Virus genome (UHGV): UHGV-0210060 | Reading direction: 5' to 3' (one strand) | Length of the DNA stretch: 40,776 nt | DNA from: a virus | In this document: in pieces, positions 1 through 40,776 of the stretch | Numbering within the stretch: position 1 is the stretch's first letter | How the letters are laid out: every line of letters begins with the position of its first letter | Made by a program: the position numbers and the translations under genes | Notes under the pieces: generated by a model | The model's input: the letters and a program-made list of their open reading frames with translations, nothing else | Database searches by the model: none | Told to the model about the DNA's origin: nothing

Positions 1-168
1 CTGTTTGACCATCAGGACGCCGTTAACTATTACGTGACGCTCACCTTTGCTGTCTCGGTTGTACTTGAGCACTGTTCCTCTTGCGCAGGAAAGCATCCTC
101 GCCACTTCGGTCTGATTGCCTCGTGTCTGGATAAGAAGCTCTGGTATCGTTTGAATTGTGGCGTTCAT
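1..168 (-). CDS. ninH: NinH-like protein, 3' end runs off window start (56 codons in window)
   Basis: ATG at 168..166 overlaps rusA stop (ATGA). Translation MNATIQTIPELLIQTRGNQTEVARMLSCARGTVLKYNRDSKGERHVIVNGVLMVKQ resembles lambda NinH (..GNQTEVARRLKCSRGTVRKY..IVNDVLMV). Frame continues at window end (GKRGRR then TGA at 40758..40756). Confidence 0.7.
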   Translation of the reverse strand, partial: MNATIQTIPELLIQTRGNQTEVARMLSCARGTVLKYNRDSKGERHVIVNGVLMVKQ

Positions 169-527
169 ACGTTCTCCAGTTCGGTGATTTTTATTCCAAG
201 CCGTCCGCCTGGTACTTTCACACCACGAATTACGCGAATATCATCGAATTGCTCGTCGTCTTCCGCAAATCCGGCGTGGATAAGGGAGTCGAGTAAACCT
301 TTCAGGATGTTATCGAGGTCGCGGCGGCGGGAGTCTGGAACGTCTGCGATGACTTTGATGCGGAGTCGTGATTTGGTGAAAATGTCTAACTTGAGTTGGC
401 GGATGATTTGCTGAACGTCTTTTCGGTATTTCTGACCTTTATCGCTGATGTAATATTGGCTTCCCCGTCTTCGCCAGTAGGTATTCACCGACGGCGGGTA
501 TGGAAGCACAAACCGATATTCATTCAT
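165..527 (-). CDS. rusA: RusA Holliday-junction resolvase
   Basis: 120 aa; LPYPPSVNTYWRRRG ... DSRRRDLDNILKGLLDSL motif pattern typical of RusA; nin-region position. Confidence 0.9.
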   Translation of the reverse strand: MNEYRFVLPYPPSVNTYWRRRGSQYYISDKGQKYRKDVQQIIRQLKLDIFTKSRLRIKVIADVPDSRRRDLDNILKGLLDSLIHAGFAEDDEQFDDIRVIRGVKVPGGRLGIKITELENV

Positions 528-814
528 GACTTAACCTTCCCCTCCTTCAGCAATACCGCCTGCGTCCTGATCACGCCTTCGAGGTGGTAAAGTCTGGCGT
601 CTTTGTTGTCGAGAATCCGGGTGCGTCGGTCGATCTCCGCGTGGCAGTCACTACAAGCCCATGCGCCGATCAGGTCGTCAGGCTTCATTCCCGTTCCGCA
701 AATTCCAGCCATCCGGTAATGTGCCAGAACTGTAGTTTCAGGATTGCCATTGCATACGCCGTAAATACGTACCTGGCATTCTCTGCCGCGCGCTTCTTTG
801 CGTAGGTTAGCCAT
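524..814 (-). CDS. ybcO: YbcO-like DUF1364 protein (putative nuclease)
   Basis: 96 aa, Cys/His-rich (RGRECQVRIYGVCNGNPETTVLAHYR ... CSDCHAEIDRR); lies immediately upstream of rusA as in DLP12-type nin regions. Confidence 0.7.
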   Translation of the reverse strand: MANLRKEARGRECQVRIYGVCNGNPETTVLAHYRMAGICGTGMKPDDLIGAWACSDCHAEIDRRTRILDNKDARLYHLEGVIRTQAVLLKEGKVKS

Positions 815-1019
815 TTACCTTCCCTCGCAATTGAAGAATTGACTGAAGGTCTTTTTTAATAAATATGCGAGTGCGAATTGAGCAGTAGTTTTCCTTCATT
901 CTGGCGTAGTAATAGTCCTTTCGTTGTTTAAGCTTGTTGGCATCCGCTGTCATCCAGTCTTTTACAGCAAACTTAATTAACCAGCGGTGGCAGAGATACC
1001 ATTTCAGGTAATCACTCAT
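807..1019 (-). CDS. hypothetical nin-region protein (70 aa)
   Basis: ORF between ninF and ybcO-like, co-oriented, start overlaps ninF stop; no motif recognised. Confidence 0.45.
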   Translation of the reverse strand: MSDYLKWYLCHRWLIKFAVKDWMTADANKLKQRKDYYYARMKENYCSIRTRIFIKKDLQSILQLRGKVNG

Positions 1020-1194
1020 CGTCTTCTTCCTCGTACATTGAGCTATTCGGATCGCTCATCAGTTCTGCGCAGCAATCGGAGCACACGTGAACTTCCAGCA
1101 CATGCAGCTTCTGACCGCAGTTAGCGCACGTTAAAGCTCGCTCGACGCTTTCTTTCTGGTATTGAAGGGATTGGGATGGGATAAGCATTAACAA
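1012..1194 (-). CDS. ninF: NinF
   Basis: 60 aa; [45 protein letters not shown] nearly matches lambda NinF. Confidence 0.85.
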   Translation of the reverse strand: MLMLIPSQSLQYQKESVERALTCANCGQKLHVLEVHVCSDCCAELMSDPNSSMYEEEDDE

Positions 1195-2155
1195 CCTCCA
1201 TACAAACTTTCACGAATGCCGTTGCTACTTCTGCATTGATTGCGTTTCCATATCCAATAATTCGCTGATCTTGATTGCGCTTTGCCATTCTTCCCAGTGT
1301 GGACTTGCCTCGTCCCAAGCTTTTGGCAATGCCATTAACCATCGGGAATGAGCCGGGTCTAACTGGACGATATTTTTCATCTCTACAGTAAAGCCAGTCT
1401 GCATCTCTCCAGAAGCCGTTAACCGGTAATGGGTACATAGCTTCACCGTCCCGGGAAGTTTCAAGCAGATTCTTGGGGTTCCGCTCTTGTCTTTTCCGCT
1501 GTAGCAATGCGTTGAACCTGTTGCATCGTTCGCTAAAGGAGTTTGCCATCCCGCTAGTCTCACGCATCCAGATAGGTTCTGAATTCCCCTGCGCGTTTCT
1601 GGCTGAAAGTTGATATTTGTCGTTGGAGTAGGCCACCCAATACAATCGCTGCCTGATGTGCGGAGAACCGAAGCCCGCAGCGCAAATATCGGTACCTGCA
1701 GAGGTGTAGTTCGCACCTTCCAAGTCAGTTTGTACAAGGTCGAGCCAAGCGAGGCCGTCTGCGCTTGCAACCTGTTCGCCAATAACGATGCCAGGATTGC
1801 ATTTTTCAATAAGCCAGAAGAATGCCGGCCATAAGTGCCGCTCGTCATCAACCCCTTTTCCTTTGCCTGCCGAGCTGAAAGGTTGGCATGGGCAACTTCC
1901 TGTCCAGATGCTCTTGTTGTCTGGCCATCCTGCTTTTCTAAGTGCATAGCTCCAAACTCCGATTCCTGCAAAAAAGTGGTGCTGGGTAAATCCTCGCAAA
2001 TCACCTGGTGTGACATCTTCAATACTCCTTTCATCTACATAACCGGGGGCAATTTCTCCAGCGTCAATTAAGTTACGCAGCCATTGCGCTGCATACGGAT
2101 CTATTTCGTTGTAATACGCAGTCATCGTCATTTCCTCGCACGATGTCTTAGCCAC
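1121..2155 (-). CDS. DNA (cytosine-5) methyltransferase, orphan phage type (frame A); overlaps a second long ORF in another frame
   Basis: 344 aa with motifs in canonical order: FFAGIGV (I), GSCPCQPFS (PCQ, IV), IGEQV (ENV-like, VI), [10 protein letters not shown] (QxRxR, VIII), [17 protein letters not shown] (X-like). Start may be an internal Met because of overlap with ninE. Confidence 0.7.
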
Positions 2156-2304
2156 CGGATATCCAACAGGTGAGCCGTGTAATTGAAGGTTTTTACGTCA
2201 GATTCTTTCGGGATTGGCTTGCGTTTATTTCTGGAGCGTTTCGTTGGAAGGTATTTGCAGTTTTCACAGATTATGTCGGTGATACTTCGTCGCTGTCGTC
2301 TCAT
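2128..2304 (-). CDS. ninE: NinE
   Basis: From internal Met: [56 protein letters not shown] matches lambda NinE; ATG overlaps ninB stop (ATGA). Confidence 0.85.
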
Positions 2305-2711
2305 TCGTACCTCCTGTCGGTAAATCTGACGCCCTGACCAATAGCCCATGCTGTCGTGTACTCAATCAGACTTGCCATACGCTTCACACTCATCTGCGCG
2401 CTACTTTCGCGAATGTTGACGTATTCGCCTTCAAGGCCGGGCAAAACATCAGCTTCCTGCTTTGTTGCCACTGCATGACCGCTAATCAACAAAACCTTCC
2501 ATTGTTCTGGTTTTAACCACTTATCGCACCATTGAACCTGACGTGCGATATCCGCCAGCATCGCGTGAAATTTTGCGTTCTGGTCAAGGTTGCGCTTGTA
2601 GTCAGTAATGCGGATGGTGACTGGCTTGTCTTTATCGAGTGGTGTTGCGAGGATGGCGTTGATTGCGGCTTGCTGTTGTTGCTTAGTTCGGAGGAATATT
2701 GTTTGCTTCAT
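2301..2711 (-). CDS. ninB: NinB (Orf-family recombination mediator)
   Basis: 136 aa; pattern ..RNLDQN.K..A.L.D..RQV.W...WL..E.WK resembles lambda NinB. Confidence 0.8.
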
Positions 2712-3051
2712 CGAAATTCTTCTCTTTAATTCCAGCGGCTCTGATAGCTTTCATTACTGCAATTACCGTTTTGTCACGCCCATCCTCATAACCCATCGCA
2801 TAAGCACCTTCTTCACCATCTTTCCAAAAGTCGTCATTCGATTCTGGCCAGTCGATATCCAGTTCAATAGCTGCTCGCGATGCCTGCCATAAAGTCCACC
2901 ACTCATTTAAGGAGTGACGAATATCCATGCTTGAAAATGCGAAGTACCTATCACCATTTCTTGCCTCGGTTATCATCTCGAATGGTAATCTCAATTTTTT
3001 GGCAACGTATTCCTCAAACTGCTTTCTTGATTCGTCCATATCACTCTCCAT
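2683..3051 (-). CDS. hypothetical protein, paralog B of 3497..3817
   Basis: 122 aa; shares MDESRKQFEE (from Met5), WQASRAAIE and IRAAGIK blocks with the ORF at 3497..3817. Confidence 0.6.
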   Translation of the reverse strand: MESDMDESRKQFEEYVAKKLRLPFEMITEARNGDRYFAFSSMDIRHSLNEWWTLWQASRAAIELDIDWPESNDDFWKDGEEGAYAMGYEDGRDKTVIAVMKAIRAAGIKEKNFDEANNIPPN

Positions 3052-3066
3052 CGATGATTTTTTGGG

Positions 3067-3249
3067 TTACCAATAATATTTGATAGTCGCCATAATTATC
3101 GGTAGCAACGCGCAGACAACTGAAAACCGTAAAACAAAACCTACTCCCAATATGCGATATCCATTATTCCAGAGAACAAAACTCATCATCAGAAGGAATC
3201 CATGAAAAATCGCGACAAGAAATAAACTACAAATAAATGCATTTACCAT
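3067..3249 (-). CDS. small hydrophobic protein (60 aa, predicted membrane)
   Basis: Almost entirely hydrophobic (FICSLFLVAIFHGFLLMMSFVLW ... VVCALLPIIMATI); AT-rich gene. Confidence 0.45.
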   Translation of the reverse strand: MVNAFICSLFLVAIFHGFLLMMSFVLWNNGYRILGVGFVLRFSVVCALLPIIMATIKYYW

Positions 3250-3308
3250 CGGTACTTACCACTCGCTCTTAATCCAATAAAAAAGGGTTTGCTTCACTGA
3301 ACACTCCT

Positions 3309-3500
3309 TTATTTTTTATGCCTGTAACCCCATTCTTCCAGCAACCTTGCGGCGTACCACCCAAGAAACAAAGGAAAGAACATTACAATGAGATATTCCC
3401 CGCCACGGTCAATGTTCGAAATTGACCAGATTACGATGTAACCAGTGCAGGACAGGAATATTACAAACCCCAAAAAGCTACTTCGTCGACTCATGCTCAC
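3309..3500 (-). CDS. small hydrophobic protein (63 aa, predicted membrane)
   Basis: Two hydrophobic segments (FLGFVIFLSCTGYIVIW; IVMFFPLFLGWYAARLL); start overlaps stop of 3497..3817 ORF (ATGA coupling). Confidence 0.5.
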   Translation of the reverse strand: MSMSRRSSFLGFVIFLSCTGYIVIWSISNIDRGGEYLIVMFFPLFLGWYAARLLEEWGYRHKK

Positions 3501-3817
3501 TCCTTCACTTTGATTCCAGCAGCGCGGATGTTTTCCTCATAAGCATCCATTGCATCACCGAAGCCATTGGAATAATCAACAGTAAACCCTTTGGCTAATG
3601 CTTCTCTGCTGTCGATAAACTTTGGCGCGGTTATTTCAATAGCTGCTCGCGATGCCTGCCACGTTTGCCAGTGGCCTTGAATATCGTCCATCACGTATTG
3701 ACCACCAATATCACCACTGCCAATTTCATGGTGATTTTCAGGGTAACGGATAAGGTCTGAAGATTCGCCTCCACGTCGCAACCAACTTTCTTCAAACTGC
3801 TTTCTTGATTCGTCCAT
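3497..3817 (-). CDS. hypothetical protein, paralog A of 2683..3051
   Basis: 106 aa starting MDESRKQFEE; shares WQ(T)WQASRAAIE and NIRAAGIK with paralog B. Confidence 0.6.
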   Translation of the reverse strand: MDESRKQFEESWLRRGGESSDLIRYPENHHEIGSGDIGGQYVMDDIQGHWQTWQASRAAIEITAPKFIDSREALAKGFTVDYSNGFGDAMDAYEENIRAAGIKVKE

Positions 3818-3834
3818 CGATACTTACCCTCAGT

Positions 3835-4041
3835 TCAACTCACAAAACGCCACGCCATTTTTGCTACAGCGACAGGCATAACACCGATAATCACCCAGAC
3901 AAATGCAGCGCCAAACAACGTATACCATGGATCTTTACCGTCATTCACAAGGCGAATGTAGCTATGCAGAACAATAAAAAACGTTAGAAGAATCCATCCA
4001 ACGCCAACGCATTTGAGTGCGACGAGCATAAACTCAACCAC
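3835..4041 (-). CDS. small hydrophobic protein (68 aa, predicted membrane)
   Basis: Hydrophobic segments GVGWILLTFFIVL and AAFVWVIIGVMPVAVA; first gene after the primase-helicase. Confidence 0.5.
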   Translation of the reverse strand: MVEFMLVALKCVGVGWILLTFFIVLHSYIRLVNDGKDPWYTLFGAAFVWVIIGVMPVAVAKMAWRFVS

Positions 4042-4117
4042 GATTTACTCTCCCCCAAATAAAAAGGCCTGCGATTACCAGCAGGCCTGTTACAAGCTCA
4101 GTGATGTAGATGGTCAT

Positions 4118-5998
4118 TTAATACTCCGTCACGTTTTCCTGTCGCCACGCCTCGTCATATTCCGATTTCGGCATATTGGCGATGTAGCTATATGGCGATC
4201 CTGATTCAAGTTGCAGGAACTGGTGCGATTGCTCGTCAAGGAACAACGGGACACCACCTTCCCAACCTTCGCCGTTTCGTTGCTTTTCAAGCATCAAAAC
4301 AGATGCCGGAGATGCCAGTAGCTGTTCGTCCTTCTCTGACATCTTTTCACCACTCTGAACTCTCTGTAACGCTCTCTCGCGAGCCTTGTTACGCCAGATG
4401 ATGAAAAGGTTGTCTGTCAGGTCTGTTATCGCTCCAGAGCCTTTTACGTCCATTTTCCCGGTTGGTTTTTCTTCGCTGTCACCTTTTCGCGAGTGAGTAA
4501 CGAGAATGACGTGGGAGTTTGTTTTGTTTTTGAAATCGCAAATCGAGTCAACAAACGCCTTCTGCCCGTTATAGTCATCGTCGCCTATGCCACATTTCAT
4601 CAGGCTGTCGATGATGAATAACTGGATGCCGTATCGGCGGCGAGCGTAGTCGAATATTTCGATCAGCCTGTCGGCTTTCGCCGTTCCGGTCAGGCCAAAC
4701 ACCCAAAGTCTTTCGTCATAAAATTTAAATGCAGAGTCAATTTCCAGCACTGGCGGCATCTTGCAGCACGTCGCCTGACGGGTAAGGCGCTTAAGGAGAA
4801 TACCAGGCTTCAGCTCAAGTGACGCGATGCACGTCTTCACACCCTGACGCATTGCCTCAAGTGCCATATGCCCGACAACCTCCGTTTTTCCGTGACCGTT
4901 CACACCATTGACCAGCGTCAACTCTGCCTCACGGAACTGGAATTTATCTGCCAGAGATTCCCACGGTGGATTAAACAGATACTGCTGCTTGCCGTAGAAA
5001 GCGTTGATAGTGTCCTGGTAAAACTCTCGCGCACTGTAGAGTTCTTCAGGATCGAAGTAGGATGCCGTGCCGATGTACTGCCAGATTTCATCCTCGGTAA
5101 CACCGTTCATCAGGCATTCGTTGATGTCTTTGTACGGCAGAGTAACAAGACGGCAACGATGTTCACCGAGTCGGCTTGCGATTTCCCTTGCGGCTTCACG
5201 ACCAACATCATCAACGTCCATCGAGATGAATATTTCCTCAAACCTGTCGAGGTTGTGGTACTCAAACTCAATCCACTGTTGCTTAGCGCCTTTCCCTCCA
5301 CCAAACGGCACGGATAACGCCGAGATGCCGTATTGCGCATAGCTCATACAATCAATTTCGCCTTCGCAAAGCACAACCGCCCTCACGCCAGCGTCCAGAG
5401 CCTGCCATCCGAACAGACAAGGTTCGCAATCACCTTCTGCCATAATGACTTTCTTCCCGTCCGGGCGCTCAGTGCTGATTCGCTTGACCTGCAACAACTC
5501 ACCATCGCGTTTGTACGGAAGCACCAGTGCATCAAGTTCTCGTTCTCCCTTCCACACCTTGCCGCTGACAACCTCGTAGCGCTTTACTACTTCTGGCGAT
5601 ATGCCACGCGATTGCAGGTACTCAAGATGGGATTCTGTTCTGGTAACGTAGCGGGCGATTTTCTTGCGATCAGGTCTGGAGAATTTCTTCTCACGTTTGG
5701 CATCGAAATGGTGATCGTCATCCTTGATACCGAGAAAGGCTTTCGCTTCCTGCATAGCCTGATGCAGGTTAATTCCACGACATGCCATCCACAAATCAAG
5801 CATGTCACCGCCGTCTCCCTCAGCGAAATCAGCCCATTTTTTCTTGCCGCTAAGGTTGACCTTAAGGCTGTTTCCCTTGTCACCGTTGACGTTACCGGCA
5901 ACCCACTCATGCCCCTCTTTCTTGCCGTTTGGCAACAGGTGCGGAGCCACCCTGTCAACCTGCGCCCAAAGCAGATCGCTAAGTTCATTTGGCCTCAT
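4118..5998 (-). CDS. bifunctional DNA primase/helicase (Toprim domain + RecA/DnaB-like ATPase)
   Basis: 626 aa; Toprim-like acidic cluster (CEGEIDCMSY ... ISMDVDDVGREAA); Walker A LVNGVNGHGKTE; Walker B LFIIDSLMK; sits where lambda has P. Confidence 0.8.
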   Translation of the reverse strand: MRPNELSDLLWAQVDRVAPHLLPNGKKEGHEWVAGNVNGDKGNSLKVNLSGKKKWADFAEGDGGDMLDLWMACRGINLHQAMQEAKAFLGIKDDDHHFDAKREKKFSRPDRKKIARYVTRTESHLEYLQSRGISPEVVKRYEVVSGKVWKGERELDALVLPYKRDGELLQVKRISTERPDGKKVIMAEGDCEPCLFGWQALDAGVRAVVLCEGEIDCMSYAQYGISALSVPFGGGKGAKQQWIEFEYHNLDRFEEIFISMDVDDVGREAAREIASRLGEHRCRLVTLPYKDINECLMNGVTEDEIWQYIGTASYFDPEELYSAREFYQDTINAFYGKQQYLFNPPWESLADKFQFREAELTLVNGVNGHGKTEVVGHMALEAMRQGVKTCIASLELKPGILLKRLTRQATCCKMPPVLEIDSAFKFYDERLWVFGLTGTAKADRLIEIFDYARRRYGIQLFIIDSLMKCGIGDDDYNGQKAFVDSICDFKNKTNSHVILVTHSRKGDSEEKPTGKMDVKGSGAITDLTDNLFIIWRNKARERALQRVQSGEKMSEKDEQLLASPASVLMLEKQRNGEGWEGGVPLFLDEQSHQFLQLESGSPYSYIANMPKSEYDEAWRQENVTEY

Positions 5999-6105
5999 GA
6001 TTCCCTCAGATTGAGATTTTTAAACCAGAAATCGACAAACGAAATACTTAACCAGCCGTGGTTATAACCAGCGACCAGTAGCGATTTGATTTTTGATTTC
6101 ATGGT

Positions 6106-6966
6106 TCACCTGTCGAAAAACACGTAGCCAGTTTTCGATACGGTGATTGCGGATGATGGTTTGGATTGTGGTTGAATGGTTTCTGGCTTCTCGTCGTTCC
6201 AGCGTTGACCGTTCAGGTAGCTCGATGGTAACAACCTGTCGAATCCGAACTGCTTACCATTCCTGCATGCGATGTCTTCTGCCAGCATCGTGGCAAACTC
6301 GCTTGCCGTACCCCTGGTAGTTTTACGCCATTCCCTGAACTGTGTTCTGAATGCCGAAGCTGCGTTTTTCTTCCCGGCCTTCCGCATGCCTGCACACCAG
6401 AATATTTCCTCGAATGCCTTGTCGGTTTCTTCGTGACGGTCAGGTGATTTTTCACACTCCGTCCGAACACTTTCGGACATAGTGTTTTTATTATTTCTTT
6501 TTTCTTTTGTAATAGTTTCTTTTGTGTGTCCCTGTTTTGGTGACAGCGCTGTCACCGTTTTGGTGACACTTTTTGTCACCAATGCAGTGACATTATCACC
6601 AGAGTAGTGACACCCTTCGATTTGCCATTCCTCGATGTTCTTGTTAGGCCCGATTTGCTGGCCTTCGCGAAGGATAACCTTCATCGCGATAAGCTCATTC
6701 TTGGCCTTGTTTACCTTCTGTCTTGGCAGCCTGGTAATTTGAGCTAACTGACTATCAGAGATGCGATCCATCTTTTTACCGTAGCCGTATGTTTTACGGC
6801 ATATGGCGTGGGCAACCTTGCTCTGATTTTTCGTTAAATCTGCGCCGATAAGCTCTTCATACAGGGCATTTGCAAGACGGGTATAACCATCTTCAACTTC
6901 TGCCACACGACGCTCCACAGGCCGTTGTGAAGGCCTTAAATGTGTTACGGTTGCAAGATTACTCAT
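6106..6966 (-). CDS. replication initiator, lambda O-like N-terminal domain with divergent C-terminus
   Basis: N-terminus aligns by eye to lambda O ([26 protein letters not shown]...[20 protein letters not shown] ... GPNKNI.EW ... [10 protein letters not shown]); iterons lie inside the gene. Confidence 0.85.
6480..6620. repeat. origin of replication: AT-rich tract plus iteron-like TGACA/TGTCA repeats inside the O-like gene
   Basis: 6481..6530 is A/T-rich; 6538..6616 has repeated GGTGACA / TGTCACC units (ttttggtgacagcgctgtcaccgttttggtgacactttttgtcacc...), the arrangement seen at lambda ori. Confidence 0.65.
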
Positions 6967-7096
6967 GACCTTTCTCCTTCTGCATCAGCTTCACTTTTTC
7001 CAACTCAGCCCGGAATCGACCAGGCTGCTTGAAGCTGGACAGGAAGCGATCACGTAGTATGTGTTTGTGAATTTTGTCCTGGTAAGGACTGAGTTG
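6959..7096 (-). CDS. small basic ORF (45 aa) between cII and the O-like gene
   Basis: Own translation: [48 protein letters not shown]; stop overlaps O-like ATG; below the ORF-track size cutoff. Confidence 0.4.
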
Positions 7097-7137
7097 TTTT
7101 GTCATAATGACTCCTGTGGATTGATCCAGTAATGACC

Positions 7138-7437
7138 TCAGAATTCCATCTGGATTTGTTCAGAACGCTCGGTCTTGCACACCGGGCGTTTTTTATTGAT
7201 GAGTCCATCAAGCGCATACTTAAAAGCCCTGCTAATCGGACTGATGTCTGATGCCATTCCGAAAGCACACAAGACCGAAGCAATAAACCGCCAGTCGGTA
7301 CGACTGATCTTCGATTCATGACAGCCAATCATCTTTGCCAGACCGCGCTGGGTAAGCGTTGACAGGTTGATGAGTAAATCTGTTTCTGCGCGATCAACAT
7401 CGCGCTGTGATAGTTTGCTGTAACTTGTTTGTTCCAT
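7138..7437 (-). CDS. cII: CII-like transcriptional activator
   Basis: 99 aa; C-terminus [19 protein letters not shown] matches lambda CII ([19 protein letters not shown]); position between cro and replication genes. Confidence 0.8.
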
Positions 7438-7522
7438 TTCTTATGATTTCCAATAGTGAATAGTTAGCTGAAAGGTATGCGTGGAAACGCATGTGGCCTT
7501 GGTTGGTCAGATATTCTGGGAT

Positions 7523-7568
7523 TCGCTTTTCAGCGACGTAGGACGAATGTCCGTTGTTACAAAGAGCG
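7523..7568 (-). promoter_or_regulatory. nutR-like site (boxA + boxB hairpin with GAAA loop)
   Basis: Minus-strand reading: CGCTCTTTGTAACAAC (boxA-like), GGACattcGTCC hairpin, then TCGCT-GAAA-AGCGA; lies between cro stop and cII. Confidence 0.55.
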
Positions 7569-7575
7569 TGGTTAC

Positions 7576-7809
7576 TTATGCAGCTGATGCTCTACGCGAT
7601 ACGAACACCAGGTTTTCCTTTTTCACAGGTTTATAAGCCGTGAAATTACGAGTAGCTTCCTCGATTGCATTCGCTTTATCAGGGGAAGCTCTTCGAAATC
7701 CATATGCAATCTGGTCAAGATAGCCAACTGAAGTTTTCGCTAATGCGGCGAGTCGCTTCCATTCCTCACTAGAAGCCTCTTTTCGCCAGCGTAGTAGTTC
7801 ATTACTCAT
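7576..7809 (-). CDS. cro: Cro-like repressor
   Basis: 77 aa; divergent from cI across an operator-rich intergenic region; first gene of the early-right operon. Family assignment is positional. Confidence 0.65.
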   Translation of the reverse strand: MSNELLRWRKEASSEEWKRLAALAKTSVGYLDQIAYGFRRASPDKANAIEEATRNFTAYKPVKKENLVFVSRRASAA

Positions 7810-7922
7810 TAGTGCCTCCGTTTATCATACAGAATAACTTTACCATTTTGATAAATCAAGCGCAATGTAAATTTATCATATTGCGTATTTATCCATTTGC
7901 TAAATAGAGGGAAAATTGTGAG
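7810..7922. promoter_or_regulatory. OR region with divergent PR / PRM and repeated TTTATC / GATAAA half-sites
   Basis: ccgTTTATCatacagaataactttaccattttGATAAAtcaagcgcaatgtaaaTTTATCatattgcgtaTTTATCc; four half-sites in 113 bp between divergent cro and cI starts. Confidence 0.6.
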
Positions 7923-8627
7923 ATGGAAAACAAAGATATTCGCAAGTCGAATCTGGCGTTTTTGCTAGATGAGCATAAAAAAATCGCGGGTAACACTAAT
8001 GCAAGCTTTGCCGATAAGCTTGGGGTTAGCCCTTCTCAACTCACGCAAGTCTCCGGTGAAAAAAGCACGCGAAACATAGGGGATAAACTAGCAAGAAAAT
8101 TTGAAGCCGCACTTGGGTTACCTAATGGGTGGCTTGATTTGGTACATGATGTAACACCAATTGCATCATGCTCAGATTCTTTAACTTTTGTCGGTCAGGT
8201 AAGAAAAGGGTTAGTGCGCGTGGTTGGTGAGGCAATTCTTGGTGTTGATGGTGCCATCGAGATGACCGAAGAGCGCGATGGGTGGCTCAAAATTTATAGC
8301 GATGATCCAGATGCCTTTGGTCTTCGTGTGAAAGGAGACAGCATGTGGCCCAGAATAAAATCAGGAGAATATGTGCTCATTGAGCCTAACACCAAAGTAT
8401 TCCCGGGTGATGAGGTGTTTGTCAGAACCATCGAAGGACACAACATGATCAAGATTCTTGGCTATGACAGAGATGGAGAATACCAGTTTACAAGCATCAA
8501 CCAGGACCACAGACCAATAACGTTGCCTTATCATCAAGTAGCAAAGGTGGAGTATGTGGCTGGTATTCTGAAGCAGTCACGCCATCTGGATGACATCGAG
8601 GCAAGGGAGTGGCTGAAAAGTTCGTGA
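7923..8627 (+). CDS. cI: CI-type repressor (HTH + S24 LexA-like autopeptidase domain)
   Basis: 234 aa; C-terminal GDSMWPRIKSGEYVLIEP ... GDEVFVRT ... MIKIL fits the S24 Ser/Lys fold; divergent from cro. Confidence 0.85.
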   Translation: MENKDIRKSNLAFLLDEHKKIAGNTNASFADKLGVSPSQLTQVSGEKSTRNIGDKLARKFEAALGLPNGWLDLVHDVTPIASCSDSLTFVGQVRKGLVRVVGEAILGVDGAIEMTEERDGWLKIYSDDPDAFGLRVKGDSMWPRIKSGEYVLIEPNTKVFPGDEVFVRTIEGHNMIKILGYDRDGEYQFTSINQDHRPITLPYHQVAKVEYVAGILKQSRHLDDIEAREWLKSS

Positions 8628-8744
8628 CTTTATCGTCACATAGCTGATAGCCAGTGGCCTGAAGAGACGTTTGGGTGATATATGTGAAATGCATATATTG
8701 ATATAAATGCAGCAATATCAATTAGTTAAAAGGTTATATTTTTA

Positions 8745-9125
8745 ATGAATGATCTTGATAAGAAAAAGTACGACCAAGTTATTGATTCTGTGAACTTCGC
8801 CCTTAGATCGTTGTCAGAGTTATTCGAAGCCCATGGAATGCATGGGATGTATGATCTAACGAATCCAAGCCTTGATGAGCTAAAATTAGTGTTTACAAGG
8901 ATGAAAAACGGTGTTGACTCTATTGCTCAAAGCTTTGAGCACATGGTAGAGACAGCAAAGGATATGGATGCCGCAAGTGCAAGCATAAATGTTATGAACA
9001 TCAAACAAGGATTGATGTATGCTGAATCACTATTGCTTGCTGTAGAGAAATTAGACTATGATAAATGTGTGGAAGCAAATACGCAGATAAAAACCCACGA
9101 TCTTCCACCAACCCAATGGCCTTAA
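8745..9125 (+). CDS. hypothetical protein (126 aa) in rex position downstream of cI
   Basis: AT-rich ORF; candidate promoter TTGGGT-17-TATATT at 8671..8699; no recognisable motif. Confidence 0.55.
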   Translation: MNDLDKKKYDQVIDSVNFALRSLSELFEAHGMHGMYDLTNPSLDELKLVFTRMKNGVDSIAQSFEHMVETAKDMDAASASINVMNIKQGLMYAESLLLAVEKLDYDKCVEANTQIKTHDLPPTQWP

Positions 9126-9194
9126 TAGTAAATCAAGATTTCATATAGTCTATTTGAACTAGGCTAGTACCATAAAATAAACCGAGGAAACGCA

Positions 9195-9296
9195 ATGAAA
9201 ACCATGTCCACTCTGCACAAAGATGCAATGACCCTGAGAGCTCTCATCAACGAGATTCTGGCTCGCTCGTCAGCACACACCAAAAAAGCCGCATAA
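9195..9296 (+). CDS. small ORF (33 aa) upstream of terminator
   Basis: Own translation MKTMSTLHKDAMTLRALINEILARSSAHTKKAA; preceded by GAGGAAA; followed 11 nt later by an intrinsic terminator. Confidence 0.3.
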   Translation: MKTMSTLHKDAMTLRALINEILARSSAHTKKAA

Positions 9297-9307
9297 TGCC
9301 TACATAA

Positions 9308-9333
9308 CCCGGCCTCAGCGCCGGGTTTTCTTT
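9308..9333 (+). terminator. intrinsic terminator ending the cI-side transcript (tIMM-like)
   Basis: CCCGGC-ctcagc-GCCGGG followed by TTTTCTTT. Confidence 0.7.
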
Positions 9334-9469
9334 GCCTAACGTCCCCCAAAAAACGCATAACCAATTGTATTTATTGAAAAATTGATAGATACAACTTGCT
9401 AAACCACGAAATTCTGATCTCCCTCAAATCTCTTTATTTATCCTGTCGAATTCCTGCAACAAAATAAAA

Positions 9470-9560
9470 CACCATAAAAATCAATATCATATTTGAAAAT
9501 CAAAAGAATTTATCATTTTGCTATTGTCATTAATTTATCATTCCGATAAAGTTTACCCAT
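9470..9560 (+). promoter_or_regulatory. OL / PL region
   Basis: aaTTTATCAttttgctattgtcattaaTTTATCAttccGATAAAgt: same half-sites as OR; candidate promoter TTGTCA-17-TAAAGT reading toward N. Confidence 0.5.
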
Positions 9561-9598
9561 CAGCAGGACGCTGGAAGCCAAACGGAACAGACTGGCAT

Positions 9599-9644
9599 GC
9601 TCTTTAAACAACGTCGAACACTCGACTACGTGGCTGAAAAGCCA
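9599..9644 (+). promoter_or_regulatory. nutL-like site (boxA + boxB hairpin with GAAA loop)
   Basis: GCTCTTTAAACAAC, GTCGAacacTCGAC hairpin, then TGGCT-GAAA-AGCCA; same three-part layout as the nutR candidate. Confidence 0.55.
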
Positions 9645-9667
9645 GCTCACCCAACCACATAAGCTGT

Positions 9668-9717
9668 GGGATGCAATGCCGAAGCAACCGCCTCAGGAGT
9701 AGCTTCGGGATTGCATC
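9668..9717 (+). other. long hairpin in the N leader (16-bp stem with one mismatch, 16-nt loop)
   Basis: GGGATGCAATGCCGAAGC ...16 nt... GCTTCGGGATTGCATC, ending 25 nt before the N start codon. Confidence 0.6.
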
Positions 9718-9742
9718 ACCAGAGTTTATTCGGGAGGAATCT

Positions 9743-10015
9743 ATGTCCAGAAAAACAGAATTTAAAGGCACCGCAGCTTCTCGCCGTAGAGCTCGTCGTG
9801 CAAATCTGCAAAGTCAGGAGGCGATCAGCTCCGACAAGCTACACAGGCCAACCCCTTCACGAGTGGTCTTGCAATGCAAGCGCAAACCAGCAATGAGAGC
9901 AGAAGTAATAACACTGACAACGTTGACCAGAAAATATGAAGGCTCAACTTGTCTTCCAAACGTAGCTATTTACGCGGCAGGCTACCGGAAATCAAAACAA
10001 CTGACGGCGAGGTAA
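9743..10015 (+). CDS. N: N-type antiterminator (arginine-rich motif)
   Basis: GGGAGG RBS; MSRKTEFKGTAASRRRARRANLQ arginine-rich N-terminus; C-terminus AIYAAGYRKSKQLTAR resembles P22 gp24 (ALYAAGHRKSKQITAR). Confidence 0.8.
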   Translation: MSRKTEFKGTAASRRRARRANLQSQEAISSDKLHRPTPSRVVLQCKRKPAMRAEVITLTTLTRKYEGSTCLPNVAIYAAGYRKSKQLTAR

Positions 10016-10017
10016 TT

Positions 10018-10380
10018 ATGGGTCAGGAAGAAAAATATGAGCTTAAAAAGCTCATTGAAGAAGACGCCATAGAAGAAATTGCAGCATTAACAACAGCTAT
10101 AAAGAATATTAGGTATGCGCTAAATACGCTTATCTCCTCATGCGACAAAAATAGCAGGGAATTTTTGATACTTGGAGCAGCTCTAGGAATAGTTGATGCG
10201 GCAACGCTTCACCTAATTACTCATGACGATATTCTTATTGAGCCGTATGAAACATTACTGCTTGTCAGGCAAAAAATGGCTGATGCCGCAGCAAATGGAG
10301 ACCTTCAACTTTACATCGACTTAAGGAAAGTATTAAGGCGAATGGTCAGAACTGAAGGAGATATCCCCCTGACAAAATAA
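10018..10380 (+). CDS. hypothetical protein (120 aa)
   Basis: ORF from ATG 10018 directly after N; predicted soluble; no motif recognised. Confidence 0.5.
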   Translation: MGQEEKYELKKLIEEDAIEEIAALTTAIKNIRYALNTLISSCDKNSREFLILGAALGIVDAATLHLITHDDILIEPYETLLLVRQKMADAAANGDLQLYIDLRKVLRRMVRTEGDIPLTK

Positions 10381-10570
10381 GGGGGTGAGAGGATTTTACT
10401 ATTTTTCTCGCTGTAGGGGTACACGAGAACCACCGAGCCTGATGTGGTTAAAAGACAGGCATACGAATAAACACTGCACTGTGTATTCATTCCAACGAGT
10501 GAATACACGGAGCAATGTCGCTCGTAACTAAACAGGAGCCGACTTGTTCTGATTATTGGAAATCTTCTTT

Positions 10571-10594
10571 GCCCTCCAGTGTGAGGGCTTTTTT
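10571..10594 (+). terminator. intrinsic terminator (tL1-like) preceded by a 9-bp-stem hairpin
   Basis: GCCCTC-cagtgt-GAGGGC + TTTTTT; upstream hairpin GTGTATTCA...TGAATACAC at 10479..10507. Confidence 0.7.
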
Positions 10595-10660
10595 ATATGC
10601 ATACCAATAACGCTTCACTCGAGGCGTTTTCGTTATGCAATCAAACAGAAGGAGCATCCT

Positions 10661-10831
10661 ATGCAACAGTTCGCTATTGCAGGGGCGGCATCGGTTCGCC
10701 CTTTCAACCCGATTTTATCGGTACAGCATTCACGAAAAAATATTTTAACCGGAGCAGACTTTAAACAACCAAGAATGAAAAGTTTGCTCGAAAAGCTTTG
10801 GGATATTTTGAAACAACAAGGCCGTCCATGA
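10661..10831 (+). CDS. cIII: CIII-like protein (FtsH inhibitor family)
   Basis: From ATG 10661 (RBS AAGGAG): MQQFAIAGAAS...KSLLEKLWDILKQQGRP compares to lambda CIII MQYAIAG...ESLLERI...KRLIDILNQPG. Confidence 0.65.
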   Translation: MQQFAIAGAASVRPFNPILSVQHSRKNILTGADFKQPRMKSLLEKLWDILKQQGRP

Positions 10832-10986
10832 ATTTTACAGATAACTGGTCAGACGAAGAATTCATTCGTCAGATGAAAGAATTAATCGGTAACGAAGGAG
10901 ATATTCATGTCACTTGCAACCACAGTGAAGGAGAGCAAGTTACAGAGACGCATGTACACGCAGAAAGCTCTCTGGTATCGCCATAA
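10828..10986 (+). CDS. small ORF (52 aa); Kil-like by position only
   Basis: ATG overlaps cIII stop (ATGA); acidic small protein; function not readable from sequence. Confidence 0.35.
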   Translation: MNFTDNWSDEEFIRQMKELIGNEGDIHVTCNHSEGEQVTETHVHAESSLVSP

Positions 10987-11085
10987 TGGCGACCGCGAAG
11001 GAATGCGGGTATGCCTTAATTTGTCCCGAGTCGAAGTATTAAATCAGCGTTATTTCCTTGGGCCGTGTCCATTCTGAGGTGAATT

Positions 11086-11793
11086 ATGGATTTGAACAAA
11101 TTCGATGAGCCATTCAGCCCTGAAGATATCGAATGGCGAATACAGCAAAGCGGTAAAACACGCGATGGCAAGGTGTGGGCTATGGTGCTGGCTTATGTCA
11201 CGAACCGGGCAATCATGAAGCGCCTGGACGATGTTTGCGGCAAAGCAGGATGGCGCAATGAATACCGCGATATTCCCAACAACGGCGGAGTTGAATGCGG
11301 CATATCAATCAAGATTGATTCCGAATGGGTAACCAAATGGGATGCTGCTGAAAACACGCAGGTAGAAGCCGTCAAAGGCGGTCGTTCCGGTGCAATGAAG
11401 CGCGCTGCCGTTCAGTGGGGAATCGGTCGGTATCTGTATAACCTTGAGGAAGGTTTTGCACAAACATCTCTCGATAAAAAGCAGGGATGGCACAGGGCAA
11501 AACTCAAGGATGGAACAGGATTTTACTGGCTCCCTCCATCGCTGCCGGGATGGGCAATCCCAGCATCAGATAACAAACCATCACCAGAAAATACCAACCA
11601 GAAATCTCCATCGGTTGACTGCGAACAAATCCTGAAAGACTTCAGCGATTATGCGTCAACAGAAACTGACAAGAAAAAACTCATCGAGCGTTATCAGCGT
11701 GACTGGCAATTAATGGCTGGCAACGAGGAGGCGCAGGCTAAATGCGTTCAGGTAATGAACATCAGAGTTAACGAACTAAAACAGGCGGCATAA
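11086..11793 (+). CDS. Rad52-like single-strand annealing protein (Sak type)
   Basis: Pattern DIEWR...G...GKVWAMVLAYVTNRAIMKRLDDVCGKAGWRNEY ... MKRAAVQWGIGRYLYN fits the Rad52/22 N-terminal fold signature; precedes ssb. Confidence 0.65.
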   Translation: MDLNKFDEPFSPEDIEWRIQQSGKTRDGKVWAMVLAYVTNRAIMKRLDDVCGKAGWRNEYRDIPNNGGVECGISIKIDSEWVTKWDAAENTQVEAVKGGRSGAMKRAAVQWGIGRYLYNLEEGFAQTSLDKKQGWHRAKLKDGTGFYWLPPSLPGWAIPASDNKPSPENTNQKSPSVDCEQILKDFSDYASTETDKKKLIERYQRDWQLMAGNEEAQAKCVQVMNIRVNELKQAA

Positions 11794-12309
11794 ATGGCAA
11801 GCAGAGGCGTAAATAAGGTGATCATTATTGGTCGCCTTGGGCATGATCCAGAAATCAGATATTCACCATCAGGAACGGCATTTGCAAACCTTACCGTTGC
11901 TACGTCAGAACAATGGCGTGATAAGAAAACTGGAGAGCAAAAGGAGCAGACGGAGTGGCACCGCGTGGTAATGAGCGGGAAACTGGCAGAAATTGCCAGC
12001 GAATATCTGCGAAAAGGCTCTGAGGTTTATCTTGAAGGCAAATTGCGGACAAGAAAATGGCAGGATCAAAGCGGACAGGATCGGTTCACTACCGAAGTCA
12101 TCGTGGGCGTTGGTGGAACCATGCAAATGCTTGGTGGCAAGCAAGGAGGCAATGAACAGTCTTCACCTCAGCGAAATAATGGTCAGCAACAAAGACAGCA
12201 ACCTCAGCAGCAGGGAAATCACAGCGAACCACCTATGGATTTTGACGACGATATCCCCTTTGCACCAGTAACTCTCCCCTTCCCTCGTCACGCTATTCAC
12301 GCAATTTAA
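11794..12309 (+). CDS. ssb: single-stranded DNA-binding protein with C-terminal extension
   Basis: OB-fold N-terminus ([41 protein letters not shown]...TEWHRVV), Gln/Gly-rich linker, MDFDDDIPF, then 15 extra residues [15 protein letters not shown]. Confidence 0.9.
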
Positions 12310-12317
12310 GGACTTAC

Positions 12318-12866
12318 ATGAATCACTTGATGGTTGACCTTGAAACAATGGGCAACGGGCCATACGCGCCAGTTATTTCTATTGGGGCGGTATTCTTTGA
12401 CCCGAATACCGGAGAAACAGGAGAAGAGTTCTCGGTAAATATCTCGCTTGAATCATCAATGCGATATCGAGCGCGTCCTGACGCTTCAACGATTTTATGG
12501 TGGCTGGAACAGAGTGAAGAAGCCAGAAAATCGCTAACCAGCAACACTCAGGAGCTTTCAACGGCTCTTTCATGGTTATCTGAATTCATCATAAAGAACG
12601 CTAACCACAAATTCGTTCAGGTTTGGGGGAATGGAGCATCATTTGACTGCGTTATTCTCCGAAACAGTTATTCGCTGACAGGGCAGCCAGTTCCATGGCA
12701 GTGGTGGAATGACCGCGACGTAAGAACAATCGTCGAGCTTGGAAAGGTAATAGGATTCAACCCTAAGCGAGATATGCCATTCAAAGGAACTCGCCACAAC
12801 GCGCTTGATGATGCCATCCACCAAGCCAAATACGTTTCAGCGATCTGGAAAAAGTTAGCTAAATAA
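12318..12866 (+). CDS. DEDDh 3'-5' exonuclease (DnaQ-like)
   Basis: Exo I DLETMG, Exo II NGASFDC, Exo III HNALDDA in canonical order. Confidence 0.75.
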   Translation: MNHLMVDLETMGNGPYAPVISIGAVFFDPNTGETGEEFSVNISLESSMRYRARPDASTILWWLEQSEEARKSLTSNTQELSTALSWLSEFIIKNANHKFVQVWGNGASFDCVILRNSYSLTGQPVPWQWWNDRDVRTIVELGKVIGFNPKRDMPFKGTRHNALDDAIHQAKYVSAIWKKLAK

Positions 12867-12882
12867 TCAACAGGAGAAAAAC

Positions 12883-13179
12883 ATGCCAGCGCCTTTGTAT
12901 GGTGCGGATGACGCGCGCCGCTGTTCCGGCAATTCCGTATCGGAGGTGCTGGATAAATTCAGGAAAAACTACGACCGGATAATGTCGCTACCGCAGGAAA
13001 CGAAAGAGGAAAAGGAGTTTCGCCACTGCATATGGCTTGCAGAGAAAGAAGAACGCGATCGAATTTACCAGACATCAATCCGACCATTCCGCAAAGCCAC
13101 ATATACCCACTTCCCTGAATATATCGACCCGCGCCTGCGTAATTACCGCTCACGCTATGGCGCTATCAGTAATGACTGA
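12883..13179 (+). CDS. hypothetical protein (98 aa)
   Basis: Co-oriented ORF in early-left operon; no motif recognised. Confidence 0.5.
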
Positions 13180-13354
13180 GGAATTTACCATGAGAGGACT
13201 TGCATACAATCCCAGCATTCTTCCGGCAGAAATGATTATTCGCCAACGCGTAAAGCCAATGCCATCGAGAGAGGAATTGCTTAAGAGAAAGAGTTTCGGT
13301 TCTGTTAATGACAACAAATATCTGAATGCGATGTGGCGGAGTGGGAAGAAATGA
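13172..13354 (+). CDS. hypothetical small protein (60 aa)
   Basis: ORF overlapping both neighbours' ends; start 13172 or 13190. Confidence 0.35.
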
Positions 13355-13827
13355 AACAAATGTCACTAATTGAGATGGATGGTTTTCTGAAAGGTAAATG
13401 CATCCCACGAGATTTAAAGGTTAACGAAACAAACGCTGAATATCTGGTGCGTAAGTTCGGTGAGCTTGAATCAAAACTGGAAACGGCGTTGCGGGAGTGT
13501 CGTTCTGCTGGAATCACGATTGATAACCTTGAGGCTAAATGCGCGAAGATGGCTGCAGAAAATACCTCGCTTAAGCAATCTGAGAAGGAATTTAATGACT
13601 TTTGTCGTGAGGAGTTTAGCGAATGGGAAGATGATGTTACTGAAACCCCAGCCACCGACACTTTCCTGGATGAAGTGCGGGCGCAGGCGTTTAATGACCT
13701 TTGCTCGGCGTTCGTTAAACACGCGAATCTCGCGGGAATGGATGATGGTGAGCTAGTGAGGCTTAAATATGCGACGGACGCCCTGCTGCATTGTGCAGAC
13801 CAACTTCGCAAGGGAGTGCATTCATGA
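13351..13827 (+). CDS. hypothetical protein (~158 aa)
   Basis: ATG 13351 overlaps previous stop; acidic, predicted helical. Confidence 0.5.
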
Positions 13828-14057
13828 GCAACCTACTACCATGTCCATTCTGTGGCGGCGCAGCGCACGTTGCCAGCGAAGCGGATCACCCTGAATATGG
13901 CTCTGGCGGTCGATTCTATTTCGTTCGATGCGGTACGTGTCGCGCTCAATCTGGTAGCAAATATGCAGCGCCTGGAAATGACTGCGCGATTTTTTATTCA
14001 GAGGTTAGAGCAGAGTGGAATCAGCGAGCAAAGGAGGCAAACAGTGAGCAAGATTGA
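13824..14057 (+). CDS. lar: Lar-family restriction-alleviation protein
   Basis: [12 protein letters not shown]...VRCGTCRAQSG: small Cys4 protein with the CPFCG signature of Lar-family proteins. Confidence 0.7.
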   Translation: MSNLLPCPFCGGAAHVASEADHPEYGSGGRFYFVRCGTCRAQSGSKYAAPGNDCAIFYSEVRAEWNQRAKEANSEQD

Positions 14058-14895
14058 CTATCAGGCACTGCGTGAAAAGGCAGAGAAAGCAACGTGTGGT
14101 GTATGGTCGCTCGAATATGGAGAGGGACGATTTGATGGTGATGATGCACTAATTCATCGCGAGGTTTCTGGATATATTCCTATTTGCAGAATTGAAGGAG
14201 CGCATCCAGAAAGCGGTTTCGATGAAGATTTCCAAATGGAACAGCAGGCCAACGCTGAATTCATCGCCGCAGCCAATCCGGCTACCGTCTTGGCGCTGCT
14301 GGATGAACGGGAAAGAAACCAGCAATACATCAAACGCCGCGACCAGGAGAACGAGGATATTGCGCTAACGGTAGGGAAGCTGCGTGTTGATCTGGAAGCA
14401 GCAAAAAAGCGCATAGCAGAACTGGAAGCCGACCCCGTAAGCCAAACTTACAACTTGCCAGAATTAATCGAGGGCATGGAAGTTTCCATTGATGTAAGCA
14501 CTTGTGATGCTGATTTAGGTAATCGCTATTTCGGCACCGTCACCGAGGCGTTAGAACTTGATACAGCCAAGAATGGTTACATCCTCCTGGTTCAGGACGC
14601 AGAGCCAAACTTCGATGTAAATGGCAACTCTCCGGTAACTCCGGATGGTTGGGTCATGGTGCCGAAGAGACTAACAGCCGAGAACGGCGCTAAGGGTGCG
14701 CTATCCGGTGAATTTTCAGAAACTACGTTTATCAGCTGCCCGGAATGCTTTGGCGATGATGATTGCGATACCTGTGACGGTAGCGGGCGGATTGAAATTA
14801 AAGTACCAGTCACATGGACGACCATAAAATCCATCTGGGATAAAGGTATTGCGTATTTTGCAGCAGAACCGCCGCAGGAGGTTAACCTTGGCTAA
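14044..14895 (+). CDS. Ea22-like protein
   Basis: GTG start after AGGAGG; N-terminus MSKIDYQALREKAEKATCGVWSLEYG typical of lambdoid Ea22-like proteins; upstream part of the listed ORF overlaps lar in another frame. Confidence 0.6.
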   Translation: MSKIDYQALREKAEKATCGVWSLEYGEGRFDGDDALIHREVSGYIPICRIEGAHPESGFDEDFQMEQQANAEFIAAANPATVLALLDERERNQQYIKRRDQENEDIALTVGKLRVDLEAAKKRIAELEADPVSQTYNLPELIEGMEVSIDVSTCDADLGNRYFGTVTEALELDTAKNGYILLVQDAEPNFDVNGNSPVTPDGWVMVPKRLTAENGAKGALSGEFSETTFISCPECFGDDDCDTCDGSGRIEIKVPVTWTTIKSIWDKGIAYFAAEPPQEVNLG

Positions 14896-15172
14896 CCTAC
14901 AACTTGCCGTTAAAGGTGAATACTTCGATGCCATGATTCGCAGAGAGAAAACGGAAGAGTATCGCCTGTGTAATGACTACTGGAATAAGCGAATTATGTT
15001 CCGGGAGTATGATCGCCTGATTATCACAAAGGGATATCCGAAGCGCGACGATTCCAGCCGTAGAATTGATGTTCCGTATGACGGATATGAAATCAAGACA
15101 ATCACACATCCGCACTTCGGCGATAAACCGGTAAAGGTGTTCGCGATAAAGGTGAATATCGGCAATGAATAA
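14888..15172 (+). CDS. hypothetical protein (~94 aa; start uncertain, possibly TTG)
   Basis: Open frame overlapping the Ea22-like stop; no ATG near the 5' end. Confidence 0.4.
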   Translation: MANLQLAVKGEYFDAMIRREKTEEYRLCNDYWNKRIMFREYDRLIITKGYPKRDDSSRRIDVPYDGYEIKTITHPHFGDKPVKVFAIKVNIGNE

Positions 15173-15231
15173 CAATCCTCGAACTCGCGGGGATTTCTTT
15201 TATCTGAACTCGCTACGGCGAGTTTTGTTTT

Positions 15232-15543
15232 ATGGAGATGATTATGGCCTGTTCAACATTCAACCATCTAACGTTACAGAAATACCAGCCAGACCCTGAA
15301 GATTTATGCTCACTGTGTGGCGGAAATCATGGTAAAGCCGCCATGATCGAATGTAAGGACAAAATCCACATTTGCCTTAATTGCGTTGATGTCCTCGTTG
15401 ATATCAAAAATGAGAGAGAAGATAAAAAGCGTAGCGAGGCTATTCGCGCATTAGATTCATGGATGCGAGATGGGTATAGTGCTGCGCAAATTTATGACTT
15501 CGCAATATCAAAAGGCGAAATACCAGGAGTGCGCATCGAATAA
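15232..15543 (+). CDS. hypothetical Cys-rich protein (103 aa)
   Basis: CSLCGG...CLNC cysteine pairs suggest a zinc ribbon; followed by a terminator. Confidence 0.55.
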   Translation: MEMIMACSTFNHLTLQKYQPDPEDLCSLCGGNHGKAAMIECKDKIHICLNCVDVLVDIKNEREDKKRSEAIRALDSWMRDGYSAAQIYDFAISKGEIPGVRIE

Positions 15544-15585
15544 GACGTAACCAATATTCGAATTGAAGAACTGAAAGAACACCAA

Positions 15586-15607
15586 GCCGCCTGATGGCGG
15601 TTTTTTC
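15586..15607 (+). terminator. intrinsic terminator upstream of xis
   Basis: GCCGCC-tgat-GGCGG followed by TTTTTTCTT. Confidence 0.7.
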
Positions 15608-15633
15608 TTGCGTGTAATTGCGGAGACTTTGCG

Positions 15634-15852
15634 ATGTACTTGACACTTCAGGAGTGGAACGCACGCCAGCGACGCCCAAGAAGCCTTGAAACAGTTCGTC
15701 GATGGGTACGCGAGTGCAGGATATTCCCTCCTCCGGTTAAGGATGGAAGAGAGTATCTGTTCCACGAATCAGCGGTAAAGGTTGACTTAAATCGACCAGT
15801 AACAGGTAGCCTTTTGAAGAGGATCAAAAATGGGAAGAAGGCGAAGTCATGA
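15634..15852 (+). CDS. xis: excisionase Xis (lambda type)
   Basis: MYLTLQEWNARQRRPRSLETVRRWVRECRIFPPPVKDGREYLFHESAVKVDLNRP... is essentially lambda Xis. Confidence 0.95.
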   Translation: MYLTLQEWNARQRRPRSLETVRRWVRECRIFPPPVKDGREYLFHESAVKVDLNRPVTGSLLKRIKNGKKAKS

Positions 15853-16900
15853 GCGCCGGGATTTACCCCCTAATCTTTATATAAGAAACAATGGATATTA
15901 CTGCTACAGGGACCCAAGGACGGGTAAAGAGTTTGGATTAGGCCGAGACAGGAGGATAGCAATCACTGAAGCTATACAGGCCAACATTGAGTTATTTTCA
16001 GGACACAAACACAAGCCTCTGACAGCGAGAATCAACAGTGATAATTCTGTTACGTTACATTCATGGCTTGATCGCTACGAAAAAATCCTCGCCAACAGAG
16101 GAATCAAGCAGAAGACACTCATAAATTACATGAGCAAAATTAAAGCAATAAGGAGGGGGCTGCCTGATGCTCCACTTGAAGACATCACCACAAAAGAAAT
16201 TGCAGCAATGCTCAATGGATACATAGACGAGGGCAAGGCGGCGTCAGCCAAGTTAATCAGATCAACACTGAGCGATGCATTCCGAGAGGCAATAGCTGAA
16301 GGCCATATAACAACAAACCCGGTCACTGCCACTCGCGCAGCAAAATCAGAGGTAAGGAGATCAAGACTTACGGCTGACGAATACCTGAAAATTTATCAAG
16401 CAGCAGAATCATCACCATGTTGGCTTAGACTTGCAATGGAACTGGCTGTTGTTACCGGGCAGCGTGTTGGGGATTTATGCGAAATGAAGTGGTCTGATAT
16501 CGTAGATGGCTATCTTTATGTCGAGCAAAGCAAAACCGGCGTAAAAATTGCCATCCCAACAACATTGCATGTTGATGCTCTTGGGATATCAATGAAGGAA
16601 ACACTTGATAAATGCAAAGAGATTCTTGGCGGAGAAACCATAATTGCATCTACTCGTCGTGAACCGCTTTCATCCGGCACAGTATCAAGGTATTTTATGC
16701 GCGCACGAAAAGCATCAGGTCTTTCCTTCGAAGGGGATCCGCCTACCTTTCACGAGTTGCGCAGTTTGTCTGCAAGACTCTATGAGAAGCAGATAAGCGA
16801 TAAGTTTGCTCAACATCTTCTCGGGCATAAGTCGGACACCATGGCATCACAGTATCGTGATGACAGAGGCAGGGAGTGGGACAAAATTGAAATCAAATAA
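15830..16900 (+). CDS. int: integrase Int (lambda-type tyrosine recombinase)
   Basis: 356 aa; MGRRRSHERRDLPPNLYIRNNGYYCYRDPRTGKEFGLGRD... near-identical to lambda Int along its length; overlaps xis. Confidence 0.95.
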   Translation: MGRRRSHERRDLPPNLYIRNNGYYCYRDPRTGKEFGLGRDRRIAITEAIQANIELFSGHKHKPLTARINSDNSVTLHSWLDRYEKILANRGIKQKTLINYMSKIKAIRRGLPDAPLEDITTKEIAAMLNGYIDEGKAASAKLIRSTLSDAFREAIAEGHITTNPVTATRAAKSEVRRSRLTADEYLKIYQAAESSPCWLRLAMELAVVTGQRVGDLCEMKWSDIVDGYLYVEQSKTGVKIAIPTTLHVDALGISMKETLDKCKEILGGETIIASTRREPLSSGTVSRYFMRARKASGLSFEGDPPTFHELRSLSARLYEKQISDKFAQHLLGHKSDTMASQYRDDRGREWDKIEIK

Positions 16901-17130
16901 TGATTTTATTTTGACTGATAGTGACCTGTTCGTTGCAACAAATTGATAAGCAATGCTTTTTTATAATGCCAACTTAGTATAAAAAAGCTGAATGAGAAAC
17001 AAGAAAAATCATCAATATCAATGTGTTATGATGGTTTTGGTCTAAATAATAGACTACATAATACTGCAAAACACAGCATGTGCAGTCACTATGAATCAAC
17101 TACTTAGATGGTATTAGTGACCTGTAACAG
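16900..17130. other. attP (lambda-type core at 16974..16988 with P and P' arms)
   Basis: TTAGTATAAAAAAGC is the reverse complement of the lambda core GCTTTTTTATACTAA; the int-proximal arm matches lambda, the distal arm is recognisable but diverged. Confidence 0.85.
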
Positions 17131-17437
17131 AGCATTAGCGCAAGGTGATTTTTTTTCTTCTTGCGCTAATTTTTTGTCAACTCACTGGGTTAGTTGAATT
17201 TACAACCATGCTCAGTATCTCGATAAGCGCAGAGAAATGATGCAGTGGTGGGCGGACTGGCTTGATGAAAAGGTGGAGCAACCAACATTGCTATATCTCA
17301 GATAGCACAAAGCCTTGCAATCCAGTGCAAAGCCTTGTGTGTCTCAGTTTTGCCTCATAGGTAATGAGGCTTTAACTGCGATGCAGTAATCAATACTAAA
17401 ATTTACTTAAAATTCATAAATACACCAGATAAAAACA

Positions 17438-17459
17438 ATCCCGCATTTTTATGCGGGAT
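17438..17459 (-). terminator. intrinsic terminator after the tailspike gene
   Basis: ATCCCGCAT-tttt-ATGCGGGAT with a T-run on the minus strand. Confidence 0.7.
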
Positions 17460-17477
17460 ATACTGCATTTATTGCAA

Positions 17478-20183
17478 CTACATTGCCATTAATATAAACA
17501 TAGCCAATTCGTCATAACGAATTCCGTAGCGTCCTCCTGCTTTTTTTACAAGAATCATATCTCCTGTTTTATATTGAGAATAAATTTTCTCACCTGTATC
17601 AGGATCTGTGCTCTCTTCAGTTATCACCTCTTCATCCCATACGTCAGGCCATTCATCGTAACACCAAAAAGCATATTGCTCAGGGTTTAAACCATGCTTT
17701 CTAAGAATATCCCCTACGGTTTGAGCGCCAACGCCAAAATGATACCTGGACGACTCAATTCCTTTGTTATTAATTGAGTCATTAAATTTAAATTTATAGA
17801 TGACTGACTTTATTTCAATAGCGGCATCACGCTCTGCATTAAGAATATCATATCTTGTTTTAAGAGTTTCATCTGATGTATTGATTGACCCGGTTCCTGC
17901 ATAAATAACAGAGCATCTGTTTGATGGCTGTCCAATGGCTTTAACATTATCATCAACAGGAGCTATTTTATTAGCATCTGCCAACCACCAGTCTGTTCCA
18001 TCAGCGTGACCGATTCTTACTCTTATCCCACTTCTAATATTTAAACTTCCAGTATTACTCTGTAAATTACAATCTCCTGACGTTGGTCCAAGCAGTACAG
18101 TTTTACCAACACCACATACTACTCTGGCATTTCCTTTTTGTGATACGAGTCTTGACTCACCTCCTGACTGCTCAGGAAGAGATTTATGGTCTATAAATGC
18201 ATCGCGGGGGTTAAATACACCGTCTCCGGAATTATATCTTCCTCCTGTATAGTTGTTAAATACAGGACCCCAGTCAACGCCATTGCCTTCAGAGCACCCG
18301 ACCATTCTAAGCACTCGAGTATTCCCTGCTGCATATGGTAATGAGCTTGTTGATTGCCGGGAAGCTATCATACGTGCTCCATAACCAATAGCATTACCAC
18401 CATTTATAGTTACATATGCTTGCTGGCTTTCGAAATATGTACTGTAAAAGTTCATATTTCCACAGTCATGTAGATGAATAAGAACATCATCCCATCCCTG
18501 AATGGTTCCTGCATGTACCTGTACACCGCGAACTGGTTCCCCTGAAACCTCCATACACTCTGATGGTCGGCTGAATGGTTGAGACAGGTATTGCGATGTG
18601 GCAAGCAGATGTGTGTGGTGATACAGGCTGGTAATGTAGCAATCGAAAAATTGCGTTCCCGCCATACCAAAGTTATCTATGTCATTTCGCCGTATAGTAG
18701 AACCTACTGTTGCCTCAGAAGCGTTAGACACTCCAGTAAATACTAACTTATCACCGGATACGGATAATCCTGAATAAGTGAAATTCCTGCCTCCAGATCT
18801 TAAAACCCCGGACGTTTCGAAGGTGTGGCTTGCTGACCATGGTATTTCGATAGTGCTGGACGTTACCGCTGTAATTCGGAATACATCATGGGCGCGGATC
18901 GAAATACCCTTGAATCCTTGGAATCTACAGTGATAATAGTTTTCATCCTCGCCCTGAGCGGCCAGCGTGCCAGATACAGGAATGTTCGTTTTTAAAAGTG
19001 CCGTCTTGCGCCAGTATCCAACCACCTGCAAATTGCGGTATTCATTGCCAAAAGACGCACGTGACCAAATACCTACATCCCACTCATCGCCAAGACCGGT
19101 ATTTGCAATGTCTTTATAACCATCCAGCCCATTGAAATATGGAACAACACGAAAGTTCTCAAGGCGAACACATCCTGTCTCAGGCATCAATATTGCGGCA
19201 GAGAATGGTTTAAGCGTGGCTCTTGTAGTCCCATTAGCATCACCGTTAGTAAAATCCAATAAATCATATGATGACGCAGGTGCCGTTGTTGTATACGGGT
19301 CTTCGGAAGATGGGTTAGAAACCACACCACCACTAACATCCATATTAGAAACACAATCTACAGTATATTTTTTATTTCCTACCCCGTACATCAGGAATGT
19401 GGTCCCTGTGGTAATATCAGGAGCAAATGTTGCAGTATATCCTGAGACCCATTTGCCCACACCAAGACAAATTATCCCACCACCAGAAACAGGTGTTAAC
19501 GTATCCGTTATTACATACGCATTATCAGTACCATAAATAACCTTTCCTGTGTTAAGGGCAGCTTGCCACGCGGCCCAGTCTATTGACTGAGATAATGAGT
19601 CAACAAAAGGATATAAGGATTTTGCTTCAGAAATTGAAGAAAACCACTCAGATAATGGATGATATTTCCCATCCCCAATTGCTCCAAATTGTTTTACATT
19701 TAAGAAAAGAGCATTGTTTTCATGCTGAGTTATAGTTGCAGCCCCGGTAAATGGCTGCCTTACCCCAATTAATGCATCACCTTTTGAATCATCATTAATG
19801 TATGCTCCTGATTGAGATAACTGCTCTTTGAAGTCTGGGCCAAACTGATCTGGATCGTATTTTAATACATTTGGAAAATAAAACTGCTGAGTGCCATAAG
19901 CATCGTAAACAGCCATAGAATGGCCTTGCACGGTAACGAATTTGGCAATCTGTCCGTTATATACCGGATAACCAGCAGCGTTAATGATGATGGGTTGCGA
20001 AACAGGAGCGTGAGAACCGTCTTCGTTCTCCACATAAACCTGAATCTGGTTTTCAGGATTTACCGGGTCAGTGTCAATTTTACCGATATAAATTTTGCCA
20101 TTGGCTACGGCTTTAAAAGAACGAGCCATAGTGAAGAGTTGCGAAGGCATGCTTACCACAACATTGGCTGTAATGTCTGTCAT
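17478..20183 (-). CDS. tailspike (P22-type head-binding domain, beta-helix domain, C-terminal intramolecular chaperone)
   Basis: 901 aa; N-terminal ~110 aa match the P22 gp9 head-binding domain ([45 protein letters not shown] ... [12 protein letters not shown] ... NVLKYDPDQ); [10 protein letters not shown] glycosidase-like start; [11 protein letters not shown] near the C-terminus. Confidence 0.85.
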
Positions 20184-20325
20184 TTAATTTGCTCCAGATG
20201 CAAGGAATCGCCGCAGCATGGCTACGGTGAGTATTTGTTTGCTTTTTGCACTACACTTTTTGTGTAGTGCTATCTCTCAAGGCCATAGCCGCTGAGTAGC
20301 TACGATGAATTTTGGGCATAAAAAA

Positions 20326-20343
20326 ACCCAGCCGAAGCTGGGT
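20326..20343 (-). terminator. intrinsic terminator after ant
   Basis: ACCCAGC-cgaa-GCTGGGT flanked by an A-run on plus (U-run on the minus transcript). Confidence 0.65.
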
Positions 20344-20361
20344 TGTCGCGTTGGTTATCTG

Positions 20362-21258
20362 TCAGTAGTTATGTACTGAAGGAGGTAATTCTTTATTCTT
20401 AAGTCTCATCCATGCGGAAAGATTCGTTGGTCCGTCTGGCTCATTGATATCAACATCTCGTGTGTGATTGATTAAAACGTCTCTCGCCATTCCGATAACA
20501 TACGAGAATTCATGACCGTAGTCGTAGCATCTGCCGGAATAGTTCGATTGAATTTGTTTTAGCGCCGGATACAGTTCGCGGAATAATGCCTGTGAGCGGT
20601 TGGCATAATCCCATAACCATACAAGGCTGTTTGCTTCTTTTGCAGAAAGCTCGTTCTTCTCTTGTTTGCCGATGAACTCGCCTTCAAGCACTACCCTGTG
20701 GATGTACTCTACGGCTTGCGGTATCTGAGATGCATCAAGCTCTTCAATACTTTCCACATTGAAACGCTGATGAATCATTGCATAAGCTTCTGGGTACATT
20801 AGATGCTTTTTGCTGACTAGCATATTTACAGCATCACGAAGCGGAGTCCTGTCATCAACAGATGTTTTCTTCCGTGCATTTGCTGCCTCTCCCTTTGTCC
20901 AGTAGTCATGCAGCACAGTAAAGCATTCTTCCTGGTACTGAATCAGTTTATCGCGGATGTCAGCACGAACTTTCTCAGGGTTGATGCTGAACAGCCATCC
21001 ATTTAACTTCTTCAAAGGAAGGCACAGTAGCTTACGAAGCTTACCATCAGCGGCAACCATATTCATATGAATACAGTTGAACTTATCTAGTTGTTTCATA
21101 AGTTTTTGTTGCTGAGTACCCCAGCTCATTCCGAGGTTTTCAACGATTGGCTTCATCGCAACATATGCAACTCCGGCAGCCATGGCGGTGATAATCTGCT
21201 GACCATTGAAAGGTACGTAAGAGGTGTTCACTGCTTCTAAAATTGCTATACTATTCAT
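20362..21258 (-). CDS. ant: antirepressor Ant (P22 AR-type)
   Basis: From internal ATG 21258 (RBS GGAGAAAAA): [22 protein letters not shown]... resembles the P22 antirepressor N-terminus; immI context (arc upstream, tailspike downstream). Confidence 0.75.
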
Positions 21259-21320
21259 GTTGGTTTTTCTCCACGGATTTACCGACAACCGAAGCCCTGA
21301 CTGTTCCAGCAGTTGGGGCT

Positions 21321-21542
21321 TCAACGTTTTTGTAAGTCACTGTAGCTATAAAGCCACTGACCACTCATTTTTGATTTGATTGACTCTACTGAGTCACGGC
21401 AAGGAATGATTCCGCCTGACATCATTCTGATTTCCGTAAATTCACCACTCCTTATCGATTCAATGCCATCAATGTTAACTAAAGATTTACCTCTACCACG
21501 TGCATTCTCATAGCCAATCTCATCAACCTCAATAAACCTCAT
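21321..21542 (-). CDS. hypothetical protein (73 aa) between arc and ant
   Basis: ATG overlaps arc stop (ATGA); no motif recognised. Confidence 0.45.
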
Positions 21543-21691
21543 ACCGTTATCCCCTCTCTCTTCAGGCTGTCCAGCAATCGCTTAATCACTTCCGAGTTAA
21601 ACGACCGGCATTCTTCTTTGGCCTTTCCTGTAATCGCATCTTTTAACGACTGCGGCATCCTTACCAAAATCTTACTTATTTCTTTCTCCAT
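21539..21691 (-). CDS. arc: Arc-like ribbon-helix-helix repressor
   Basis: Start at Met13 of the listed ORF (GGAGGG RBS); KILVRMPQSLKDAI..ECRSFNSEVIKRLLDSLKREG parallels P22 Arc (FNLRWPREVLDLV..NGRSVNSEIYQRVMESFKKEG). Confidence 0.7.
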   Translation of the reverse strand: MEKEISKILVRMPQSLKDAITGKAKEECRSFNSEVIKRLLDSLKREGITV

Positions 21692-21773
21692 GTTACCCTC
21701 CACACAAACAACTCTTTTCGAATACAAAAGATAGCAAAGTGAGTATATCTAGTCAAAATTTTTTTGCATACAC

Positions 21774-21785
21774 TTTGATATCAAA
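21774..21785. promoter_or_regulatory. 12-bp perfect palindrome in the arc/mnt divergent promoter region (candidate operator)
   Basis: TTTGATATCAAA, 21 bp upstream of the mnt start codon. Confidence 0.4.
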
Positions 21786-21805
21786 TTGAATACCAAAGGT
21801 GTGAT

Positions 21806-22057
21806 ATGGCAAAGGGTGTGTCAATTTCTCCAACTACGGTAAGAATCCCTGAATCTTTACGCGAAGCTCTTGCTGTCAGAGCATCAAAAAATGGTCGCTC
21901 TGTTAACTCCGAGATCGTCATGATTTTGCAAGCCGCGATTGATGAAGATAGGTCGCCAAAGTCAGTTGAGTCATTTGCTCAGCAAGAAGCTGACAAATTC
22001 AAAGAGGCGCTGCTTGAGACGCTGAGGAACATGCAAGAAAACAAAAAACCCACCTGA
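21806..22057 (+). CDS. mnt: Mnt-like ribbon-helix-helix repressor
   Basis: 83 aa; VRIPESLREALAVRASKNGRSVNSEIVMILQAAI parallels P22 Mnt (FRMPMEVREKLKFRAEANGRSMNSELLQIVQDAL). Confidence 0.75.
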   Translation: MAKGVSISPTTVRIPESLREALAVRASKNGRSVNSEIVMILQAAIDEDRSPKSVESFAQQEADKFKEALLETLRNMQENKKPT

Positions 22058-22067
22058 AGGTGGGTTT
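22046..22067. terminator. bidirectional intrinsic terminator between mnt and the convergent 328-aa gene
   Basis: AAACCCACC-tgaa-GGTGGGTTT flanked by an A-run and a T-run; loop contains the mnt stop codon. Confidence 0.7.
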
Positions 22068-22072
22068 TATAA

Positions 22073-23059
22073 TTAGATTTCTGGTTTTATTCTTCCAAAA
22101 ACCTTTTCTATTCCTTTTTCGTATTCTTCTCTTGTCTCGCTCATCGCTGCGACACCAAGAAGCTTACCGATATGCTGACGCAAAGCCTTGACACCAATTT
22201 CAGAAAGGAACAGGTGCAACTTATCAGATTGTTTTCCGTTCTCGTCTCGGCTGGCTCGAATCTGTTCAAGGATTTTACCTTTACTCTTTGCTAGCGGAGT
22301 GTATATCTGCATGTTGGTTAGTTGCCCAAAACGAATTGGACGTCCTTTCTCTGGCCTGTTCAGGCCGTACAGTCGATACCACTCCTCATATAGCTCATCT
22401 GGAAATTCTTTTTCATACTGCCTCGCCTCTTCACGAACAAAGGCCTTGAAGGAATCAATAACCTCCTGTACTTCAGGTCGATATCCTGCAATAGCATAAC
22501 CAAGTCCTTTAAGCCCTGCTTTCATTGATGCGGTAACAAGTCTTTGGGCAAGGCTGGCAGATTTTGATCTTGAAGGCGGTAGTGCGCCAGCTCGATCGGC
22601 ATTAATCATTGCTGTGGCTATATCACCGATAAGGGCAATATCGTAACCGTGAGCCTCATCAGCGAGTGGATTTGGGGCTGAGTTTGGGACCGGACTTCTC
22701 CATTGAAAAATAAGAGGTTTTTTGAATTTTTCTAGCAGAAATGGATCAACAAAATCAGCCATATAATTCGTATTTAGAAAACGGTCTACATCCCTACCAT
22801 GCTCACCGATTCCTAGTAATTTAGCCAGACCAGTTTTACTAACTACAACCGTTTTATCATTATCATCAAGTACGTAACATTCTGCATCAATGCCGAAATC
22901 ATCAATGAAGTTACCCTTTCTGATCGCTCTTAGTGGCTTACCTTCCCATCGTTTTGCCGCTGCTTTCTTTGCTATTTCAGAACGCTGCTCTTTAGTCAGC
23001 GACTTTGCGCGAGCGATCCCGCCCTTAGCTTTCCCTTCGCCACTTTTCTTTTCAGTCAT
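22073..23059 (-). CDS. hypothetical protein (328 aa), possibly P63C-domain-like, basic N-terminus; sieA-position moron
   Basis: Start at Met26 of the listed ORF, embedded in an operator-like repeat array; N-terminus GGIARAKSLTKEQRSEIAKKAAAKRW. Domain call is from memory and weak. Confidence 0.55.
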   Translation of the reverse strand: MTEKKSGEGKAKGGIARAKSLTKEQRSEIAKKAAAKRWEGKPLRAIRKGNFIDDFGIDAECYVLDDNDKTVVVSKTGLAKLLGIGEHGRDVDRFLNTNYMADFVDPFLLEKFKKPLIFQWRSPVPNSAPNPLADEAHGYDIALIGDIATAMINADRAGALPPSRSKSASLAQRLVTASMKAGLKGLGYAIAGYRPEVQEVIDSFKAFVREEARQYEKEFPDELYEEWYRLYGLNRPEKGRPIRFGQLTNMQIYTPLAKSKGKILEQIRASRDENGKQSDKLHLFLSEIGVKALRQHIGKLLGVAAMSETREEYEKGIEKVFGRIKPEI

Positions 23060-23152
23060 AATGCAAGCACCTTTGTTGTGATGTATGCTTGCATTATATG
23101 CACTGTACACACATACAAGCAAGCATAAAACCAAAACAAAATGCTTGCATTA
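23058..23152. promoter_or_regulatory. operator-like array: four copies of ATGCTTGCAT-type motif in alternating orientation
   Basis: TAATGCAAGCA (23058..23068), ATGCTTGCATTAT (23083..23095), CAAGCAAGCAT (23117..23127), ATGCTTGCATTA (23141..23152); the first copy overlaps the start codon of the 328-aa gene; CATATAAT -10-like element on the minus strand. Confidence 0.55.
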
Positions 23153-23215
23153 CAACCGCGCTACTCCAACTACACATTATCATCTGGTATCCTGCACAAA
23201 ACTAAGGAGGTTGGT

Positions 23216-23404
23216 GTGAAGAAAAAATTTGTAAACGTTGCAAAGTGCGCAATTTTTATATTTTTTATGATCTTTTACGGATTTAGTGCCGGAGAAGGTT
23301 TCGATCGTGATGCCAATGCATTCAGTTTCTTTTGTCTGTCTATAGTGGTCATAATTGTATGGGTGGAATTAAAGCAAACATTGTTTCATGTGCTAGGGAA
23401 ATAA
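23216..23404 (+). CDS. small membrane protein (62 aa, two hydrophobic segments)
   Basis: GTG start 6 nt after AAGGAGG; CAIFIFFMIFYGF and FFCLSIVVIIVWV segments; divergent from the 328-aa gene. Confidence 0.45.
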   Translation: MKKKFVNVAKCAIFIFFMIFYGFSAGEGFDRDANAFSFFCLSIVVIIVWVELKQTLFHVLGK

Positions 23405-23421
23405 CCATCCATGGCATTTAG

Positions 23422-25254
23422 TCACTGCTGTGTTGCCTCAGTGGCAAGCAGCGGTCTGATGGCATTTGCAGCTTTGCTTAACGCTCTTTCATAAGCTGGC
23501 GTTCCAGCTTTAGTGTTTGCCAGACGTAAGAGCGCATTCCTAGCCATAGGGCTTTCATAAACCCTCGACATAAGGCCAATCCCTGTTTCCCCAGCCAATA
23601 GCGCGCCTCCGTTTTTTAGGTTACCAATAACCCTTACCAAAGGCGCGAGTGTCATGCCAGTCTTCGTCACAACATTAGCCTCAGATGCTCTTTTGGTAGC
23701 ATCGAGAATAGATAACATCCCCTCTATCTCTTTTCCGTTCTTCCCACCAAATACAGTTTTAAACACCTGACCATTTGCTTGTTTTTGCAGCTTGCCAAGC
23801 TCGGTCATCATTTTCTGAGGGCTGTCACCTACCTTGTCAGCTATTTTGCTGATATATGCCGCCCTTAGCATGTCTTTACCTTTTTGATCGAGTTTCCCGT
23901 ACAATCGAGCTATATCTGACCCATATTGTCCATACACAATGGTATTTACAGCCTCGGGAGTTAAATCTCCTTTGTTTAGAACGTTTTTAAGGCGCGTTTG
24001 AGTTGCATGTGTTGCCATTTTTGCATAATCAGCTTTTCCCGCTCTCCATGCTGAAGCATCTTTTGGGCTAAGTCCTTTCGCTATAGATTTACTAAGGCTA
24101 TTGGTTAGCGAGTTGTAGACCCTGTCGACCATTGTTTGCGACATTGATGGCAGAACTGTACGATCGCCTTTTACGTCAATGCGGAACTGAGTTCTCAGCT
24201 TATCAAGTAACTCAAAGGCATCATCCCCATTTGTTATCTCCTGAATGGCATTCTTATAATCATTAAGCGCAGAAATGGTCTGTGTGTCAGAAACACCTTT
24301 AAGTTTCCCAAGTTCGTTTACTGCTCCGTCGATAGCTCTTATGGCGCCACTTGTATCAACTGGCTTTCCAACCATTCTTCCTGACAGGTTGTTTAGTTTT
24401 GACTTGGCTAACGATTTTTCCCTCGCAACGCCTGACTTTAGACTATCAACTACTACAGATGGATCGTAGTCGCCGTATTTTTCGGTGAAGCGATTAACAA
24501 GCTTGGTTCTAGCATCCTGCTGTGCGGCTCTCATTGGTCCAGTCCCAGCGATGACTCCTTCTGAGTAACCCTGCAGTTGATTGCCAAGTTTTGTTTTTGG
24601 AGGAACTACATCCGATGTCATAACTGGTACATCTGCCGCAGCGGCACGCTTGAGCAATTGCTGATCTGCGGGTGATATTTCGCCACGAACAGCAGTAATT
24701 CCACGCCCTATTCCCTTTGCTGCTGCGGAAAGAACCCCCTGAGCGGCAAGGTTGACTCCGGCATTTTTAGCTGCATTTTGTGCGAAATCGCCTTTCTGAT
24801 TTGCGGCCTCTGCCAGTGATCCAATAGCCATGCTTCCTGCCGTTCCAACTCCTGGAACTAAATACCCGCCAATTGTTTCTCCAGCTTGAGCGTAGGGGTC
24901 TGTCGGTCTGTCTACTGGACGATAAACATCATCCAAAACCTTGGGGCCACCAAGCCCCTGACTGATTGCATTAATCAGGCTTGCGCCGCCCTGCAATACG
25001 TCAAATGGTATGTTTACCAGACCACGACCAGCCTGCTCTGCAATTTGCCCTGCACTTTGACCACCTGTGAGCCAATCGCCAGCTTGTTGCATCAATGATG
25101 GTTCTTCACGTGCTGGTTCATTATTGGCCTGATTAACTGTTTGTTGCTGAACAGCCTGACCAGCAAAATACTCATCAATGGCGGTGCCAATATCTTCCGT
25201 GCTCGTACCATCAGGGAAGGTAAATGTCTTACCGTTTGCAGTTACTTTCATCAT
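23422..25254 (-). CDS. ejection (DNA-transfer) protein, P22 gp16-like
   Basis: 610 aa (P22 gp16 ~609 aa); last gene of the 4-10-26-14-7-20-16 order; Gly/Ala-rich. Confidence 0.7.
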
Positions 25255-26660
25255 TCCACCGTAAATTGAATGCCTGATTTTGACGTGTAGCTACCTCCTG
25301 CTGATTGCTGAGTAGGCGGCTGTTGCATTGAAGATTTCTTCCCTCCATTACCGACATTAACGTTATATTGCTGGTTGTAATTGTCGGTATATTGCTGAAT
25401 GTCGCGCATTGATTGTTGCAGTGCTTCAGGGCTTGAGAAATCAACCTGTGGCATACCTTGAAAATACATCTTTGCTTCTGCAACGGTGTTGATACCGGAT
25501 GCCCCCATGTCTCTGGCTGCTGCAATGCCCTGATTCTGCATCTTTCCTTGGATTCGCTGTGCAGCGTTGTATAGTTTCCTCTGATCACCACCAGATGCAC
25601 GGCTACGAATATCTGCACCAAGAGCAGGAGAACCTGAAGAGCCTGTAATGCCAGTCATGAAGCCAAGATCGTCAATTGATGCACCAGAAATTGCATCAAG
25701 ATCTTTCTTCATTGCGTAATTCTGCGCGCTTGCTGCCGATGTAGCCGGAGCGGCAATAGAGCCAGCAGGAACGCGAACCATATTCCCCTCGTTGTCGATA
25801 CCTTCGTAGAACGCATTAGCCCCAGCGCCATGAAGCTTCCCGCCGACAGTTACAGTTCTGCCATCTGATAACTGAACTGTGCGCTCATCATTCCCAGCAG
25901 TTCCTCTTGTTGACGATCGCTGCATTGCCAAATCCTGACCGCGTCGTGCAGTAGAAGCAGATAAATCCTGTCCGCGCATCGTGATGTTCTGACCACGCGC
26001 TGTTAGTGCTTCTCCAGCCTGATTGCTGCGGATTGTCTCTGCAAGTTTTCCGCGGTCAATCTCACGACCAACGATTCTGTCTTGTGCCTGAAAATATTGT
26101 TCTGGACCAAGTGCAGCCATTCCAAGGTGATCAACAAACTCTGTGAAACCTTGTGGATTTTGCTGATACATTTTCGCCACATCAAGAGGGTCTACTCCGG
26201 CACGAGTAAGCTCAGATGAGTTGTTCTGCAACCATGACATCATGGCTTCTGGAGATGAAGCTGCGAGTCTGGCACTTGCTGCCAGTGTACCGACAGTGGA
26301 ACGCTGGTCTTCATCGACAAATTTCATGCCGTTTCTTACAGCGTCAAACTGCTCAGGATACTGTGATGCCAGTTTTCGCATTGCATCGCGGTCACCAGAT
26401 GTATATGCATCAGCATAAGCCTGCTGAAACTCTTGCTGTCGCTTCTGCTGATCCATCTGCTTATACATATCCATGACAGATGAAATGCCTTGCAAAGCCT
26501 GCAAGCCAACGTTATTACGTCCTGAACGCTCCATCTCGTTATTCTGTCGAATGTATGCAAGCGTGGCGTCTGCATCACTTGCTCTTGGAGCGTTGGAGTT
26601 CATGCCGCCTAACCCGGCAAGAAGCGCGCCTGAATTACCAGCCTGTTGCCATGTAGCCAA
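25251..26660 (-). CDS. ejection protein, P22 gp20-like
   Basis: 469 aa; position and size match P22 gp20. Confidence 0.65.
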
Positions 26661-26672
26661 GAGACACCTCCA

Positions 26673-27332
26673 TTAAAAAAGTGAACCAAGAAGACCGACG
26701 CCAGCACCAATTGCTGTACCCCAACCAGGCATGATTGCAGTACCTGCAGCTGCACCTGCTGCCGCTCCACCCAAGGCGCTCTGAAATCCTGATGGTTTAT
26801 TCGCATTAGCCGCAGATGCTGCCGCCTGCTGTTGATACAATTGGCTGACGTTGTTGGCATAGTTCTGCCCGGCGTTTGCCTGACCTGTAAGAGCGCCAAG
26901 GCCGATATTTGCCAGATTGTTGTAGTTGTTCATCTGACCTGACAGCCAGTTTTGACCGAGTGTAGGTGCGATTGCTGCTAACTGGTTTCCTGTTGCTGTA
27001 GAGCCTAATCCACCCGTTGCCTCTGCTGCTGCCAGACTCTGGTAACGCGCCTGCCCTGCAAGGTCTTTGTACTGCTGGGAGTTGTAATACTGGTTAAGCG
27101 CCTGACCTTGCCCCTGAAGAGAGGAAAGATTCTGCAACTGTGATACGTACTGCTGAGCGAGTGGCGTGAACGGTGCAAGGTTTTGCATGTTCGTCTGCCA
27201 CATTTCACGCTGCAATTCGATGCCCTTTTCAGTCGCGCGTGCCTGGGCTTTAGAACCGGAGTCGCTGCCGCCTTTCATATACCCATTCATGGGAAGCAAT
27301 TTATTCTTGAAGCTTTCGCTAAGTACTAACAT
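26673..27332 (-). CDS. ejection protein, P22 gp7-like
   Basis: 219 aa, Gln/Ala/Gly-rich; position and size match P22 gp7. Confidence 0.6.
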   Translation of the reverse strand: MLVLSESFKNKLLPMNGYMKGGSDSGSKAQARATEKGIELQREMWQTNMQNLAPFTPLAQQYVSQLQNLSSLQGQGQALNQYYNSQQYKDLAGQARYQSLAAAEATGGLGSTATGNQLAAIAPTLGQNWLSGQMNNYNNLANIGLGALTGQANAGQNYANNVSQLYQQQAAASAANANKPSGFQSALGGAAAGAAAGTAIMPGWGTAIGAGVGLLGSLF

Positions 27333-27789
27333 TTATTAGCTCCTCATATTTCGAACGAGGTAATTGATAGAGGGTGATTCCTACCGGTTTTCCGTTACTC
27401 ATGTACGCATCATCAAGGTGACCAACACGGGTAGCGCCAAGCAAACGGATAATTGCCCGTCCGTATTTCGTGGTGTCAGGAACCATGGTAATGCTGTTAA
27501 GGAATGGTGAGTTTTCGAGAAGCCATTTGCAGAATAATCGATGCCCTTGCAGTGCATATTCACCACGGAATCCGGGGTCGTACACCGCATGGCATTCAAC
27601 AACGCTATGCCAGAAGTTACGCACTTCATGAACGCCAGCCAGCACTAATCCTTCGTAGATGCCGAGGTATACCGCATCAGGCTTGATGTAGTATTTATCT
27701 CCACTGTCTACGATATTTCCCGTGTTTGCCGGGTTGTTAAGGAATTCTGCAAGCTTCACCGGGTTATCGATGAGCTTTATTTCCATCAC
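27319..27789 (-). CDS. P22 gp14-like virion protein
   Basis: 156 aa; sits between tail needle and gp7-like gene as in P22. Confidence 0.5.
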
Positions 27790-28634
27790 TGCTCCGCAAT
27801 GATTTTGATGGTTGTGGCAGTAAACGCCGCACCATTCGACTGAATGGTTAACGTGCTGCCATTTGTGGCAAGAAAGCCGTCTTTATCCACGCTGAAGAAC
27901 GTAGCTAACAGGATGTTGTCGGTTGTTGTCGCCGAGTTGCGACTGCTTACCAGTGTGTCAGGAACAGAGCCGGAAAAGGTTAGCTGCATTGACCTGTTGG
28001 CTGTTCCGCTGGGCCACGTCCCGACGATCGACAGCTTGAAGAACAAGGTTTTGTTCTCGTTGAACACAACCATCTTGTTATTAACGGTGTCGAAGAATGG
28101 TGCCAACGTCCCGGATGACGGCGTGAGCGTTTTCAGCAGGCTAACAAGGTTGGTCGGCGCTGTCGGGATGGTTACAGATACGCCAGAGTAAACAACCTCT
28201 GACTTCTTGCGAGTAGTGGCATACTCCAGAGCATCGATGCGCGTTTCATGGTCTGAAACCTGCGATTCCAGCGACTGAACTCTGGTATCAAGCGACGCAA
28301 TATCGCTTTCATTCTGAGCTATTCGTGTTTCATGTTCCTGAAGAGTTGATTCTGCCTGGCTGATTCGCTCCTCATGATTAACAAGCGTTGCTTCCGCAGC
28401 AGAAATTCGCTGCTCATGGTCAGCGAGAATCACATCCTGCTCATCGTTCCTGACTTGTGCGTCATAAGCGCCCTGCCCTGCTTCGTTGGCCTTGTTAGCC
28501 ACGTTACCAACATCAGTGCCCTGTGCGATAACGTAAAGCAGATACGACTGCGAGAAGATATTGCGTGGAAGGACTGATGTGTCGAGCCGTGTAGCCCGAA
28601 TGATTACCGGCACATTGAGATTCGAATCCGCCAT
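27786..28634 (-). CDS. tail needle (P22 gp26 / Sf6 gp9 type, with C-terminal knob)
   Basis: N-terminus [67 protein letters not shown] close to P22 gp26; heptad coiled coil; 282 aa as in Sf6. Confidence 0.85.
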
Positions 28635-30052
28635 TACTCAATCCTTATCTGAGCGCCAGACAGAGTGACAGGTGACTTCGTGATAACGCGCAATTTGAAG
28701 CCGACATTTTTCCTGATGCGCCCGACTCGCTTCCACAAAACACGTTTGTCGTAAACGAACGGTTCATTCTGTTCAATCATCTGCTCACGTCCGTAATTTA
28801 TGCCGTCAGTGGTTGCAGAGAGAAAAAGGCGGTCGGCGTACTGCGCAACGCCAGTTGACGATTCAACCTCAAAATCAAACACCCTGGCGTTATCCGCTTT
28901 GAACAACGGAGTAAACAGCAGGTGTTCCTGTTGCTTGTCGTACTGGCTGCTGATGTCGAATTGCAATTTCCCGGTCACGGACTCCAGCTTATCGCCGCAC
29001 GTTATCTGATTGCCTTCGTAAATGAAGTCGATAGCGCGGTACACATCGTCATACAAGCCAGTTTTCAACACACACCATTGCGGACCATTGGCGCTTGAAG
29101 ATGCGTCGTAAACAAGAACATGGCGCGGAAGGTGGATAATCAGCAACTCATGCGCATCAAACCGCAGCGATTCCATCACGCCATCAGCCAGTTCATCAGC
29201 AGTGTAGGAGCGGAGGATTTTCTCAATGCTCGCGCTGGCGATTGGTGATACCTGACCGGAGCCGATGATATACACAGACGGCGCACCTGTTGCCGGATTG
29301 CTGATGAACGCATACGAATCAGAAAACTGCGTTTTGCAGTAGGTTCCGGCGATTCCTTTTTGCACCATCAACGATGGCTGGGCGACATACAAAGCGGCAC
29401 CAACGGTGGTTGCACCAGTCAGGGAGAAATATTCAATCGTCGATGAACCAAAGCAGACGATGAAGTCTCGCCATGTACCTATGCCGATGATGCCGTCCGG
29501 CTGCGACTCTGCGCGATATTGTGCGCTGTATCGGTCAGGGTGCGATTCATCTTCAAGGTCAGTGATAAACCATGAATCAGTGCCGTCTTTTGACCACGCA
29601 TAACGCCCACGTAAACGAGTAATGTCACGAACCGACCCTAACTCATACTGCGTGAATCCGCTGTCTGTAGGCCAGTTTGAGACTGTTTTAACCGTACCAT
29701 CATAGCGATACTCGACCAGTTGACCATTAACGCCTACAGCCTGAGATGTCCGACCATGAGCCATTGATACACGACCACTTCCGGAAACATCACCGACTTC
29801 GCTTTCGCCTTTGTACAGCTTGCCACCACACACGCGATATACAGCGTTCTGCGCCATGTTGTACTCGACGCCGCGCGATACGCCGTTCACATCAGAACGT
29901 TTGGCAATGCCCGGGAATGAGCGAAGATATCCGCTGCTGTTCAGGATTTCTTTGGGTGTAGCCAGCATATTCACTGGCAGATAGTCGATATAGTCGGCGT
30001 TTCGGAAGTCTTTGCCGACGCCTTTCATGAGCGGAAGTTGCTGAATCGGCAT
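28634..30052 (-). CDS. tail hub protein, P22 gp10-like
   Basis: 472 aa, same length and position as P22 gp10. Confidence 0.7.
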
Positions 30053-30061
30053 TTATTCACC

Positions 30062-30523
30062 TCACGTACTCGGATCATCTTTCTCGATGTAAAACCGATT
30101 CCACGTAAACGCGCTTTTGTTACCACTACCGCGAGGCATGTCATTTCGCCGCTCAAGTGGTGGTATTTTGGTTAAAGCGATACAGATTGTTTGATATGCA
30201 CTGTCAGCAGCGGTAAGGAGAGCGTCTGACGGCTGAATGACGTTATCCATGCACACTTGCACAGCGAGTTTCAAAGCGACGCCATCATTTGCCCATGCAG
30301 GGATGCCTGAATCATCGTCAGGTAACGGCATGATGCCGTTTTCTGTATCAGCAAACTGATACCCAAGCTCGATACCTTTCGCCTGCCATGCTGCCATCAT
30401 GTCTTCGAGGTCATTAATGGCATCTTCAATTGCCTGAGGGTCAGCATCTGTCAACGTGGCATTGGAATACAGCCCGGCTTTTCGTAAAGCCTTTAGAACG
30501 AGATCACCCTTCGTTTTCGCCAT
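30062..30523 (-). CDS. tail adaptor, P22 gp4-like
   Basis: 153 aa; follows the coat region as gp4 does in P22/Sf6. Confidence 0.65.
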   Translation of the reverse strand: MAKTKGDLVLKALRKAGLYSNATLTDADPQAIEDAINDLEDMMAAWQAKGIELGYQFADTENGIMPLPDDDSGIPAWANDGVALKLAVQVCMDNVIQPSDALLTAADSAYQTICIALTKIPPLERRNDMPRGSGNKSAFTWNRFYIEKDDPST

Positions 30524-30692
30524 CTTCTTCCGCCTTAGCCACTTTTTGCTTCGTTGCGGTTTCTTCAGGAGTTTTTACCCAACCTTTTTTCAGGTGAGAT
30601 TTAACTTCTTCGTCATCAACAATGATGTAATCGACAGCAAACTGACCACAGGTGATCATGTTGCCAGGCTTATAGAGCATTGTTCGTGCCAT
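30504..30692 (-). CDS. small hypothetical protein between coat and gp4-like genes
   Basis: 62 aa from internal Met (MARTMLYKPGNMITCGQFAVDYIIVDDEE...); co-oriented. Confidence 0.45.
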   Translation of the reverse strand: MARTMLYKPGNMITCGQFAVDYIIVDDEEVKSHLKKGWVKTPEETATKQKVAKAEEDGENEG

Positions 30693-30733
30693 TGTCTTCT
30701 CCCAATAAAAATGGGGCCGAAGCCCCACCAAAA

Positions 30734-31987
30734 TTACTGCCCGGCAATAACGATGCCCGTATATTCAGGAACAAGTACAGAGCAACCGTACAGAGTGGTG
30801 AAACGAGCAGTGGTTACACCTTTGATGTGGTCGAAGGCGTAAGACATGATCAGCGTAGCGCCCTGCTCGGTGGTTGCTGTCATTACCTGTGGACCCTGAC
30901 CAGTCGGGAACGCCAGTTTGCCGTACATCAGCTCAACAGAACCATCAGCCCAGAACAGGTTAGCCGGTGCGGCATTTTTATTGAGAATGGTGATTGCTGC
31001 ACCATTTGCCGCGTTAGCATCAACGTTTGCATATGGACGGCTGGCGACATCTGCGTTGTCAGGCGGCAGAATTTTCGGGGAGATAGTCACTGTCGTTCCG
31101 CTTACTGCCAGAACGCGGAATACCTGCGGCTGCCCGGTGGTGTCTTTGGTGATCTGGTGTACAGAATTCACACCGGCAATGGTGAACGCATCACCAACCT
31201 GCAAGCCAGATGCAGATACCGTAATAGTCCCCTGTCGGTTATCAACTGGCATACCATTTGAATCTTTCGCTTCAACCTTGTGTTCAGGTTGGCCTGATAC
31301 TGTCAAGGATTCAGCGCTTCCTTTCGGTAATCGACCAGAAATATCGGTCTTGTAGCTATCAAAGGAAGCAACCGGAGGGATCTGCGCTTTTTCGTATGCT
31401 GTCAGGGTTGCGCCCTGAGCGTAGGCACGGTGACCAAGCTCGCCAGCAAGGTCTTTGTAGTTGAAGGGGTTCCAGAAAGAGCGACGGTTGATACCCTGCG
31501 GTACACCAATCGCCGTCATGGTGGCATCAATACCTGCCGCACAGTTCCACAAATCACGGCCCTGTGAACCTGTGGTTGAGTCAGCCATCGTGATCACGTT
31601 AGTAGCACGCTGCGTGACCATGGAAATCAGGTCAGAGTCAATCTGTGCAGCAAGGCGCATACCTGCGGCTCGACCAGCTTCAGTTTTATGTTCCGGGTCA
31701 CGCATTTCACGCGCATCCAGAGTGTACAGAATGTTTTTCGGCTCCTTGAACACAGAAGGAACAAGGCGCTGAACCAGTGCTGTAGGCGTTTTGCCGCTGA
31801 GATCGAGGCCTTCTTCAATGTTCATGTGGTAATGCTGCGGACGATACAGAACATCACCTGCTCGCTGCATTGCGGTATCACCGGGACGGAATTTTTTAGC
31901 GTTACGGGAAACTACGCAGGCGGCCTCAAAGCCTTCAACGTAGTTTTCGAACATGATTTCAAGGTCTTTTGCTAATTGGTTAGCCAT
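30734..31987 (-). CDS. major capsid (coat) protein, P22/Sf6 type
   Basis: 417 aa between scaffold and gp4-like genes; NLFWADGSVELM segment parallels P22 coat NVFWADDAIRIV. Confidence 0.8.
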   Translation of the reverse strand: MANQLAKDLEIMFENYVEGFEAACVVSRNAKKFRPGDTAMQRAGDVLYRPQHYHMNIEEGLDLSGKTPTALVQRLVPSVFKEPKNILYTLDAREMRDPEHKTEAGRAAGMRLAAQIDSDLISMVTQRATNVITMADSTTGSQGRDLWNCAAGIDATMTAIGVPQGINRRSFWNPFNYKDLAGELGHRAYAQGATLTAYEKAQIPPVASFDSYKTDISGRLPKGSAESLTVSGQPEHKVEAKDSNGMPVDNRQGTITVSASGLQVGDAFTIAGVNSVHQITKDTTGQPQVFRVLAVSGTTVTISPKILPPDNADVASRPYANVDANAANGAAITILNKNAAPANLFWADGSVELMYGKLAFPTGQGPQVMTATTEQGATLIMSYAFDHIKGVTTARFTTLYGCSVLVPEYTGIVIAGQ

Positions 31988-32005
31988 GCTTAATGCTCCG
32001 ATAGG

Positions 32006-32899
32006 TTATTTTTTTGCCTTTTTAGCGGCGAAATACGGCGTCCAGTCACCAGTTTCCAGCGCCTTGGCTTTCAATTTGTCGAGGTTGTTGATTACTGCGC
32101 CGTTGCTCCCCTTAACTGTCGGGGTTGTGGCTGCCGTTGTTTTTGCTTTTGGCATGATTCTGGCCTTCGATTCGATACGTTCCAGCAGACGACCAATTGC
32201 TACGGGGTTGGTAGCTTCTGCCAGTTGCTTGCGCAGTTCAGCGTTGCGACCGAGTGCCAGAACAACGATTTCCGGCTTCTCTGACTCAAACAAGATCGCG
32301 TTTTGTGTCTCGATGGGGATTTCCTCGAGTACGGCCTGCTCAGCTTCCTGATAGCCAGGAACTTTGAGAGCCTTAACACGTTGCTGATATTTGGATAATC
32401 GCTCTTGATAGGCAGCCTGAAGCTCCTGCTCCTTCTGCTTGCGAGCCATCTCCTGTTGCTGGTACTTGCCGTTATCCTCTGCCCACTTAGCCATGCGTTG
32501 CTGGTAGATTTCTTCATCGAAACCGATGTCCTCATCATCCAGTTTTGGCATTCGCGGTGGTTGAGTGATTACCGGCTGCTGCTCGACGGGTTTCTGGGAC
32601 TGACGCATCAGCTCTTTCAGCTCACGGTCTTTCTCTTTAATCGTCTTGCGCAGGTGTTTTACCAGTCCATGCTCTGCGCCATCTTCGCTGGTTGGCGAAT
32701 CCAGCTTTTCGTCACCAAAGTAGAATTCCTGTTCTGATTCGTCGTCATCAGTTTCAGTAGCTTCCTCTGCATCATTGCCGGAGGACTCACTGCCATCTTC
32801 TGTTTCTACTTCTTCAGCCAGTTCGACATCATCAGGAATCTGCTCTGACGCGTCGGTTTCGATTTCAACTTCTGGTGTGTTTTCTGCCATCTGGTCCAT
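32006..32899 (-). CDS. scaffolding protein
   Basis: 297 aa, highly charged and helical, acidic N-terminus, C-terminal basic helix; between portal and coat. Confidence 0.75.
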   Translation of the reverse strand: MDQMAENTPEVEIETDASEQIPDDVELAEEVETEDGSESSGNDAEEATETDDDESEQEFYFGDEKLDSPTSEDGAEHGLVKHLRKTIKEKDRELKELMRQSQKPVEQQPVITQPPRMPKLDDEDIGFDEEIYQQRMAKWAEDNGKYQQQEMARKQKEQELQAAYQERLSKYQQRVKALKVPGYQEAEQAVLEEIPIETQNAILFESEKPEIVVLALGRNAELRKQLAEATNPVAIGRLLERIESKARIMPKAKTTAATTPTVKGSNGAVINNLDKLKAKALETGDWTPYFAAKKAKK

Positions 32900-32989
32900 T
32901 TGTTACCCCTGTTTACTCGATGTTCAGCCCATCGGAAGGCGATAGGGTGCCAGGCCTCATAAAGACAGCCATTGCACGTTATGGGTTAA

Positions 32990-35188
32990 TTACTGCTGTG
33001 ATTGTTGCTGAGTTGATTTTTTCAGGATGCTGCTGATGTCCATGCGCTGCGCATGGCCCTGTGCCTGACTTTTCAGGACAAGCTCTGCATCAGCACGGGC
33101 ATTGTCTCCTTGCTGTTGCTGGAACTGCCCGAGCAGTTTCAGAGCCTCACGGATATCAGATTTTTGCTGACTATCGGCAGATGCGAGTATTTTCACAACA
33201 TTTGCCGCTGCAACCTGAGCATCAGTCTGTGCCTGGAATGCTTTAACCTGAATGGCTGCCTGTTCGTTCTGCGCTTTCTGCAATTCAGCCTGACCTGCAA
33301 GAAGCTGACCTTGCGCTGCAACCATAGCCGGATCTGGCTGACTGGCCTGTTGTTGTTTCGCCTGTTCAACCATCTGCTGTTCTTCAGGCGTTCTCGGCTT
33401 GATAACGCCAGACAGAAGCAACTGATTGCGGTTGTATTCTTTCAGGTCGTCCATCCCTTCGCCGTCCATATTGTCGAGAATCATCGACGATACAAGGTCG
33501 TGCTTCGGCGTTCCTGGTGGGATAAGTGCCAGCATGGAAAGTAACGACTTAACCGTTGCGTCACGGCGAGTAGCGAACGACTGACCGACATCGACAGTCA
33601 CTTCATAGTTACCCTGCGAAAGGTCGTTAAGTGCGATAACCTGCCCTGTCTGACGGTCAACCACTTCACCAGTCATCAGCGCCACGTCATCGCTGCCGTC
33701 CTCATTAACGATGCGCATTGGCGTATCGCTGCCATAGATTTCACGCGCCATAGAAAGCCACACGACGCCAGCACGGCGCATGGATTTAGCCATGTTGTCC
33801 ATGTAGATATAGGACTGCGTGTCCATCCTGTTAAAGATGCTATCAACGGTATCGGTGGCGACGTTGCTCGGCATGTTCTCAAGCTGCGACGCACCTGTAA
33901 TTTGCTGAATAGCTGTTCCGGTGTACTGCAATAGCCCGGCAAGAGCAGGAGGCATTTGTGTCGGAGGTGTATAACTGCTGACCTGAGCCTGCGCAGTAAT
34001 ATCTCCGTTTTTGTTTTTCAGACTTACCATCGGCAGAAACGCCGGGCGCTTTTTGTTGCGCTCCGCCCAATGAGTGGCAAGAGGACCAGGAATCATGTCA
34101 ACATCAACTACAGGAATGCCATCTCCGCCAGCCTGAGTGGCGTTATCTGCAATCATGGAAACCATCAGGTTCTCAAGACGCTGTGCATCCATCGCTTTTG
34201 CTGCGTGGCCTTCGATTCGCTCCTGATTATCAACAAATGAGCGACGCCCATATACCGGGATGAGAGGAATATGTTCACCCGGAATACGCTTCGGTTCTTC
34301 CAGCCATTCAGCGCCAGACAGAAGACCGCAATAAACGCGGCGCTTCTTCACCGTTCGCTCGCCAATCAGTTCGAATGCACCATCGGTCAGTTCGTCGACA
34401 ATACCTTTGATTTGCTCTTCATCATAGATTGCCGTTTCTCCGCTAACAGGGTTGCGCCACGCCGTGAGCTTCACCTTCTCTATGCGAACTTCGTAGTAAC
34501 GTCCAACATAGATGGCGTCAGGCGTTGACCAGTCATACTGAGTACCAGTGTCATCACGAGAAAGACTTGCCGCGATGGAATCAGGGTATTCAGCCTCGAA
34601 CGCTTTAGGCGTCATGGAGAACATTTCCATAGCCCACATAGCATCAGAGCGGTCATATTGCTTGCTGTCCTGATCGAAGAAAACGCATGTCGCTGGGTCG
34701 TAAACAGGAAGAAGGCTGATGCGTCGCTGCTCGTTACTTGGGTCCATTTCATCTTCGTAATCGGCACACATGCGGAAACAACCGAATCCGCCCGTTACAG
34801 CATCATCAAATGCGTTATCACACGCTTCGCCACCGGATGTTTCCTGATAGTCAGCGCGGAATTTGCCGTTCATCTTTTCAGCTAACGCTTCCGATGCCTT
34901 GTCATCCTTCGGCCTGAATTTAACGCTGATGCGATTCTGTCGATACTCGCCAATGATGCGATCACATTCACGGGCAATCTTATTCAATTCAAAACGCGGA
35001 TAATGCTCGAACCTGCCTTCATCAAATGAGTAACCAGCGTTTGTGCTGCCTTCCCACTGTGCTCCGGACACCCGGACGAAACGTTGAGCCTCAATAATCT
35101 GCTCACGCATATCCTGCGTTGCTGACCAGGCATTATCAAAGTTGCACAGCACCTTGCGATGCCAGTCAGTAATCTTTTTTTCTGCCAT
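32990..35188 (-). CDS. portal protein (P22 gp1 type with C-terminal helical barrel)
   Basis: 732 aa; Gln-rich C-terminus (EEQQMVEQAKQQQASQPDPAMVAAQGQLLAGQAELQKAQN...) parallels P22 gp1; follows the large terminase. Confidence 0.85.
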   Translation of the reverse strand: MAEKKITDWHRKVLCNFDNAWSATQDMREQIIEAQRFVRVSGAQWEGSTNAGYSFDEGRFEHYPRFELNKIARECDRIIGEYRQNRISVKFRPKDDKASEALAEKMNGKFRADYQETSGGEACDNAFDDAVTGGFGCFRMCADYEDEMDPSNEQRRISLLPVYDPATCVFFDQDSKQYDRSDAMWAMEMFSMTPKAFEAEYPDSIAASLSRDDTGTQYDWSTPDAIYVGRYYEVRIEKVKLTAWRNPVSGETAIYDEEQIKGIVDELTDGAFELIGERTVKKRRVYCGLLSGAEWLEEPKRIPGEHIPLIPVYGRRSFVDNQERIEGHAAKAMDAQRLENLMVSMIADNATQAGGDGIPVVDVDMIPGPLATHWAERNKKRPAFLPMVSLKNKNGDITAQAQVSSYTPPTQMPPALAGLLQYTGTAIQQITGASQLENMPSNVATDTVDSIFNRMDTQSYIYMDNMAKSMRRAGVVWLSMAREIYGSDTPMRIVNEDGSDDVALMTGEVVDRQTGQVIALNDLSQGNYEVTVDVGQSFATRRDATVKSLLSMLALIPPGTPKHDLVSSMILDNMDGEGMDDLKEYNRNQLLLSGVIKPRTPEEQQMVEQAKQQQASQPDPAMVAAQGQLLAGQAELQKAQNEQAAIQVKAFQAQTDAQVAAANVVKILASADSQQKSDIREALKLLGQFQQQQGDNARADAELVLKSQAQGHAQRMDISSILKKSTQQQSQQ

Positions 35189-35189
35189 A

Positions 35190-36605
35190 TCAACCTACAC
35201 CACAAGGAATTGAGTAACTGGAATAGTCGGGTTGCGCAGCCGACTCTGGGCAATGCATACACATCATCAGCGCATCAGCCAGGTTAGGAGATGGAATACC
35301 GAGCTTCTGCTTCATTTCGACCTTAGTCATAAGCTCCAGCTTCCCGTTGTTATTGAATTTGCGCTGAATCTGCGTCAGTTCTGCAAACAGCTTCTCCAGC
35401 ATCTTCTCGCCTATCGCCTCTTTGTCGAAACTCAGCATGTAGTCGGGGTCTGCATACTCACCGTGGACAACCGCCCGATATGTCAGATACAGCCTGTCAG
35501 CCAGCGCATAATAGAATTGCGCTCGCTTATTGCGGAACACATCGCCAATAGTGCGAACGTTGTCACCCTGTACGACTTCATCAGCCCATGCTCCGGCCTG
35601 GTAAGGCGCATCTTCATCGAATGGCGATTCGCTACCCTTGAACATCGTGGCGGTGATTTTCTTGCCGGAGAACGCTTCCGTTGTCTGTCTGCGTAGCCCG
35701 GCACCAACACCATCACCATCCCACAGGTAATGGTCAGCGCCGTCTTCAATCGCCAGCGAAGTAGCCCAGTCAGCACCCTCGTTGATGTCCATCAGTAGAC
35801 CTTCGGCAATGCGCTTAACAACCGAACCGTGACGCGATGCGTAACCTTTAGCATCTGGCCCTGTATCTGATGGGTCATGCGCAGAGACAACCGCACCTTT
35901 CGCTTTCCATCCGAGTTTCTTGTGCGCATCGGTAGCAGCTTCAAGCCATTCACGTTTGATGATTGCCATATCACTTGCGCTTACCGGCTCACCAAGCCAG
36001 ATGTGACGATACAGCGTCGGATTTCTGCGTTTGCACTCTTCCATCTCCAGACGGAGGACTTCAGGAAAGTGCGGGTTGTCGGTGTAGTTCACCGTCAGCA
36101 GACAAATATCATCAGGAGGGTTTACGACGAATCGCTGATAGGTATCGTCGAGGATGTTTTTCGGGTTGAAACTTACCCATATTTCAGAGAACGGCTTACG
36201 GATGGTCGGTATCAGAATATCCCATGATTCCTTCGTTACCGCTTCCGCTTCCTCCACCCAGCAGATATCAATGCCTTCGAGAGATTTAATCTTCGTCGGG
36301 TTGTTTTTGATGCCATAGAACATGAATTCAGCATTCGTTCCGAGATGACGAATCATGGAACGCTGAATTTCAAACTCAGCCGAATACCCTTCCCGCTCGA
36401 TGGTGTCTTCAAGCAACCGGATTACCGAATCGCTGATACTGTTTTGCAGTTCACGAGCACAGAGAATACGCACAGGCTGCCGACGAGCCGCTTCAACAAG
36501 CAGCCTCGCAATTGCCCATGATTTACCGCTACCTCGACCGCCTTTGGCGACTTTGTAGCGATGCGCCTCAATGAACGGTTCAAAGATAGGATTAATCGAG
36601 GTCAT
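35190..36605 (-). CDS. terminase large subunit
   Basis: 471 aa; Walker A KGGRGSGKS near the N-terminus; size as Sf6 TerL. Confidence 0.85.
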   Translation of the reverse strand: MTSINPIFEPFIEAHRYKVAKGGRGSGKSWAIARLLVEAARRQPVRILCARELQNSISDSVIRLLEDTIEREGYSAEFEIQRSMIRHLGTNAEFMFYGIKNNPTKIKSLEGIDICWVEEAEAVTKESWDILIPTIRKPFSEIWVSFNPKNILDDTYQRFVVNPPDDICLLTVNYTDNPHFPEVLRLEMEECKRRNPTLYRHIWLGEPVSASDMAIIKREWLEAATDAHKKLGWKAKGAVVSAHDPSDTGPDAKGYASRHGSVVKRIAEGLLMDINEGADWATSLAIEDGADHYLWDGDGVGAGLRRQTTEAFSGKKITATMFKGSESPFDEDAPYQAGAWADEVVQGDNVRTIGDVFRNKRAQFYYALADRLYLTYRAVVHGEYADPDYMLSFDKEAIGEKMLEKLFAELTQIQRKFNNNGKLELMTKVEMKQKLGIPSPNLADALMMCMHCPESAAQPDYSSYSIPCGVG

Positions 36606-37042
36606 TTTCCGAATAGAGTGCTCATCGGTGATGTTTCAATCTGGATTGCGCCGCCGTCTTTGCCTGTTAGCTCGTGATCAACCTTGTCGCGCCATTTATC
36701 CTTCTGTCGATTCTTAAGCCAGAAGATGGCAGCGGTTGTATCAGGCGGGTAATACTTCTCAAGCGGAGTTTCGACAATTCTGTTTTCAATAACACGAATA
36801 TCGATGTCTGGAGCCACGAAGCCCATAGCGCGTTGATAAAGACGATCACTAACTTCTGCATCAGCGACGGCCTTACCCTTTTTTATGGACTCCGAAAACT
36901 TAGGATAATCAAGCTTCCACTTGTTAATAGTTGACTCACTGACTTCAAAGAAATCAGCAAGTTCTGCATCGGTGTAGCCCAGCAAGCACAGTTTGCGTGC
37001 CTGTTCGGCATACGCCTCTTGATACTTTGTTGGGCGCGCCAT
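36602..37042 (-). CDS. terminase small subunit (Sf6 type)
   Basis: 146 aa; C-terminus LTGKDGGAIQIETSPMSTLFGK matches the Sf6 small-terminase C-terminus as recalled; overlaps terL start. Confidence 0.75.
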   Translation of the reverse strand: MARPTKYQEAYAEQARKLCLLGYTDAELADFFEVSESTINKWKLDYPKFSESIKKGKAVADAEVSDRLYQRAMGFVAPDIDIRVIENRIVETPLEKYYPPDTTAAIFWLKNRQKDKWRDKVDHELTGKDGGAIQIETSPMSTLFGK

Positions 37043-37044
37043 GT

Positions 37045-37287
37045 TTATGCTCCGGTAGTGAACAGGTCTAACGCTTCCTTCGATTTACGTACCGCTTCGA
37101 TAGTGCGGGTCGTGATATCTGAATTAGCGCCGCCTGACTGGAAGTGAATTTTGAATAGCTCAAGCTTCAGCTCGTCAGTGCCAATGAATTGAAATGCTTC
37201 TTCTGCGGCTGCGTTCTGGTTCATGACCAGTTTGTAAATCTCTAACTGGAATTTCTGTTCTTCAGTCATGGGAATAATCTCTGCCAT
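37045..37287 (-). CDS. hypothetical protein (80 aa) upstream of terS
   Basis: Co-oriented ORF ending 3 nt before terS; no motif recognised. Confidence 0.5.
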   Translation of the reverse strand: MAEIIPMTEEQKFQLEIYKLVMNQNAAAEEAFQFIGTDELKLELFKIHFQSGGANSDITTRTIEAVRKSKEALDLFTTGA

Positions 37288-37586
37288 TGTTGGCTCCGTT
37301 TATCCGTTAAAAGGGATATCAGTTAAGTTATCCCGTGTAGGGTATAAGCCATTGTCGAGACCATTCATTGAATGGCCTCTGCAATAACCGATGTCTTTCC
37401 ATCAGTCCGCCACCACAAAGAATCTTTTTTGCCATAAGGCAGGAGGTTCATCTTTCAGTGGCTGCCAGTGTTATTTCCCCACTTACTGGCTTGGGTTGTT
37501 TCGCTGTACTGCCGTAACTGGTGACCTAGAATAAATTCCGGTTTCATTATCAAGCCCACCCGTAGATGGGCTTTGTGATGGCATCT

Positions 37587-38111
37587 TCAATTAATCAGCA
37601 ATTCGGGCTGCGTCACCTGCAAGATGTATTCATGCTCGACAGCCAGGACACGCTTCTCTTTCTTCCGTTCGTTCATTAACCGACTGCCGATCGTACCTTT
37701 CAGCTTTGAGCGTGTTTCTTTGATGGCGTAGCGGTGCTGCATTTCTTCGCCAATTGCCATGCGGCGGCTCAGTTGCTCTGCCATCCAGTTGAATGCCGCG
37801 ATATAGCTCTCCTTGATTGCCGCAGCAGCTTTCCCGGTGAACCCCATCACAACCATGATCCAGCCATCTTTCGTCAGGCTGTACATCGGGCGAACCTTGC
37901 CCTGCTCATCGATATAATCAGCCGACGCAAAATTGCGTTGGCTAAACTCACACGAGCAATCAGCCTTAACCTGCTCGATTTTCCTGAGAACATCACCGTG
38001 TCGCTTGCCGAAGTACTTGGCAATTTTTCTGGATGTGGTAACGACCTCTCCGTTTTTGGCTTGCACCATTTCTCGGAAGTCGAAGGCTGGAATAACTGAA
38101 TGATTATTCAT
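37587..38111 (-). CDS. rha: Rha-family phage regulatory protein
   Basis: From internal Met (MNNHSV...): VVTTSRKIAKYFGKRHGDVLRKIE is typical of the Rha N-terminal domain; between lysis and packaging genes as in P22. Confidence 0.7.
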   Translation of the reverse strand: MNNHSVIPAFDFREMVQAKNGEVVTTSRKIAKYFGKRHGDVLRKIEQVKADCSCEFSQRNFASADYIDEQGKVRPMYSLTKDGWIMVVMGFTGKAAAAIKESYIAAFNWMAEQLSRRMAIGEEMQHRYAIKETRSKLKGTIGSRLMNERKKEKRVLAVEHEYILQVTQPELLIN

Positions 38112-38255
38112 GGCGTCTTTACCTTTTAGAAAGTGAGCCTGTCTCACAGAAAAGCCGCCCGAGAGAGGTCGCCACCTATAACGGCATTTCTCAGGCTCGC
38201 TTACTGAAAGGCTCTCGTTTATATGCGCGTGAGATACGCTGTGAAATTCAGATAT

Positions 38256-38279
38256 AAAAAAGCCCCGCGAATGCGAGGC
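38256..38279 (-). terminator. intrinsic terminator between Rz and rha inside the late operon
   Basis: Minus strand GCCTCGC-att-CGCGGGGC (one mismatch) followed by TTTTTT. Confidence 0.55.
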
Positions 38280-38454
38280 TAAATCCTGGTATTTGTAATG
38301 ATCTGGCTCTTATCTCAACGCAACCCCTTACTGCGCGCCAGATGCTCAATATCAAGCATCAGCAATGAGATGTTTAATCTGGATTCACTCCAGAAGCGAT
38401 CACCACCCTGTCTACAGAGCCAGATGTGAAGGATGATGAGTAAAATTATCGCTA

Positions 38455-38922
38455 TCATCGAAGGCATTGCGTCCTGATGTATTCCTGAAGCGTTCTCAGT
38501 GCTGTTTGGTCGCGGATAATTCCGTCCCGGATACCGAGAACGTTTCGTCCAGCAACTGGAGAGAGTTCGACGGTGGCATCATTGCCCATGCCGGAGGCGC
38601 TGGAGGTTTCGTCTGAGGATGGCACAGGGCATTTTCCTTTGACGAGCACCCTGCCACCATTATCAAGCTTCCGCCGAAGAGCATCATTTTCAGCTTTCGC
38701 ATCAGCTAACTCCTTCGTGTATTTAGCATCAAGTGCATCAGCATCACGCTGGCGCTGCTGCATGTCAGTAATGGTGGCGGTCGCCTGCTTCAGCTCACTG
38801 ACTTTTTTATCGCGCTGTTCTTTGTAGGCGATGGCGTTATCACGGTAATGATTAACAGCCCATGACAGGCAGACGATGACGCAGATAACCAGAGCGGAGA
38901 TAATCGCGGTGACTCTGCTCAT
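38455..38922 (-). CDS. Rz: Rz i-spanin
   Basis: [34 protein letters not shown]...[20 protein letters not shown] is lambda Rz-like. Confidence 0.9.
38496..38702 (-). CDS. Rz1: Rz1 o-spanin lipoprotein embedded in Rz in another frame
   Basis: [22 protein letters not shown]... with lipobox-like VAGC and proline-rich PPAPPAW, as in lambda Rz1. Confidence 0.8.
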
Positions 38923-39395
38923 GCCTCAATCTCTCTGACCGTTCCGCCTGCTTCTTTGAATTTTGCAATCAGGCGGTCAGCCTTATGCTCGAACTGACCA
39001 TAACCAGCCCCCGGAAGTGAAGCCCAGATATTACTGCAACGGTCGATTGCCTGACGAATATCACCGTGGTCAATCATCGGTAAAGCGCCACGCTCCTTAA
39101 TCTGCTGCAGTGCAACTGCGTCCTGGCTTTTCGGAGAGAAATCTTTCAAGCCAAGCTGCTTACGATAGGCATCCCACCAACGGGAAAGAAGCTGGTAACG
39201 TCCTGCGGCTGTTGATTTGAGTTTTGGGTTTAGCGTGACAAGTTTGCGAGGGTGATCGGAGTAATCAGTGAATAGCTCTCCGCCTACAATGACGTCATAA
39301 CCATGATTTCTGGTTTTCTGACGTCCGTTATCAGTTCCCTCCGACCACGCCAGCATATCGAGGAACGCCTTACGTTGATTATTGATTTCCACCAT
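38919..39395 (-). CDS. R: endolysin R (lytic transglycosylase)
   Basis: 158 aa; [51 protein letters not shown]... is near-identical to lambda R. Confidence 0.95.
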
Positions 39396-39702
39396 CTTCT
39401 ACTCCGGCTTTTTTAGCAGCGAAGCGTTTGATAAGCGAACCAATCGAGTCAGTACCGATGTAGCCGATGAACACGCTCGTTATATAAGCGAGATTGCTAC
39501 TTAGTCCGGCGAAGTCGAGAAGGTCACGAATGAACCAGGCGATAATGGCGCACATCGTTGCGTCGATTACTGTTTTTGTAAACGCACCGCCATTATATCT
39601 GCCGCGAAGGTACGCCATTGCAAACGCAAGGATTGCCCCGATGCCTTGTTCCTTTGCCGCGAGAATGGCGGCTAACAGGTCATGTTTTTCTGGCATCTTC
39701 AT
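39379..39702 (-). CDS. S: holin S (dual-start)
   Basis: 107 aa beginning [35 protein letters not shown]..., near-identical to lambda S. Confidence 0.95.
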
Positions 39703-40002
39703 GTCTTACCCCCAATAAGGGGATTTGCTCTATTTAATTAGGAATAAGGTCGATTACTGATAGAACAAATCCAGGCTACTGTGTTTAGTAATCAGATTTG
39801 TTCGTGACCGATATGCACGGGCAAAACGGCAGGAGGTTGTTAGCGCAACCTCACGCCACCCGCTTTCACGAAGCCAGCCATTGCGCTGGTTTTCTTTTAT
39901 GCAAAGCACACCGCACCGTAGCCACAGCGGATAAGGTGATTATTTTGGTCTGTCTGGTATTTGGTTTGATGTGCTTTCAGAAAGGCCGTGCTTAAAACGC
40001 AA

Positions 40003-40030
40003 AAAGCCCCGAGCTATTAACTCAGGGCTT
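40003..40030 (-). terminator. tR'-like intrinsic terminator ~55 nt downstream of pR'
   Basis: Minus strand GCCCTGAG-ttaatag-CTCGGGGC + TTTTT. Confidence 0.7.
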
Positions 40031-40064
40031 TATTTAACGAGTGCATTTATCCATCGTTGGGTCA

Positions 40065-40093
40065 AATTTACCCAAATTTATTCAAAAAGTCAA
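40065..40093 (-). promoter_or_regulatory. late promoter pR' with qut region
   Basis: Minus strand TTGACT-17-TAAATT followed by ACGATGGATAAATGCACTCG, closely similar to the lambda pR' initial transcribed region. Confidence 0.75.
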
Positions 40094-40135
40094 TATTATG
40101 CCGTTAATATGTTGCCATCCGTGGCAATCATGCTG

Positions 40136-40759
40136 CTAACGTGTGACAGCATTCAAAATGTTGTCTGCGATTGACTCTTCTTTGTGGCATTGCACCACCA
40201 GAGCGTCATACAGCGGCTTAACAGTGCGTGACCAGGTGGGTTGAGTAAGGTTTGGGATTAGCATCGTTACAGCGCGATATGCGGCGCTTGCTGGCATCCT
40301 TGAATAACCGACGCCTTTGCATCTTCCGCACTCTTTCTCGACAACTCTCCCCCACTGCTCTGTTTTTGCTATATCAACCGCACGGCCTGTACCGTGGCAA
40401 TCTCTGCACCTTGCTCCCGGCGTCGCGGCACTACGGCAATAATCCGCATAAGCGAATGTTGCGAGCACTTGCAGTACCTTTGCCTTAGTATTTCCTTCAA
40501 GCTTTGCAACGCCACGGTATTTCCCCGATACCTTGTGTGCAAATTGCATCAGATAGTTGATAGCCTTTTGTTTGTCGTTCTGGCTGAGTTCATGCTTACC
40601 GCAGAATGCAGCCATTCCGAATCCGGCTTGTGATTGCGCCATCCCCATAGCAGCCATCACATCAGTACCGGAAAGAGAGTCAGAAGCCGTAGCCCGTGGT
40701 GAGTCGCTCATCATCGGGCTTTTTGGCGAATGAAATTTAGCTACGCTTTCGAGTCTCAT
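40136..40759 (-). CDS. Q: late antiterminator Q (lambda type)
   Basis: 207 aa; MRLESVAKFHSPKSPMMSDSPRATASDSLSGTDVMAAMGMAQSQAGFGMAAFCGKHELSQNDKQKAINYLMQFAHK... essentially lambda Q. Confidence 0.95.
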   Translation of the reverse strand: MRLESVAKFHSPKSPMMSDSPRATASDSLSGTDVMAAMGMAQSQAGFGMAAFCGKHELSQNDKQKAINYLMQFAHKVSGKYRGVAKLEGNTKAKVLQVLATFAYADYCRSAATPGARCRDCHGTGRAVDIAKTEQWGRVVEKECGRCKGVGYSRMPASAAYRAVTMLIPNLTQPTWSRTVKPLYDALVVQCHKEESIADNILNAVTR

Positions 40760-40776
40760 CGTCTTCCCCTCTTGCC

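What the first reader, a model, noticed from the sequence alone, without database searches (positions are those of the whole stretch)
12235..12309. SSB carries 15 extra residues beyond the DDDIPF tip
The SSB ORF reads ...MDFDDDIPF and then continues [15 protein letters not shown] before the stop. In E. coli-type SSBs the protein ends at DDDIPF, and the free C-terminal Phe docks partner proteins. An internal DDDIPF would change or block that interface.
Basis: partly seen in the sequence, partly recalled or inferred. Interest (0 to 1): 0.5.

Follow-up and report, generated by a model that had tools for sequence, protein, structure and literature searches.

The report
Conserved extra tail on phage SSB
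The 15 residues after the DDDIPF tip of this prophage's single-strand DNA-binding protein are real: they are a selected peptide shared by many temperate-phage SSBs, their function is untested, and a mobile HNH endonuclease gene sometimes inserts just before them and splits them off.

Summary
The SSB ORF (11794-12309, +) encodes 171 aa ending ...[24 protein letters not shown].

It is not a lost stop codon:
- Phages ECP1, mEp235, epsilon34 and HK75 carry the same tail.
- 116 of the 120 closest SSB clusters carry it or a near variant.
- 410 of 5426 complete E. coli genomes match this ssb 3' region.

A wider family of 14-15-aa post-tip tails exists in prophage SSBs of Enterobacterales, Vibrio and Alteromonadales. 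Its consensus is A-P-[IV]-[TG]-L-[PQM]-[FYH]-P-x-H-x-I-[HY]-[AV]-[IL].

The peptide is under purifying selection: 33 of 37 possible synonymous variants are seen, against 18 of 98 nonsynonymous (p = 3e-8). No RNA or regulatory signal overlaps it.

The F|A junction is where an ssb-specific HNH endonuclease gene inserts in Sf6, CurroJimenez, IME10 and N7. There SSB ends ...DDSDIPF* and the HNH ORF ends in the tail.

The function is not shown. My best inference is a second docking motif that makes the acidic tip internal and changes partner choice. The adjacent 3'-5' exonuclease is a weak candidate partner.

This is a new variant of a known protein kind, of moderate interest.

The parts
11794..12309 (+). 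ssb gene, 171 aa plus stop; the 'SSB-1' type of lambdoid recombination modules
   Evidence: ORF list; Pfam PF00436 E = 3.7e-38; PHROG 44; annotated ssb in matching phages and E. coli genomes
11809..12108 (+). OB-fold ssDNA-binding core (residues 6-105)
   Evidence: Pfam match 6-105; AF2 model shows beta strands and one helix here, pLDDT 53-74
12109..12234 (+). Gln/Gly/Pro-rich disordered linker (residues 106-147)
   Evidence: pLDDT about 30; highly variable among homologs
12235..12261 (+). Acidic tip MDFDDDIPF (residues 148-156), internal in this protein
   Evidence: Sequence. In loci sampled by the tail, not by the tip, its codons vary almost only at third positions. NCBIfam SSB profiles end here.
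12262..12306 (+). 15-residue post-tip tail [15 protein letters not shown] (residues 157-171); the feature in question
   Evidence: Identical in ECP1, mEp235, epsilon34 and HK75. Present in 116 of the 120 closest SSB clusters. Purifying selection, 33/37 synonymous vs 18/98 nonsynonymous variants. 77 distinct tails in the family.
12307..12309 (+). TAA stop of ssb; in HNH-carrying phages the same stop ends the HNH ORF
12259..12267 (+). F156-A157-P158 junction. In related phages the 480-bp HNH gene (with a TAG stop for ssb and a ribosome-binding site) lies between the F codon and the CCA of P158, replacing GCA.
   Evidence: Comparison with Sf6 and CurroJimenez
12238..12261 (+). 24-nt tip-coding patch (DFDDDIPF), the probable recognition region of the HNH endonuclease. 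HNH-carrying alleles differ here by 7 substitutions plus one inserted codon, while the flanks are 98-100% identical.
   Evidence: the same extra-codon or altered tips lie next to HNH homologs
11086..11793 (+). Rad52-like single-strand annealing protein, abutting the ssb start
   Evidence: Pfam PF04098 E = 5e-26; immediately upstream in 38 of 52 unique tail-bearing loci
12318..12866 (+). Rv2179c-like (DEDD, DnaQ-like) 3'-5' exonuclease, 8 nt after the ssb stop; a candidate partner of the tail
   Evidence: Pfam PF16473 E = 2.6e-73; enriched next to tail-bearing SSBs
12883..13179 (+). Abc2-like anti-RecBCD gene; context of the recombination module
   Evidence: ORF; homologous genes annotated abc2 in Sf6, ECP1 and CurroJimenez

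Best explanation
The 15 residues are the genuine, conserved C-terminus of a large lineage of temperate-phage SSBs. They form a short, probably disordered peptide motif. Its consensus is A-P-[IV]-[TG]-L-[PQM]-[FYH]-P-x-H-x-I-[HY]-[AV]-[IL]-COOH, and it always directly abuts the DDDIPF tip.

Shown:
- It is translated and kept by purifying selection at the amino-acid level.
- The tip in front of it is also kept.
- The tail is confined to phage, prophage and plasmid SSBs.
- Phages whose SSB has lost it are viable.

Inferred mechanism:
- Making the tip internal removes the free alpha-carboxylate that canonical SSB partners anchor.
- The tail adds a second hydrophobic docking element.
- Together these shift the phage SSB away from the standard host SSB interactome towards another partner.
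- The adjacent DnaQ/Rv2179c-like 3'-5' exonuclease is the only candidate with statistical support. A host protein is equally possible, because the C-terminal half of the tail varies with host clade.

Second, better-supported part:
- The DNA at the F|A junction is the insertion site of an ssb-tip-specific HNH homing-type endonuclease gene.
- In Sf6-like phages that gene splits the tail from SSB.
- This restores a free ...DIPF end, and the HNH ORF ends in the tail.
For: Conserved normal form:
- The tail is identical in ECP1, mEp235, epsilon34 and HK75, whose SSB bodies are only about 74-77% identical in DNA.
- 116 of the 120 best SSB clusters carry it or a near variant.
- 410 of 5426 complete E. 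coli genomes match this ssb 3' region, 235 of them over at least 80% of it.

Family:
- An IMG/VR scan for DFDDDIPF followed by a sense codon gave many related tails.
- A species-level genome scan found them in Enterobacterales, Vibrio, Alteromonadales and Oceanisphaera, mostly in ORFs with the SSB N-terminal motif.
- 77 distinct tails share the consensus.
- In a database-order sample of 80 viral DFDDDIPF sites, 16 carried the family.

Selection on the peptide, not the DNA:
- 33 of 37 possible synonymous single-nucleotide variants are seen, against 18 of 98 nonsynonymous, mostly conservative (binomial p = 3e-8).
- There is no terminator, no excess of promoter-like sites and no RNA structure (z = +0.88).

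The tail belongs to ssb, not to the HNH:
- HNH homologs elsewhere end a few residues after ...WHKHNKPIY.
- The PHROG endonuclease profile stops at HNH residue 143.

HNH insertion:
- Flanks are 97.7-98.4% identical upstream and 45/45 in the tail. The 24-nt tip patch has 7 substitutions plus a codon insertion.
- HNH homologs sit 8-11 nt after ssb genes of three unrelated body types, whose tips read DD[S/Q]DIPF.
- phiKp_30 keeps a decayed remnant.
- One allele, [14 protein letters not shown]..., looks like a precise loss.

Disorder: tail pLDDT is about 30.

Exonuclease link: it lies next to 23 of 66 tail-bearing and 2 of 107 tail-less unique loci. After collapsing SSBs at 80% identity the counts are 4 of 15 and 1 of 69.

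Carboxyl anchoring by partners: PMC3152348.
Against: - No binding, structural or genetic data exist for the tail. The partner is unknown.
- Many tail-bearing phages (ECP1, HK75) have no adjacent exonuclease.
- The neighbouring annealing proteins belong to several unrelated families, so no phage partner is universal.
- Sf6, IME10, N7 and CurroJimenez propagate with a tail-less SSB, so the tail is dispensable at least in the laboratory.
- The co-occurrence statistics are confounded by shared ancestry of lambdoid modules.
- The selection test treats distinct variants as independent events, which is approximate.
- Endonuclease activity and target specificity of the HNH were not tested.
Confidence: 0.6

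Rival explanations
1. Artefact or recent accident: a sequencing error or a mutated stop codon after DDDIPF in this one genome.
For: Canonical SSBs and all NCBIfam SSB profiles that reach the tip end at the F. Some related Salmonella phages have a stop right after ...DDEIPF.
Against: The same in-frame tail occurs in dozens of phage records, in 116 of the 120 nearest protein clusters, and in prophages of many genera. Variation within it is largely synonymous.
Confidence: 0.01
2. Footprint of a lost homing endonuclease. On this view the tail is the C-terminus of the HNH protein, fused to SSB by deletion, with no role in SSB.
For: In Sf6-type phages the HNH ORF ends with the same 14 residues. One allele, [14 protein letters not shown]..., shows that HNH loss can recreate a fusion.
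Against: - HNH homologs at other ssb genes lack the tail and end soon after ...KPIY.
- The PHROG endonuclease profile excludes it.
- Divergent tails of the same family occur in marine and Morganellaceae prophage SSBs, and no HNH gene stood out among the nearest neighbours listed for the divergent-tail loci.
- The tail is under purifying selection.
Confidence: 0.04
3. A DNA- or RNA-level element (module boundary sequence, regulatory site or endonuclease recognition site) explains the conservation, and translation is incidental.
For: The tail DNA is nearly identical among phages whose ssb bodies differ by about 23-26%. It is followed by different downstream modules (exonuclease or abc2), so it sits at a mosaic junction.
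Against: Almost all synonymous changes are tolerated (33 of 37) while nonsynonymous ones are rare. The broader family keeps the peptide pattern with quite different codons. No terminator, no excess of promoter-like sites and no RNA structure is present.
Confidence: 0.05
4. Removable cap or turnover signal. On this view the tail masks the tip until a protease trims it at F|A (a pro-SSB), or it is a C-terminal degradation tag that limits the amount of SSB, and of the HNH once that protein inherits it.
For: - The tip stays under selection although internal.
- The junction F-A-P is nearly invariant, with no spacer variation.
- The last residues are always small-then-aliphatic ([AV][IL]-COOH), preceded by basic or His residues.
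- From my own knowledge, that resembles C-terminal ClpX recognition motifs such as the one in MuA.
Against: No protease site or degron was tested, and the resemblance is from memory only. A mere cap or degron would not need the conserved N-terminal half AP[IV][TG]L.[FY]P.
Confidence: 0.2

Closest known systems
E. coli chromosomal SSB (PDB 1EQQ, 4MZ9) and its C-terminal tip, SSB-Ct
   Same: Same OB-fold family (PF00436), a disordered Gln/Gly/Pro linker, and an identical [12 protein letters not shown] motif.
   Different: The host protein ends at the Phe, and partners anchor its free carboxyl end (PMC3152348). Here 15 conserved residues follow, so the tip is internal. No solved structure contains the tail.
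Sf6 gp27 (SSB) plus gp26 (HNH endonuclease); likewise IME10, N7 and CurroJimenez
   Same: Same locus and same ssb (97-98% DNA identity). The same 45-nt tail sequence is read in the same frame.
   Different: A 480-bp HNH gene lies between the tip and the tail. SSB there ends NFDDSDIPF*, and the tail is the C-terminus of the HNH protein.
HK620 SSB ('SSB-2', HkaK) with Sak4
   Same: A phage SSB in a lambdoid recombination module whose C-terminal peptide is the docking site for a phage recombination protein (PMC5928155).
   Different: It is an unrelated SSB type whose motif NDYPPF is at the very C-terminus. It has no post-tip extension.
Free-standing homing endonuclease genes that split host genes (for example mobE in the Aeromonas phage Aeh1 nrdA gene; from my own knowledge, not checked here)
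   Same: A mobile endonuclease gene sits inside a conserved coding region. The flanking target sequence is altered in carriers, and the split gene stays functional.
   Different: Only the last 14-15 codons are split off here. They become part of the endonuclease ORF rather than a separate polypeptide.
Lambdoid 'Rec module' SSB-1 with DnaQ-like nuclease (Genome Res 2025, PMC12315714)
   Same: The window has this module: annealing protein, SSB-1, DnaQ-like 3'-5' nuclease and Abc2.
   Different: That paper says SSB-1 has not been studied experimentally, and the passages I read do not mention the tail. It treats the HNH genes as possible Rec-module nucleases. The data here point to site-specific mobility.

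Membership tests
Bacterial-type SSB (Pfam PF00436 / TIGR00621) | OB-fold ssDNA-binding domain matching the family profile | tested here: met
   PF00436 at 130 bits against a cut-off of 26; TIGR00621 at 183 bits against a cut-off of 54
Bacterial-type SSB (Pfam PF00436 / TIGR00621) | Disordered linker followed by the acidic-hydrophobic motif D-F-D-D-D-I-P-F | tested here: met
   Sequence; the motif is identical to E. coli SSB residues 167-178
E. coli-type SSB-Ct interaction module | The IPF motif is the extreme C-terminus, with a free alpha-carboxylate on Phe | tested here: not met
   15 residues follow the Phe. Profiles of E. coli-type SSBs end at residue 155-156.
E. coli-type SSB-Ct interaction module | Binds host partners (ExoI, RecQ, chi, PriA, RecO and others) through the tip | not testable with these tools
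   Needs binding assays.
Bacterial-type SSB | Homotetramer that binds ssDNA | not testable with these tools
   Only a monomer model was possible, and the OB core had moderate confidence
Post-tip tail family (defined here) | 14-15 residues directly after ...DIPF that match A-P-[IV]-[TG]-L-x-[FYH]-P-x-H/L-x-I/L-x-x-[ILVM]-COOH | tested here: met
   The window tail [15 protein letters not shown] is the commonest member, and 77 distinct members were collected
Homing endonuclease target site (for the F|A junction) | Presence/absence polymorphism of the endonuclease gene at one exact position between near-identical flanks | tested here: met
   Window versus Sf6 and CurroJimenez. About 23% of tail-matching viral loci carry the HNH (28 of 127 matches).
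Homing endonuclease target site (for the F|A junction) | The endonuclease cuts the empty allele and its gene is copied in by repair | not testable with these tools
   Requires enzyme assays or co-infection crosses

The most novel reading that the evidence does not exclude
Post-tip tails are a previously undescribed class of SSB interaction motif used by temperate phages and other mobile elements of Gammaproteobacteria. About one in five DFDDDIPF-type SSBs in viral contigs carries one.

On this reading the tail turns the universal SSB-Ct 'hub' peptide into a private docking site. It would either recruit a phage nuclease, such as the adjacent DnaQ/Rv2179c-like exonuclease, or capture or evade a particular host factor. 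The common assumption that the SSB tip must be C-terminal would then not hold for mobile-element SSBs.

An ssb-tip-specific HNH homing endonuclease family toggles the tail on and off.
Probability: 0.4. Interest if true: 0.7.

Novelty: new variant of a known kind. Interest (0 to 1): 0.55.

Why it matters
- **Challenge to the usual view of the tip.** The C-terminal tip of SSB is the hub that recruits more than a dozen genome-maintenance proteins, and it is usually described as needing its free end. A large, selected family of phage SSBs with the tip internal and a second motif behind it suggests an unexplored way for phages to tune, privatise or block that hub.
- **Possible practical relevance.** This bears on phage recombination modules and on recombineering, where SSB-annealase compatibility has been linked to the SSB tail. 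It also bears on anti-phage defence systems reported to sense phage SSBs.
- **Natural controls.** The HNH gene that splits the tail gives isogenic-like pairs, with and without the tail on SSB. It is also an example of a homing-type endonuclease family aimed at the DNA that encodes a short conserved peptide motif.

Tried and rejected
- **Mutated stop or sequencing error:** rejected by conservation.
- **HNH-derived footprint:** rejected because HNH homologs elsewhere lack the tail.
- **DNA or RNA element:** no terminator, promoter excess or structure, and synonymous sites vary freely.
- **Programmed frameshift at CCC-TTT-G:** considered from the sequence only. The 0-frame arrangement is not a canonical slippery heptamer, and nothing else supports it, so I did not pursue it.
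- **Protein search with the C-terminal 52 aa:** returned only 13 short fragments and was uninformative.
- **AF2 monomer model:** the tail had pLDDT about 30 and did not dock on the OB fold, so there is no support for an intramolecular cap. A monomer cannot exclude it.
- **PDB sequence search:** nothing matches the tail.
- **Literature searches for the peptide strings and for phage SSB extensions:** no description found.
- **Resemblance to beta-clamp-binding, SH3-ligand or ClpX motifs:** these are recollections only, and I filed the tail under none of them.
- **Neighbour-gene enrichment:** Abc2 and Ea22-like genes are also enriched, but only within lambdoid lineages, so I treated that as a phylogenetic artefact. 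The exonuclease signal survives lineage collapsing only weakly.

Full report
**1. Observation**

The window has an ORF at 11794-12309 on the + strand. It encodes a 171-aa protein ending ...[30 protein letters not shown], followed by TAA. Residues 6-105 match Pfam SSB (PF00436, E = 3.7e-38).

The gene abuts a Rad52-like annealing protein gene (11086-11793, PF04098). Eight bases after its stop comes an Rv2179c-like DEDD 3'-5' exonuclease gene (12318-12866, PF16473), then an Abc2-like gene. The window as a whole is a mosaic lambdoid/P22-like element of E. coli.

**2. The tail is the normal form of this SSB lineage**

- A megablast search of the phage collection found the ssb in 33 records.
- Translation shows exactly the same 15-residue tail in ECP1, mEp235, epsilon34 and HK75. 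The ssb bodies of mEp235, epsilon34 and HK75 are only about 74-77% identical in DNA to the window.
- Among the 120 best-scoring 90%-identity clusters for this SSB (75-97% identical; Escherichia, Klebsiella, Citrobacter, Salmonella, Enterobacter), 116 end in the tail or a near variant such as [15 protein letters not shown] or [15 protein letters not shown]. Only three end at ...DIPF.
- The 3' part of the gene matches 410 of 5426 complete E. coli genomes, 235 of them over at least 80% of the query. PGAP simply calls it ssb.

A lost stop codon or a sequencing error is excluded.

**3. The tail belongs to a broader family**

Scanning IMG/VR for DFDDDIPF followed by a non-T codon recovered the window's tail and many relatives. 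Examples are [74 protein letters not shown] and AHPFLQYPELIHAI.

A scan of one genome per species for D-I-P-F-A-P-[IVM]-x-L found the family in these groups:
- Enterobacterales: Escherichia, Enterobacter, Kluyvera, Lelliottia, Atlantibacter, Buttiauxella, Trabulsiella, Pantoea, Tatumella, Proteus, Providencia, Moellerella, Symbiopectobacterium.
- Vibrio and Oceanisphaera.
- Alteromonadales: Pseudoalteromonas, Colwellia, Glaciecola, Paraglaciecola, Idiomarina, Rheinheimera.

Most of these ORFs carry the SSB N-terminal motif, and two lie on plasmids.

In all I collected 77 distinct tails, 56 of them 15 residues long and 20 of them 14. The consensus is A-P-[IV]-[TG]-L-[PQM]-[FYH]-P-[R..]-H-[AT]-I-[HY]-[AV]-[IL]. 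The first half is shared by all. The second half tracks the host clade:
- PRHAIHAI in Enterobacteriaceae.
- PRHAIYVI or PRHFINVI in Morganellaceae.
- PALLMCM or PALLNCI in marine genera.

The tail always starts immediately after the Phe.

In a database-order sample of 80 viral DFDDDIPF sites, 19 continued past the Phe and 16 carried this family. Other, shorter post-tip extensions also exist (...YLAGA, MRVMGPW and others).

**4. What is conserved is the peptide**

- In loci sampled by the tail, the upstream tip codons (MDFDDDIPF) vary almost only at third positions. The tip is therefore still under selection although internal.
- In loci anchored only on DDIPF plus a sense codon, and kept if the next 48 nt were at least 70% identical to the commonest tail sequence, the 45 tail nucleotides show 33 of the 37 possible synonymous single-base variants. 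They show only 18 of the 98 possible nonsynonymous ones. Most of those are conservative, such as V/I, T/A/S, F/Y, A/T, H/Y, A/V and I/L/V/M (binomial p = 3e-8).
- The region has no terminator-like site and no excess of promoter-like sites. Its predicted RNA folding energy is ordinary (z = +0.88).
- An AlphaFold2 monomer model built on 64 homologs gives the tail a pLDDT of about 30, with no docking on the OB fold. That fits a disordered linear motif.
- All NCBIfam SSB profiles that reach the tip end at residue 155-156, and no PDB chain contains the tail.

**5. The junction is the insertion site of a mobile HNH gene**

In Sf6, CurroJimenez, IME10 and N7 the match to the window is split by about 450 bp.
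- There ssb ends ...NFDDSDIPF-TAG.
- Nine bases later a 159-aa HNH endonuclease ORF begins (Sf6 gp26, PHROG 2340).
- That ORF ends ...[25 protein letters not shown], so it reads into the same tail, in the same frame, and uses the same stop.
- The Sf6 record itself notes 14 residues shared with an 'E. coli SSB'.

Flank comparison:
- Upstream, the window is 97.7% (Sf6) and 98.4% (CurroJimenez) identical.
- The tail is 45/45 identical.
- The exonuclease is 542/549 identical in CurroJimenez.
- The 24-nt tip-coding patch differs at 7 positions and has an extra TCG codon.

The tail is not an intrinsic part of the HNH family:
- Most of the 77 homologs end within a few residues of ...WHKHNKPIY. Only those at this site carry the tail.
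- The PHROG profile stops at HNH residue 143.

Three more distant homologs (86%, 83% and 49% identity) also lie 8-11 nt after an ssb stop. They sit behind three unrelated SSB body types, and those SSBs end DDQDIPF, DDSDIPF or DDDQDIPF. In the viral loci where the HNH ORF reads into the tail, the upstream SSB ends DDSDIPF (19 loci) or DDEIPF (3 loci).

phiKp_30 keeps only the first roughly 24 nt of the HNH gene. Several database proteins are SSB-HNH or HNH-exonuclease fusions left by deletions. One allele reads [14 protein letters not shown]..., as expected for a precise loss.

About 23% of tail-matching viral loci carry the HNH (28 of 127 matches).

I infer that this is an ssb-tip-specific homing-type endonuclease family. 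The tail-bearing gene would be its empty site, and the recoded tip in carriers would protect them from cutting. Cleavage itself is untested.

**6. How the tail most likely works**

Shown:
- The tail is a selected peptide.
- It is confined to mobile-element SSBs.
- It directly abuts a tip that is still selected.
- It is dispensable in HNH-carrying phages, whose SSB ends in a free DIPF.

Established knowledge: partners of E. coli SSB bind the last residues and anchor the carboxyl end. RecO R132 is an example (PMC3152348). A phage SSB tail can also be the docking site for a phage recombination protein, as with HK620 SSB and Sak4 (PMC5928155).

Inference: the extension removes the free carboxylate and adds a second hydrophobic element. 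The phage SSB should therefore bind canonical host partners less well and bind something else instead.

Candidate partners:
- No phage partner is universal. The upstream annealing proteins include Rad52-like proteins and, judging only from their N-terminal sequences, Sak4-like, RdgC-like and RecT/YqaJ-type proteins.
- The one neighbour that is enriched beyond the lambdoid lineage is the Rv2179c-like exonuclease. It lies next to 23 of 66 tail-bearing and 2 of 107 tail-less unique loci (p = 2e-9). After collapsing SSBs at 80% identity the counts are 4 of 15 and 1 of 69. It also lies next to divergent tails such as AHPFLQYPELIHAI and APIGLQHPALVHCMG.
- This is a lead by analogy with ExoI and SSB. 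It is not a finding, because ECP1 and HK75 have the tail without the exonuclease.
- A host partner is equally possible, given that the tail varies with host clade.

A removable cap or a C-terminal degradation tag remains a live rival.

**7. Comparison with what is known, and novelty**

The protein is a member of the bacterial SSB family: the OB fold, linker and tip were all tested and met. It fails the defining feature of the E. coli-type SSB-Ct module, a C-terminal Phe.

The sequences are in public databases, annotated simply as SSB. A 2025 survey of lambdoid recombination modules states that this 'SSB-1' type has not been studied experimentally, and the passages I read do not mention the tail (PMC12315714).

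Full-text searches for the peptide strings, and for phage SSB extensions, found no description. The library lacks most subscription journals, so prior mention cannot be excluded. The Sf6 genome record shows its authors noticed the shared 14 residues.

I rate it a new variant of a known kind.

**8. Verdict**

- The finding is real and is not an artefact.
- The added value here is threefold: a selected post-tip motif family, its frequency in mobile-element SSBs, and the homing-type HNH gene that splits it.
- Interest 0.55.

Noticed in passing
L001 1984-2463 (Sf6 gp26); L002 1984-2463; L261 2501-2947; L262 2501-2974; L264 and L265 2501-2992: An HNH endonuclease family (PHROG 2340, no Pfam or NCBIfam hit) always lies 8-11 nt after an ssb stop, behind three unrelated SSB body types. 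The adjacent SSB tips carry one extra codon (DDSDIPF, DDQDIPF, DDDQDIPF) or read DDEIPF. This looks like a homing endonuclease aimed at the DNA encoding the SSB tip, with carrier alleles immunised by recoding.
   Followed up: partly
L008 1950-2155 (Klebsiella phage phiKp_30): The ssb ends NFDDSDIPF*, followed by only the first roughly 24 nt of the HNH gene, then about 200 bp of other sequence and a degraded copy of the tail DNA (89% identical). This looks like a decayed endonuclease insertion.
   Followed up: partly
L004 2140-2532 (Salmonella phage 103203_sal5); also ES18: Tail-less ssb alleles ending NFDDEIPF* are followed about 170 bp downstream by an HNH gene that looks unrelated to Sf6 gp26 (not compared directly). 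If so, the ssb 3' end attracts more than one endonuclease lineage.
   Followed up: no
IMG/VR loci L146, L161, L169, L176, L188; L147, L163, L170; L180, L181, L193: Other recurrent post-tip extensions occur on DFDDDIPF SSBs: ...[HW]YLAG[AS] (9 aa), MRVMGPW or DRVRGPY (7 aa), and ...AYVV or ...EYCV. Post-tip extension seems to be a recurrent theme in phage SSBs, not limited to one family.
   Followed up: no
L165 and L178 (IMG/VR contigs of about 77 kb): ORFs of 450-516 aa contain an internal DFDDDIPF followed by a Cys/His-rich C-terminal region of at least 100-240 residues. This may be an SSB fused to a zinc-binding domain.
   Followed up: no
window 12318-12866: The Rv2179c-like 3'-5' exonuclease gene lies next to ssb far more often when the SSB carries the tail: 23 of 66 against 2 of 107 unique viral loci. 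After collapsing SSBs at 80% identity the counts are 4 of 15 against 1 of 69.
   Followed up: partly
window 11086-11793: The annealing protein matches Pfam Rad52_Rad22 (E = 5e-26). RefSeq phage records label its close homologs 'Erf-like ssDNA annealing protein', which is an annotation inconsistency. Other phages in the set (L261, L262, L264) carry a Pfam ERF-family protein at the same position instead.
   Followed up: no
window 12307-12317 versus L003 and L007 after the ssb stop: Directly after the shared tail and TAA, the downstream module switches between phages: exonuclease in the window, mEp235 and epsilon34, and abc2 in ECP1, HK75 and Sf6. The end of the tail is therefore a mosaic recombination junction.
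   Followed up: partly
window 11794-12309: The SSB scores below the curated cut-offs of the specific NCBIfam SSB subfamily models (for example PRK09010, 245 bits against 260). It passes only the general TIGR00621 model. This fits a distinct mobile-element lineage.
   Followed up: no

Follow-up and report, generated by a model that had tools for sequence, protein, structure and literature searches.

A Predicted Stand-Alone Homolog of the ClpX Zinc-Binding Domain in the Early-Left Accessory Region of a Lambdoid Phage

Gene Content and Setting of the Block

The window analyzed here is the whole 40,776-nucleotide stretch of DNA from the virus genome UHGV-0210060. Between its recombination genes and xis lie seven genes, all on the plus strand. 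These comprise abc2 (12883–13179; 98 aa), a DUF2737 gene (13190–13354; 54 aa), a gene for an EaE-like coiled-coil protein (13351–13827; 158 aa), a Lar-like gene (13824–14057; 77 aa), an Ead/Ea22-like gene with a GTG start (14044–14895; 283 aa), a gene with a TTG start for an ASCH-like protein (14888–15172; 94 aa), and a gene for a Cys-rich protein resembling the zinc-binding domain (ZBD) of ClpX (15244–15543; 99 aa). From 5′ to 3′, the junctions are a 10-nt gap, two ATGA overlaps, a 14-nt overlap, an 8-nt overlap, and a 71-nt gap. An earlier note made from the sequence alone had placed seven ORFs with overlapping or coupled starts between the recombination genes and xis. This description holds for the seven co-oriented genes: four of their six junctions overlap, and they are preceded by genes for a Rad52-type protein, SSB, and an exonuclease and followed by xis-int. 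Independent calls on identical prophages in Escherichia coli assemblies gave a gene set with the same seven protein lengths. A candidate eighth gene (ORF 15165–15299; 44 aa) was treated as spurious because no homologs were found in Pfam or PHROG, it spans two terminator-like hairpins, and other annotators left it uncalled.

An N-type antiterminator gene on the plus strand (9671–10015; Pfam N_peptide PF25694, E 6e-32) heads the early-left (PL) operon. It is followed on the same strand by genes for a Rad52/22-type annealing protein (11086–11793; Pfam PF04098), an SSB (11794–12309; precomputed Pfam assignment on an identical prophage), and a DnaQ/Rv2179c-like 3′-5′ exonuclease (12318–12866; PF16473, 2.6e-73). 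On the 3′ side of the block, the plus strand carries a terminator-like hairpin with an 8-bp stem and a T-run (15584–15603; terminator scan), a cII box of the form TTGC-N6-TTGC directly 5′ of xis in a pI-type promoter region (15608–15621; pattern match), a lambda-type xis (15634–15852; Pfam Exc PF07825, 7.6e-41), and a lambda-type int (15830–16900), the integrase domains of which were assigned on an identical prophage adjoining a pectinesterase (ybhC-like) gene. In phage HK629, the xis-int of which is of the lambda/HK022 type, a 14-nt ‘lambda cII binding site’ is annotated at the equivalent position, 13 nt 5′ of xis. CII itself is encoded in the window on the strand opposite to the block. The lambda attP core GCTTTTTTATACTAA is present as an exact match at 16974–16988, where 0 such matches are expected by chance.

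The block very likely represents the non-essential accessory genes at the distal end of the N-antiterminated PL operon in a temperate phage that is mosaic, P22-like (Lederbergvirus-type), and equipped with int, xis, and attP from lambda. The order of the genes, together with published studies of lambda, suggests that the seven mostly translationally coupled genes would be transcribed straight upon infection or induction, and each product probably binds some host or phage macromolecule.

All seven products match phage families far above chance (PHROG, E 1e-13 to 1e-69); five of them have no experimentally characterized close relative. The earlier note had recognized only Lar and the Ea22-like protein. 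Profile and structure searches of each ORF, which it had proposed as a check, instead assigned every gene to a catalogued phage family, such that the first ORF is Abc2 and the other supposedly unrecognizable products match DUF2737/P22 orf56, P22 EaE, the ASCH fold, and the ClpX zinc finger. E. coli assemblies carrying the identical seven-gene block, at an attB adjoining a ybhC-like gene, numbered at least 24. Of the 5,426 complete E. coli genomes, 3,746 had pieces of the block, as did 547 phage records, but coverage of the block reached 80% in none of them. Shuffled domains can be seen within the Ead protein and, in the case of phrog_368, across the Ead and 158-aa proteins. Because the whole block recurs in these assemblies and its modules in roughly 3,700 of the 5,426 genomes, we regard it as an ordinary accessory region: a shuffled assortment of known modules rather than a dedicated system. 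As yet another arrangement of lambdoid early-left accessory genes, the block itself is of little weight, and re-annotation clears most of its mystery; the only new point concerns the Cys-rich protein.

Abc2 and the Recombination Module

The first gene, abc2 (12883–13179), lies directly 3′ of the genes for the Rad52-type annealing protein, SSB, and exonuclease, and functionally belongs to the recombination module as its final gene; it is also the best characterized gene in the block. Residues 1–98 of its product align with positions 1–97 of PF11043 (E 1.2e-60; 202 bits against a cutoff of 25), and the protein also belongs to phrog_656. It is 91% identical to P22 anti-RecBCD protein 2 and matches PDB 8B1T/8B1U at E 4.6e-55. 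Together with the upstream module (11086–12866), it fits a module type comprising SSB, nuclease, annealing protein, and anti-RecBCD protein, the prototype of which is phage ES18 (tabulated in PMC12315714). In P22, Abc2 binds RecC and reprograms RecBCD toward the phage annealing protein (PMC12315714; structure PDB 8B1T). By analogy with this ortholog, Abc2 in the window would bind RecC and make RecBCD work with the phage annealing protein.

Accessory Proteins Between abc2 and the Terminator-Like Hairpins

The 54-aa DUF2737 protein (13190–13354; PF10930 at 4e-29) is 72% identical to P22 orf56 and is an ortholog of that protein as well as of HK620 hkaI and HK97 gp38, according to annotation notes for ST104 and HK629. 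The gene that follows (13351–13827) has an ATGA start/stop overlap with both of its neighbors and encodes an EaE-like coiled-coil protein of the HK620 hkaH type (phrog_614 at 5e-59), with 40% identity to P22 EaE over 131 aa and no match in Pfam or the PDB. Its C-terminal part matches phrog_368, a family to which the Ead/Ea22-like protein also has a match, in its N-terminal part.

The Ea22-like assignment in the earlier note was sound. Residues 2–125 of the protein encoded at 14044–14895 match PF13935 (115 bits; 4.5e-33), residues 1–158 are 37.5% identical to residues 1–131 of lambda Ea22 (E 2e-24), and identity to P22 EaD is 76% over 46 aa. An E. coli protein is 100% identical to it. The protein comprises an Ead N-domain and coiled coil (residues ~1–130), an optional middle module (~140–193), and a C-terminal module (~194–283) with a DnaJ-like zinc motif (CPEC-x5-CDTCDGSG), and these modules are variably present or absent among homologs. 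The dimeric alpha/beta domain that was solved by NMR at the C-terminus of lambda Ea22 was considered as a further component and rejected: the BLAST alignment ends at Ea22 residue 131 of 182, other modules take its place, and no PDB chain was matched at E ≤ 1, indicating that this domain is not shared. Lambda-type Ea22 has a genetically supported pro-lysogenic role rather than an anti-defense role (PMC7093339, PMC10834534). The Ead/Ea22-like protein is probably a modular coiled-coil oligomer, the lambda relative of which tips the decision toward lysogeny.

The 94-aa protein encoded at 14888–15172 is of the type of L0064 from the Stx phage 933W (phrog_625 at 3e-50). Homologs begin with MANLQL and are named ‘ASCH domain-containing’ or ‘RNA-binding’ by NCBI. 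An AF2 model (pLDDT 82.7) was most similar in a Foldseek search of the PDB to the ASCH structure 3IUW (E 0.011), followed by 2Z0T, 1XNE, 5GUS, and YqfB, and then by YTH domains; these matches are weak (TM ~0.5–0.6, none at E ≤ 0.001). At the sequence level, no ASCH match was obtained in Pfam or NCBIfam, and a family profile searched against PDB sequences retrieved no ASCH chain. Homologs carry the motif G-E-K-T-E-E-Y-R, in which the window protein has R at the G position and which we take to resemble the ASCH motif GxKxxExR. The model points to an ASCH fold (PUA-like beta-barrel) at the level of fold only; nucleic acid, perhaps its modified bases, is a probable ligand of a protein with this predicted fold.

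Between the EaE-like and Ead/Ea22-like genes, the Lar-like gene (13824–14057) encodes a C4 zinc ribbon (C7-P-F-C10-G and C36-G-T-C39, followed by W-N-Q-R). Its assignment to the Lar family in the earlier note is supported by Pfam PF14354 (38.5 bits against a cutoff of 28.6) and by phrog_599. The label ‘anti-restriction Lar’, however, had the family name as its sole basis, since the protein is only 26% identical to Rac RalR/Lar over 42 aa, making it a distant member, and its score for NCBIfam TIGR03655 (29.4 bits) falls under the cutoff of 39.6. Family membership suggests a possible role for the protein in relieving type I restriction. The current annotation of the founding member is that of a DNase toxin (PMC4041452); RefSeq lists it in strain MG1655 as ‘endodeoxyribonuclease toxin RalR’ and names the sRNA RalA as its antitoxin. 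A RalR-type DNase toxin of a type I toxin-antitoxin system, or another DNA-directed activity in place of anti-restriction, is accordingly an alternative for the gene in the window, which shares with the Rac gene a location between recombination genes (recT in Rac) and xis and a product that is a small C4 zinc ribbon with CPFCG and WN-x-R motifs. We consider this alternative quite improbable given the low identity to RalR, from which the window protein also differs in being 13 residues longer. Moreover, the gene is tied to its neighbors by ATGA and overlapping junctions rather than forming an independent cassette, and an Rfam scan of the window gave sar as the sole family above threshold and no antisense sRNA partner, although RalA may lie outside the models of Rfam.

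Pre-integrase early-left genes had been described in the earlier note as often encoding host takeover or anti-defense functions. This is fair as a general statement, but in this block such a function has experimental backing for Abc2 only, and there through an ortholog. A stronger form of the argument holds that the block is mainly an anti-defense island devoted to counter-restriction or host takeover, in which most of the seven genes neutralize bacterial immunity. The targeting of RecBCD by Abc2 (PMC12315714) and the presence of a Lar-family member are consistent with such an island, as is the observation that abc2-adjacent accessory regions are hot spots for counter-defense and defense-trigger genes (bioRxiv 10.1101/2023.04.06.535777). 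We nevertheless consider it unlikely, given that lambda-type Ea22 acts in the lysis-lysogeny decision (PMC7093339), that the DUF2737, EaE-like, and ASCH proteins have no tie to defense, and that the Lar assignment is distant. None of the block genes matched a PADLOC model, which is weak evidence since those models cover defense rather than anti-defense.

Relationship to Accessory Regions of P22 and Lambda

[quoted passage not shown] In P22 the gene order is abc2-orf56-eaE-orf45-eaF-eaD-eaI-eaA-eaG-eaC-xis-int, and the block resembles this region (and its equivalents in ST104 and the hka genes of HK620) in its position between recombination genes and xis, in its orientation, in the order of shared genes, and in the sequences of abc2, orf56/DUF2737, eaE-like, and eaD/Ead at the identities given above. 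The gene order also parallels that of HK629. In contrast, the Lar-family, ASCH-fold, and ClpX ZBD-like genes have no counterpart in P22; the window lacks abc1 and encodes a Rad52-type protein, SSB, and DnaQ-like exonuclease instead of Erf; and its xis, int, and attP are of the lambda type.

The exo-xis regions of lambda and Stx phages (orf60a, orf63, orf61, orf73, ea22, ea8.5, and orf55) are likewise composed of small, non-essential genes that are transcribed early from PL and are located between recombination genes and xis. The block has the N-terminal and coiled-coil domains of Ea22 in common with lambda, and its ASCH-like and ZBD-like genes correspond to L0064 and L0063 of the Stx phage 933W, neither of which is discussed in a review of exo-xis proteins. 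Unlike the lambda region, the block has no homologs of orf60a, orf63, orf61, ea8.5, or orf55, and the C-terminal domain of Ea22 has been swapped for unrelated modules.

A Stand-Alone Homolog of the ClpX Zinc-Binding Domain

The last gene of the block most likely starts at position 15244 and not at 15232, the start given in the earlier note: a GGAG lies 5 nt upstream, phrog_3680 (6e-69) covers residues 5–103 of the longer ORF, and homologs are 99 aa long. Its product belongs to a family that includes L0063 of 933W, gene 19 (gp19) of Sf6, and proteins of Kapi1, VT2-Sakai, and many E. coli prophages, and that is named ‘hypothetical’ in every source. The CxxC pairs pointed out previously are real, with C22-x2-C25 and C44-x2-C47 invariant in the family, while a fifth cysteine (C37) is not conserved. 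The ligands are followed by a charged helix and then by a conserved tail (G-x-I-P-x-[VI]-R-I-[DE]).

Several lines of evidence relate this family to the N-terminal ZBD of ClpX (PF06689; PDB 1OVX, 2DS5–2DS8). The four cysteines align with the ClpX ligands and have the same spacing (C-x2-C-x18-C-x2-C), the motifs CS(F/L)CG and IC-x2-CV(D)L are shared, and identity is 32% over 37 columns. Pfam zf-C4_ClpX was the best match in 18 of 20 family members, all of them below threshold, including the window protein at 15.7 bits against a cutoff of 27. Four full-length relatives found with the family profile (P0288, P0287, P0292, and P0283) pass this cutoff, at 43.3, 31.7, 29.5, and 28.4 bits (values given for the set as a whole). 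A PDB profile search with the family retrieved ClpX chains only. Comparison by hhalign to residues 1–60 of E. coli ClpX gave a probability of 92.7% for the family and of 97.1% (E 7e-11) for a wider family profile, as compared to ≤27% for the wider profile against other zinc ribbons. The AF2 model is unreliable at the zinc region (pLDDT ~50). From these sequence comparisons, we identify the Cys-rich protein as a previously unannotated stand-alone homolog of the ClpX N-terminal ZBD. It is a homolog of the domain and not of ClpX as a whole, in that it has no AAA+ module and has its own N-terminal PDP motif, long charged helix, and conserved C-terminal tail. A shared fold or domain is by itself no proof of contact with ClpX or its clients, and proteins known elsewhere that carry one to three ZBD-like repeats but lack an AAA+ module imply that the domain can serve other ends.

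The N-domain of ClpX dimerizes by itself; adaptors and certain substrates are recognized by it, whereas the ssrA tag is not (PMC5415555). A role as a mimic of this domain is plausible from sequence homology and is the mechanism that we prefer. The protein would pair with the ClpX N-domain as a heterodimer or sequester the ligands of that domain, which might be adaptors such as SspB and RssB or N-domain-dependent substrates, and N-domain-dependent ClpXP proteolysis would thereby be selectively dampened. In its full form, in which the protein, as a heterodimer partner of the N-domain or as a decoy for SspB/RssB, lambda-O-type initiators, and other N-domain-dependent substrates, acts as an early and selective off-switch for adaptor- and N-domain-dependent ClpXP proteolysis, the proposal is speculative and carries a low probability.

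The ClpX-type treble-clef zinc ribbon may alternatively provide this protein with a generic scaffold for dimerization or for nucleic-acid or protein binding and no link to ClpXP; in view of the neighboring xis, the protein could for example be a regulator of or accessory to excision/integration. The gene has a similarly late place in the early-left operon of the window, of Enterobacter prophages, and of one unrelated prophage, with 0–5 genes separating it from the excisionase gene. This placement, which also accords with the ClpX ZBD reading, would suit such a scaffold. So would the non-ClpX proteins with ZBD-like repeats and the conservation of the N-terminal Y-x-P-D-P and the C-terminal tail, neither of which has a ClpX counterpart. 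However, one of the best-conserved stretches common to ClpX and the family is the helix that follows the second CxxC (C-V-D-L-x-x-x-I), which lies at the dimer interface of the ClpX ZBD. Furthermore, the protein has no DNA-binding motif, and the phage has a gene for an initiator of the lambda O type (PF04492), lambda O being a classical ClpXP substrate. A scaffold without a ClpXP link is a realistic possibility that falls short of an even chance.

If the ClpX mimic proposal is true, phage proteins could be stabilized or protease-triggered toxin-antitoxin or abortive-infection responses blocked, and the protein would be the first phage domain-mimic inhibitor of ClpX to be described. Precedents for phage anti-protease proteins are lambda RexB, which acts against Clp, and T4 PinA and T7 gp4.5, which act against Lon (PMC10286901). 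The comparison is one of proposed functional category, in which small proteins made early by phages modulate ATP-dependent proteases of the host; the role of the ZBD-like protein is hypothetical, and the three precedents are not domain mimics of the protease. As a ClpXP inhibitor, the ZBD-like protein could, like these three, block protease-dependent toxin-antitoxin defenses, which would also favor the anti-defense island considered above. The annotation provides a specific, testable label for a protein of 933W, VT2-Sakai, Sf6, Kapi1, and many E. coli prophages. Were ClpX substrate or adaptor choice to be disturbed, this would represent a new control of host proteolysis by temperate and Shiga-toxin phages, one that could touch replication-protein stability, prophage induction, and protease-dependent defense.

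The 71-nt gap that precedes this gene holds two tandem terminator-like hairpins on the plus strand, each followed by a T-run (15174–15225; terminator scan; fold z-score −2.9). The ~70-nt hairpin element is also free-standing in many lambdoid phages, at 93–97% identity, and a terminator is annotated at this element in the MG40 record. Should antitermination fail, these hairpins could end transcription short of the last gene.

Gene Content and Organization of the Early-Left Block

The block at 12883-15543 comprises seven genes, all on the + strand, as identified by ORF listing and by reading of the sequence. These encode, in order, Abc2 (12883-13179; 98 aa), a DUF2737 protein (13190-13354; 54 aa), an EaE-like coiled-coil protein (13351-13827; 158 aa), a Lar-family protein (13824-14057; 77 aa), an Ead/Ea22-like protein (14044-14895; 283 aa), a protein with a predicted ASCH fold (14888-15172; 94 aa), and a Cys-rich protein resembling the N-terminal zinc-binding domain (ZBD) of ClpX (15244-15543; 99 aa). 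The first two genes are separated by 10 nt; the next two junctions are ATGA overlaps, followed by overlaps of 14 and 8 nt, and 71 nt lie before the Cys-rich gene. In E. coli assemblies that carry identical prophages, independent gene calling yields the same seven products and agrees with our own ORF list; the claim of an earlier note that there are seven ORFs whose starts overlap or are coupled is therefore correct.

Start codons were chosen from ribosome-binding sites, the lengths of homologues, and the coordinates of PHROG matches. The Ead/Ea22-like gene begins with GTG (AAAGGAGG 6 nt upstream) and the ASCH-fold gene with TTG (AGGAGG 6 nt upstream); these starts, at 14044 and 14888, were preferred over 13852 and 14849, respectively. 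The start of the Cys-rich gene, previously placed at 15232, is more likely at 15244, given that PHROG 3680 covers residues 5-103 of the longer ORF and that homologues are 99 aa in length. An eighth ORF of 44 aa (15165-15299) is not counted as a gene, since it lacks homologues, lies over two hairpins, and is not called by other annotators. Screening of the eight candidate ORFs with PADLOC returned zero matches, and NCBIfam returned only Lar and ClpX matches, both below threshold. Rfam yielded no match within the block, and direct and inverted repeats there were limited to short pairs at the level expected by chance.

[quoted passage not shown] Of 5,426 complete E. coli genomes, 3,746 contain pieces of it, as do 547 phage records, and the identical block was found in at least 24 assemblies. 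The interpretation of the block as a group of early accessory genes that have been shuffled independently of one another is supported.

Abc2 and the P22- and Lambda-Type Accessory Proteins

The first gene, overlooked in the earlier note, encodes Abc2. The product matches PF11043 over its whole length (1.2e-60), is 91% identical to P22 Abc2, and matches PDB 8B1T/8B1U (E 4.6e-55). Abc2 of P22 is a RecC-binding protein that prevents Chi activation (PMC12315714). Because the same study tabulates a module type comprising an SSB, a nuclease, an annealing protein, and an anti-RecBCD protein (PMC12315714), we group Abc2 with the recombination module. The Chi site (GCTGGTGG) was not detected on either strand of the whole window, where only ~1 is expected by chance; this absence agrees weakly with the reported trend for lambdoid phages that encode Abc2 or Gam to be poor in Chi sites (PMC12315714).

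The DUF2737 protein (PF10930 at 4e-29) is 72% identical to P22 orf56. The EaE-like protein matches phrog_614 (5e-59) and is 40% identical to P22 EaE across 131 aa; it has no relative in Pfam or PDB. Searches of PDB sequences with the Lar-family, DUF2737, and Ead/Ea22-like proteins returned nothing useful.

Assignment of the 13824-14057 product to the Lar family, as proposed in the earlier note, holds for this zinc ribbon on the basis of its Pfam score (38.5 versus a cut-off of 28.6), whereas its NCBIfam score falls below the cut-off (29.4 versus 39.6) and its identity to the Rac prophage Lar, RalR, is only 26% over 42 aa. The current annotation of RalR itself is that of a DNase toxin paired with an sRNA antitoxin (PMC4041452). 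With so distant a match, to a protein annotated as a toxin, "anti-restriction" is a family label and not a finding. Together with the omission of Abc2, this means that the earlier reading of the block, sound as to what was observed, stands only in part as to interpretation.

The 14044-14895 product is an Ead/Ea22 protein built of modules. Its residues 1-158 align with residues 1-131 of lambda Ea22 (37.5% identity, E 2e-24), and P22 EaD shares 76% identity with a 46-aa stretch of it. The C-terminal domain of lambda Ea22, for which an NMR structure exists (PMC10834534), is absent according to BLAST against lambda Ea22 and a search of PDB sequences. Homologues gain or lose a middle module of ~55 aa and exchange C-terminal modules (DUF551 and others). 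The C-terminal module here carries a conserved CPEC-x5-CDTCDGSG motif, on account of which some annotators name relatives "DnaJ". An exactly matching protein was identified in E. coli. In published genetics, Ea22 of lambda/Stx phages is pro-lysogenic (PMC7093339). PHROG 368 is common to the N-terminal Ead part of this protein and the C-terminal part of the EaE-like protein, and we read this sequence similarity as domain shuffling between the two neighbouring genes.

Homologues of the 94-aa protein (14888-15172) are named "ASCH domain-containing" at NCBI. The protein has no Pfam match, and neither its own sequence nor the family profile matched PDB sequences above chance level. Its AF2 model is reasonable (pLDDT 82.7), and ASCH structures rank first, albeit weakly, among PDB matches to that model (3IUW at E 0.011, then 2Z0T, 1XNE, 5GUS, and YqfB), with YTH domains ranking next. 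An ASCH/PUA-like fold is thus probable for the modelled protein, and such a fold suggests nucleic-acid binding.

A Homologue of the ClpX Zinc-Binding Domain

The main interest of the block lies in a testable ClpX-domain hypothesis for a protein found in Shiga-toxin phages. The Cys-rich protein corresponds to L0063 of 933W, gene 19 of Sf6, and a Kapi1 protein, and is designated "hypothetical" in all 53 phage records that contain it. It belongs to a small enterobacterial family, with 36 clusters at 90% identity and 34 representatives among 1.84 billion proteins. The Pfam family zf-C4_ClpX is the top match for 18 of 20 members, at scores below threshold, and the family profile recovered only ClpX chains from all PDB sequences, with the four Cys in register. 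Alignment of the family with residues 1-60 of E. coli ClpX using hhalign gave a probability of 92.7%, which rose to 97.1% (E 7e-11, 40 columns) with a broader profile of 19 sequences. Five Cys-rich controls (the Lar-family protein, RalR, YdaE, lambda Ea8.5, and the C-terminal module of the Ead protein) and two other small proteins of the P22 ea region (EaF and orf45) scored at most 27%. Full-length relatives with the same architecture exceed the Pfam gathering cut-off (P0288, 43.3 bits; P0287, 31.7; P0292, 29.5; P0283, 28.4), and the C-terminal tail of P0287 is that of the Cys-rich protein. The protein and ClpX share the spacing C-x2-C-x18-C-x2-C and the motifs CS(L/F)CG and IC-x2-CVDL. Since the Cys-rich protein lacks the AAA+ module, it is a homologue of a ClpX domain and not ClpX itself.

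Kinship with lambda Ea8.5, a zinc-finger protein encoded at the same position, was rejected (hhalign probability of 4%; no BLAST match). An AF2 model built from a 20-sequence alignment was unfit for fold searching (pLDDT 67.7 overall and ~50 in the zinc region, which was drawn as helical). Family members share an N-terminal Y-x-P-D-P-x-D directly before the first Cys, and their extreme C-termini take one of two conserved forms, G-K-I-P-x-[IV]-R-I-[DE] or L-Y-D-A-G-Y-R-K. This C-terminal conservation suggests a putative docking peptide or degron.

Literature searches returned no phage-encoded ClpX zinc-domain protein or inhibitor, with "zf-C4_ClpX" appearing in one unrelated paper, and a review of exo-xis modelling does not mention L0063/L0064. 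The ClpX-ZBD annotation therefore appears to be new, as an annotation inferred from homology and not as a new kind of system.

Possible Roles of the Block Products

Genes of the block would be expressed by N-dependent read-through from the early-left promoter (PL), and each product would exert its effect through binding to a macromolecule of the host or the phage, a picture that is demonstrated for Abc2 only, in an ortholog. The ClpX N-domain dimerises independently and recognises the adaptors SspB and RssB and some substrates (MuA, FtsZ), whereas the ssrA tag is not among its ligands (PMC5415555). It could therefore be joined in heterodimers by a free homologue, or have its ligands titrated by one. 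We propose mimicry of this kind for the ZBD-like protein, at a low probability, and two further points fit the idea. Phage proteins that block host proteases have precedent in RexB, PinA, and gp4.5 (PMC10286901). The phage also carries a gene for a lambda-O-type initiator (PF04492); lambda O itself is degraded by ClpXP in an N-domain-dependent manner. The main rival to mimicry holds that the zinc ribbon serves only as a scaffold for a different interaction, which may be linked to excision. The ZBD-like gene is the last before xis in the window; in Enterobacter prophages and one unrelated prophage, relatives occupy a late place in the early-left operon, one to five genes ahead of the excisionase.

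Terminator-like hairpins at 15174-15225 and 15584-15603 (+) lie on either side of the ZBD-like gene. The ~70-nt spacer between this gene and the ASCH-fold gene (15168-15242) contains two hairpins and stands alone, at 93-97% identity, in many lambdoid phages with other flanking genes (mEp213, JEP4, E26-Berryhill, and Salmonella P22-like phages). This spacer resembles a conserved pair of terminators, or a module boundary at which recombination joins different accessory genes.

Phage Context

The genome in the window is mosaic and P22-like: a Lederbergvirus, its best phage match, covers no more than 37% of the first 25 kb, and a tailspike head-binding domain of the P22 type and a sar RNA are present. 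The PL operon (+) begins with an N-type antiterminator (9671-10015), followed by a Rad52-type annealing protein, an SSB, a DnaQ-like exonuclease, and the seven genes. Beyond the 15584-15603 hairpin lies a cII box of the lambda pI type (TTGCGTGTAATTGC, TTGC-N6-TTGC; 15608-15621, +) in front of lambda-type xis and int; at the equivalent position in HK629, a 14-nt site is annotated as a lambda cII binding site. An exact match to the lambda attP core (GCTTTTTTATACTAA) is present at 16974-16988 (-). This core and the cII box indicate that a P22-like podovirus genome carries a complete lambda integration module. Identical prophages adjoin a pectinesterase (ybhC-like) gene, a neighbour of the lambda attachment site.

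A sar antisense RNA (Rfam RF00262, 88 bits) at 21259-21326 (+) indicates a P22-type immI (ant) region. In the 901-aa tailspike (17478-20183, -), the P22 head-binding domain (PF09008, 2.8e-66) is joined to an intramolecular chaperone of the endosialidase type (Peptidase_S74) at the C-terminus, and the receptor-binding part is a module different from that of P22. GC content is low around this gene (0.37-0.38 at ~17000-18000). In the replication module (4118-6966, -), the O-type initiator is paired with a 626-aa Toprim + DnaB-like primase-helicase and not with a helicase loader of the lambda P type.

Follow-up and report, generated by a model that had tools for sequence, protein, structure and literature searches.

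The attachment site attP of phage lambda and the retroregulator sib/tI are textbook elements, both already known, and the locus described here, one of many natural alleles, holds nothing new in kind. In lambda, excision uses P2, X1, X1.5, X2, F, H2, H′, P′1, and P′2 (PMC4880445; PMC7145599), with X1 being important for loading Int at P2 (PMC7145599), while sib lowers the expression of int from pL, an effect known as retroregulation (PMC5300877). In the literature that we searched, we found no usable study that compares natural alleles of lambda attP and no usable details of the sib sequence.

Our analysis concerns a viral genome (UHGV-0210060) that was read over one stretch of 40,776 nucleotides, referred to below as the window. 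Like the window, phages 434 (OL657226 / M60848), HK97 (AF069529), PDP110P1, and Huey combine a lambda core with conserved motif blocks, variable spacers, and the sib hairpin, and each of them differs from the window at 19 to 21 positions in the 94-nt stretch that leads from the core to P2. We are confident that positions 16897 to 17177 of the window constitute a functional lambda-family attP (P′-O-P) followed, just beyond the P arm, by sib/tI, in a P22-like lambdoid phage equipped with the lambda int-xis cassette. This assignment rests on sequence identity, the retention of motifs, conservation in relatives, the RNA structure predicted by folding, and the place that the allele occupies in bacterial chromosomes. 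A preceding sequence-only reading of this DNA had called the site a lambda-type attP, and rightly so: the core, C and C′, the arm-type, IHF, and Xis/Fis sites, int, and xis are all present by sequence.

A lambda int-xis-attP cassette in a P22-like phage

Across the whole window, P22-type head, ejection, and tailspike genes are found together with lambdoid early genes; the phage is P22-like and lambdoid, and its int-xis-attP cassette is that of lambda (Table 1). As seen from the sequence and the list of open reading frames between 16500 and 17600, the 356-codon int frame ends at 16900 and is preceded by an overlapping 72-codon xis frame. Lambda Int and Xis are 98.6% and 97% identical, respectively, to the proteins of the window. 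Compared with lambda, Int carries the changes S89N, H164P, A166T, A245T, and I248V, and Xis carries G59S and R65K, the latter in its C-terminal tail. Most of these changes, G59S included, are the rule throughout the family, and it is lambda that deviates. The arm-binding N-terminal domain of Int (residues 1 to 64) and the DNA-binding part of Xis (residues 1 to 55) show no change from lambda.

Table 1. Features of the att region and its surroundings, in window coordinates. The last column gives the frequency of the window allele and of the lambda allele among 58 distinct P-arm variants.
Feature	Position	Strand	Comparison with lambda and other remarks	Alleles among 58 variants
xis (excisionase, 72 aa)	15634..15852	+	70/72 identical to lambda Xis	
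int (lambda integrase, 356 aa)	15830..16900	+	351/356 identical to lambda Int	
P′3 arm-type Int site	16897-16907		exact lambda sequence; overlaps int stop codon	
P′2 arm-type Int site	16908-16917		exact lambda sequence	
P′1 arm-type Int site	16918-16928		exact lambda sequence	
H′ IHF site core	16936..16948		CAACAAATTGATA; identical to lambda	
Crossover region	16970..16990		C′ 16970-16978, 15-bp common core 16974-16988, C 16982-16990; identical to lambda	
Variable spacer, C to H2	16991..17015		conserved GAAAC and A-run; lambda -10..-34; 9/24 differences	
H2 IHF site core	17016..17028		TATCAATGTGTTA; fits WATCAANNNNTTR; 2 differences	window 23/58, commonest; lambda 5/58
Fis site core	17040..17054		GTCTAAATAATAGAC; fits GNNYRNNWNNYRNNC; 4 differences	window 10/58, second commonest; lambda 3/58
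Xis site X2	17048-17060		1 difference	window 12/58, second commonest; lambda 3/58
Xis site X1.5	17061-17067		1 difference	window 9/58; lambda 5/58
Xis site X1	17068-17080		allele AAAACACAGCATG; 2 differences	window 3/58, rare; lambda 52/58
P2	17083-17092		identical to lambda	
H1 core	17094-17106		identical to lambda	
P1	17113-17123		identical to lambda	
sib/tI	17127..17177	+	hairpin, T6 run, and outer stem including T-run; stem and flanks identical to lambda	
3′ remnant of IntS (Sf6/HK620/HK633)-type integrase gene	17180..17305	+	translation matches C-termini of full-length integrases	
Tailspike, 901-codon ORF	17478-20183	-	98.9% identity to annotated prophage gene	

Core and P′ arm are those of lambda, and the P arm differs by substitutions only

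The boundaries of the arm-type, Xis, and IHF motifs, which are those established for lambda attP, were located by sequence. In the orientation of the window, the sites run in the order int, P′, O, P. The match of the core and the int-proximal arm to lambda, as claimed in the sequence-only reading, is borne out in full. That is, the 15-bp core (TTAGTATAAAAAAGC) matches the common core of lambda, GCTTTTTTATACTAA (J02459, 27724-27738), exactly on the opposite strand, and the P′ arm (16901-16973), which holds P′3, P′2, P′1, H′, and C′ at lambda positions +84 to +3, is identical at 73 of 73 positions, with P′1 to P′3 (16897..16928) corresponding to lambda positions +84..+53. All five arm-type Int sites (P1, P2, P′1, P′2, and P′3) have the lambda sequence and lie at the lambda distances from the core. 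Similarly, all three IHF sites match WATCAANNNNTTR, H1 and H′ with the sequence of lambda, and H′ and H2 form an inverted pair within the window. A hybrid or secondary att site is ruled out, both arms being phage-type and the left flank being P′ rather than B′.

From the core to P1, the P arm differs from that of lambda by 24 substitutions and no insertions or deletions, all between lambda positions -12 and -99. The description of the distal arm as diverged is thus correct for its core-proximal two thirds only, whereas P2, H1, and P1 at the far end are those of lambda; the string gaatgagaaacaag...gatgg, which had been quoted in support, sits at 16990-17034. As to whether the differences fall outside known protein-binding sites, a point that had been raised against their having an effect, this is largely what we found. 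Fifteen of the 24 lie outside motif cores, the two in H2 (lambda TATCAATATATTA, window TATCAATGTGTTA) are both on N positions of WATCAANNNNTTR, and the four in the Fis core (lambda GCATAAAAAACAGAC, window GTCTAAATAATAGAC) keep the consensus GNNYRNNWNNYRNNC; X1, however, carries two rare changes, at -95 and -99, so that its top strand reads CATGCTGTGTTTT versus TATGTTGTGTTTT in lambda.

Two of the changes in the Fis region touch features with a described role. A C-to-T substitution at -69, a position shared by Fis and X2, turns the C-A step at Fis positions +3/+4 into T-A; a Y-R step at this point is reported to be required for cooperativity between Fis and Xis, which is retained with T-A, T-G, or C-G (Hancock et al. 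2019, PMC7145599). In addition, the A6 run inside the Fis site, which contributes an intrinsic bend (PMC4880445), is interrupted in the window (AAATAA). Taken together, the 24 substitutions look like ordinary allelic variation in spacers and at degenerate motif positions, with spacing kept exactly.

The same P-arm allele occupies the canonical lambda attB in three Escherichia coli chromosomes

A lambda-type core plus P arm is present in 944 of 5,426 complete E. coli genomes (~17%). Among these, the P-arm allele of the window occurs in three, namely, UPEC_U013 (NZ_CP058596) and 20AR0300 (NZ_CP195498), both with 160/160 positions identical, and 19A14 (NZ_CP147046) with 159/160. In all three, the allele is part of an attR, joined to B′ (…CGCTCAAG plus core) and adjoining ybhB-bioA. 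The canonical attB of lambda is the interval between ybhC and ybhB (gal-bio). At the other end of the UPEC_U013 prophage, the corresponding attL adjoins ybhC, the junctions read B′-O-P and P′-O-B with canonical attB arms, and the crossover region is the junction point of both attL and attR.

The strains originate from Taiwan, New Zealand, and Japan. Since the genes that adjoin attR are not the same in each of them, the allele travels on different prophage mosaics. The UPEC_U013 prophage has the region of sib, the remnant, and the tailspike in common with the window (98.9% identity over 3.2 kb) but is otherwise a different mosaic that matches the window in patches only, at 86 to 99%. The three chromosomal copies represent the integrated form, P-O-B′, and the window represents attP; seen in both states, the allele must have undergone site-specific recombination. 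We reject integration elsewhere in the chromosome, which the sequence-only reading had considered, since the opposite was found: the same arm lies beside ybhB-bioA in three E. coli strains. The P-arm allele of the window is, to judge by the proxy of these three chromosomes, each with another phage's copy, integration-competent at lambda attB.

Natural P-arm variants reproduce the known binding sites

To place the window among its relatives, we scanned IMG/VR with a pattern consisting of the core and the P2-H1 block, which returned 84 loci; in 82 of these, the core lies at the same distance from P2 as in lambda. Combined with phage records, the set comprised 90 loci with 58 distinct P-arm sequences of 160 nt. 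Most loci (69/92) proved to be attR junctions joined to B′ ...CGCTCAAG. The allele of the window itself was also present in two IMG/VR loci (L027 and L057) and in none of 50,697 phage records, where the best full-length match to the 401-nt att region was 93.5% identical.

Aligning the 58 variants separated conserved from variable columns. C, the motif GAAAC (-15..-19), the H2 core, the Fis/X2 block, X1, P2, H1, and P1 were conserved, and positions -12..-14, -20..-32, and -48..-58 were variable; within the C-H2 spacer, GAAAC and the A-run were the only columns that did not vary. The 58 natural variants thereby provide a phylogenetic footprint that reproduces the biochemically defined sites of Int, IHF, Xis, and Fis.

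Which of the two alleles is the unusual one also becomes clear from the alignment. Over 160 positions, the window has 17 mismatches to the family majority and lambda has 20, and the T-A step at Fis +3/+4 is found in 53/58 variants. Laboratory lambda, and not the window phage, is the atypical member of this att family. The sole P-arm motif feature that is specific to the lineage of the window is X1, a site almost invariant elsewhere in the family (Table 1). Both of its substitutions, T1-to-C and T5-to-C, are natural at the corresponding positions of X2 as well, where CATGC is present in 7/58 variants, so that Xis appears to tolerate the two base changes in X1.

Consequences for integration and excision

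We infer protein binding, termination, and RNase III processing from lambda by the near-identity of the proteins and sites. By this analogy, Int would bind the five arm-type sites and four core-type half-sites, IHF would bend the DNA at H′, H2, and H1 such that Int can bridge arm and core sites, and recombination with attB between ybhC and ybhB would leave the phage integrated. In excision, Fis would recruit Xis to X2, upon which an Xis filament would fill X1.5 and X1 and help Int onto P2.

The sequence-only reading had proposed that the divergence might alter the binding of accessory factors and, with it, integration efficiency. We find this unsupported, with consensus positions kept and the allele residing at the canonical attB. 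In a more general form, the idea would be that the diverged arm alters binding of IHF, Xis, or Fis such that the efficiency of integration or excision, or its dependence on these factors, is measurably unlike that of lambda. This we consider unlikely. The features that speak for it are the two rare X1 substitutions (3/58 variants), the interrupted A-tract of the Fis site, and H2 flanks that are very unlike those of lambda, given that X1 occupancy and the A-tract bend aid assembly of the excisive complex (PMC4880445; PMC7145599). Yet every position that defines a consensus is kept, the two X1 changes are natural in X2, as described above, and the interrupted A-tract belongs to the second commonest Fis allele, present in 10/58 variants of a family in which it is lambda that departs from the rule. 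Moreover, three unrelated strains carry the allele as an attR in the canonical position. One of these, UPEC_U013, has this P arm alongside a standard Xis (G59S only), and our search for a compensating change in Xis or Int found none there and, in the window, only R65K in the C-terminal tail of Xis. Should the alleles nevertheless differ in excision efficiency, they would offer a natural series for studying how far the intasome tolerates sequence change.

A second alternative to ordinary allelic variation holds that the P-arm spacers form a truly hypervariable patch, shaped by diversifying selection or a mutational hot spot, rather than merely unconstrained DNA. Between the window and its relatives, nonmotif P-arm columns differ at about 34%, a figure based on only 38 columns and on pairs that are not independent. 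By comparison, the adjacent integrase remnant, which may itself not be neutral, differs by a median of only 13.5% (aligned), and fourfold-degenerate sites of int differ at about 8%. The high number of variants, 58 distinct ones in 90 loci, would fit as well, but these variants represent a handful of old haplotype blocks instead of many singletons. In addition, the prophage has the P arm at one end and int at the other, and Int-mediated exchange at the core reassorts the two, so that different coalescence times are to be expected for them. The divergence of the spacers is equally explained by separate histories of the two att arms, and a hypervariable patch strikes us as very improbable.

The inverted repeat beyond P1 corresponds to sib/tI

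The perfect 11-bp inverted repeat next to attP had been noticed before, with a start at 17135 in place of 17134 and a loop of 14 in place of 15 nt; that it corresponds to lambda's sib/tI had been missed. Its arms occupy 17134-17144 and 17160-17170 and enclose the loop GTGATTTTTTTTCTT. Perfect 11-mer inverted repeats whose loops measure 3 to 20 nt number 4 in the window, versus a mean of 0.07 in 30 shuffled sequences. Here, the repeat extends to 18 nt with 83% complementarity (17127-17144 / 17160-17177) and includes a T6 run (17171-17176); hairpin and T6 run together correspond to lambda positions -153..-195.

Our terminator scan had a loop limit of 8 nt and so missed tI, for which we used RNA folding instead. 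The plus-strand RNA is predicted to fold with -22.8 kcal/mol (z = -5.8), compared to -24.3 kcal/mol for lambda, and with the same architecture, comprising a 12-pair inner stem and a 6-pair outer stem across one 1x1 mismatch. In the minimum-free-energy fold, the outer stem pairs ACAGAG (17127-17132) with UUUUGU (17172-17177), as in lambda. Shared with lambda sib/tI are also the 11-bp stem, the outer-stem flanks (ACAGAGC... / ...TTTTTTGT), the T-run, the distance from P1, and the location on the same strand as int. Rfam, searched between 16700 and 17600, has no curated sib family and returned only a subthreshold chance match to mir-627 (19.8 bits versus a gathering score of 86). Of 91 related loci, 88 have a perfect stem at an unchanged distance, with loops of 14 to 16 nt, and the equivalent stretch is annotated as "sib retroregulation site" in the HK97 record and as "terminator" in the 434 record. 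On sequence and predicted structure, the inverted repeat is lambda's sib/tI retroregulator.

If the element acts as it does in lambda, transcripts from pI would stop at the hairpin and U-run to yield a stable int mRNA. In contrast, N-antiterminated transcripts from pL would read through, allowing the U-run to pair with the upstream ACAGAG into a longer stem, which RNase III would cut, such that the int message decays from its 3′ end (retroregulation). Upon integration, sib and int would come to lie at opposite ends of the prophage, and Int could then be made from pL after induction.

The window differs from lambda in the loop, which has 15 versus 14 nt owing to an extra T and additionally shows a G-to-T change. 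The predicted cost is one inner loop pair, or about 1.5 kcal/mol, and the G-to-T change is confined to the lineage of the window (5 loci). The rare X1 allele, the interrupted A-run of the Fis site, and this weaker sib loop could each slightly shift the efficiency of excision or retroregulation. That the spacers are fast-evolving and that the X1 double substitution, the A-tract break, and the sib loop jointly establish a different set-point for excision or retroregulation is, in our view, very improbable; if true, natural attP alleles would be tuning knobs for lysogen stability instead of neutral variants.

That the repeat might be something other than sib/tI, such as a palindrome bound by a protein or the terminator of a minus-strand gene, is scarcely credible: the minus strand does fold (-19.5 kcal/mol, z = -4.0), and the plus-strand A-run before the palindrome would supply a U-run after a minus-strand hairpin, but the stem and flanks are identical to the experimentally defined element of lambda, the plus-strand fold is stronger and forms its outer stem with the U-run, the element keeps its place with respect to int and attP in 88/91 relatives, and the nearest minus-strand gene, encoding the tailspike, has its own terminator at 17438-17459.

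A remnant of a different integrase gene marks the edge of the cassette

Beyond sib/tI, a short plus-strand reading frame with the translation ...IYNHAQYLDKRREMMQWWADWLDEKVEQPTLLYLR* represents the 3′ end of an IntS-type integrase gene (Table 1). A tRNA scan of the whole window, carried out in search of an old IntS attP target, returned no tRNA genes. The remnant is absent from lambda, with the flanks on both sides of it being common to lambda; it lies outside attP and forms the border of the lambda cassette. As in the window, such an IntS-type remnant follows sib in phages 434, PDP110P1, and Huey.

A replaced IntS cassette next to the P arm

Directly after the T-run of the sib retroregulator hairpin, the lambda-type int-attP-sib cassette of the window gives way to the surviving 3′ end of an IntS-type integrase gene. 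Its translation agrees with the C-terminal ends of three full-length integrases, those of HK633 (97%), HK620, and Sf6. This remnant marks the joint at which the lambda cassette took the place of an IntS cassette. It is also present in 434, PDP110P1, and Huey. Lambda is without ∼106 bp of it while retaining both flanks, and so, judged from the sequence, looks like a deletion derivative at this position.

Features in and beyond the P arm of the window
Feature	Position	Strand	Remark
H′ core (IHF site)	16937-16948
Non-motif P-arm columns compared	16991-17047		lambda -10 to -66
GAAAC	17004-17008		lambda -15 to -19; 149-153 in locus L009
H2 core (IHF site)	17016-17027
IntS-type integrase 3′ remnant	17180-17305	+	translation ends ...IYNHAQYLDKRREMMQWWADWLDEKVEQPTLLYLR*
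Direct repeat	17308-17337		CAAAGCCTTG, two copies 20 nt apart; from repeat search
GC-rich hairpin, 9 bp	17438-17459		ATCCCGCAT/ATGCGGGAT; A- and T-runs on its flanks
Tailspike gene	17478-20183	-

Downstream of the remnant, the direct repeat lies within a block, GCACAAAGCCTTGCAATCCAGTGCAAAGC...TTGTGTG, that is common to the window, lambda, and 434; in the 434 record, CII-binding sites are annotated near the equivalent region. The GC-rich hairpin farther on is likely the terminator of the tailspike gene and possibly acts in both directions.

Variation within the lambda att family

Laboratory lambda (L001) is an outlier within the lambda att family. Its sequences for H2, the Fis site, and the Xis sites X2 and X1.5 each occur in only 3 to 5 of the 58 distinct natural P arms, and its Xis G59, Int H164, and Int I248 are likewise minority states in the family comparison.

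Across the compared loci (L001 to L093), divergence of the window from relatives is ∼34% in those P-arm columns that belong to no motif. The median difference in the adjacent pseudogene remnant is 13.5%, and fourfold sites of int differ by ∼8%. The P-arm value may reflect a patch that is hypervariable or, alternatively, a coalescence that is older.

Of the complete E. coli genomes, 5,426 in all, 944 (17%) have a core and P arm of the lambda type. The allele of the window occurs in only 3 of these 944, and 911 have one that is 80 to 90% identical to it.

Symmetry around the core

The GAAAC block, which falls outside the listed motif cores, is near-invariant among the 58 P-arm variants. At attR, the junction of the P arm with the bacterial B′ arm, it is mirrored by a GTTTC in the latter, giving GTTTC-N7-core-N7-GAAAC, an arrangement that may be due to chance. 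The H′ and H2 cores form a 12-nt inverted pair around the core, with 92% complementarity. Judged by eye, the two match each other more closely in the window than they do in lambda, which has TATCAATATATT as its H2.

What the first reader, a model, noticed from the sequence alone, without database searches (positions are those of the whole stretch)
17478..20183. Chimeric tailspike: P22 head-binding domain, different receptor domain, C-terminal self-cleaving chaperone signature
The first ~110 residues are P22 gp9-like, so the spike docks onto a P22-type tail. The central part begins with a [10 protein letters not shown] glycosidase-like element and is unlike the P22 endorhamnosidase. Near the C-terminus, [11 protein letters not shown] followed by a ~150-aa domain resembles the intramolecular chaperone (peptidase S74-type) of endosialidases and tail fibres, which is cleaved off at the serine before DExLK. 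This implies a host range or receptor glycan different from P22 and Sf6.
Basis: partly seen in the sequence, partly recalled or inferred. Interest (0 to 1): 0.5.

Follow-up and report, generated by a model that had tools for sequence, protein, structure and literature searches.

The report
Modular capsule-targeting P22-type phage tailspike
This is an ordinary modular phage tailspike: a P22-type attachment domain, a beta-helix sugar-cutting domain and a self-cleaving folding domain. The bacteria that carry it suggest it targets the ribose-Kdo capsule of E. coli K13/K20/K23-type strains rather than an O-antigen.

Summary
The minus-strand ORF 17478-20183 encodes a 901-aa tailspike.

- **N-terminus (aa 1-113):** a full P22-type head-binding domain (Pfam E=2.8e-66).
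- **Centre (aa ~150-700):** a right-handed beta-helix with no sequence similarity to the P22 enzyme and only fold-level similarity to Sf6 past aa 175. It belongs to a large family with no Pfam model.
- **C-terminus (aa 770-901):** an S74-type intramolecular chaperone. Ser770, Lys775, Arg756 and Asp745 align with the catalytic residues of the phage T5 and K1F chaperones. Predicted cleavage is at Thr769|Ser770 (83 + 15 kDa).

The architecture is not new. Phage CUS-3 has the same N- and C-terminal modules around an endosialidase, and RefSeq already names this protein a tailspike.

What I add:
- The receptor module recurs at about 99% DNA identity in epsilon15-like prophages and at 72-78% protein identity in T7-like phage YZ1.
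- Among 5,426 complete E. coli genomes, 12 of the 15 carrying the module also carry krkA. This gene is the K13/K20/K23 capsule polymerase and occurs in only 65 genomes.
- Only 2 of the 15 share an O-antigen gene.

The receptor is therefore probably this capsule. That is an inference; no activity was tested.

The parts
17478..20183 (-). Tailspike gene, 901 aa plus stop codon
   Evidence: ORF list and translation. An identical protein is in public E. coli records, named 'phage tailspike protein'.
20192..20195 (-). GGAG ribosome-binding site, 8 nt upstream of the ATG
   Evidence: Upstream sequence read directly.
19845..20183 (-). aa 1-113: P22-type head-binding (tail-attachment) domain
   Evidence: Pfam PF09008 E=2.8e-66 over 1-113/113. 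PDB matches to Sf6 gp14 and the P22 tailspike N-terminus. 89% identity to CUS-3.
19785..19853 (-). aa 111-133: module junction where the head-binding anchor is exchanged
   Evidence: DNA matches to other P22-like phages stop at nt 314-374 of the gene. The epsilon15-like variant matches from nt 399. Protein identity to that variant starts at aa 111.
19668..19697 (-). aa 163-172: [10 protein letters not shown], the conserved start (cap) of the beta-helix
   Evidence: Motif position. Family consensus is VxDFGAxGDG. It matches LKA1 gp49 and phi297 tailspikes at aa 161-237.
18084..19736 (-). aa ~150-700: right-handed parallel beta-helix, the predicted polysaccharide-binding and depolymerase domain
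17877..18083 (-). aa 701-769: C-terminal stalk leading to the cleavage site, carrying Asp745 and Arg756
   Evidence: Partial Pfam End_tail_spike match at aa 735-769, below cut-off. It aligns with the pre-cleavage segments of 3gw6, 4uw8, 4hiz and 4uw7.
17859..17891 (-). aa 765-775: [11 protein letters not shown], with predicted scissile bond Thr769|Ser770 and Ser770-Lys775 dyad
   Evidence: Ser770 aligns with the mutated serine of 3gw6 (S911A) and 4uw8 (S1264A). Lys775 aligns with the T5 Lys1269 (PMC4690869). K775 and D745 are invariant, and R756, T769, S770 and D771 nearly invariant, in 26 homologues.
17481..17876 (-). aa 770-901: S74-type C-terminal intramolecular chaperone domain (132 aa, 15.3 kDa)
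   Evidence: Pfam PF13884 above cut-off. Profile E=1e-37 to 9e-54 against all solved chaperones. The model has pLDDT above 90 from aa ~770 on, and its top fold matches are only 3gw6, 4uw8, 3gud and MyRF ICA.
17438..17459 (-). Intrinsic terminator-like hairpin with T-run just after the stop codon
   Evidence: Terminator scan and direct reading.

Best explanation
The gene encodes a three-module tailspike of a P22-like temperate coliphage.

(1) aa 1-113 dock the trimer onto the P22-type tail hub.

(2) aa ~150-700 form a right-handed beta-helix that binds, and most likely hydrolyses, a surface polysaccharide. From the hosts that carry it, that polysaccharide is probably the group 2 capsule with the ->3)-beta-Ribf-(1->7)-beta-Kdop-(2-> backbone, as in K13, K20, K23 and close variants. 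It is probably not an O-antigen.

(3) aa 770-901 are an intramolecular chaperone. It drives trimer folding and then cuts itself off at Thr769|Ser770, using Ser770 as nucleophile and Lys775 as base, helped by Arg756 and Asp745. The mature spike would be about 83 kDa.

The receptor module (aa ~111-901) moves as one unit between unrelated phage types.

Shown here: the domain identities, the conserved catalytic residues, the module exchange and the host association. Inferred, not shown: cleavage, enzymatic activity, which bond is cut, and the capsule as the true receptor.
For: Domains.

P22-type virion genes in the window.

Module exchange:
- nt 399-2705 is 98.5-98.7% identical in seven E. coli genomes, fused there to a different N-terminus.
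- That N-terminus is 78-81% identical to the phiV10 and epsilon15 anchors.
- The centre is 78% identical in Kayfunavirus YZ1 and 42% in Vectrevirus phages.

Host association:
- The lysogen YDC107 has a kps locus whose region 2 is only a 1,114-aa polymerase plus an acetyltransferase.
- That polymerase is 95.7% identical to KrkA (WP_001336789) of the K13 reference strain NCTC9022. KrkA was shown biochemically to make the Rib-Kdo repeat (PMC12887879).
- krkA occurs in 65 of 5,426 genomes, but in 12 of the 15 with this receptor domain. Fisher exact p=1.3e-21, not corrected for relatedness.
- Only 2 of the 15 share the O102 wzy of YDC107.
- The carriers include two phage types, at least three distinct integration sites plus one unresolved, and two krkA alleles with unrelated acetyltransferases.
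- An earlier study noted that YZ1-like receptor proteins occur across several O serogroups and suggested a K-antigen as receptor (PMC10408124).
Against: - Three of the 15 carriers lack krkA and have other region 2 genes (seen directly in LS45 and 23CRST013; XH992 shows no krkA match). In LS45 the flanking kps proteins have the same accessions as in YDC107, which fits a later capsule switch, but that is an interpretation.
- The statistics are not corrected for shared ancestry.
- No close solved homologue exists for the central domain.
- The Pfam S74 score is only just above the cut-off for the single sequence.
- Nothing here shows cleavage or enzymatic activity.
Confidence: 0.7

Rival explanations
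1. The central domain is an O-antigen-specific endoglycosidase, like the tailspikes of P22, Sf6 and HK620. The capsule association is then a by-product of lineage.
For: Most characterised P22-like tailspikes target O-antigens. The best fold match by Foldseek is the Sf6 tailspike. The N-terminal 175 aa resemble Sf6 gp14.
Against: Only 2 of 15 carriers share the O102 polymerase gene of YDC107, against 12 of 15 for krkA. krkA-positive genomes include strains labelled O25b:H4 and O102:H6, as well as the K13 reference strain NCTC9022. Close relatives of this receptor protein were reported in O102, O6, O1 and O153 strains (PMC10408124).
Confidence: 0.1
2. The beta-helix recognises another surface glycan or structure that merely co-occurs with krkA-type strains, or it only binds without cutting.
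For: The association is correlative. Three carriers have other K loci. No catalytic residues were assigned.
Against: The carriers have at least three distinct integration sites, two phage types and mostly different O loci, so krkA is the one shared feature found. Acidic and basic residues are nearly invariant across a family of more than 100 aligned members, as expected for an enzyme.
Confidence: 0.12
3. The C-terminal domain is a retained structural or receptor-binding tip, and it is not cleaved off.
For: No processing data exist for this protein. The Pfam score of the single sequence is marginal.
Against: Ser770, Lys775, Arg756 and Asp745 are all present and conserved. The mature crystallised forms 4hiz and 4uw7 end exactly at the aligned position. 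The fold matches only known self-cleaving chaperones.
Confidence: 0.08

Closest known systems
Endosialidase tailspike of coliphage CUS-3 (P22-like, K1 capsule-specific)
   Same: Same architecture and the same kind of phage. The P22-type head-binding domain is 89% identical over aa 1-125. The C-terminal chaperone domain is 36% identical (E=3e-21) and has the same TSDxTLK site. It is also a capsule-targeting spike on a temperate P22-like phage.
   Different: The catalytic centre of CUS-3 is an endosialidase with no sequence similarity to this one; here it is a beta-helix. CUS-3 carries the neuO capsule-modifying element downstream of the spike. Here, only attP and int follow.
K1F endosialidase C-terminal chaperone (3GW6), T5 pb1 chaperone (4UW8) and GA-1 neck appendage chaperone (3GUD): MEROPS/Pfam Peptidase_S74
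   Same: The sequence profile matches at E=1e-37 to 3e-42. The Ser-Lys dyad and the Arg and Asp helpers are conserved. The size is about the same (132 aa against 133 in T5). The predicted fold matches.
   Different: It is attached to a different receptor domain. Self-cleavage has not been shown for this protein.
Sf6 tailspike (gp14) and P22 tailspike (gp9)
   Same: The head-binding domain is shared, with 85% DNA identity to Sf6 over nt 1-374 and about 68% protein identity to P22. Sf6 similarity extends through the neck to aa 175. All have a right-handed beta-helix body.
   Different: Beyond aa 175 there is no sequence similarity. P22 and Sf6 have no cleavable chaperone. Both are endorhamnosidases acting on O-antigens.
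Tail fibre/spike of Kayfunavirus YZ1 and the 991-aa 'tail fiber domain-containing protein' of epsilon15-like E. coli prophages (such as YDC107)
   Same: They carry the same receptor and chaperone module. The prophage protein is 96.6% identical over aa 111-901. YZ1 is 72% identical over aa 131-901, and 78% in the centre.
   Different: The N-terminal anchors differ: T7 tail-fibre type in YZ1 and phiV10/epsilon15 type in the prophages.

Membership tests
P22-type tailspike head-binding domain (Pfam PF09008) | Full-length match to the family model above the curated cut-off | tested here: met
   E=2.8e-66, 221 bits against a cut-off of 24, covering 1-113 of 113 positions.
P22-type tailspike head-binding domain (Pfam PF09008) | Similarity to solved head-binding domains | tested here: met
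   Sf6 gp14 (7sg7) E=1e-85. P22 entries 2vky, 1lkt and 8tvr E=1e-44 to 1e-51.
P22-type tailspike head-binding domain (Pfam PF09008) | Encoded with a P22-type tail hub (gp4, gp10, gp26) for the domain to dock on | tested here: met
   PHROG matches for portal, Ad3 (gp4-like), Hc3 (gp10-like), tail needle with knob, and ejection protein.
P22-type tailspike head-binding domain (Pfam PF09008) | Physical binding to the tail | not testable with these tools
   Needs virion analysis or binding assays.
Peptidase S74 / C-terminal intramolecular chaperone domain | Match to the family model or to solved members | tested here: met
   PF13884 scores 24.2 bits against a cut-off of 22. A profile of 26 homologues gives E=9e-54 (7y5s), 3e-42 (4uw8), 4e-42 (3gud) and 1e-37 (3gw6).
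Peptidase S74 / C-terminal intramolecular chaperone domain | Catalytic Ser-Lys dyad (S-x4-K) plus the Arg and Asp helpers described for T5 pb1 | tested here: met
   Ser770, Lys775, Arg756 and Asp745 align with T5 Ser1264, Lys1269, Arg1250 and Asp1239. They are invariant or nearly so in 26 homologues.
Peptidase S74 / C-terminal intramolecular chaperone domain | Chaperone fold at the extreme C-terminus | tested here: met
   AlphaFold2 pLDDT is above 90 from aa ~770 to 901. The only significant Foldseek matches are 3gw6, 4uw8 and 3gud (TM up to 0.76 on the target), with MyRF ICA weaker.
Peptidase S74 / C-terminal intramolecular chaperone domain | Autoproteolytic release after trimer folding | not testable with these tools
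   Needs SDS-PAGE or mass spectrometry of wild type against S770A.
P22 / Sf6 endorhamnosidase catalytic domain | Sequence similarity of the central beta-helix to gp9 or gp14 | tested here: not met
   The P22 match ends at aa 121 and the Sf6 match at aa 175. Beyond that only fold-level similarity is found, at 9-16% identity.
Endosialidase (GH58) catalytic domain | Match to the endosialidase catalytic domain | tested here: not met
   Only the last 35 positions of PF12219 (the stalk) match, below the cut-off. The CUS-3 centre is unrelated in sequence.
Pectate-lyase-like right-handed beta-helix depolymerases | Right-handed parallel beta-helix fold with the xDFGAxGDG cap motif | tested here: met
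K13/K20/K23 (Rib-Kdo) capsule-specific phage depolymerase | Carried by phages whose hosts make that capsule | tested here: met
   12 of 15 carrier genomes have krkA, against 65 of 5,426 overall. Only 2 of 15 share an O-antigen gene.
K13/K20/K23 (Rib-Kdo) capsule-specific phage depolymerase | Degrades the purified polysaccharide and needs the capsule for adsorption | not testable with these tools
   Needs enzyme and adsorption assays.

The most novel reading that the evidence does not exclude
This receptor module would be the gene for a phage enzyme specific for the K13/K20/K23 capsule. As I recall, that activity was described biochemically in the 1980s as a virion glycanase cutting beta-Kdo ketosidic bonds; I could not find or read those papers here. 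I found no sequence assigned to it in the searchable literature. If so, the large unannotated beta-helix family it belongs to, with its nearly invariant three arginines, His, Asp and two Glu, could include a new class of Kdo- or ulosonic-acid-directed endoglycosidases.
Probability: 0.3. Interest if true: 0.6.

Novelty: new member of a known kind. Interest (0 to 1): 0.35.

Why it matters
The architecture itself is textbook phage modularity and is already annotated as a tailspike.

The useful part is the likely receptor. K13_K23 is reported among the capsule types most associated with invasive E. coli disease (PMC13171606). I found no sequenced depolymerase for it in the searchable literature.

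If confirmed, this protein would be:
- a ready reagent for typing or stripping that capsule;
- a second example, after CUS-3 (K1), of a temperate P22-like phage that uses a group 2 capsule as receptor;
- an entry point to the biochemistry of a large uncharacterised beta-helix family.

Tried and rejected
- **Pfam on the central domain** gave nothing at E<=1. PHROG 33794 covers it but has no known function.
- **The first homologue search** returned only near-identical proteins and was of no use for diversity. The exhaustive representative search supplied the diverse alignment instead.
- **Mapping conserved residues onto the model** could not be done, since model coordinates are not exposed. The active site is therefore unassigned.
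- **Literature searches** for YZ1, KMB14 and LF31_P3 hosts, and for K13/K20 phage enzymes, found nothing usable.
- **Divergent krkA in the three exceptions** was considered. Two of them (LS45, 23CRST013) were seen directly to have a different region 2.
- **An O-antigen receptor** was tested with a combined query and rejected as the shared factor.

Full report
**1. The observation**

The window holds a minus-strand ORF at exactly 17478-20183, encoding 901 aa. It starts [10 protein letters not shown], as P22 gp9 does. A GGAG lies 8 nt upstream of the ATG, and a hairpin plus T-run follows 18 nt after the stop codon. [10 protein letters not shown] is at aa 163-172 and [11 protein letters not shown] at aa 765-775.

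Pfam reports three matches:
- Head_binding over its whole length (aa 1-113, E=2.8e-66);
- Peptidase_S74 starting at aa 770 (E=4e-5; 24.2 bits, cut-off 22);
- a sub-threshold match of aa 735-769 to the last 35 positions of the endosialidase tailspike model.

The rest of the window is a P22-like phage genome. It has a portal, a coat protein, gp4-, gp10- and gp26-like tail hub proteins, and ejection proteins. The spike therefore has a P22-type tail to dock on.

**2. N-terminal module**

The best solved relatives are Sf6 gp14 (aa 1-175, E=1e-85) and the P22 head-binding domain (E=1e-44 to 1e-51). CUS-3 is 89% identical over aa 1-125.

At DNA level, 28 of the 29 matching phage records share only nt 1 to 314-374 of the gene, at 84-93% identity. 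They are P22-like phages such as Sf6, HK620, CUS-3 and epsilon34. The remaining record, YDC107_2, shares the rest of the gene instead.

**3. Central module**

There is no sequence similarity to P22 beyond aa 121 or to Sf6 beyond aa 175.

An exhaustive search found 1,346 clusters of relatives at E<=0.001, and 158 at E<=1e-30. No Pfam family covers this domain, and PHROG 33794, which does, has no known function.

Nearly invariant residues across the family are R345, D369, R430, H522, E545, R552 and E585. I could not place them in three dimensions, because model coordinates are not exposed.

The [10 protein letters not shown] element is the conserved start of the helix. The family consensus is VxDFGAxGDG.

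**4. C-terminal module**

The last 200 aa match every solved intramolecular chaperone by single-sequence search:
- Klebsiella phage Kp7 fibre, 7y5s: E=5e-23
- 9vvr: E=1e-15
- K1F endosialidase chaperone, 3gw6: E=2e-14
- T5 pb1, 4uw8: E=7e-12
- 6eu4: E=5e-11
- 3gud: E=3e-9

In those alignments Ser770 lies opposite the alanine that replaces the catalytic serine in 3gw6 and 4uw8. Lys775 lies opposite the T5 Lys1269, Arg756 opposite Arg1250 and Asp745 opposite Asp1239. The T5 paper assigns exactly these residues to the reaction and places the cut at Thr1263-Ser1264 (PMC4690869). The corresponding bond here is Thr769|Ser770.

In an alignment of 26 diverse homologues, D745 and K775 are invariant, and R756, T769, S770 and D771 are nearly so. 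A profile of that alignment scores E=9e-54 to 8e-36 against the six chaperone-containing structures. The two mature, already-cleaved crystal forms (4hiz, 4uw7) end exactly at the aligned site.

A separate AlphaFold2 model of aa 700-901 has pLDDT above 90 from about aa 770 to the end. Its only significant fold matches are 3gw6, 4uw8 and 3gud, followed more weakly by the eukaryotic MyRF ICA domain.

The predicted products are 83.0 kDa (aa 1-769) and 15.3 kDa (aa 770-901).

Of 150 representative relatives of the beta-helix, 63 also carry such a chaperone and only 2 carry a P22-type head-binding domain.

**5. Modularity**

Fifteen of 5,426 complete E. coli genomes carry the receptor part at 98.4-99.5% DNA identity.
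- Eight have the full P22-type gene.
- Seven have nt 399-2705 fused to another N-terminus, giving a 991-aa protein.

That other N-terminus is 78-81% identical to the anchors of phiV10 and epsilon15. It sits next to holin and GH19 endolysin genes. Protein identity between the two forms starts at aa 111.

The T7-like Kayfunavirus YZ1 has the same module behind a T7-type anchor, with 72% identity over aa 131-901. Two SP6-like Vectrevirus phages have a 42% identical centre.

Another common P22-type prophage tailspike shares only the two end modules at DNA level. Its centre is a distant relative, 39% identical.

The tailspike region is also AT-richer (37-44% GC) than the virion genes (49-52%).

**6. 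What it probably binds**

I looked at the surface-polysaccharide loci of the carriers.

*The capsule locus.* In YDC107 the group 2 kps locus has a region 2 of just two genes, a 1,114-aa 'HAD family hydrolase' and an O-acetyltransferase. The large protein is 95.7% identical to WP_001336789 of NCTC9022. That is the protein a 2026 JBC paper names KrkA. The paper shows it to be the sole polymerase of the ->3)-beta-Ribf-(1->7)-beta-Kdop-(2-> repeat of K13, K20 and K23 (PMC12887879).

*Co-occurrence with krkA.* krkA is rare, found in 65 of 5,426 genomes. A combined query of tailspike centre plus a krkA segment shows that 12 of the 15 carriers have it. Fisher exact p=1.3e-21, uncorrected for relatedness.

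*O-antigen control.* YDC107 is O102 by annotation. The same trick with its O102 wzy shows that only 2 of the 15 carriers share it.

*Independence of the carriers.* They are not one clone. The P22-like prophages sit next to vat (two strains), at argW, at the lambda site ybhB-bioA, and next to another integrase whose chromosomal site I could not resolve. The epsilon15-like prophage of YDC107 lies next to yfgI and ppx.

*Two locus variants.* Two krkA alleles are involved, at about 100% and 97% DNA identity to YDC107. Their acetyltransferases are only 36% identical. This suggests that the backbone is what matters, not the acetylation pattern.

*The exceptions.* Three carriers show no krkA match. 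In LS45 and 23CRST013 I saw a different region 2 directly; XH992, also from Zhejiang and sharing island content with LS45, was not inspected at its kps locus. In LS45 the flanking kps proteins have the same accessions as in YDC107. This fits a capsule switch after lysogeny, but that is my interpretation.

*Earlier hint.* A previous study noted that YZ1-like receptor proteins occur in O102, O6, O1 and O153 strains, and suggested a K-antigen receptor without naming one (PMC10408124).

**7. Mechanism: shown and inferred**

Shown: the three modules, the conserved catalytic set of the chaperone, the exchange of the receptor module between phage types, and the host association.

Inferred:
- that the chaperone trimerises the stalk and then releases itself, by analogy with K1F and T5;
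- that the beta-helix is an enzyme, because conserved acidic and basic residues suggest it;
- that the substrate is the Rib-Kdo capsule.

A hydrolase seems more likely than a lyase, because the backbone has no 4-linked uronic acid. That rests on general carbohydrate chemistry, not on a test. From memory, virion glycanases cutting beta-Kdo bonds in K13, K20 and K23 capsules were described in the 1980s by Altmann, Stirm and co-workers. I could not retrieve those papers, so this is only a lead.

**8. Comparison and novelty**

The closest precedent is the CUS-3 tailspike. It has the same anchor, the same kind of chaperone and the same phage type, and it is capsule-specific, but it has an endosialidase centre.

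The protein is already called 'phage tailspike protein' in RefSeq. It is therefore a new member of a known kind.

The capsule assignment is the new element. No paper in the searchable library links a sequence to K13, K20 or K23 phage specificity.

**9. Verdict**

The finding is ordinary in kind and modestly interesting for the likely receptor.

Noticed in passing
window 15830-16988: The integrase (356 aa) reads, from my recollection of the lambda sequence, as nearly identical to lambda Int. The exact lambda attP core GCTTTTTTATACTAA lies at 16974-16988, between int and the tailspike. One related prophage (UPEC_U013) indeed sits at ybhB-bioA, the lambda attachment site. This is a P22-like phage with a lambda integration module.
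   Followed up: partly
window 16900-17478: No capsule- or O-antigen-modifying gene (such as neuO in CUS-3 or gtrABC in P22) follows the tailspike. Only about 580 bp of AT-rich non-coding DNA with attP lies there.
   Followed up: partly
window 17000-20000: The tailspike region has 37-44% GC, against 49-52% in the virion genes at 24-36 kb. This is consistent with a module acquired from elsewhere.
   Followed up: no
window 22073-23134 (-): A 353-aa ORF lies in the immI-like region between the ejection genes and ant. It matches only PHROG 2384, which has no known function.
   Followed up: no
window 27786-28634 (-): The tail needle (gp26-like) carries a C-terminal knob domain (PHROG 'tail needle knob'). 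From memory, Sf6 has such a knob and P22 does not.
   Followed up: no
E. coli SBF22, DLL7555 and 702/18: These three genomes carry two copies of the same receptor module. From the annotations and the counts, they appear to be one on a P22-like and one on an epsilon15-like prophage. In 702/18 the P22-type gene is split by an IS3 element.
   Followed up: partly
L012 (E. coli LS45, 852760-872705) compared with L008/L009 (YDC107): The KpsF, KpsE, KpsD, KpsU and KpsC protein accessions are identical in both strains. Region 2 is entirely different: seven genes including glf and ugd, against krkA plus an acetyltransferase. This looks like a recent capsule switch by replacement of region 2 in a strain that kept the prophage.
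   Followed up: partly
L009 734-1480 compared with L024 1545-2282: The YDC107-type krkA locus has an O-acetyltransferase only 36% identical to that of the K13 reference strain, although KrkA is 95.7% identical. It is probably an unnamed variant of the K13/K20/K23 capsule group.
   Followed up: partly
protein P0269 (representative homologue): One chaperone-domain homologue has Cys in place of the catalytic Ser (INTCDGREK). This may be a cysteine-nucleophile variant of the self-cleaving domain.
   Followed up: no
L004 3001-5475 (E. coli prophage tailspike, 824 aa): A different P22-type prophage tailspike shares only the head-binding and chaperone ends with this one at DNA level. Its centre is 39% identical and from the same beta-helix family. 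Its receptor is unknown, and the same host-association approach could be applied to it.
   Followed up: no

Follow-up and report, generated by a model that had tools for sequence, protein, structure and literature searches.

A P63C-family gene with a four-site candidate operator array beside a 62-aa gene on the sieA platform of a P22-like phage

Genes and features of the gene 16-mnt interval

The window, that is, the whole stretch of 40,776 nucleotides analyzed here, comes from a P22-like phage (UHGV virus genome UHGV-0210060). Its gene 16-mnt interval holds a 328-aa ORF, four ATGCWWGCAT sites and a divergent 62-aa ORF, and the start codons of the two genes lie 156 bp apart (Table 1). These elements are as described in an earlier sequence-only reading, which had placed the 328-aa ORF between gene 16 and mnt, an alternating array of four motifs at its start codon (23058..23152), and on the other strand a 62-aa ORF with two hydrophobic segments and an AAGGAGG ribosome-binding site. 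The 328-aa gene had also been called a moron, and the locus does have the corresponding features of an inserted cargo gene: a predicted promoter of its own (-35 and -10), a predicted terminator made of a downstream hairpin and a T-run, and presence or absence between conserved neighbours. Comparison with P22 indicated that the gene stands in place of the P22 orf59a/t-mnt interval; it is absent from P22 at this place, whereas phage 611R6 and prophages of Salmonella and E. coli have it. The T-run follows the hairpin on the - strand, which makes this hairpin the likely terminator of the P63C cassette; it likely serves mnt as well, bidirectionally. The proposed location of the 328-aa gene in the sieA position had to be abandoned, as it is the 62-aa gene that fills the exact P22 sieA slot, sharing 34 bp with P22.

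Table 1. Position of the genes, domains and predicted regulatory elements in the window.
Feature	Position	Strand	Remarks
Gene for P22 Ant	20362-21324		750 bp from the 328-aa gene
Hairpin, G+C-rich	22045..22068	.	Between convergent mnt (stop 22057) and P63C gene (stop 22073); terminator scan
328-aa P63C-family gene	22073..23059	-	ORF list; ATG 23059..23057, Shine-Dalgarno AAGGTG 23073..23068
P63C domain, helical	22184..22447 (codons 205-292)	-	PF10546 match
Alpha/beta domain, weakly Bro-N/KilA-N-like	22580..22933 (codons 43-160)	-	AF2 pLDDT 80-92 over most of the domain
Basic N-terminal arm GKAKGGIARAKSLTKEQRSEIAKKAAAKRW	22946..23035 (codons 9-38)	-	Two predicted helices; proposed sequence-specific DNA-binding element
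Candidate operator site D, gene-strand GTGCTTGCAT	23061..23070	-	One base from the ATG, overlaps the Shine-Dalgarno
Candidate operator site C, gene-strand ATGCAAGCAT	23085..23094	-	Covers the predicted +1; its first two bases coincide with the final two of the -10
Predicted -10 hexamer TATAAT	23093..23098	-	Read from sequence
Candidate operator site B, gene-strand ATGCTTGCTT	23117..23126	-	Contains the predicted -35
Predicted -35 TTGCTT	23122..23117	-	Inside site B, 18 nt from the -10
Candidate operator site A, gene-strand ATGCAAGCAT	23141..23150	-	Upstream-most; about 24 bp upstream of B
sieA-type promoter	23164..23193	+	-35 CTCCAA 23164-23169, 18-nt spacer, extended -10 TGgTATCCT 23185-23193
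sieA expression platform	23185..23218	+	Extended -10, leader, AAGGAGG, GTG; 34 bp identical to P22
62-aa ORF	23216..23404	+	GTG start, AAGGAGG 23204-23210; convergent with gene 16 (ends 23422)

The 328-aa ORF also has a longer, TTG-started reading of 353 aa; its ATG coincides with M1 in 42 of 42 aligned homologues. The protein matched Pfam PF10546 (P63C) at aa 205-292 (E 9e-14, 52.3 bits against a cut-off of 26.1) and, over its full length (aa 6-327), phrog_2384 (E 1.4e-92). We found 1422 homologues, full-length in every one among the matches listed. P63C was matched by 43/43 aligned family members, Salmonella enterica encodes a 100% identical protein (P0001), and identical or near-identical copies are named 'P63C domain-containing protein' in RefSeq. 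The sequence-only reading had proposed profile and structure searches; profile searches gave this family assignment, and sequence and profile searches of the solved structures returned nothing meaningful. P63C was the sole family match, and not a virion or enzyme family, which had been named beforehand as a result that would speak against the reading. For both the 328-aa and the 62-aa proteins, the PADLOC-DB v2 profiles gave 0 families at E up to 1 and NCBIfam gave 0 matches. Our literature search retrieved no functional study of P63C, the term being mentioned only in passing in phage-related papers, and the family description, as far as found, includes no N-terminal arm, operator array or transposon association.

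Three regions were distinguished in the protein. In the basic arm, residues A16, R17, R26, A30, A34, R37 and W38 are invariant across 43 sequences; the AF2 model draws helices at 11-20 and 23-37 with low pLDDT (about 50-60), and Pfam scans with the isolated arm and with three small arm proteins retrieved no family, including no known DNA-binding family. For the alpha/beta domain, the BFVD Foldseek search mostly yielded Bro-N, 'Repressor domain' and KilA-N proteins with weak E-values, the best short match reaching prob 0.91 and TM 0.51; no sequence-based Bro-N match to the protein was obtained. The P63C region matched p63 of Myxococcus phage Mx8 in BFVD (E 4e-3, prob 0.94). The weakly Bro-N-like domain and the P63C helical region would together form the effector part of the protein. 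Our best guess is that this effector is a DNA- or repressor-directed regulator, or has an exclusion function, serving mobile elements generally. Assignment to the SieA family was considered and rejected: the protein belongs to another family, has no hydrophobic segments, and coexists with a genuine SieA in locus L004.

The 62-aa protein has two hydrophobic segments or helices (roughly aa 5-25 and 33-50) and matched phrog_21338 (E 6e-44); copies 95-97% identical, unannotated, occur in phiv205-1, UPF_BP1 and JEP4. Its sieA-type promoter was located by alignment with the annotated P-sieA of P22-pbi and was not called by a generic promoter scan. The expression platform gave a 100% megablast match to P22 and relatives, and by alignment the same platform precedes SieA, the 62-aa ORF, a 134-aa ORF and, up to the Shine-Dalgarno, a 161-aa lipoprotein ORF. 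SieA itself carries the FxRYPxEAxxFNK motif and three transmembrane helices (PMC10883804). The 62-aa protein was rejected as a SieA homologue, with two hydrophobic segments and a BLASTP match of E 0.076 over 27 residues only. Judged from these alignments, it is the 62-aa gene, and not the 328-aa gene, that is the positional analogue of SieA. Expression of the two-helix membrane protein would rely on the conserved promoter, leader and start of sieA. In P22-type genomes this fixed platform receives swapped genes for small membrane proteins or lipoproteins, and the 62-aa gene is a candidate SieA analogue to test for exclusion.

The four-site array and the N-terminal arm

Sites were searched as ATGCWWGCAT with at most one mismatch over the whole 40.8-kb window, which gave three further matches outside the array. 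On the + strand the four sites have centres AA/TT/AA/TT and start-to-start distances of 24, 32 and 24; as 8-mers they read TGCAAGCA/TGCTTGCA/TGCAAGCA/TGCTTGCA. Four sites within 100 bp arose in 1/1000 first-order Markov simulations. These candidate operators overlap the 328-aa gene's own predicted core promoter (-35, -10/+1) and its start codon, with a predicted transcription start at about 23086; a generic sigma-70 promoter scan did not call this proposed promoter.

We examined 72 upstream regions, namely the window and 71 genomes (Acidobacteriota, Myxococcota, Pseudomonadota, Bacillota and others). The four-site chain was present in 51 of them, oriented AA/TT/AA/TT in all arrays except one (50/51), with spacings of 22-25, 30-33 and 23-25. 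Information content over the homologous arrays reached about 2 bits within the sites and was about 0 outside them, save for the TA of the -10 and the Shine-Dalgarno. The predicted promoter recurs in the same arrangement: in 42/51 arrays site B contains a -35 TTGCAn, followed by a spacer of 17-18 nt, in 35/51 a TAnnnT hexamer is fused to site C, and the ATG overlaps site D (29/51) or abuts it. Also, in IMG/VR, all 55 contigs carrying the exact three-site pattern had the array next to a P63C-type ORF; 54 of these ORFs were recognized homologues and one, cut off after 44 residues, had a P63C-type N-terminus. Array and gene were found together in E. coli phage vB_EcoP-611R6 as well. These comparisons indicate that the four-site array is conserved with the P63C family across many bacterial phyla. 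Four loci (L005-L008) have lost 56 bp between two direct-repeat sites and keep two sites before an intact, identical gene, so that the full array is not indispensable. Operator control of the 328-aa gene, as the sequence-only reading had it, is very probable, the array being kept with the gene family far beyond chance.

Arm and array also vary together. Although only 32% identical in its core, orf23 of Salmonella phage ST104 shares both the arm and the four sites. Among nine loci with the arm variant IARAA(I/V)(Q/E)ARW, TGCAAGCA occurs in none and TACTTGC/GCAAGTA repeats occur in eight, and the arm IARAGAxARW is paired with GCTTGACA/GCTAAGCA repeats (L016, L064, phage DC1). L0095 of phage 933W has a degenerate arm and three copies of ACGTGCA, phage vB_PL1 has two copies of GTTAGATAT, and the armless homologues (L067, L069, L073, L083 and phage Si3) have no array. 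This co-variation rests on fewer independent events than loci, as the arm and operator classes partly follow phylogeny.

The comparisons show the anatomy of the locus, the family to which the protein belongs, that array and arm are conserved and vary together and, as set out below, that the two genes are independent. From the sequence we infer operator binding, a transcription start, self-repression and any biological role, and the best reading is tight self-repression through the N-terminal arm. The 328-aa protein would repress its own promoter: the basic, two-helix arm (aa 9-38) would recognize the 8-10-bp near-palindromes TGCAAGCA/TGCTTGCA, occupancy of B and C would block RNA polymerase, and A and D would add cooperativity or a roadblock. 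Under self-repression the protein would stay at a low, buffered level in the lysogen.

The array could instead act mainly as RNA, its hairpins (A:B and C:D, or a long A:D/B:C) hiding the Shine-Dalgarno and AUG and keeping read-through transcripts, such as those of the late operon that arrive from gene 16, from being translated. The 111-nt array stretch could indeed fold as a long RNA or DNA hairpin (-52.3 kcal/mol, z -7.6), the gene points the same way as the late operon, and the terminator scan placed no terminator between gene 16 and the array. However, the -10 is fused to site C, so that mRNA from the cassette's own promoter would be expected to begin where C ends, without A, B and most of C, and in the IS context described below the upstream gene is divergent, which leaves no read-through there. 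Complementarity of the spacers, slightly above control (0.48 vs 0.42), is too weak for a selected helix; almost no compensatory pairing is seen in them, and conservation is confined to the 8-10-mers, each itself a near-palindrome. Rfam gave no family at gathering score, and its sub-threshold matches were miRNA-precursor models that reflect hairpin potential. We consider an RNA role unlikely.

Independence of the two genes and distribution of the cargo

According to the sequence-only reading, the 328-aa and 62-aa proteins formed one divergent, co-regulated exclusion or defence module. This would agree with their divergent, adjacent arrangement 156 bp apart, with the known exclusion function of the sieA locus (PMC10883804), and with the end of site A lying 13 bp upstream of the sieA-type -35, from where a bound protein could influence that promoter. 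The pairing is nevertheless conserved in neither direction. The identical 328-aa protein is encoded beside a genuine SieA in L004, beside the 161-aa lipoprotein gene in L005-L008 and beside no gene in L009 and L010, and the sieA slot of vB_EcoP-611R6 holds the different, 134-aa gene with the P63C array and gene alongside. Conversely, three phages (phiv205-1, UPF_BP1 and JEP4) have the 62-aa gene without the 328-aa gene. A mosaic joint at about 23185 divides the two cassettes, and the array travels with the P63C gene only, including in IS elements and at other prophage positions where such a membrane gene is lacking. There is, in addition, no PADLOC match. The two genes are therefore not a module, the 328-aa gene being a separate cassette, and a joint exclusion or defence function is very unlikely.

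The homologues occupy several positions in prophages: after cI, between Q and the lysis genes, or within a tail cluster. Array-bearing relatives were also found inside 2.3-3.9-kb IS1-family elements. These encode a DDE transposase of the IS1 type (PF03400) and end in inverted repeats of the GGnnnTG type, and their 8-bp target duplications are perfect in 18 elements carrying relatives. The ends of these elements were recognized by comparing loci; a generic inverted-repeat search did not find them. In such elements the neighbouring gene encodes a small protein that has the same arm, and related half-sites (ATGCTTGAG) surround the transposase start. On this comparative evidence, an active IS1-family transposon carries relatives as cargo, and so do prophages, at classic cargo positions. 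ISfinder lists an IS1 subgroup whose members reach 4.6 kb. The 328-aa gene was rejected as IS1-family transposon cargo in this phage, as the window is without element ends or transposase; the terminal repeat GGTAGTGnnTCAGTTTGAA has no credible match in it, only two chance matches with 4 mismatches.

The distribution bears on two further explanations. Regulation of the 328-aa protein by another binder (Mnt, Arc, C2/Cro, a host factor or, for the IS relatives, their transposase or small arm protein) would fit the location of the gene within the immI regulatory region, as well as the small same-arm protein and the ATGCTTGAG half-sites of the IS1-family elements. Against it, the array persists across phyla and in prophage cassettes without the transposase, small protein and immI genes, arm and array are lost or altered together, no further ATGCWWGCAT-type match lies near the regulatory genes of the window, and the phage P63C cassettes encode no other candidate binder; another binder is thus hardly more than a slight chance. 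It is highly improbable that recombination or transposition left the repeats behind as a scar (of a mobile element end or an integration site) devoid of regulatory function: the relatives are indeed transposon cargo and direct-repeat sites did recombine in L005-L008, but the element terminal repeats differ (GGTAGTGnnTCAGTTTGAA) and are absent from the window, and the array lies internally, keeps a constant distance to the start codon and overlaps promoter elements.

We therefore retain, with a probability of about 0.68, that the gene 16-mnt interval contains two independent cassettes side by side: a P63C cargo gene that would repress itself, and a 62-aa gene on the sieA platform.

Significance and comparison with known systems

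P63C proteins are common in prophages, for example in Stx phage 933W, in ST104 and in P22-like prophages of Salmonella and E. coli. The array and the arm that tracks it provide this family with a candidate binding site, an element predicted to read DNA and naturally occurring variants in specificity. The same cassette rides on an active transposon lineage in many phyla, which suggests a function useful to mobile DNA generally rather than to one phage. More tentatively, and with clearly less confidence than for the two cassettes, we propose that the arm (GGxARAxxLTxExRxxIAxKAAxxRW) and the alternating four-site array may constitute an undescribed portable self-regulation module, whose recognition co-varies with the arm, and which would control large proteins (weakly Bro-N-like plus P63C) exchanged by active IS1-family transposons and temperate phages over at least eight phyla. 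If so, the effector would represent a new class of mobile-element function, acting either against competitors or in defence, or else regulating induction or transposition, and the small free-standing arm protein of the transposons would be an antagonist of the effector protein at the same operators.

The Mx8 p63 protein, whose C-terminus gave P63C its name, is a weak fold match, and the 328-aa protein is a full-length phrog_2384 homologue. P63C was reportedly first defined in the 2002 survey of Bro-N/KilA-N/Ant-type regulators by Iyer, Koonin and Aravind. Like these regulators, the 328-aa protein combines an N-terminal alpha/beta domain with an exchangeable helical C-terminal domain, its gene likewise lies in a prophage regulatory region, and its BFVD matches are enriched in such proteins. 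As in IS1-family insertion sequences with passenger genes, the relatives have array and gene inside the element, whereas the window holds the cargo cassette only. P22 SieA bears no resemblance to the 328-aa protein. Its gene resembles the 62-aa gene in the extended -10, leader, Shine-Dalgarno, GTG and position convergent with gene 16, and in encoding a small membrane protein; SieA has 162-164 aa and three predicted helices (PMC10883804), against 62 aa and two helices.

Lambda CI/Cro at OR and P22 Arc/Mnt at the ant/mnt promoters likewise place several near-palindromes over their own -35, -10 and +1. Multiple operators over the own promoter are a known logic for buffered, low-level expression. 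The P63C array differs from these systems by its four strictly alternating sites, about 24, 31 and 24 bp apart, by one site on the start codon, and by sequences conserved across phyla. Its putative reader is not a helix-turn-helix or ribbon-helix-helix domain, and would rather be an N-terminal arm of ~30 aa carried by a large protein.

A P63C-family gene with a conserved upstream array

All features reported by the sequence-only reading (a 328-aa ORF, four sites upstream of it and a divergent 62-aa ORF) were found in the window, whose genome is P22-like (Lederbergvirus-type) with its late genes on the minus strand. The 328-aa protein matched the Pfam family P63C over aa 205-292 (52.3 bits, cut-off 26.1) and, along its whole length, phrog_2384, both of unknown function, and had 1422 homologues, full-length among the matches listed. 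Its gene is an annotated member of this known but uncharacterised family, and under the RefSeq label 'P63C domain-containing protein' the cassette occurs in 95 of 5426 complete E. coli genomes. PADLOC and NCBIfam searches gave no matches. The AlphaFold model (mean pLDDT 71.6) showed three parts, and the best named match among viral structure models was Mx8 p63 (E 4e-3), followed by many weak matches to Bro-N, 'Repressor domain' and KilA-N proteins. These matches suggest that the alpha/beta domain may be Bro-N-like; sequence searches found no Bro-N domain in the protein.

Coordinates of features in the window, in the 328-aa protein and in the related transposons
Feature	Position	Strand	Details
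Tailspike	17478-20183	-	late gene
ant	20362-21324		P22_AR_N and P22_AR_C domains
73-aa ORF	21321-21542	-	4-base overlap with arc and with ant
arc	21539-21727
mnt	21806-22057	+
Hairpin	22045-22068		overlaps mnt stop codon
328-aa ORF	22073-23059	-	ATG at 23059, SD AAGGTG
Site D	23061-23070
Site C	23085-23094
Predicted transcription start	near 23086	-
Predicted -10	23098..23093	-	TATAAT
Site B	23117-23126
Predicted -35	23122..23117	-	TTGCTT, within site B
Site A	23141-23150
62-aa ORF	23216-23404	+	GTG start, SD AAGGAGG, two hydrophobic segments
Gene 16	23422-25254	-
N-terminal arm, two helices	aa 11-37		low confidence in model
Alpha/beta domain	about aa 43-160		confident in model
C-terminal half			helical in model
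Small arm protein, locus L018	5969-6208	-	example
Small arm protein, locus L025	3452-3685	-	example
Transposon, locus L018	3973-6275		example among L016-L087
Transposon, locus L022	4036-6560		example among L016-L087
Transposon, locus L057	2432-6264		example among L016-L087

The 73-aa ORF between arc and ant, hypothetical in the annotation of vB_EcoP-611R6, recurs in other prophages (L010), is missing from P22 and gave no family match. The single hairpin is terminator-like for both convergent genes, mnt and P63C. Some E. coli P22-like prophages carry a ClpP-like protease gene (PF00574) in the same interval, directly after mnt (L010 5047-5583; L100 671-1207).

The four sites match ATGCWWGCAT with at most one mismatch, and their central AA/TT alternates. 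Only three other such matches exist in the 40.8-kb window, and four sites within 100 bp arose in 1 of 1000 Markov simulations. A family scan with one genome per species returned 80 loci encoding full-length homologues (41-73% identity) in Enterobacterales, Beta-, Alpha- and Gammaproteobacteria, Acidobacteriota, Myxococcota, Bacillota, Chloroflexota and others. The sequence-only reading was supported in part, the gene being a cargo gene that is very probably operator-controlled: a chain of four TGCAAGCA/TGCTTGCA sites was kept in 51 of 72 upstream regions, the window counted in. Polarity was AA/TT/AA/TT in 50 of these 51 arrays, with spacings of 22-25, 30-33 and 23-25 bp. Information content reached about 2 bits inside each 8-10-mer and fell to about 0 in the flanks, where only a TA at positions five and four ahead of site C and a purine-rich SD preceding site D stood out. 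Site B contains the -35 (TTGCAn), with a spacer of 17-18 nt in 42/51 arrays, and the first T of site C is also the last base of a TAnnnT hexamer in 35/51. Site D overlaps or adjoins the ATG, which in the window is one base away and corresponds to the invariant M1 of 42 aligned homologues. An IMG/VR search for the exact three-site pattern yielded 55 contigs. A P63C homologue directly adjoins the array in 54 of them; in the remaining one the locus breaks off after 44 codons, which read as a P63C-type N-terminus. The array is deeply conserved within the P63C gene family.

A 56-bp deletion between two direct-repeat ATGCTTGCAT sites was seen in L005-L008 (about 3900-4000, equivalent to window 23085-23140). 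Two of the four operators and the -35 are lost with it; the 328-aa protein is still 100% identical, and the variant is present in several Salmonella genomes.

Arm, operators and proposed self-repression

Classes of the N-terminal arm and of the upstream repeats
Arm	Upstream repeats	Where found
IA(K/R)KAAxxRW	TGCAAGCA x4	most loci; ST104 orf23
AAKxLSxLGAxKGG...IARAA(I/V)(Q/E)ARW	no TGCAAGCA; TACTTGC/GCAAGTA plus GAAGTCAAG in 8/9	nine Acidobacteriota-type loci
IARAGAxARW	GCTTGACA/GCTAAGCA	L016, L064, Burkholderia phage DC1
...SSRKAVAAKK (degenerate)	ACGTGCA x3	933W L0095
...RAKKAVAARE	GTTAGATAT x2	phage vB_PL1
none	none	L067, L069, L073, L083; phage Si3, directly behind cI

Arm class and upstream repeat class vary together. 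ST104 orf23, downstream of cI and with 32% core identity, keeps the most common combination. The armless genomic homologues belong to four different lineages with unrelated N-termini and look like separate losses; otherwise the classes partly track phylogeny, so that independent events are fewer than loci.

Negative autoregulation is the most economical reading; we infer binding, repression and the transcription start from sequence. The arm would read the 8-10-mers, sites B and C would occlude the -35 and the -10/+1, and sites A and D would contribute cooperativity or a roadblock. The cassette would work without any other encoded factor, in keeping with its presence, as a lone gene, at several classic cargo positions. 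The array could instead act as RNA: as a single strand it forms one long hairpin (-52.3 kcal/mol, z -7.6), and in this phage it may have the secondary effect of silencing translation of late read-through transcripts. However, the cassette's own transcript is expected to begin where site C ends, compensatory pairing is almost absent from the spacers (0.48 vs 0.42), nothing transcribes into the array in the transposon context, and the array matched no Rfam family.

Transposon relatives and the effector

The divergent upstream neighbour in 31 genome loci was an IS1-family DDE transposase of roughly 290 aa (PF03400, 25.5 bits vs 24.1). Also, the convergent downstream gene in about 20 loci encodes a protein of approximately 80 aa that ends in a copy of the N-terminal P63C arm (C-terminus KNPAAVALGRLGGxKGGKARAxKLTxEERxEIAKKAAxARW). 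This small arm protein matched no Pfam family and has at least 7989 relatives, mostly on short (1-4-kb) contigs and some labelled 'histone H1'; it could compete for P63C operators. Together the three genes make up about 2.26 kb, a unit present in several phyla at 65-73% DNA identity (e.g., a deltaproteobacterial vs an Oscillospiraceae genome). Inverted repeats GGTAGTGnnTCAGTTTGAA delimit the units, 18 of which lie between perfect 8-bp target duplications. These ends and duplications mark them as an active lineage of bona fide, recently mobile IS1-family transposons of 2.3-3.9 kb, encoding the transposase, the small arm protein and a P63C protein, the last with the four-site array upstream of its gene. 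No GGTAGTGnnTCAGTTTGAA-type ends were found in the window, which holds the cargo cassette only. In the accessible literature we found no description of the conserved array, of the arm that co-varies with it or of the association with transposons.

In transposon copies (e.g., L018 4863-4905), the transposase start codon lies within an inverted repeat of ATGCTTGAG, two bases different from the P63C operator, which suggests that transposase expression may be tied to the same or a related binder.

Prophages carry P63C genes in several places: behind cI in Klebsiella prophages and ST104, at the position of rexAB in lambda; between Q and the lysis genes in Enterobacter; within a tail cluster; and, in the window, in immI. 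Positions immediately 3' of a cI-type repressor gene recur (L103 3417-4496, ST104 orf23; L108 1459-2331, Si3; L097-L099 6001-6969), some with the array (ST104, with a terminator ahead) and Si3 without arm and array. The Stx2 phage 933W has a distant paralogue, L0095, in the nin region just upstream of roi (L102 3417-4466), with its repeats at the gene start.

The prophage positions and the transposon carriage argue for an effector that benefits mobile DNA at large. Both regulators and potentially harmful proteins typically show tight self-repression. The effector may be a DNA- or repressor-directed regulator (antirepressor-like), with a probability of roughly 0.4; exclusion or defence is slightly less probable, and some other function is as probable as exclusion or defence.

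The sieA slot and the 62-aa gene

The 328-aa gene had also been placed in the sieA position, as half of a regulated pair with the 62-aa gene; both points have to be revised. Megablast against phages showed that 34 bases (window 23185-23218) are identical to P22 and relatives. They span the sieA extended -10 (TGgTATCCT), leader, SD and GTG, so that the exact slot starts with the 62-aa gene, precisely at the P22 sieA start, and the 328-aa gene replaces the P22 orf59a/t-mnt interval. In alignment A3, which compares sieA slots (the window, L003 1501-1534, L004, L005, L001), this platform precedes four different ORFs: P22 SieA, the 62-aa ORF, a 134-aa ORF with a hydrophobic N-terminus in vB_EcoP-611R6, and, in Salmonella prophages, a 161-aa lipobox-bearing (LLAGC) ORF, ahead of which it is kept up to the SD only, without the GTG. 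The slot is thus a constant expression platform behind which membrane or lipoprotein genes are swapped.

Each of the two genes occurs without the other in related phages and prophages. A protein 100% identical to the 328-aa protein (P0001, Salmonella enterica) adjoins a genuine SieA in L004 and the 161-aa gene in L005-L008, and has no called gene beside it in L009. In an E. coli prophage (L010), a homologue with 52% identity likewise lacks a divergent partner. The 62-aa gene is present at 95-97% identity in phiv205-1, UPF_BP1 and JEP4, with genes other than P63C between it and mnt. In 611R6, conservation of the array and of the 328-aa gene extends to the platform, behind which lies a different ORF. 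By these comparisons, the two genes do not form a unit.

Sequence comparison detected no relatedness of the 62-aa protein to SieA. Its aa 11-32 (window 23246-23311) aligned with P22 SieA residues 132-158 at 11/27 identical positions (E 0.076, not significant), a segment that includes the conserved cytoplasmic motif FxRYPxEAxxFNK reported for SieA types (PMC10883804). SieA proteins have 162-164 aa and three predicted helices (PMC10883804), whereas the window protein has only 62 aa and two hydrophobic segments.

Follow-up and report, generated by a model that had tools for sequence, protein, structure and literature searches.

A predicted Rho-independent terminator at the edge of an exchangeable cassette with a structured leader RNA in the late operon of a P22-like phage

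The DNA analyzed here (UHGV virus genome UHGV-0210060; the whole stretch of 40,776 nucleotides is referred to as the window) is that of a P22-like (Lederbergvirus) phage or prophage of Escherichia coli. For the region around the terminator described below, the closest public relative is phage phiv205-1, with 97.6% identity over 1.95 kb. A sar antisense RNA on the plus strand (21259..21326; Rfam RF00262, 88 bits) marks a P22-type immI/ant region. The late genes are encoded on the minus strand in the order Q, PR'-like promoter, tR'-like terminator, holin, endolysin, Rz/Rz1, a 50-aa ORF (orf50), the hairpin that is the subject of this study, and rha. These are followed by an ORF-poor stretch of approximately 300 bp, a DUF2560 gene, terS, terL, portal, scaffold, and coat. 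The elements on which the analysis relies are as follows:

40136..40759, minus strand: late antiterminator Q of the λ type (full-length match to PDB 7UBM chain Q, E = 1.8e-138)
40093..40065, minus strand: PR'-like promoter (TTGACT-17-TAAATT), upstream of the lysis genes
40031..40003, minus strand: tR'-like terminator with a 13-bp stem, upstream of the lysis genes
38455..38922, minus strand: Rz spanin, the last known lysis gene (phrog_13, E = 2.8e-75)
38702..38496, minus strand: Rz1, embedded in Rz
38315..38467, minus strand: orf50 (phrog_11822, E = 2.7e-36), a homologue of Sf6 gene 65 and ε34 gp67
37587..38111, minus strand: rha, encoding a Phage_pRha protein of 174 aa (Pfam PF09669, E = 4e-28; phrog_518)
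37287..37045, minus strand: DUF2560 gene (phrog_571 and phrog_309 for the pair formed by this gene and terS)
37042..36602, minus strand: small terminase subunit gene (terS), which together with the DUF2560 gene (36602..37287) opens the packaging genes

An earlier, sequence-only reading had reported a GC-rich hairpin with a U-run on the coding strand at 38256..38279, located after Rz and before rha and terS. Our analysis recovered this structure at 38280..38256, that is, within one base of the position given. The order of the genes also held, with the correction that the hairpin does not directly follow Rz, because the 50-aa ORF (38467..38315) intervenes. The hairpin has two parts:

38261..38280, minus strand: terminator stem-loop, composed of AGCCTCGC (38280..38273), a 4-nt ATTC loop (38272..38269), and GCGGGGCT (38268..38261), with 8 bp, of which six are G-C and one is G·U
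38252..38260, minus strand: U-tract TTTTTATAT, directly 3' of the stem, consisting of TTTTT (38260..38256) and then ATAT, which makes six U when the stem-closing U at 38261 is included

The hairpin by itself has a predicted ΔG of −13.6 kcal/mol. It is intergenic, 34 nt past the stop codon of orf50 and 143 nt ahead of the rha ATG, all on the minus strand. On the plus strand, the stem is followed by AAATCC and not by a T-run, meaning that the predicted terminator is one-way and belongs to the late strand. Terminator-like sites of this quality (stem of at least 7 bp, at least five G-C pairs, and at least six T in eight positions) occur nine times in the window, compared with 0.125 ± 0.33 times per shuffle in 40 dinucleotide shuffles, and the folding energy of the 76-nt context is unremarkable (z = −1.55). 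Every sequence hallmark of a Rho-independent terminator is present on the strand along which the late operon is transcribed, and the hairpin is predicted to be such a terminator. The terminator as such is ordinary, routine, and already known, the orthologous site being annotated in several phage records. The window contains further strong intrinsic-terminator-like sites on the minus (late) strand, at 30711..30728, 22045..22068, 20325..20344, and 17438..17459. The first of these (30728..30711) lies directly after the coat gene, two of the four bracket the ant/sar region, and one follows a 901-aa ORF (17478..20183) that probably encodes the tailspike.

Polymerase modified by Q is expected to read through terminators of this kind, as established for λ and P22. 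Because the window contains a λ-type Q, a PR'-like promoter, and a tR'-like terminator, such read-through is expected at the hairpin too, as a textbook expectation carried over to this locus. In a promoter scan of the late strand, no σ70-type promoter was called from the terminator to terS, and the downstream genes would therefore need read-through. It had been proposed that the hairpin makes the expression of the packaging and head genes dependent on Q. This part of the sequence-only reading is not supported, since the tR'-like terminator (40031..40003) already gates the operon and imposes Q dependence, to which the hairpin adds none. The putative terminator thus resembles λ tR' and the λ late terminators downstream of it in being an intrinsic terminator inside a Q-controlled late operon. 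It differs from tR' in its location, 1.7 kb downstream of the tR'-like site and after the lysis genes, and it would not be the regulatory terminator of the Q switch.

The same terminator is found in related phages. The orthologous site is annotated as a “Rho-independent terminator” in ε34 (EU570103 41071..41094), as a “putative rightward transcription terminator” in φ80 (JX871397 43609..43631), and as a “terminator” in the records of HK639, HK106, and Ayreon. P22 has a terminator-like hairpin at the orthologous site, GCCTCGC-AGAT-GCGGGGC followed by GTTTTTGT, which is unannotated. These terminators share the position, after Rz or orf50 and ahead of an rha-type gene, and the stem family CCTCGC/GCGGGG. 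The loop is ATTC here and ATTT, GAT, AATA, or AGAT in the orthologues, and there are no other differences of substance. In phage L and Sf6, no sense-strand terminator was found between Rz (or orf50) and the spacer that precedes the DUF2560 gene, so the late operon works without it.

Previous work on the genome of phage L has noted that terminators are common inside the P22-like late operon with its single promoter and that their role is not known; as possible roles, it suggests that they terminate transcription partially or that they halt polymerases which set out without being antiterminated (PMC8022706). Following the former suggestion, raised in that paper for intra-operon terminators generally, the hairpin could be a partial terminator even for Q-modified polymerase, which would set a fixed ratio between lysis RNA and the downstream accessory and packaging RNA. 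The ε34 paper points in the same direction, in that the level of P22 tailspike is described as controlled by read-through of the ant region (PMC2629481). We consider partial termination quite improbable at this locus, given that the genes for portal, scaffold, and coat, proteins required in much greater quantity than those for lysis, all lie downstream of the hairpin, and that the relatives without the terminator (L and Sf6) share the gene order. Moreover, λ Q complexes are highly terminator-resistant, which also counts against it.

The gene immediately upstream of the terminator, orf50, encodes a protein with a hydrophobic N-terminal stretch and shares 13 nt with the end of Rz. The gene is conserved and was found in 39 of 113 related loci. 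The distance of only 34 nt between the orf50 stop and the hairpin, and the existence of an orf50-terminator unit without the leader in phage Ayreon, could mean that the hairpin marks the end of a separate, short orf50 transcript made from its own promoter inside Rz, as in a classical moron, which has its terminator downstream. We regard this as highly improbable: the scan showed no promoter-like site on the late strand inside Rz, the 13-nt overlap is what one would expect for co-translated operon genes, and both φ80 and HK639 have the terminator while lacking orf50.

The regions flanking the hairpin are of greater interest. Judged from the sequences compared here, the hairpin is the 5' edge of an exchangeable cassette made up of the terminator, a structured leader of 137 nt, and a single gene, which in the window is rha. 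The additional features that define this cassette are as follows:

38292..38300, minus strand: left flanking direct repeat, CATTACAAA
38109..38245, minus strand: leader RNA, 137 nt, ending at the rha ATG (38111..38109)
37572..37580, minus strand: right flanking repeat, CATCACAAA, which reads CATTACAAA in HK97, L, HK620, and Sf6

A BLAST search with the 321-bp region revealed two independently distributed modules that overlap exactly at the hairpin. One module, Rz-orf50-terminator, is found in Ayreon, HF4s, and PhiR40_1, and the other, comprising the terminator and 130 nt downstream of it, in φ80, HK106, HK639, and many Stx phages. Behind the conserved leader, the coding sequence changes abruptly, and at least 10 different cargo genes were found in this position, encoding several divergent Rha proteins, KilA-N, ANT, T5orf172/MUG113, HNH, and unknown proteins. 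Upstream of the leader, an Rz like that of the window is present in 88 of 113 loci, the rest having other spanins, a Q-type gene, or a structural gene.

In the window, the repeats flank the terminator-leader-rha unit. Sf6 reads straight through (...CAGTTCATTACAAAGCCTATC...) and represents the exact empty site, and the unit is also absent from phage L. In Ayreon, the terminator is kept without leader or cargo and is joined to the following sequence at the flanking-repeat motif after the terminator. This distribution suggests that the cassette may be gained or lost by recombination at the short flanking repeat motif. Since Sf6 and L lack the cassette as a unit, the terminator is no intrinsic part of the transition from lysis to packaging genes; judging from Ayreon, the putative terminator is not strictly tied to the cassette either.

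Three scans of viral contigs yielded 241 copies of the leader segment (132 of them unique), and 125 were analyzed for an upstream hairpin. A terminator-like hairpin was found at most about 60 nt upstream in 120 of these 125 copies. The hairpins have at least eight different stems, including CTCGC/GCGGG, CCTGAC/GTCGGG, CCCGG/CCGGG, and CCAGC/GCTGG, as well as a compensatory variant, CTTGC/GCAGG, and many different loops, and the U-run is kept in nearly all stem variants. As the sequence of the stem is replaced while its form and place are kept, selection would act on the combination of hairpin and U-run and not on the sequence. The conservation of form and place despite sequence change argues for a function of the predicted terminator. 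It also bears on the idea that the hairpin is a functionless passenger, conserved only as a linker for homologous recombination between mosaic modules. While the exact overlap of the two modules at the hairpin and the short repeats that flank the cassette would fit this idea, a passive linker would be expected to keep its sequence, whereas the stem has been replaced many times, with the hairpin-plus-U-run form and its position being kept. We give the passenger explanation little credence.

With its exchangeable content, its own terminator, and its presence or absence between the same neighbors, the cassette resembles the accessory units known as lambdoid morons (the concept developed for HK97 and HK022; P22 pid provides a comparison, PMC3573128, PMC8835761). 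Presence or absence between conserved neighbors was indeed observed, as shown by the empty site of Sf6 and by phage L, which is without the cassette. Unlike morons, the cassette has its terminator upstream of the gene and not downstream, and no conserved promoter of its own was found. It also runs in the direction of the operon, and expression from the late transcript is probable. At the downstream end, the hairpin that follows the rha stop (37573..37552) is succeeded by GATAATGAAAC, with no sense U-run. Between the terminator and rha, no promoter passed the promoter scan. By eye, a promoter-like TTCACA (38245..38240) and TATAAA (38223..38218) can be discerned, separated by a 16-nt spacer and lacking a T at −7. 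As this TTCACA-16-TATAAA arrangement is confined to one leader type and not conserved in the others, a conserved cassette promoter was rejected.

The leader RNA is predicted to form a small hairpin (38239..38225; GCGU-N7-GCGC) followed by a long, imperfect hairpin (38212..38121) of about 30 bp with an apical GGU-GGCG-ACC. In the basal part of the long hairpin, CCUUU (38211..38207) pairs with the Shine-Dalgarno sequence of rha, AAAGG (38126..38122). All leader types have the Shine-Dalgarno sequence within the basal helix, the pairing being CCUA/UAGG or CCUUA/UAAGG in the divergent ones. The alignment of the leaders indicates that rha starts at the ATG 38111..38109, and that the 186-aa ORF beginning with a GTG at 38147 over-extends into the leader.

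Several lines of evidence support this structure. Compared with shuffled sequences, the leader fold has a z score of −3.70 (0 of 200 shuffles), and RNAalifold predicted the same helices for 35 diverse leaders. In the plain MAFFT alignment of these leaders, 99.2% of the cells are paired, and compensatory (two-sided) changes were observed in 10 of 29 pairs, compared with 2.9 ± 1.3 in column shuffles (0 of 500) and one to four in slid controls. When divergent leaders were included, compensatory changes were seen in 24 of 29 pairs, versus 8.4 ± 1.8 in shuffles and five to ten in slid controls, in an alignment that was fitted to the model and thus favors the structure. A covariance model of the leader, built from the plain alignment, scored 150.5 bits on the late strand and 25.7 bits on the antisense strand; the frequent G·U pairs together with this strand asymmetry place the structure in the late-sense RNA. 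Searching the window with the covariance model gave no extra leader copies, only an antisense echo of the same hairpin.

Divergent leaders were detected before rha in P22 (56.5 bits; 1203-1347 in locus L129) and before the KilA-N gene in HK97 (50.8 bits; 177-320 in locus L324). Some phages have second leader copies, namely φ80 (3628-3747 in locus L006), an Stx2 phage (654-793 in locus L008), and several viral contigs, and in phages with two copies, each copy precedes a different gene. For P22 rha, the model puts the start at an ATG that is 23 codons downstream of the annotated one (1345 versus 1276 in locus L129; 39644 versus 39575 in NC_002371). With this downstream start, the annotated N-terminus would fall inside the leader hairpin.

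Two other roles for parts of the leader were considered and rejected. One was that GCCGUU...GGCGGC and the UUUUCUGUG after it constitute another terminator, or an attenuator, within the leader; this was discarded because the apparent “U-tract” co-varies as a strand of a helix, its counterpart being GUUCCUGUA in Klebsiella types and AUGUCUGCG in HK97. A leader peptide, encoded by the mini-ORF AUG CCG UUA UAG, is not conserved, with CUG being found in other types.

A search of the window and ten related loci against Rfam 15, using both gathering and relaxed thresholds, gave no family for the terminator region, the leader, or the spacer. At the gathering score, the only matches were the sar RNA in the window and tRNAs in Sf6, and the matches obtained with relaxed thresholds were at chance level (mir-627, 19 bits; Proteo-phage-1, 18.6 bits compared with a gathering score of 42). 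With the terminator and leader together as a 186-nt query, a search of 5426 complete E. coli genomes gave similar sequence in 1861. The match spans 80% or more of the query in 728 of these genomes, and many of the others match the terminator end only. The PGAP annotation of E. coli genomes lists nothing at the leader.

The λ N leader and the intercistronic R sites of T7 are leaders that sequester the Shine-Dalgarno sequence and are processed by RNase III. The leader described here resembles them in that a polycistronic phage RNA folds into a long, imperfect hairpin of about 30 bp that takes in the ribosome-binding site of the next gene. It has no sequence relationship with the λ N leader or the T7 R sites, and both cleavage by RNase III and an effect on translation are hypothetical in the present case. 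Another related system is λ sib/tI retroregulation, in which a terminator likewise lies beside structured RNA in an antiterminated transcript. The sib terminator hairpin, however, itself reaches into the RNase III site, and its target is the gene upstream, whereas the present locus has a terminator distinct from the long hairpin, in which it is the ribosome-binding site of the following gene that is paired.

The order of the elements, that is, a stable hairpin, the single-stranded UUUUUUAUAUCUGAAUUUCAC, and then the small and the long leader hairpins, would also suit an arrangement in which the hairpin serves as RNA punctuation and not as a polymerase stop. Endonucleolytic cleavage in the AU-rich linker would leave the terminator to shield the 3' end of the lysis mRNA and the leader hairpins to shield the 5' end of the downstream RNA, giving the two portions of the long late transcript different lifetimes. 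Such a role would be compatible with Q-modified polymerase, which would ignore the terminator anyway, and the terminator hairpin of P22 pid is needed for transcript stability (PMC8835761). On the other hand, a pure 3'-end stabilizer needs no U-run, and the U-run is kept in nearly all stem variants. We judge punctuation to be rather unlikely as the main role of the hairpin.

The region between rha and the DUF2560 gene contains two further features:

37288..37586, minus strand: spacer separating rha from the DUF2560 gene, conserved and highly structured
37328..37435, minus strand: 35-codon ORF (MAKKILCGGGLMERH...), a truncated N-terminus of ST64T/L orf118

The sequence-only reading had placed this ORF-poor stretch of approximately 300 bp right after the terminator and had singled out a 15-bp palindrome, CCATTCATTGAATGG, within it. 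The stretch exists, but it follows rha (38111..37587), which puts it some 670 nt past the terminator. The palindrome is present as well, at 37361..37375, but is not above chance by itself, as eight palindromes of this size occur in the window compared with 6.0 ± 2.2 in shuffles. Spacer and palindrome show no link to the terminator. The spacer is kept at 80 to 99% identity in 206 phage records, mostly unannotated, which include siphoviruses (HK97 and HK022) and podoviruses (P22, Sf6, and L). Its predicted fold has a z score of −5.25 in the late sense and −3.08 in the antisense direction. The spacer begins with the aforementioned hairpin after the rha stop, and the palindrome forms the apex of another hairpin (37379..37357). 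Substitutions in the latter across phages all keep the late-sense pairing by means of G·U pairs, with only five or six events, most of which are also synonymous. The palindrome was rejected as a protein-binding site because its occurrence is not above chance; an RNA hairpin in the truncated orf118 N-terminus, with the palindrome at its apex, accounts for it better. The 35-codon ORF has no evident Shine-Dalgarno sequence, its stop positions differ in P22, HK97, and ε34, and it is probably a gene remnant. The weak Proteo-phage-1 match lies at 37460..37523 and is below a credible threshold. P22 carries the antisense pid moron as an insertion immediately downstream of the spacer segment. A pid-like antisense moron in the gap of the window was rejected, since 37288..37340 is the empty form compared with P22 (2060-2700 in locus L129); pid and its promoter are absent from the window.

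The computed results concern the anatomy of the locus, the conservation of position with replacement of the stem, the structure and covariation of the leader, and the presence or absence of the cassette. Termination, Q read-through, insulation, translational repression, and any processing are inferred from what is established for λ and P22. In the explanation that we favor, and which we hold with moderate confidence as a whole, a functional late-strand terminator heads the cassette and insulates the cassette and the packaging genes, is read through under the control of Q, and is backed up by a translational lock in the leader. Polymerase without Q, which may have leaked through tR' or started by stray initiation within the lysis genes, would halt at the terminator (38261..38256). 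This halt would keep the cassette gene and the packaging genes silent, both in the lysogen and early in infection. Polymerase modified by Q and coming from PR' would ignore the hairpin as it ignores tR' and would go on into rha, terS, and the head genes. The leader would act as a second, translational lock: as the Shine-Dalgarno sequence of the cassette gene is paired within the long hairpin, little protein would be made until the helix is opened or cut, RNase III being the most natural candidate for the cutting.

The contribution of the terminator would, plausibly, be to shield the cassette gene, together with those located further downstream, against leaky or stray transcription, and we offer its added value beyond tR' as a hypothesis. 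The φ80 record carries a note that DNA synthesis in IHF− hosts is inhibited by rha, which makes it plausible that silence is of advantage. Literature searches on rha in connection with IHF or φ80, on AgvB and terminase, and on the leader sequence returned nothing relevant. The membership of the cargo in antirepressor/KilA-type families, in combination with the note on φ80 rha, makes such caution plausible without proving it, the toxicity of the Rha encoded in the window being assumed.

The structured leader and the cassette, although an incidental result of this analysis, are more interesting than the terminator. Tentatively, and with a confidence that falls somewhat short of even, we propose that the terminator and the leader together form an undescribed and widespread “double-lock” control cassette of enterobacterial temperate phages, and that the leader represents a new family of cis-regulatory RNAs. 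The terminator would admit only Q-modified polymerase, and the leader hairpin would mask the ribosome-binding site of any accessory gene exchanged into the cassette, possibly to be opened by RNase III or another trans-acting factor.

The anatomy of the cassette provides a concrete case for the question raised in the phage L paper as to the purpose of terminators inside antiterminated late operons. The leader is of help in annotation, since it fixes the true start codons of the cargo genes, probably including that of P22 rha. If the leader controls translation or processing, this would explain how these phages can safely carry potentially harmful genes of the Rha, KilA-N, and antirepressor types.

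Follow-up and report, generated by a model that had tools for sequence, protein, structure and literature searches.

Late transcription in lambdoid phages depends on a Q cassette, which comprises the Q gene, the promoter pR', a Q-binding element, a sigma-dependent pause element, a terminator and the late genes (10.1101/2022.03.25.485794). The Q protein of lambda binds between the -35 and -10 elements and loads onto polymerase paused at +16/+17. Together with NusA it then builds a nozzle at the RNA exit channel, which blocks formation of terminator hairpins (10.1101/2022.03.25.485794). The function of the -10-like pause element has been described (10.1101/2022.03.25.485794, PMC9191641), the scrunched pause follows the consensus TNYG, and positions +16 and +17 influence both pause capture and pause lifetime (PMC9191641). 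The promoter pR' is constitutive, and the RNA terminated in lambda, the 6S RNA, is present in lysogens (10.1101/2024.10.31.621285). The Q proteins of lambda and P22 are interchangeable (PMC8022706). The late promoters of phages 21, phi80, 82 and P22 also give short RNAs regulated by antitermination (work from the 1970s to the 1990s cited in PMC7547250); for the short late RNA of P22, the experimental basis used here is this secondary citation together with the GenBank annotation.

The window (the whole stretch of DNA that was analysed, 40,776 nucleotides of the virus genome UHGV-0210060) very probably carries a Q-dependent late regulatory cassette of a lambdoid phage in a short-leader form, as judged from homology. 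All features of the late control region are on the minus strand (Table 1).

Table 1. Features of the predicted late control region and lysis genes in the window.
Feature	Position	Strand	Basis
Q late-gene antiterminator gene	40136..40759	-	207 aa ORF; homology to lambda Q and P22 gp23; PF03589
Predicted late promoter pR' (P-late)	40065..40093	-	Consensus scan; hexamers identical to lambda and P22
Predicted start and pause element	40053..40058	-	Identical to lambda and P22
Expected pause site (+14..+17)	40042..40045	-	TGCA in the window, TTCG in lambda
Leader segment without lambda counterpart (+24..+185)	39874..40035	-	Lambda alignments
Predicted intrinsic terminator tR' (t-late)	39994..40031	-	Scan, folding, P22 and Emek annotation
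Leader block common to lambda, directly upstream of S	39703..39873	-	Alignments
Holin S	39702-39379	-	107-codon ORF; lambda S-type, PF05106
Endolysin R	39395-38919	-	158-codon ORF
Rz	38922-38455	-	155-codon ORF

The Q protein is identical to lambda Q at 206 of 207 positions (99.5%) and to P22 gp23 at 202 of 207, and it matches the Pfam family Antiterm (PF03589, E = 1.3e-57). Its gene lies immediately upstream of pR', whose -35 element begins 43 nt past the end of Q. Both promoter hexamers, the -35 TTGACT (40093-40088) and the -10 TAAATT (40070-40065), are the same as in lambda pR' and in P22 P-late, and so is the distance between them. The 17-bp spacer (40087-40071) contains the predicted 13-bp Q-binding element and is identical to lambda at 15 of 17 positions; the effect of the two substitutions was gauged from natural polymorphism among relatives, in which both positions vary. 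At one position of the spacer (position 12, in the Q-binding region, 40076) the window has a T, lambda an A, most relatives a G and a few a C. The T is absent from the other 124 sampled qut sites (the listed IMG/VR loci and the references). The transcription start is placed at 40058 by homology with the start annotated in P22 (the 5' nucleotide of late RNA in the P22 RefSeq record), and the sigma70-dependent pause element AACGAT occupies +1 to +6, identical in lambda and P22.

The original prediction had placed a promoter and a hairpin at 40003-40093 and described the -35/-10 and the initial transcribed sequence as close to lambda pR'. The same coordinates were returned by our scan, on the minus strand, and the likeness holds: between the end of Q and +23 the window aligns base for base with lambda pR', with 19 of 23 positions identical from +1 to +23. 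Consensus promoter matches alone are not above chance in the window (2 found, versus 2.4 expected in shuffles), so the case for the promoter stands on this homology and on the position adjoining Q.

The four differences from lambda in the initial transcribed sequence fall at +9, +11, +15 and +17 and are fixed in every short-leader copy seen. The prediction that the Q-engagement region is conserved thus needs to be narrowed, as qut is kept relative to lambda but carries these four fixed changes. Compared with the pause consensus T+14 N Y+16 G+17, the window keeps T+14 and Y+16 and has an A at +17, where lambda has a G. An A at this position predicts a pause less stable than that of lambda. Given the viability of phages P22 and HK97, the pause site of the short allele evidently works.

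Downstream of the pause site is a strong candidate terminator. Its stem extends from 40031 to 40003, with a G-C core at 40028-40006 (+31..+53), and is followed by a U-run at 40005-40001 (+54..+58), then by GCG and by UUUU to 39994. The consensus terminator scan describes it as a hairpin of 13 pairs, six of them G-C, with a 3-nt loop and the tail TTGCGTTTTA; the hairpin and the U-run together span +28 to +61. With a folding energy of -19.1 kcal/mol (z = -5.4 versus dinucleotide shuffles), the hairpin is the joint third strongest when both strands are cut into approximately 40,700 overlapping 37-nt windows (mean -5.2, sd 3.1). Of the four strongest, it is the one with the most T directly past the stem (5 of 8), although the U-run is only five U long ahead of GCG. 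RNA release is expected near +58 to +62. A strong terminator had been anticipated about 55 nt downstream of the start; the hairpin is borne out, and the predicted RNA becomes slightly longer, at 58-62 nt.

In 54 of 63 short-leader relatives the folding energy of the hairpin is -19 kcal/mol or lower. No compensatory double changes were found among the 19 distinct variants of these 63 relatives, only single or loop changes; the relatives are too alike, and the comparison therefore provides no covariation evidence either way. The 30-nt terminator core AAGCCCTGAGTTAATAGCTCGGGGCTTTTT is also identical in two otherwise unrelated phages, Hafnia phage Meifeng (locus L125, 1501-1536) and Pantoea phage AH01 (locus L126, 1501-1530). 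The Meifeng copy is just ahead of two tRNA genes and a holin, the AH01 copy is past an endolysin, and neither has a lambda-type pR'. The terminator core thus seems to move as a small module by itself.

The comparisons show directly that the elements match lambda and P22 in sequence, and they show the strength, conservation and position of the hairpin. We infer promoter activity, pausing, termination and Q-dependent read-through at this locus from the work on lambda and P22. RNA polymerase would start constitutively at pR' and would pause near +16 as a result of sigma70 binding again, to the -10-like AACGAT (+1 to +6). Without Q, the polymerase would escape and terminate about 60 nt from the start, freeing a short RNA, and S, R, Rz and the virion genes would stay silent. 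Once accumulated, Q would bind between -35 and -10 and load with NusA on the paused polymerase, where it would act as a nozzle on the RNA exit channel such that terminator hairpins could not form. The hairpin sequence starts only at +28, past the loading site, and the short distance should therefore be no obstacle to Q.

The leader differs from that of lambda in its length and its content. In lambda, approximately 170 nt of unrelated sequence precede tR', giving the 194-nt 6S RNA, and are followed by the LPR2 region. In the window, the sequence from +24 to +185 is unrelated to lambda and takes the place of the lambda 6S body, tR' and the LPR2 region. Near-identity returns from 39873 onwards, over the last 171 nt before the start of S, and S itself is also common to both. 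The distance from pR' to S is 356 nt in the window versus about 600 nt in lambda, where the interval is approximately 245 nt longer. Of the lambda 6S body (lambda 44588-44781), only +1 to +23 aligns with the window, the remainder being absent. The LPR2 northern probe (Silverman et al. 2024 supplement) maps to a hairpin, GAGCCTGGTTAGCCAGTGCTCTTTCC, just past lambda tR' (about 1010-1060 of the lambda locus L003, lambda 44810-44860), in lambda DNA that is absent from the window. Both the 6S body and LPR2 are in the lambda segment missing from short-leader phages. These alignments agree with what had been predicted from the sequence of the window, namely that the next 150 nt or so differ from lambda, that similarity returns upstream of S, and that neither the short terminated RNA nor the tR' distance is conserved relative to lambda; the reading as a lambda-type pR'/qut with an early intrinsic terminator and a leader unlike the 6S RNA is supported by both the lambda and the P22 alignments. 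Of the checks proposed with the prediction, the alignment to lambda was run, and it separates a matching pR'/qut from a differing leader body. The consensus terminator scan misses lambda's own tR', the stem of which is broken by a large inner loop, so the scan is unusable for comparing terminator distances between the two alleles.

Holin and lysin features are annotated at the matching place in HK140, and downstream of S, R and Rz, on the same strand, are P22-like terminase, portal and coat genes. Several other structures were seen around the leader. About 125 nt ahead of S, in sequence that lambda also has, is a minus-strand hairpin (39826-39862, GGCGTGAGGTT GCGCTAAC AACCTCCTGCC then GUUUUGCC, -17 to -20 kcal/mol), which is followed by GUUUU; one mismatch and the shortness of the U-run kept the scan from picking it up. 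This hairpin may act as a second, weak terminator or be a structure in the mRNA. A terminator-like hairpin also occurs at 39870-39893 on the plus strand, in antisense orientation to the late leader (GAAGCCAGCC ATTGCG GCTGGTTTT then CTTTTAT; -12 kcal/mol, z = -3.7). Its P22 counterpart (38078-38053) has other stem bases and still forms 9 pairs, and lambda is without it. The interval between S and this antisense hairpin yielded no plus-strand promoter. A strong plus-strand hairpin followed by TTTTT (40685-40721, -19.1 kcal/mol) lies antisense within the 5' end of Q and matches the position of the 'a23' antisense-RNA terminator annotated in P22 and of the lambda paQ antisense transcript. A 51-aa GTG-start ORF lies on the minus strand at 39909-39754 and is labelled 'hypothetical' in HK140. 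With no match in Pfam and an overlap with non-coding sequence that lambda shares, it is probably not a gene. An Rfam scan of 39300-40776 gave only sub-threshold chance matches (NsiR1, rimP leader and others), far under the gathering scores.

To place the short leader among its relatives, IMG/VR was scanned for the lambda-type -10 and pause element, which gave at least 120 loci. With the window and four reference phages, the 125 listed qut sites fall into exactly two leader alleles, 56 of them long and lambda-type (AACGATGGGTTAATTCGC...) and 69 short (AACGATGGATAAATGCAC...). The short leader is thus slightly commoner than the lambda 6S-type leader among the sampled sites. Both alleles are found with every common promoter-spacer variant among the sites listed, so the alleles recombine freely. 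From +1 to +57 the short allele is almost invariant, with 19 variants among the 63 complete copies. At least six unrelated downstream sequences start right past the U-run in short-leader relatives, which shows that Q, pR' and qut are passed on together with the terminator as a single module. Some short-leader hybrids run on with the lambda post-tR' sequence GCACAACAGGTAAGAGCATT, which shows that the terminator sits at the position of lambda tR'. At a larger scale, the short leader was detected in approximately 264 of 5,426 complete E. coli genomes, counting those with 80% or more of 39960-40100, and in 88 phage records (69-nt stretch). The lambda 6S body was detected in 413 of the 5,426 genomes and in 30 phage records, a set apart from the short-leader phages.

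Besides being the by-product of a gate, the terminated leader RNA of about 60 nt could also be a trans-acting prophage sRNA, constitutive in lysogens and similar to StxS, although we consider this unlikely. Terminated pR' RNAs can be Hfq-bound regulators, as described for StxS (PMC7547250), and the lambda 6S RNA is Hfq-associated and present in lysogens (10.1101/2024.10.31.621285). The predicted RNA would have a suitable shape, with an A/U-rich 5' portion that stays free and, at the 3' end, a G-C hairpin carrying a U-tail, although this tail is short (five U). The leader is nearly invariant over 63 relatives, but the flanking Q gene and promoter are equally invariant, so its conservation is not specific. 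No Rfam family was found at threshold for the leader RNA, which is also missing from a 2025 review of phage sRNAs (PMC12197685), and a text search of the literature for the terminator and leader sequence found no paper. The likeness to StxS consists in a short, constitutive RNA from an antitermination-controlled late promoter in lysogens (PMC7547250); StxS differs in being a 258-nt precursor processed to 74 nt, and Hfq binding and targets were shown for StxS. We are similarly doubtful of the proposal that the RNA of about 60 nt is an unrecognised regulatory sRNA replacing 6S and LPR2. If the predicted termination holds, the RNA would be constitutive in many P22-like lysogens of Salmonella as well as in approximately 5% of E. 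coli strains. Separately, the A at +17 may give a shorter Q-loading pause than that of lambda.

There is only a slight chance that the hairpin is mainly a two-way insulator and not a Q-controlled gate. As an insulator it would end unmodified early rightward transcripts leaving Q and block antisense entry into Q. Such a role would suit its location, 105 nt past the stop codon of Q, and the A-run and T-run flanks permit a hairpin on the opposite strand followed by UUUAUUU (-13.5 kcal/mol), but this opposite-strand hairpin is weaker and has a poor U-run. Furthermore, there is no other strong sense-strand terminator between pR' and S, and a constitutive pR' needs one. An insulator role is also compatible with the tR' role, to which it would add without replacing it.

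A 9-codon frame on the minus strand (40016-40046, +13 to +43) starts with an ATG at +13, encodes MHSLNKALS and stops within the terminator loop. It is very improbable that this frame couples translation to termination such that ribosomes, and not Q, set the read-through. The ATG is found at +13 in every short-leader copy and in 49 of 63 relatives the stop of the frame falls in the hairpin loop, but the only candidate ribosome-binding sequence is a weak GGA 3 nt ahead of the ATG, single-base variants change the length to 2, 7, 9 or 51-74 codons, and leaky late expression would harm a prophage. We also rejected the frame from +13 as a coding sequence, since the copies range from 2 to 74 codons in length. 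With the one extra base that P22-type loop variants carry, the frame extends to 51-74 codons, and some records (e.g., UAB_Phi20 and epsilon34 gp63) list it as a hypothetical protein.

Finally, the idea that the promoter and hairpin have no function, being decayed remnants or mere chance matches, which could appeal to a consensus promoter match no more frequent than in shuffled sequence, has a negligible probability and is effectively refuted by the base-for-base homology to the experimentally defined lambda pR'/qut, by the location between an intact Q directly upstream and intact lysis genes downstream, and by the presence of the site in the viable phages HK97, HK022 and P22.

The interval 39700-40140 matches 179 phage records, with HK140 the closest (98.6%), followed by HK544, HK106, mEp234, Emek, HK022, HK97 and the P22 group. 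Over the 69 nt from +1 through the terminator, the window is 100% identical to HK97, HK544 and mEpX2 and 95.7% identical to P22. HK97, HK544, mEpX2, HK140 and HK022 are siphoviruses, whereas the virion genes of the window are P22-like (Kapi1, phiv205-1, CUS-3). From its gene content, the window is a P22-like E. coli podophage mosaic, so a P22-type leader is found in expected company. In the records of HK97, HK544, mEpX2, HK140 and HK022 the promoter and qut are annotated and the terminator is left out. As most records of short-leader phages give the promoter and qut without the terminator, this would be an easy annotation fix.

The distribution of the two leaders also has consequences for lambda. 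In sequenced phages the lambda-type Q is more often paired with the short leader than with the 6S-type leader, which makes lambda atypical. The 6S and LPR2 segment is dispensed with by many phages that have essentially the same Q and qut, and this bears on whether its role is core or accessory.

The closest described system is P22, whose RefSeq record annotates the homologous 'P late or PR'', 'qut' and the 5' nucleotide of late RNA. At +31..+59 the same record annotates 't late or tR'; antiterminated by gene 23 protein action to allow full late transcription', and the Emek record labels the same hairpin a rho-independent terminator. P22 and the window are the same in the promoter hexamers, in +1 to +40, in the terminator stem, in the U-run and in the distance between promoter and terminator. 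They differ by one spacer base in the Q-binding region, by one base between -10 and +1, and in the terminator loop, which is AAT in the window and UUAACC in P22, where there is one extra base. Past the terminator, the P22 leader is roughly 70% similar up to a common block ahead of the holin gene, and the holin of P22 (gene 13) differs from that of the window. The arrangement is thus already known: it is the late leader of the P22/HK97/HK022 type, annotated in P22.
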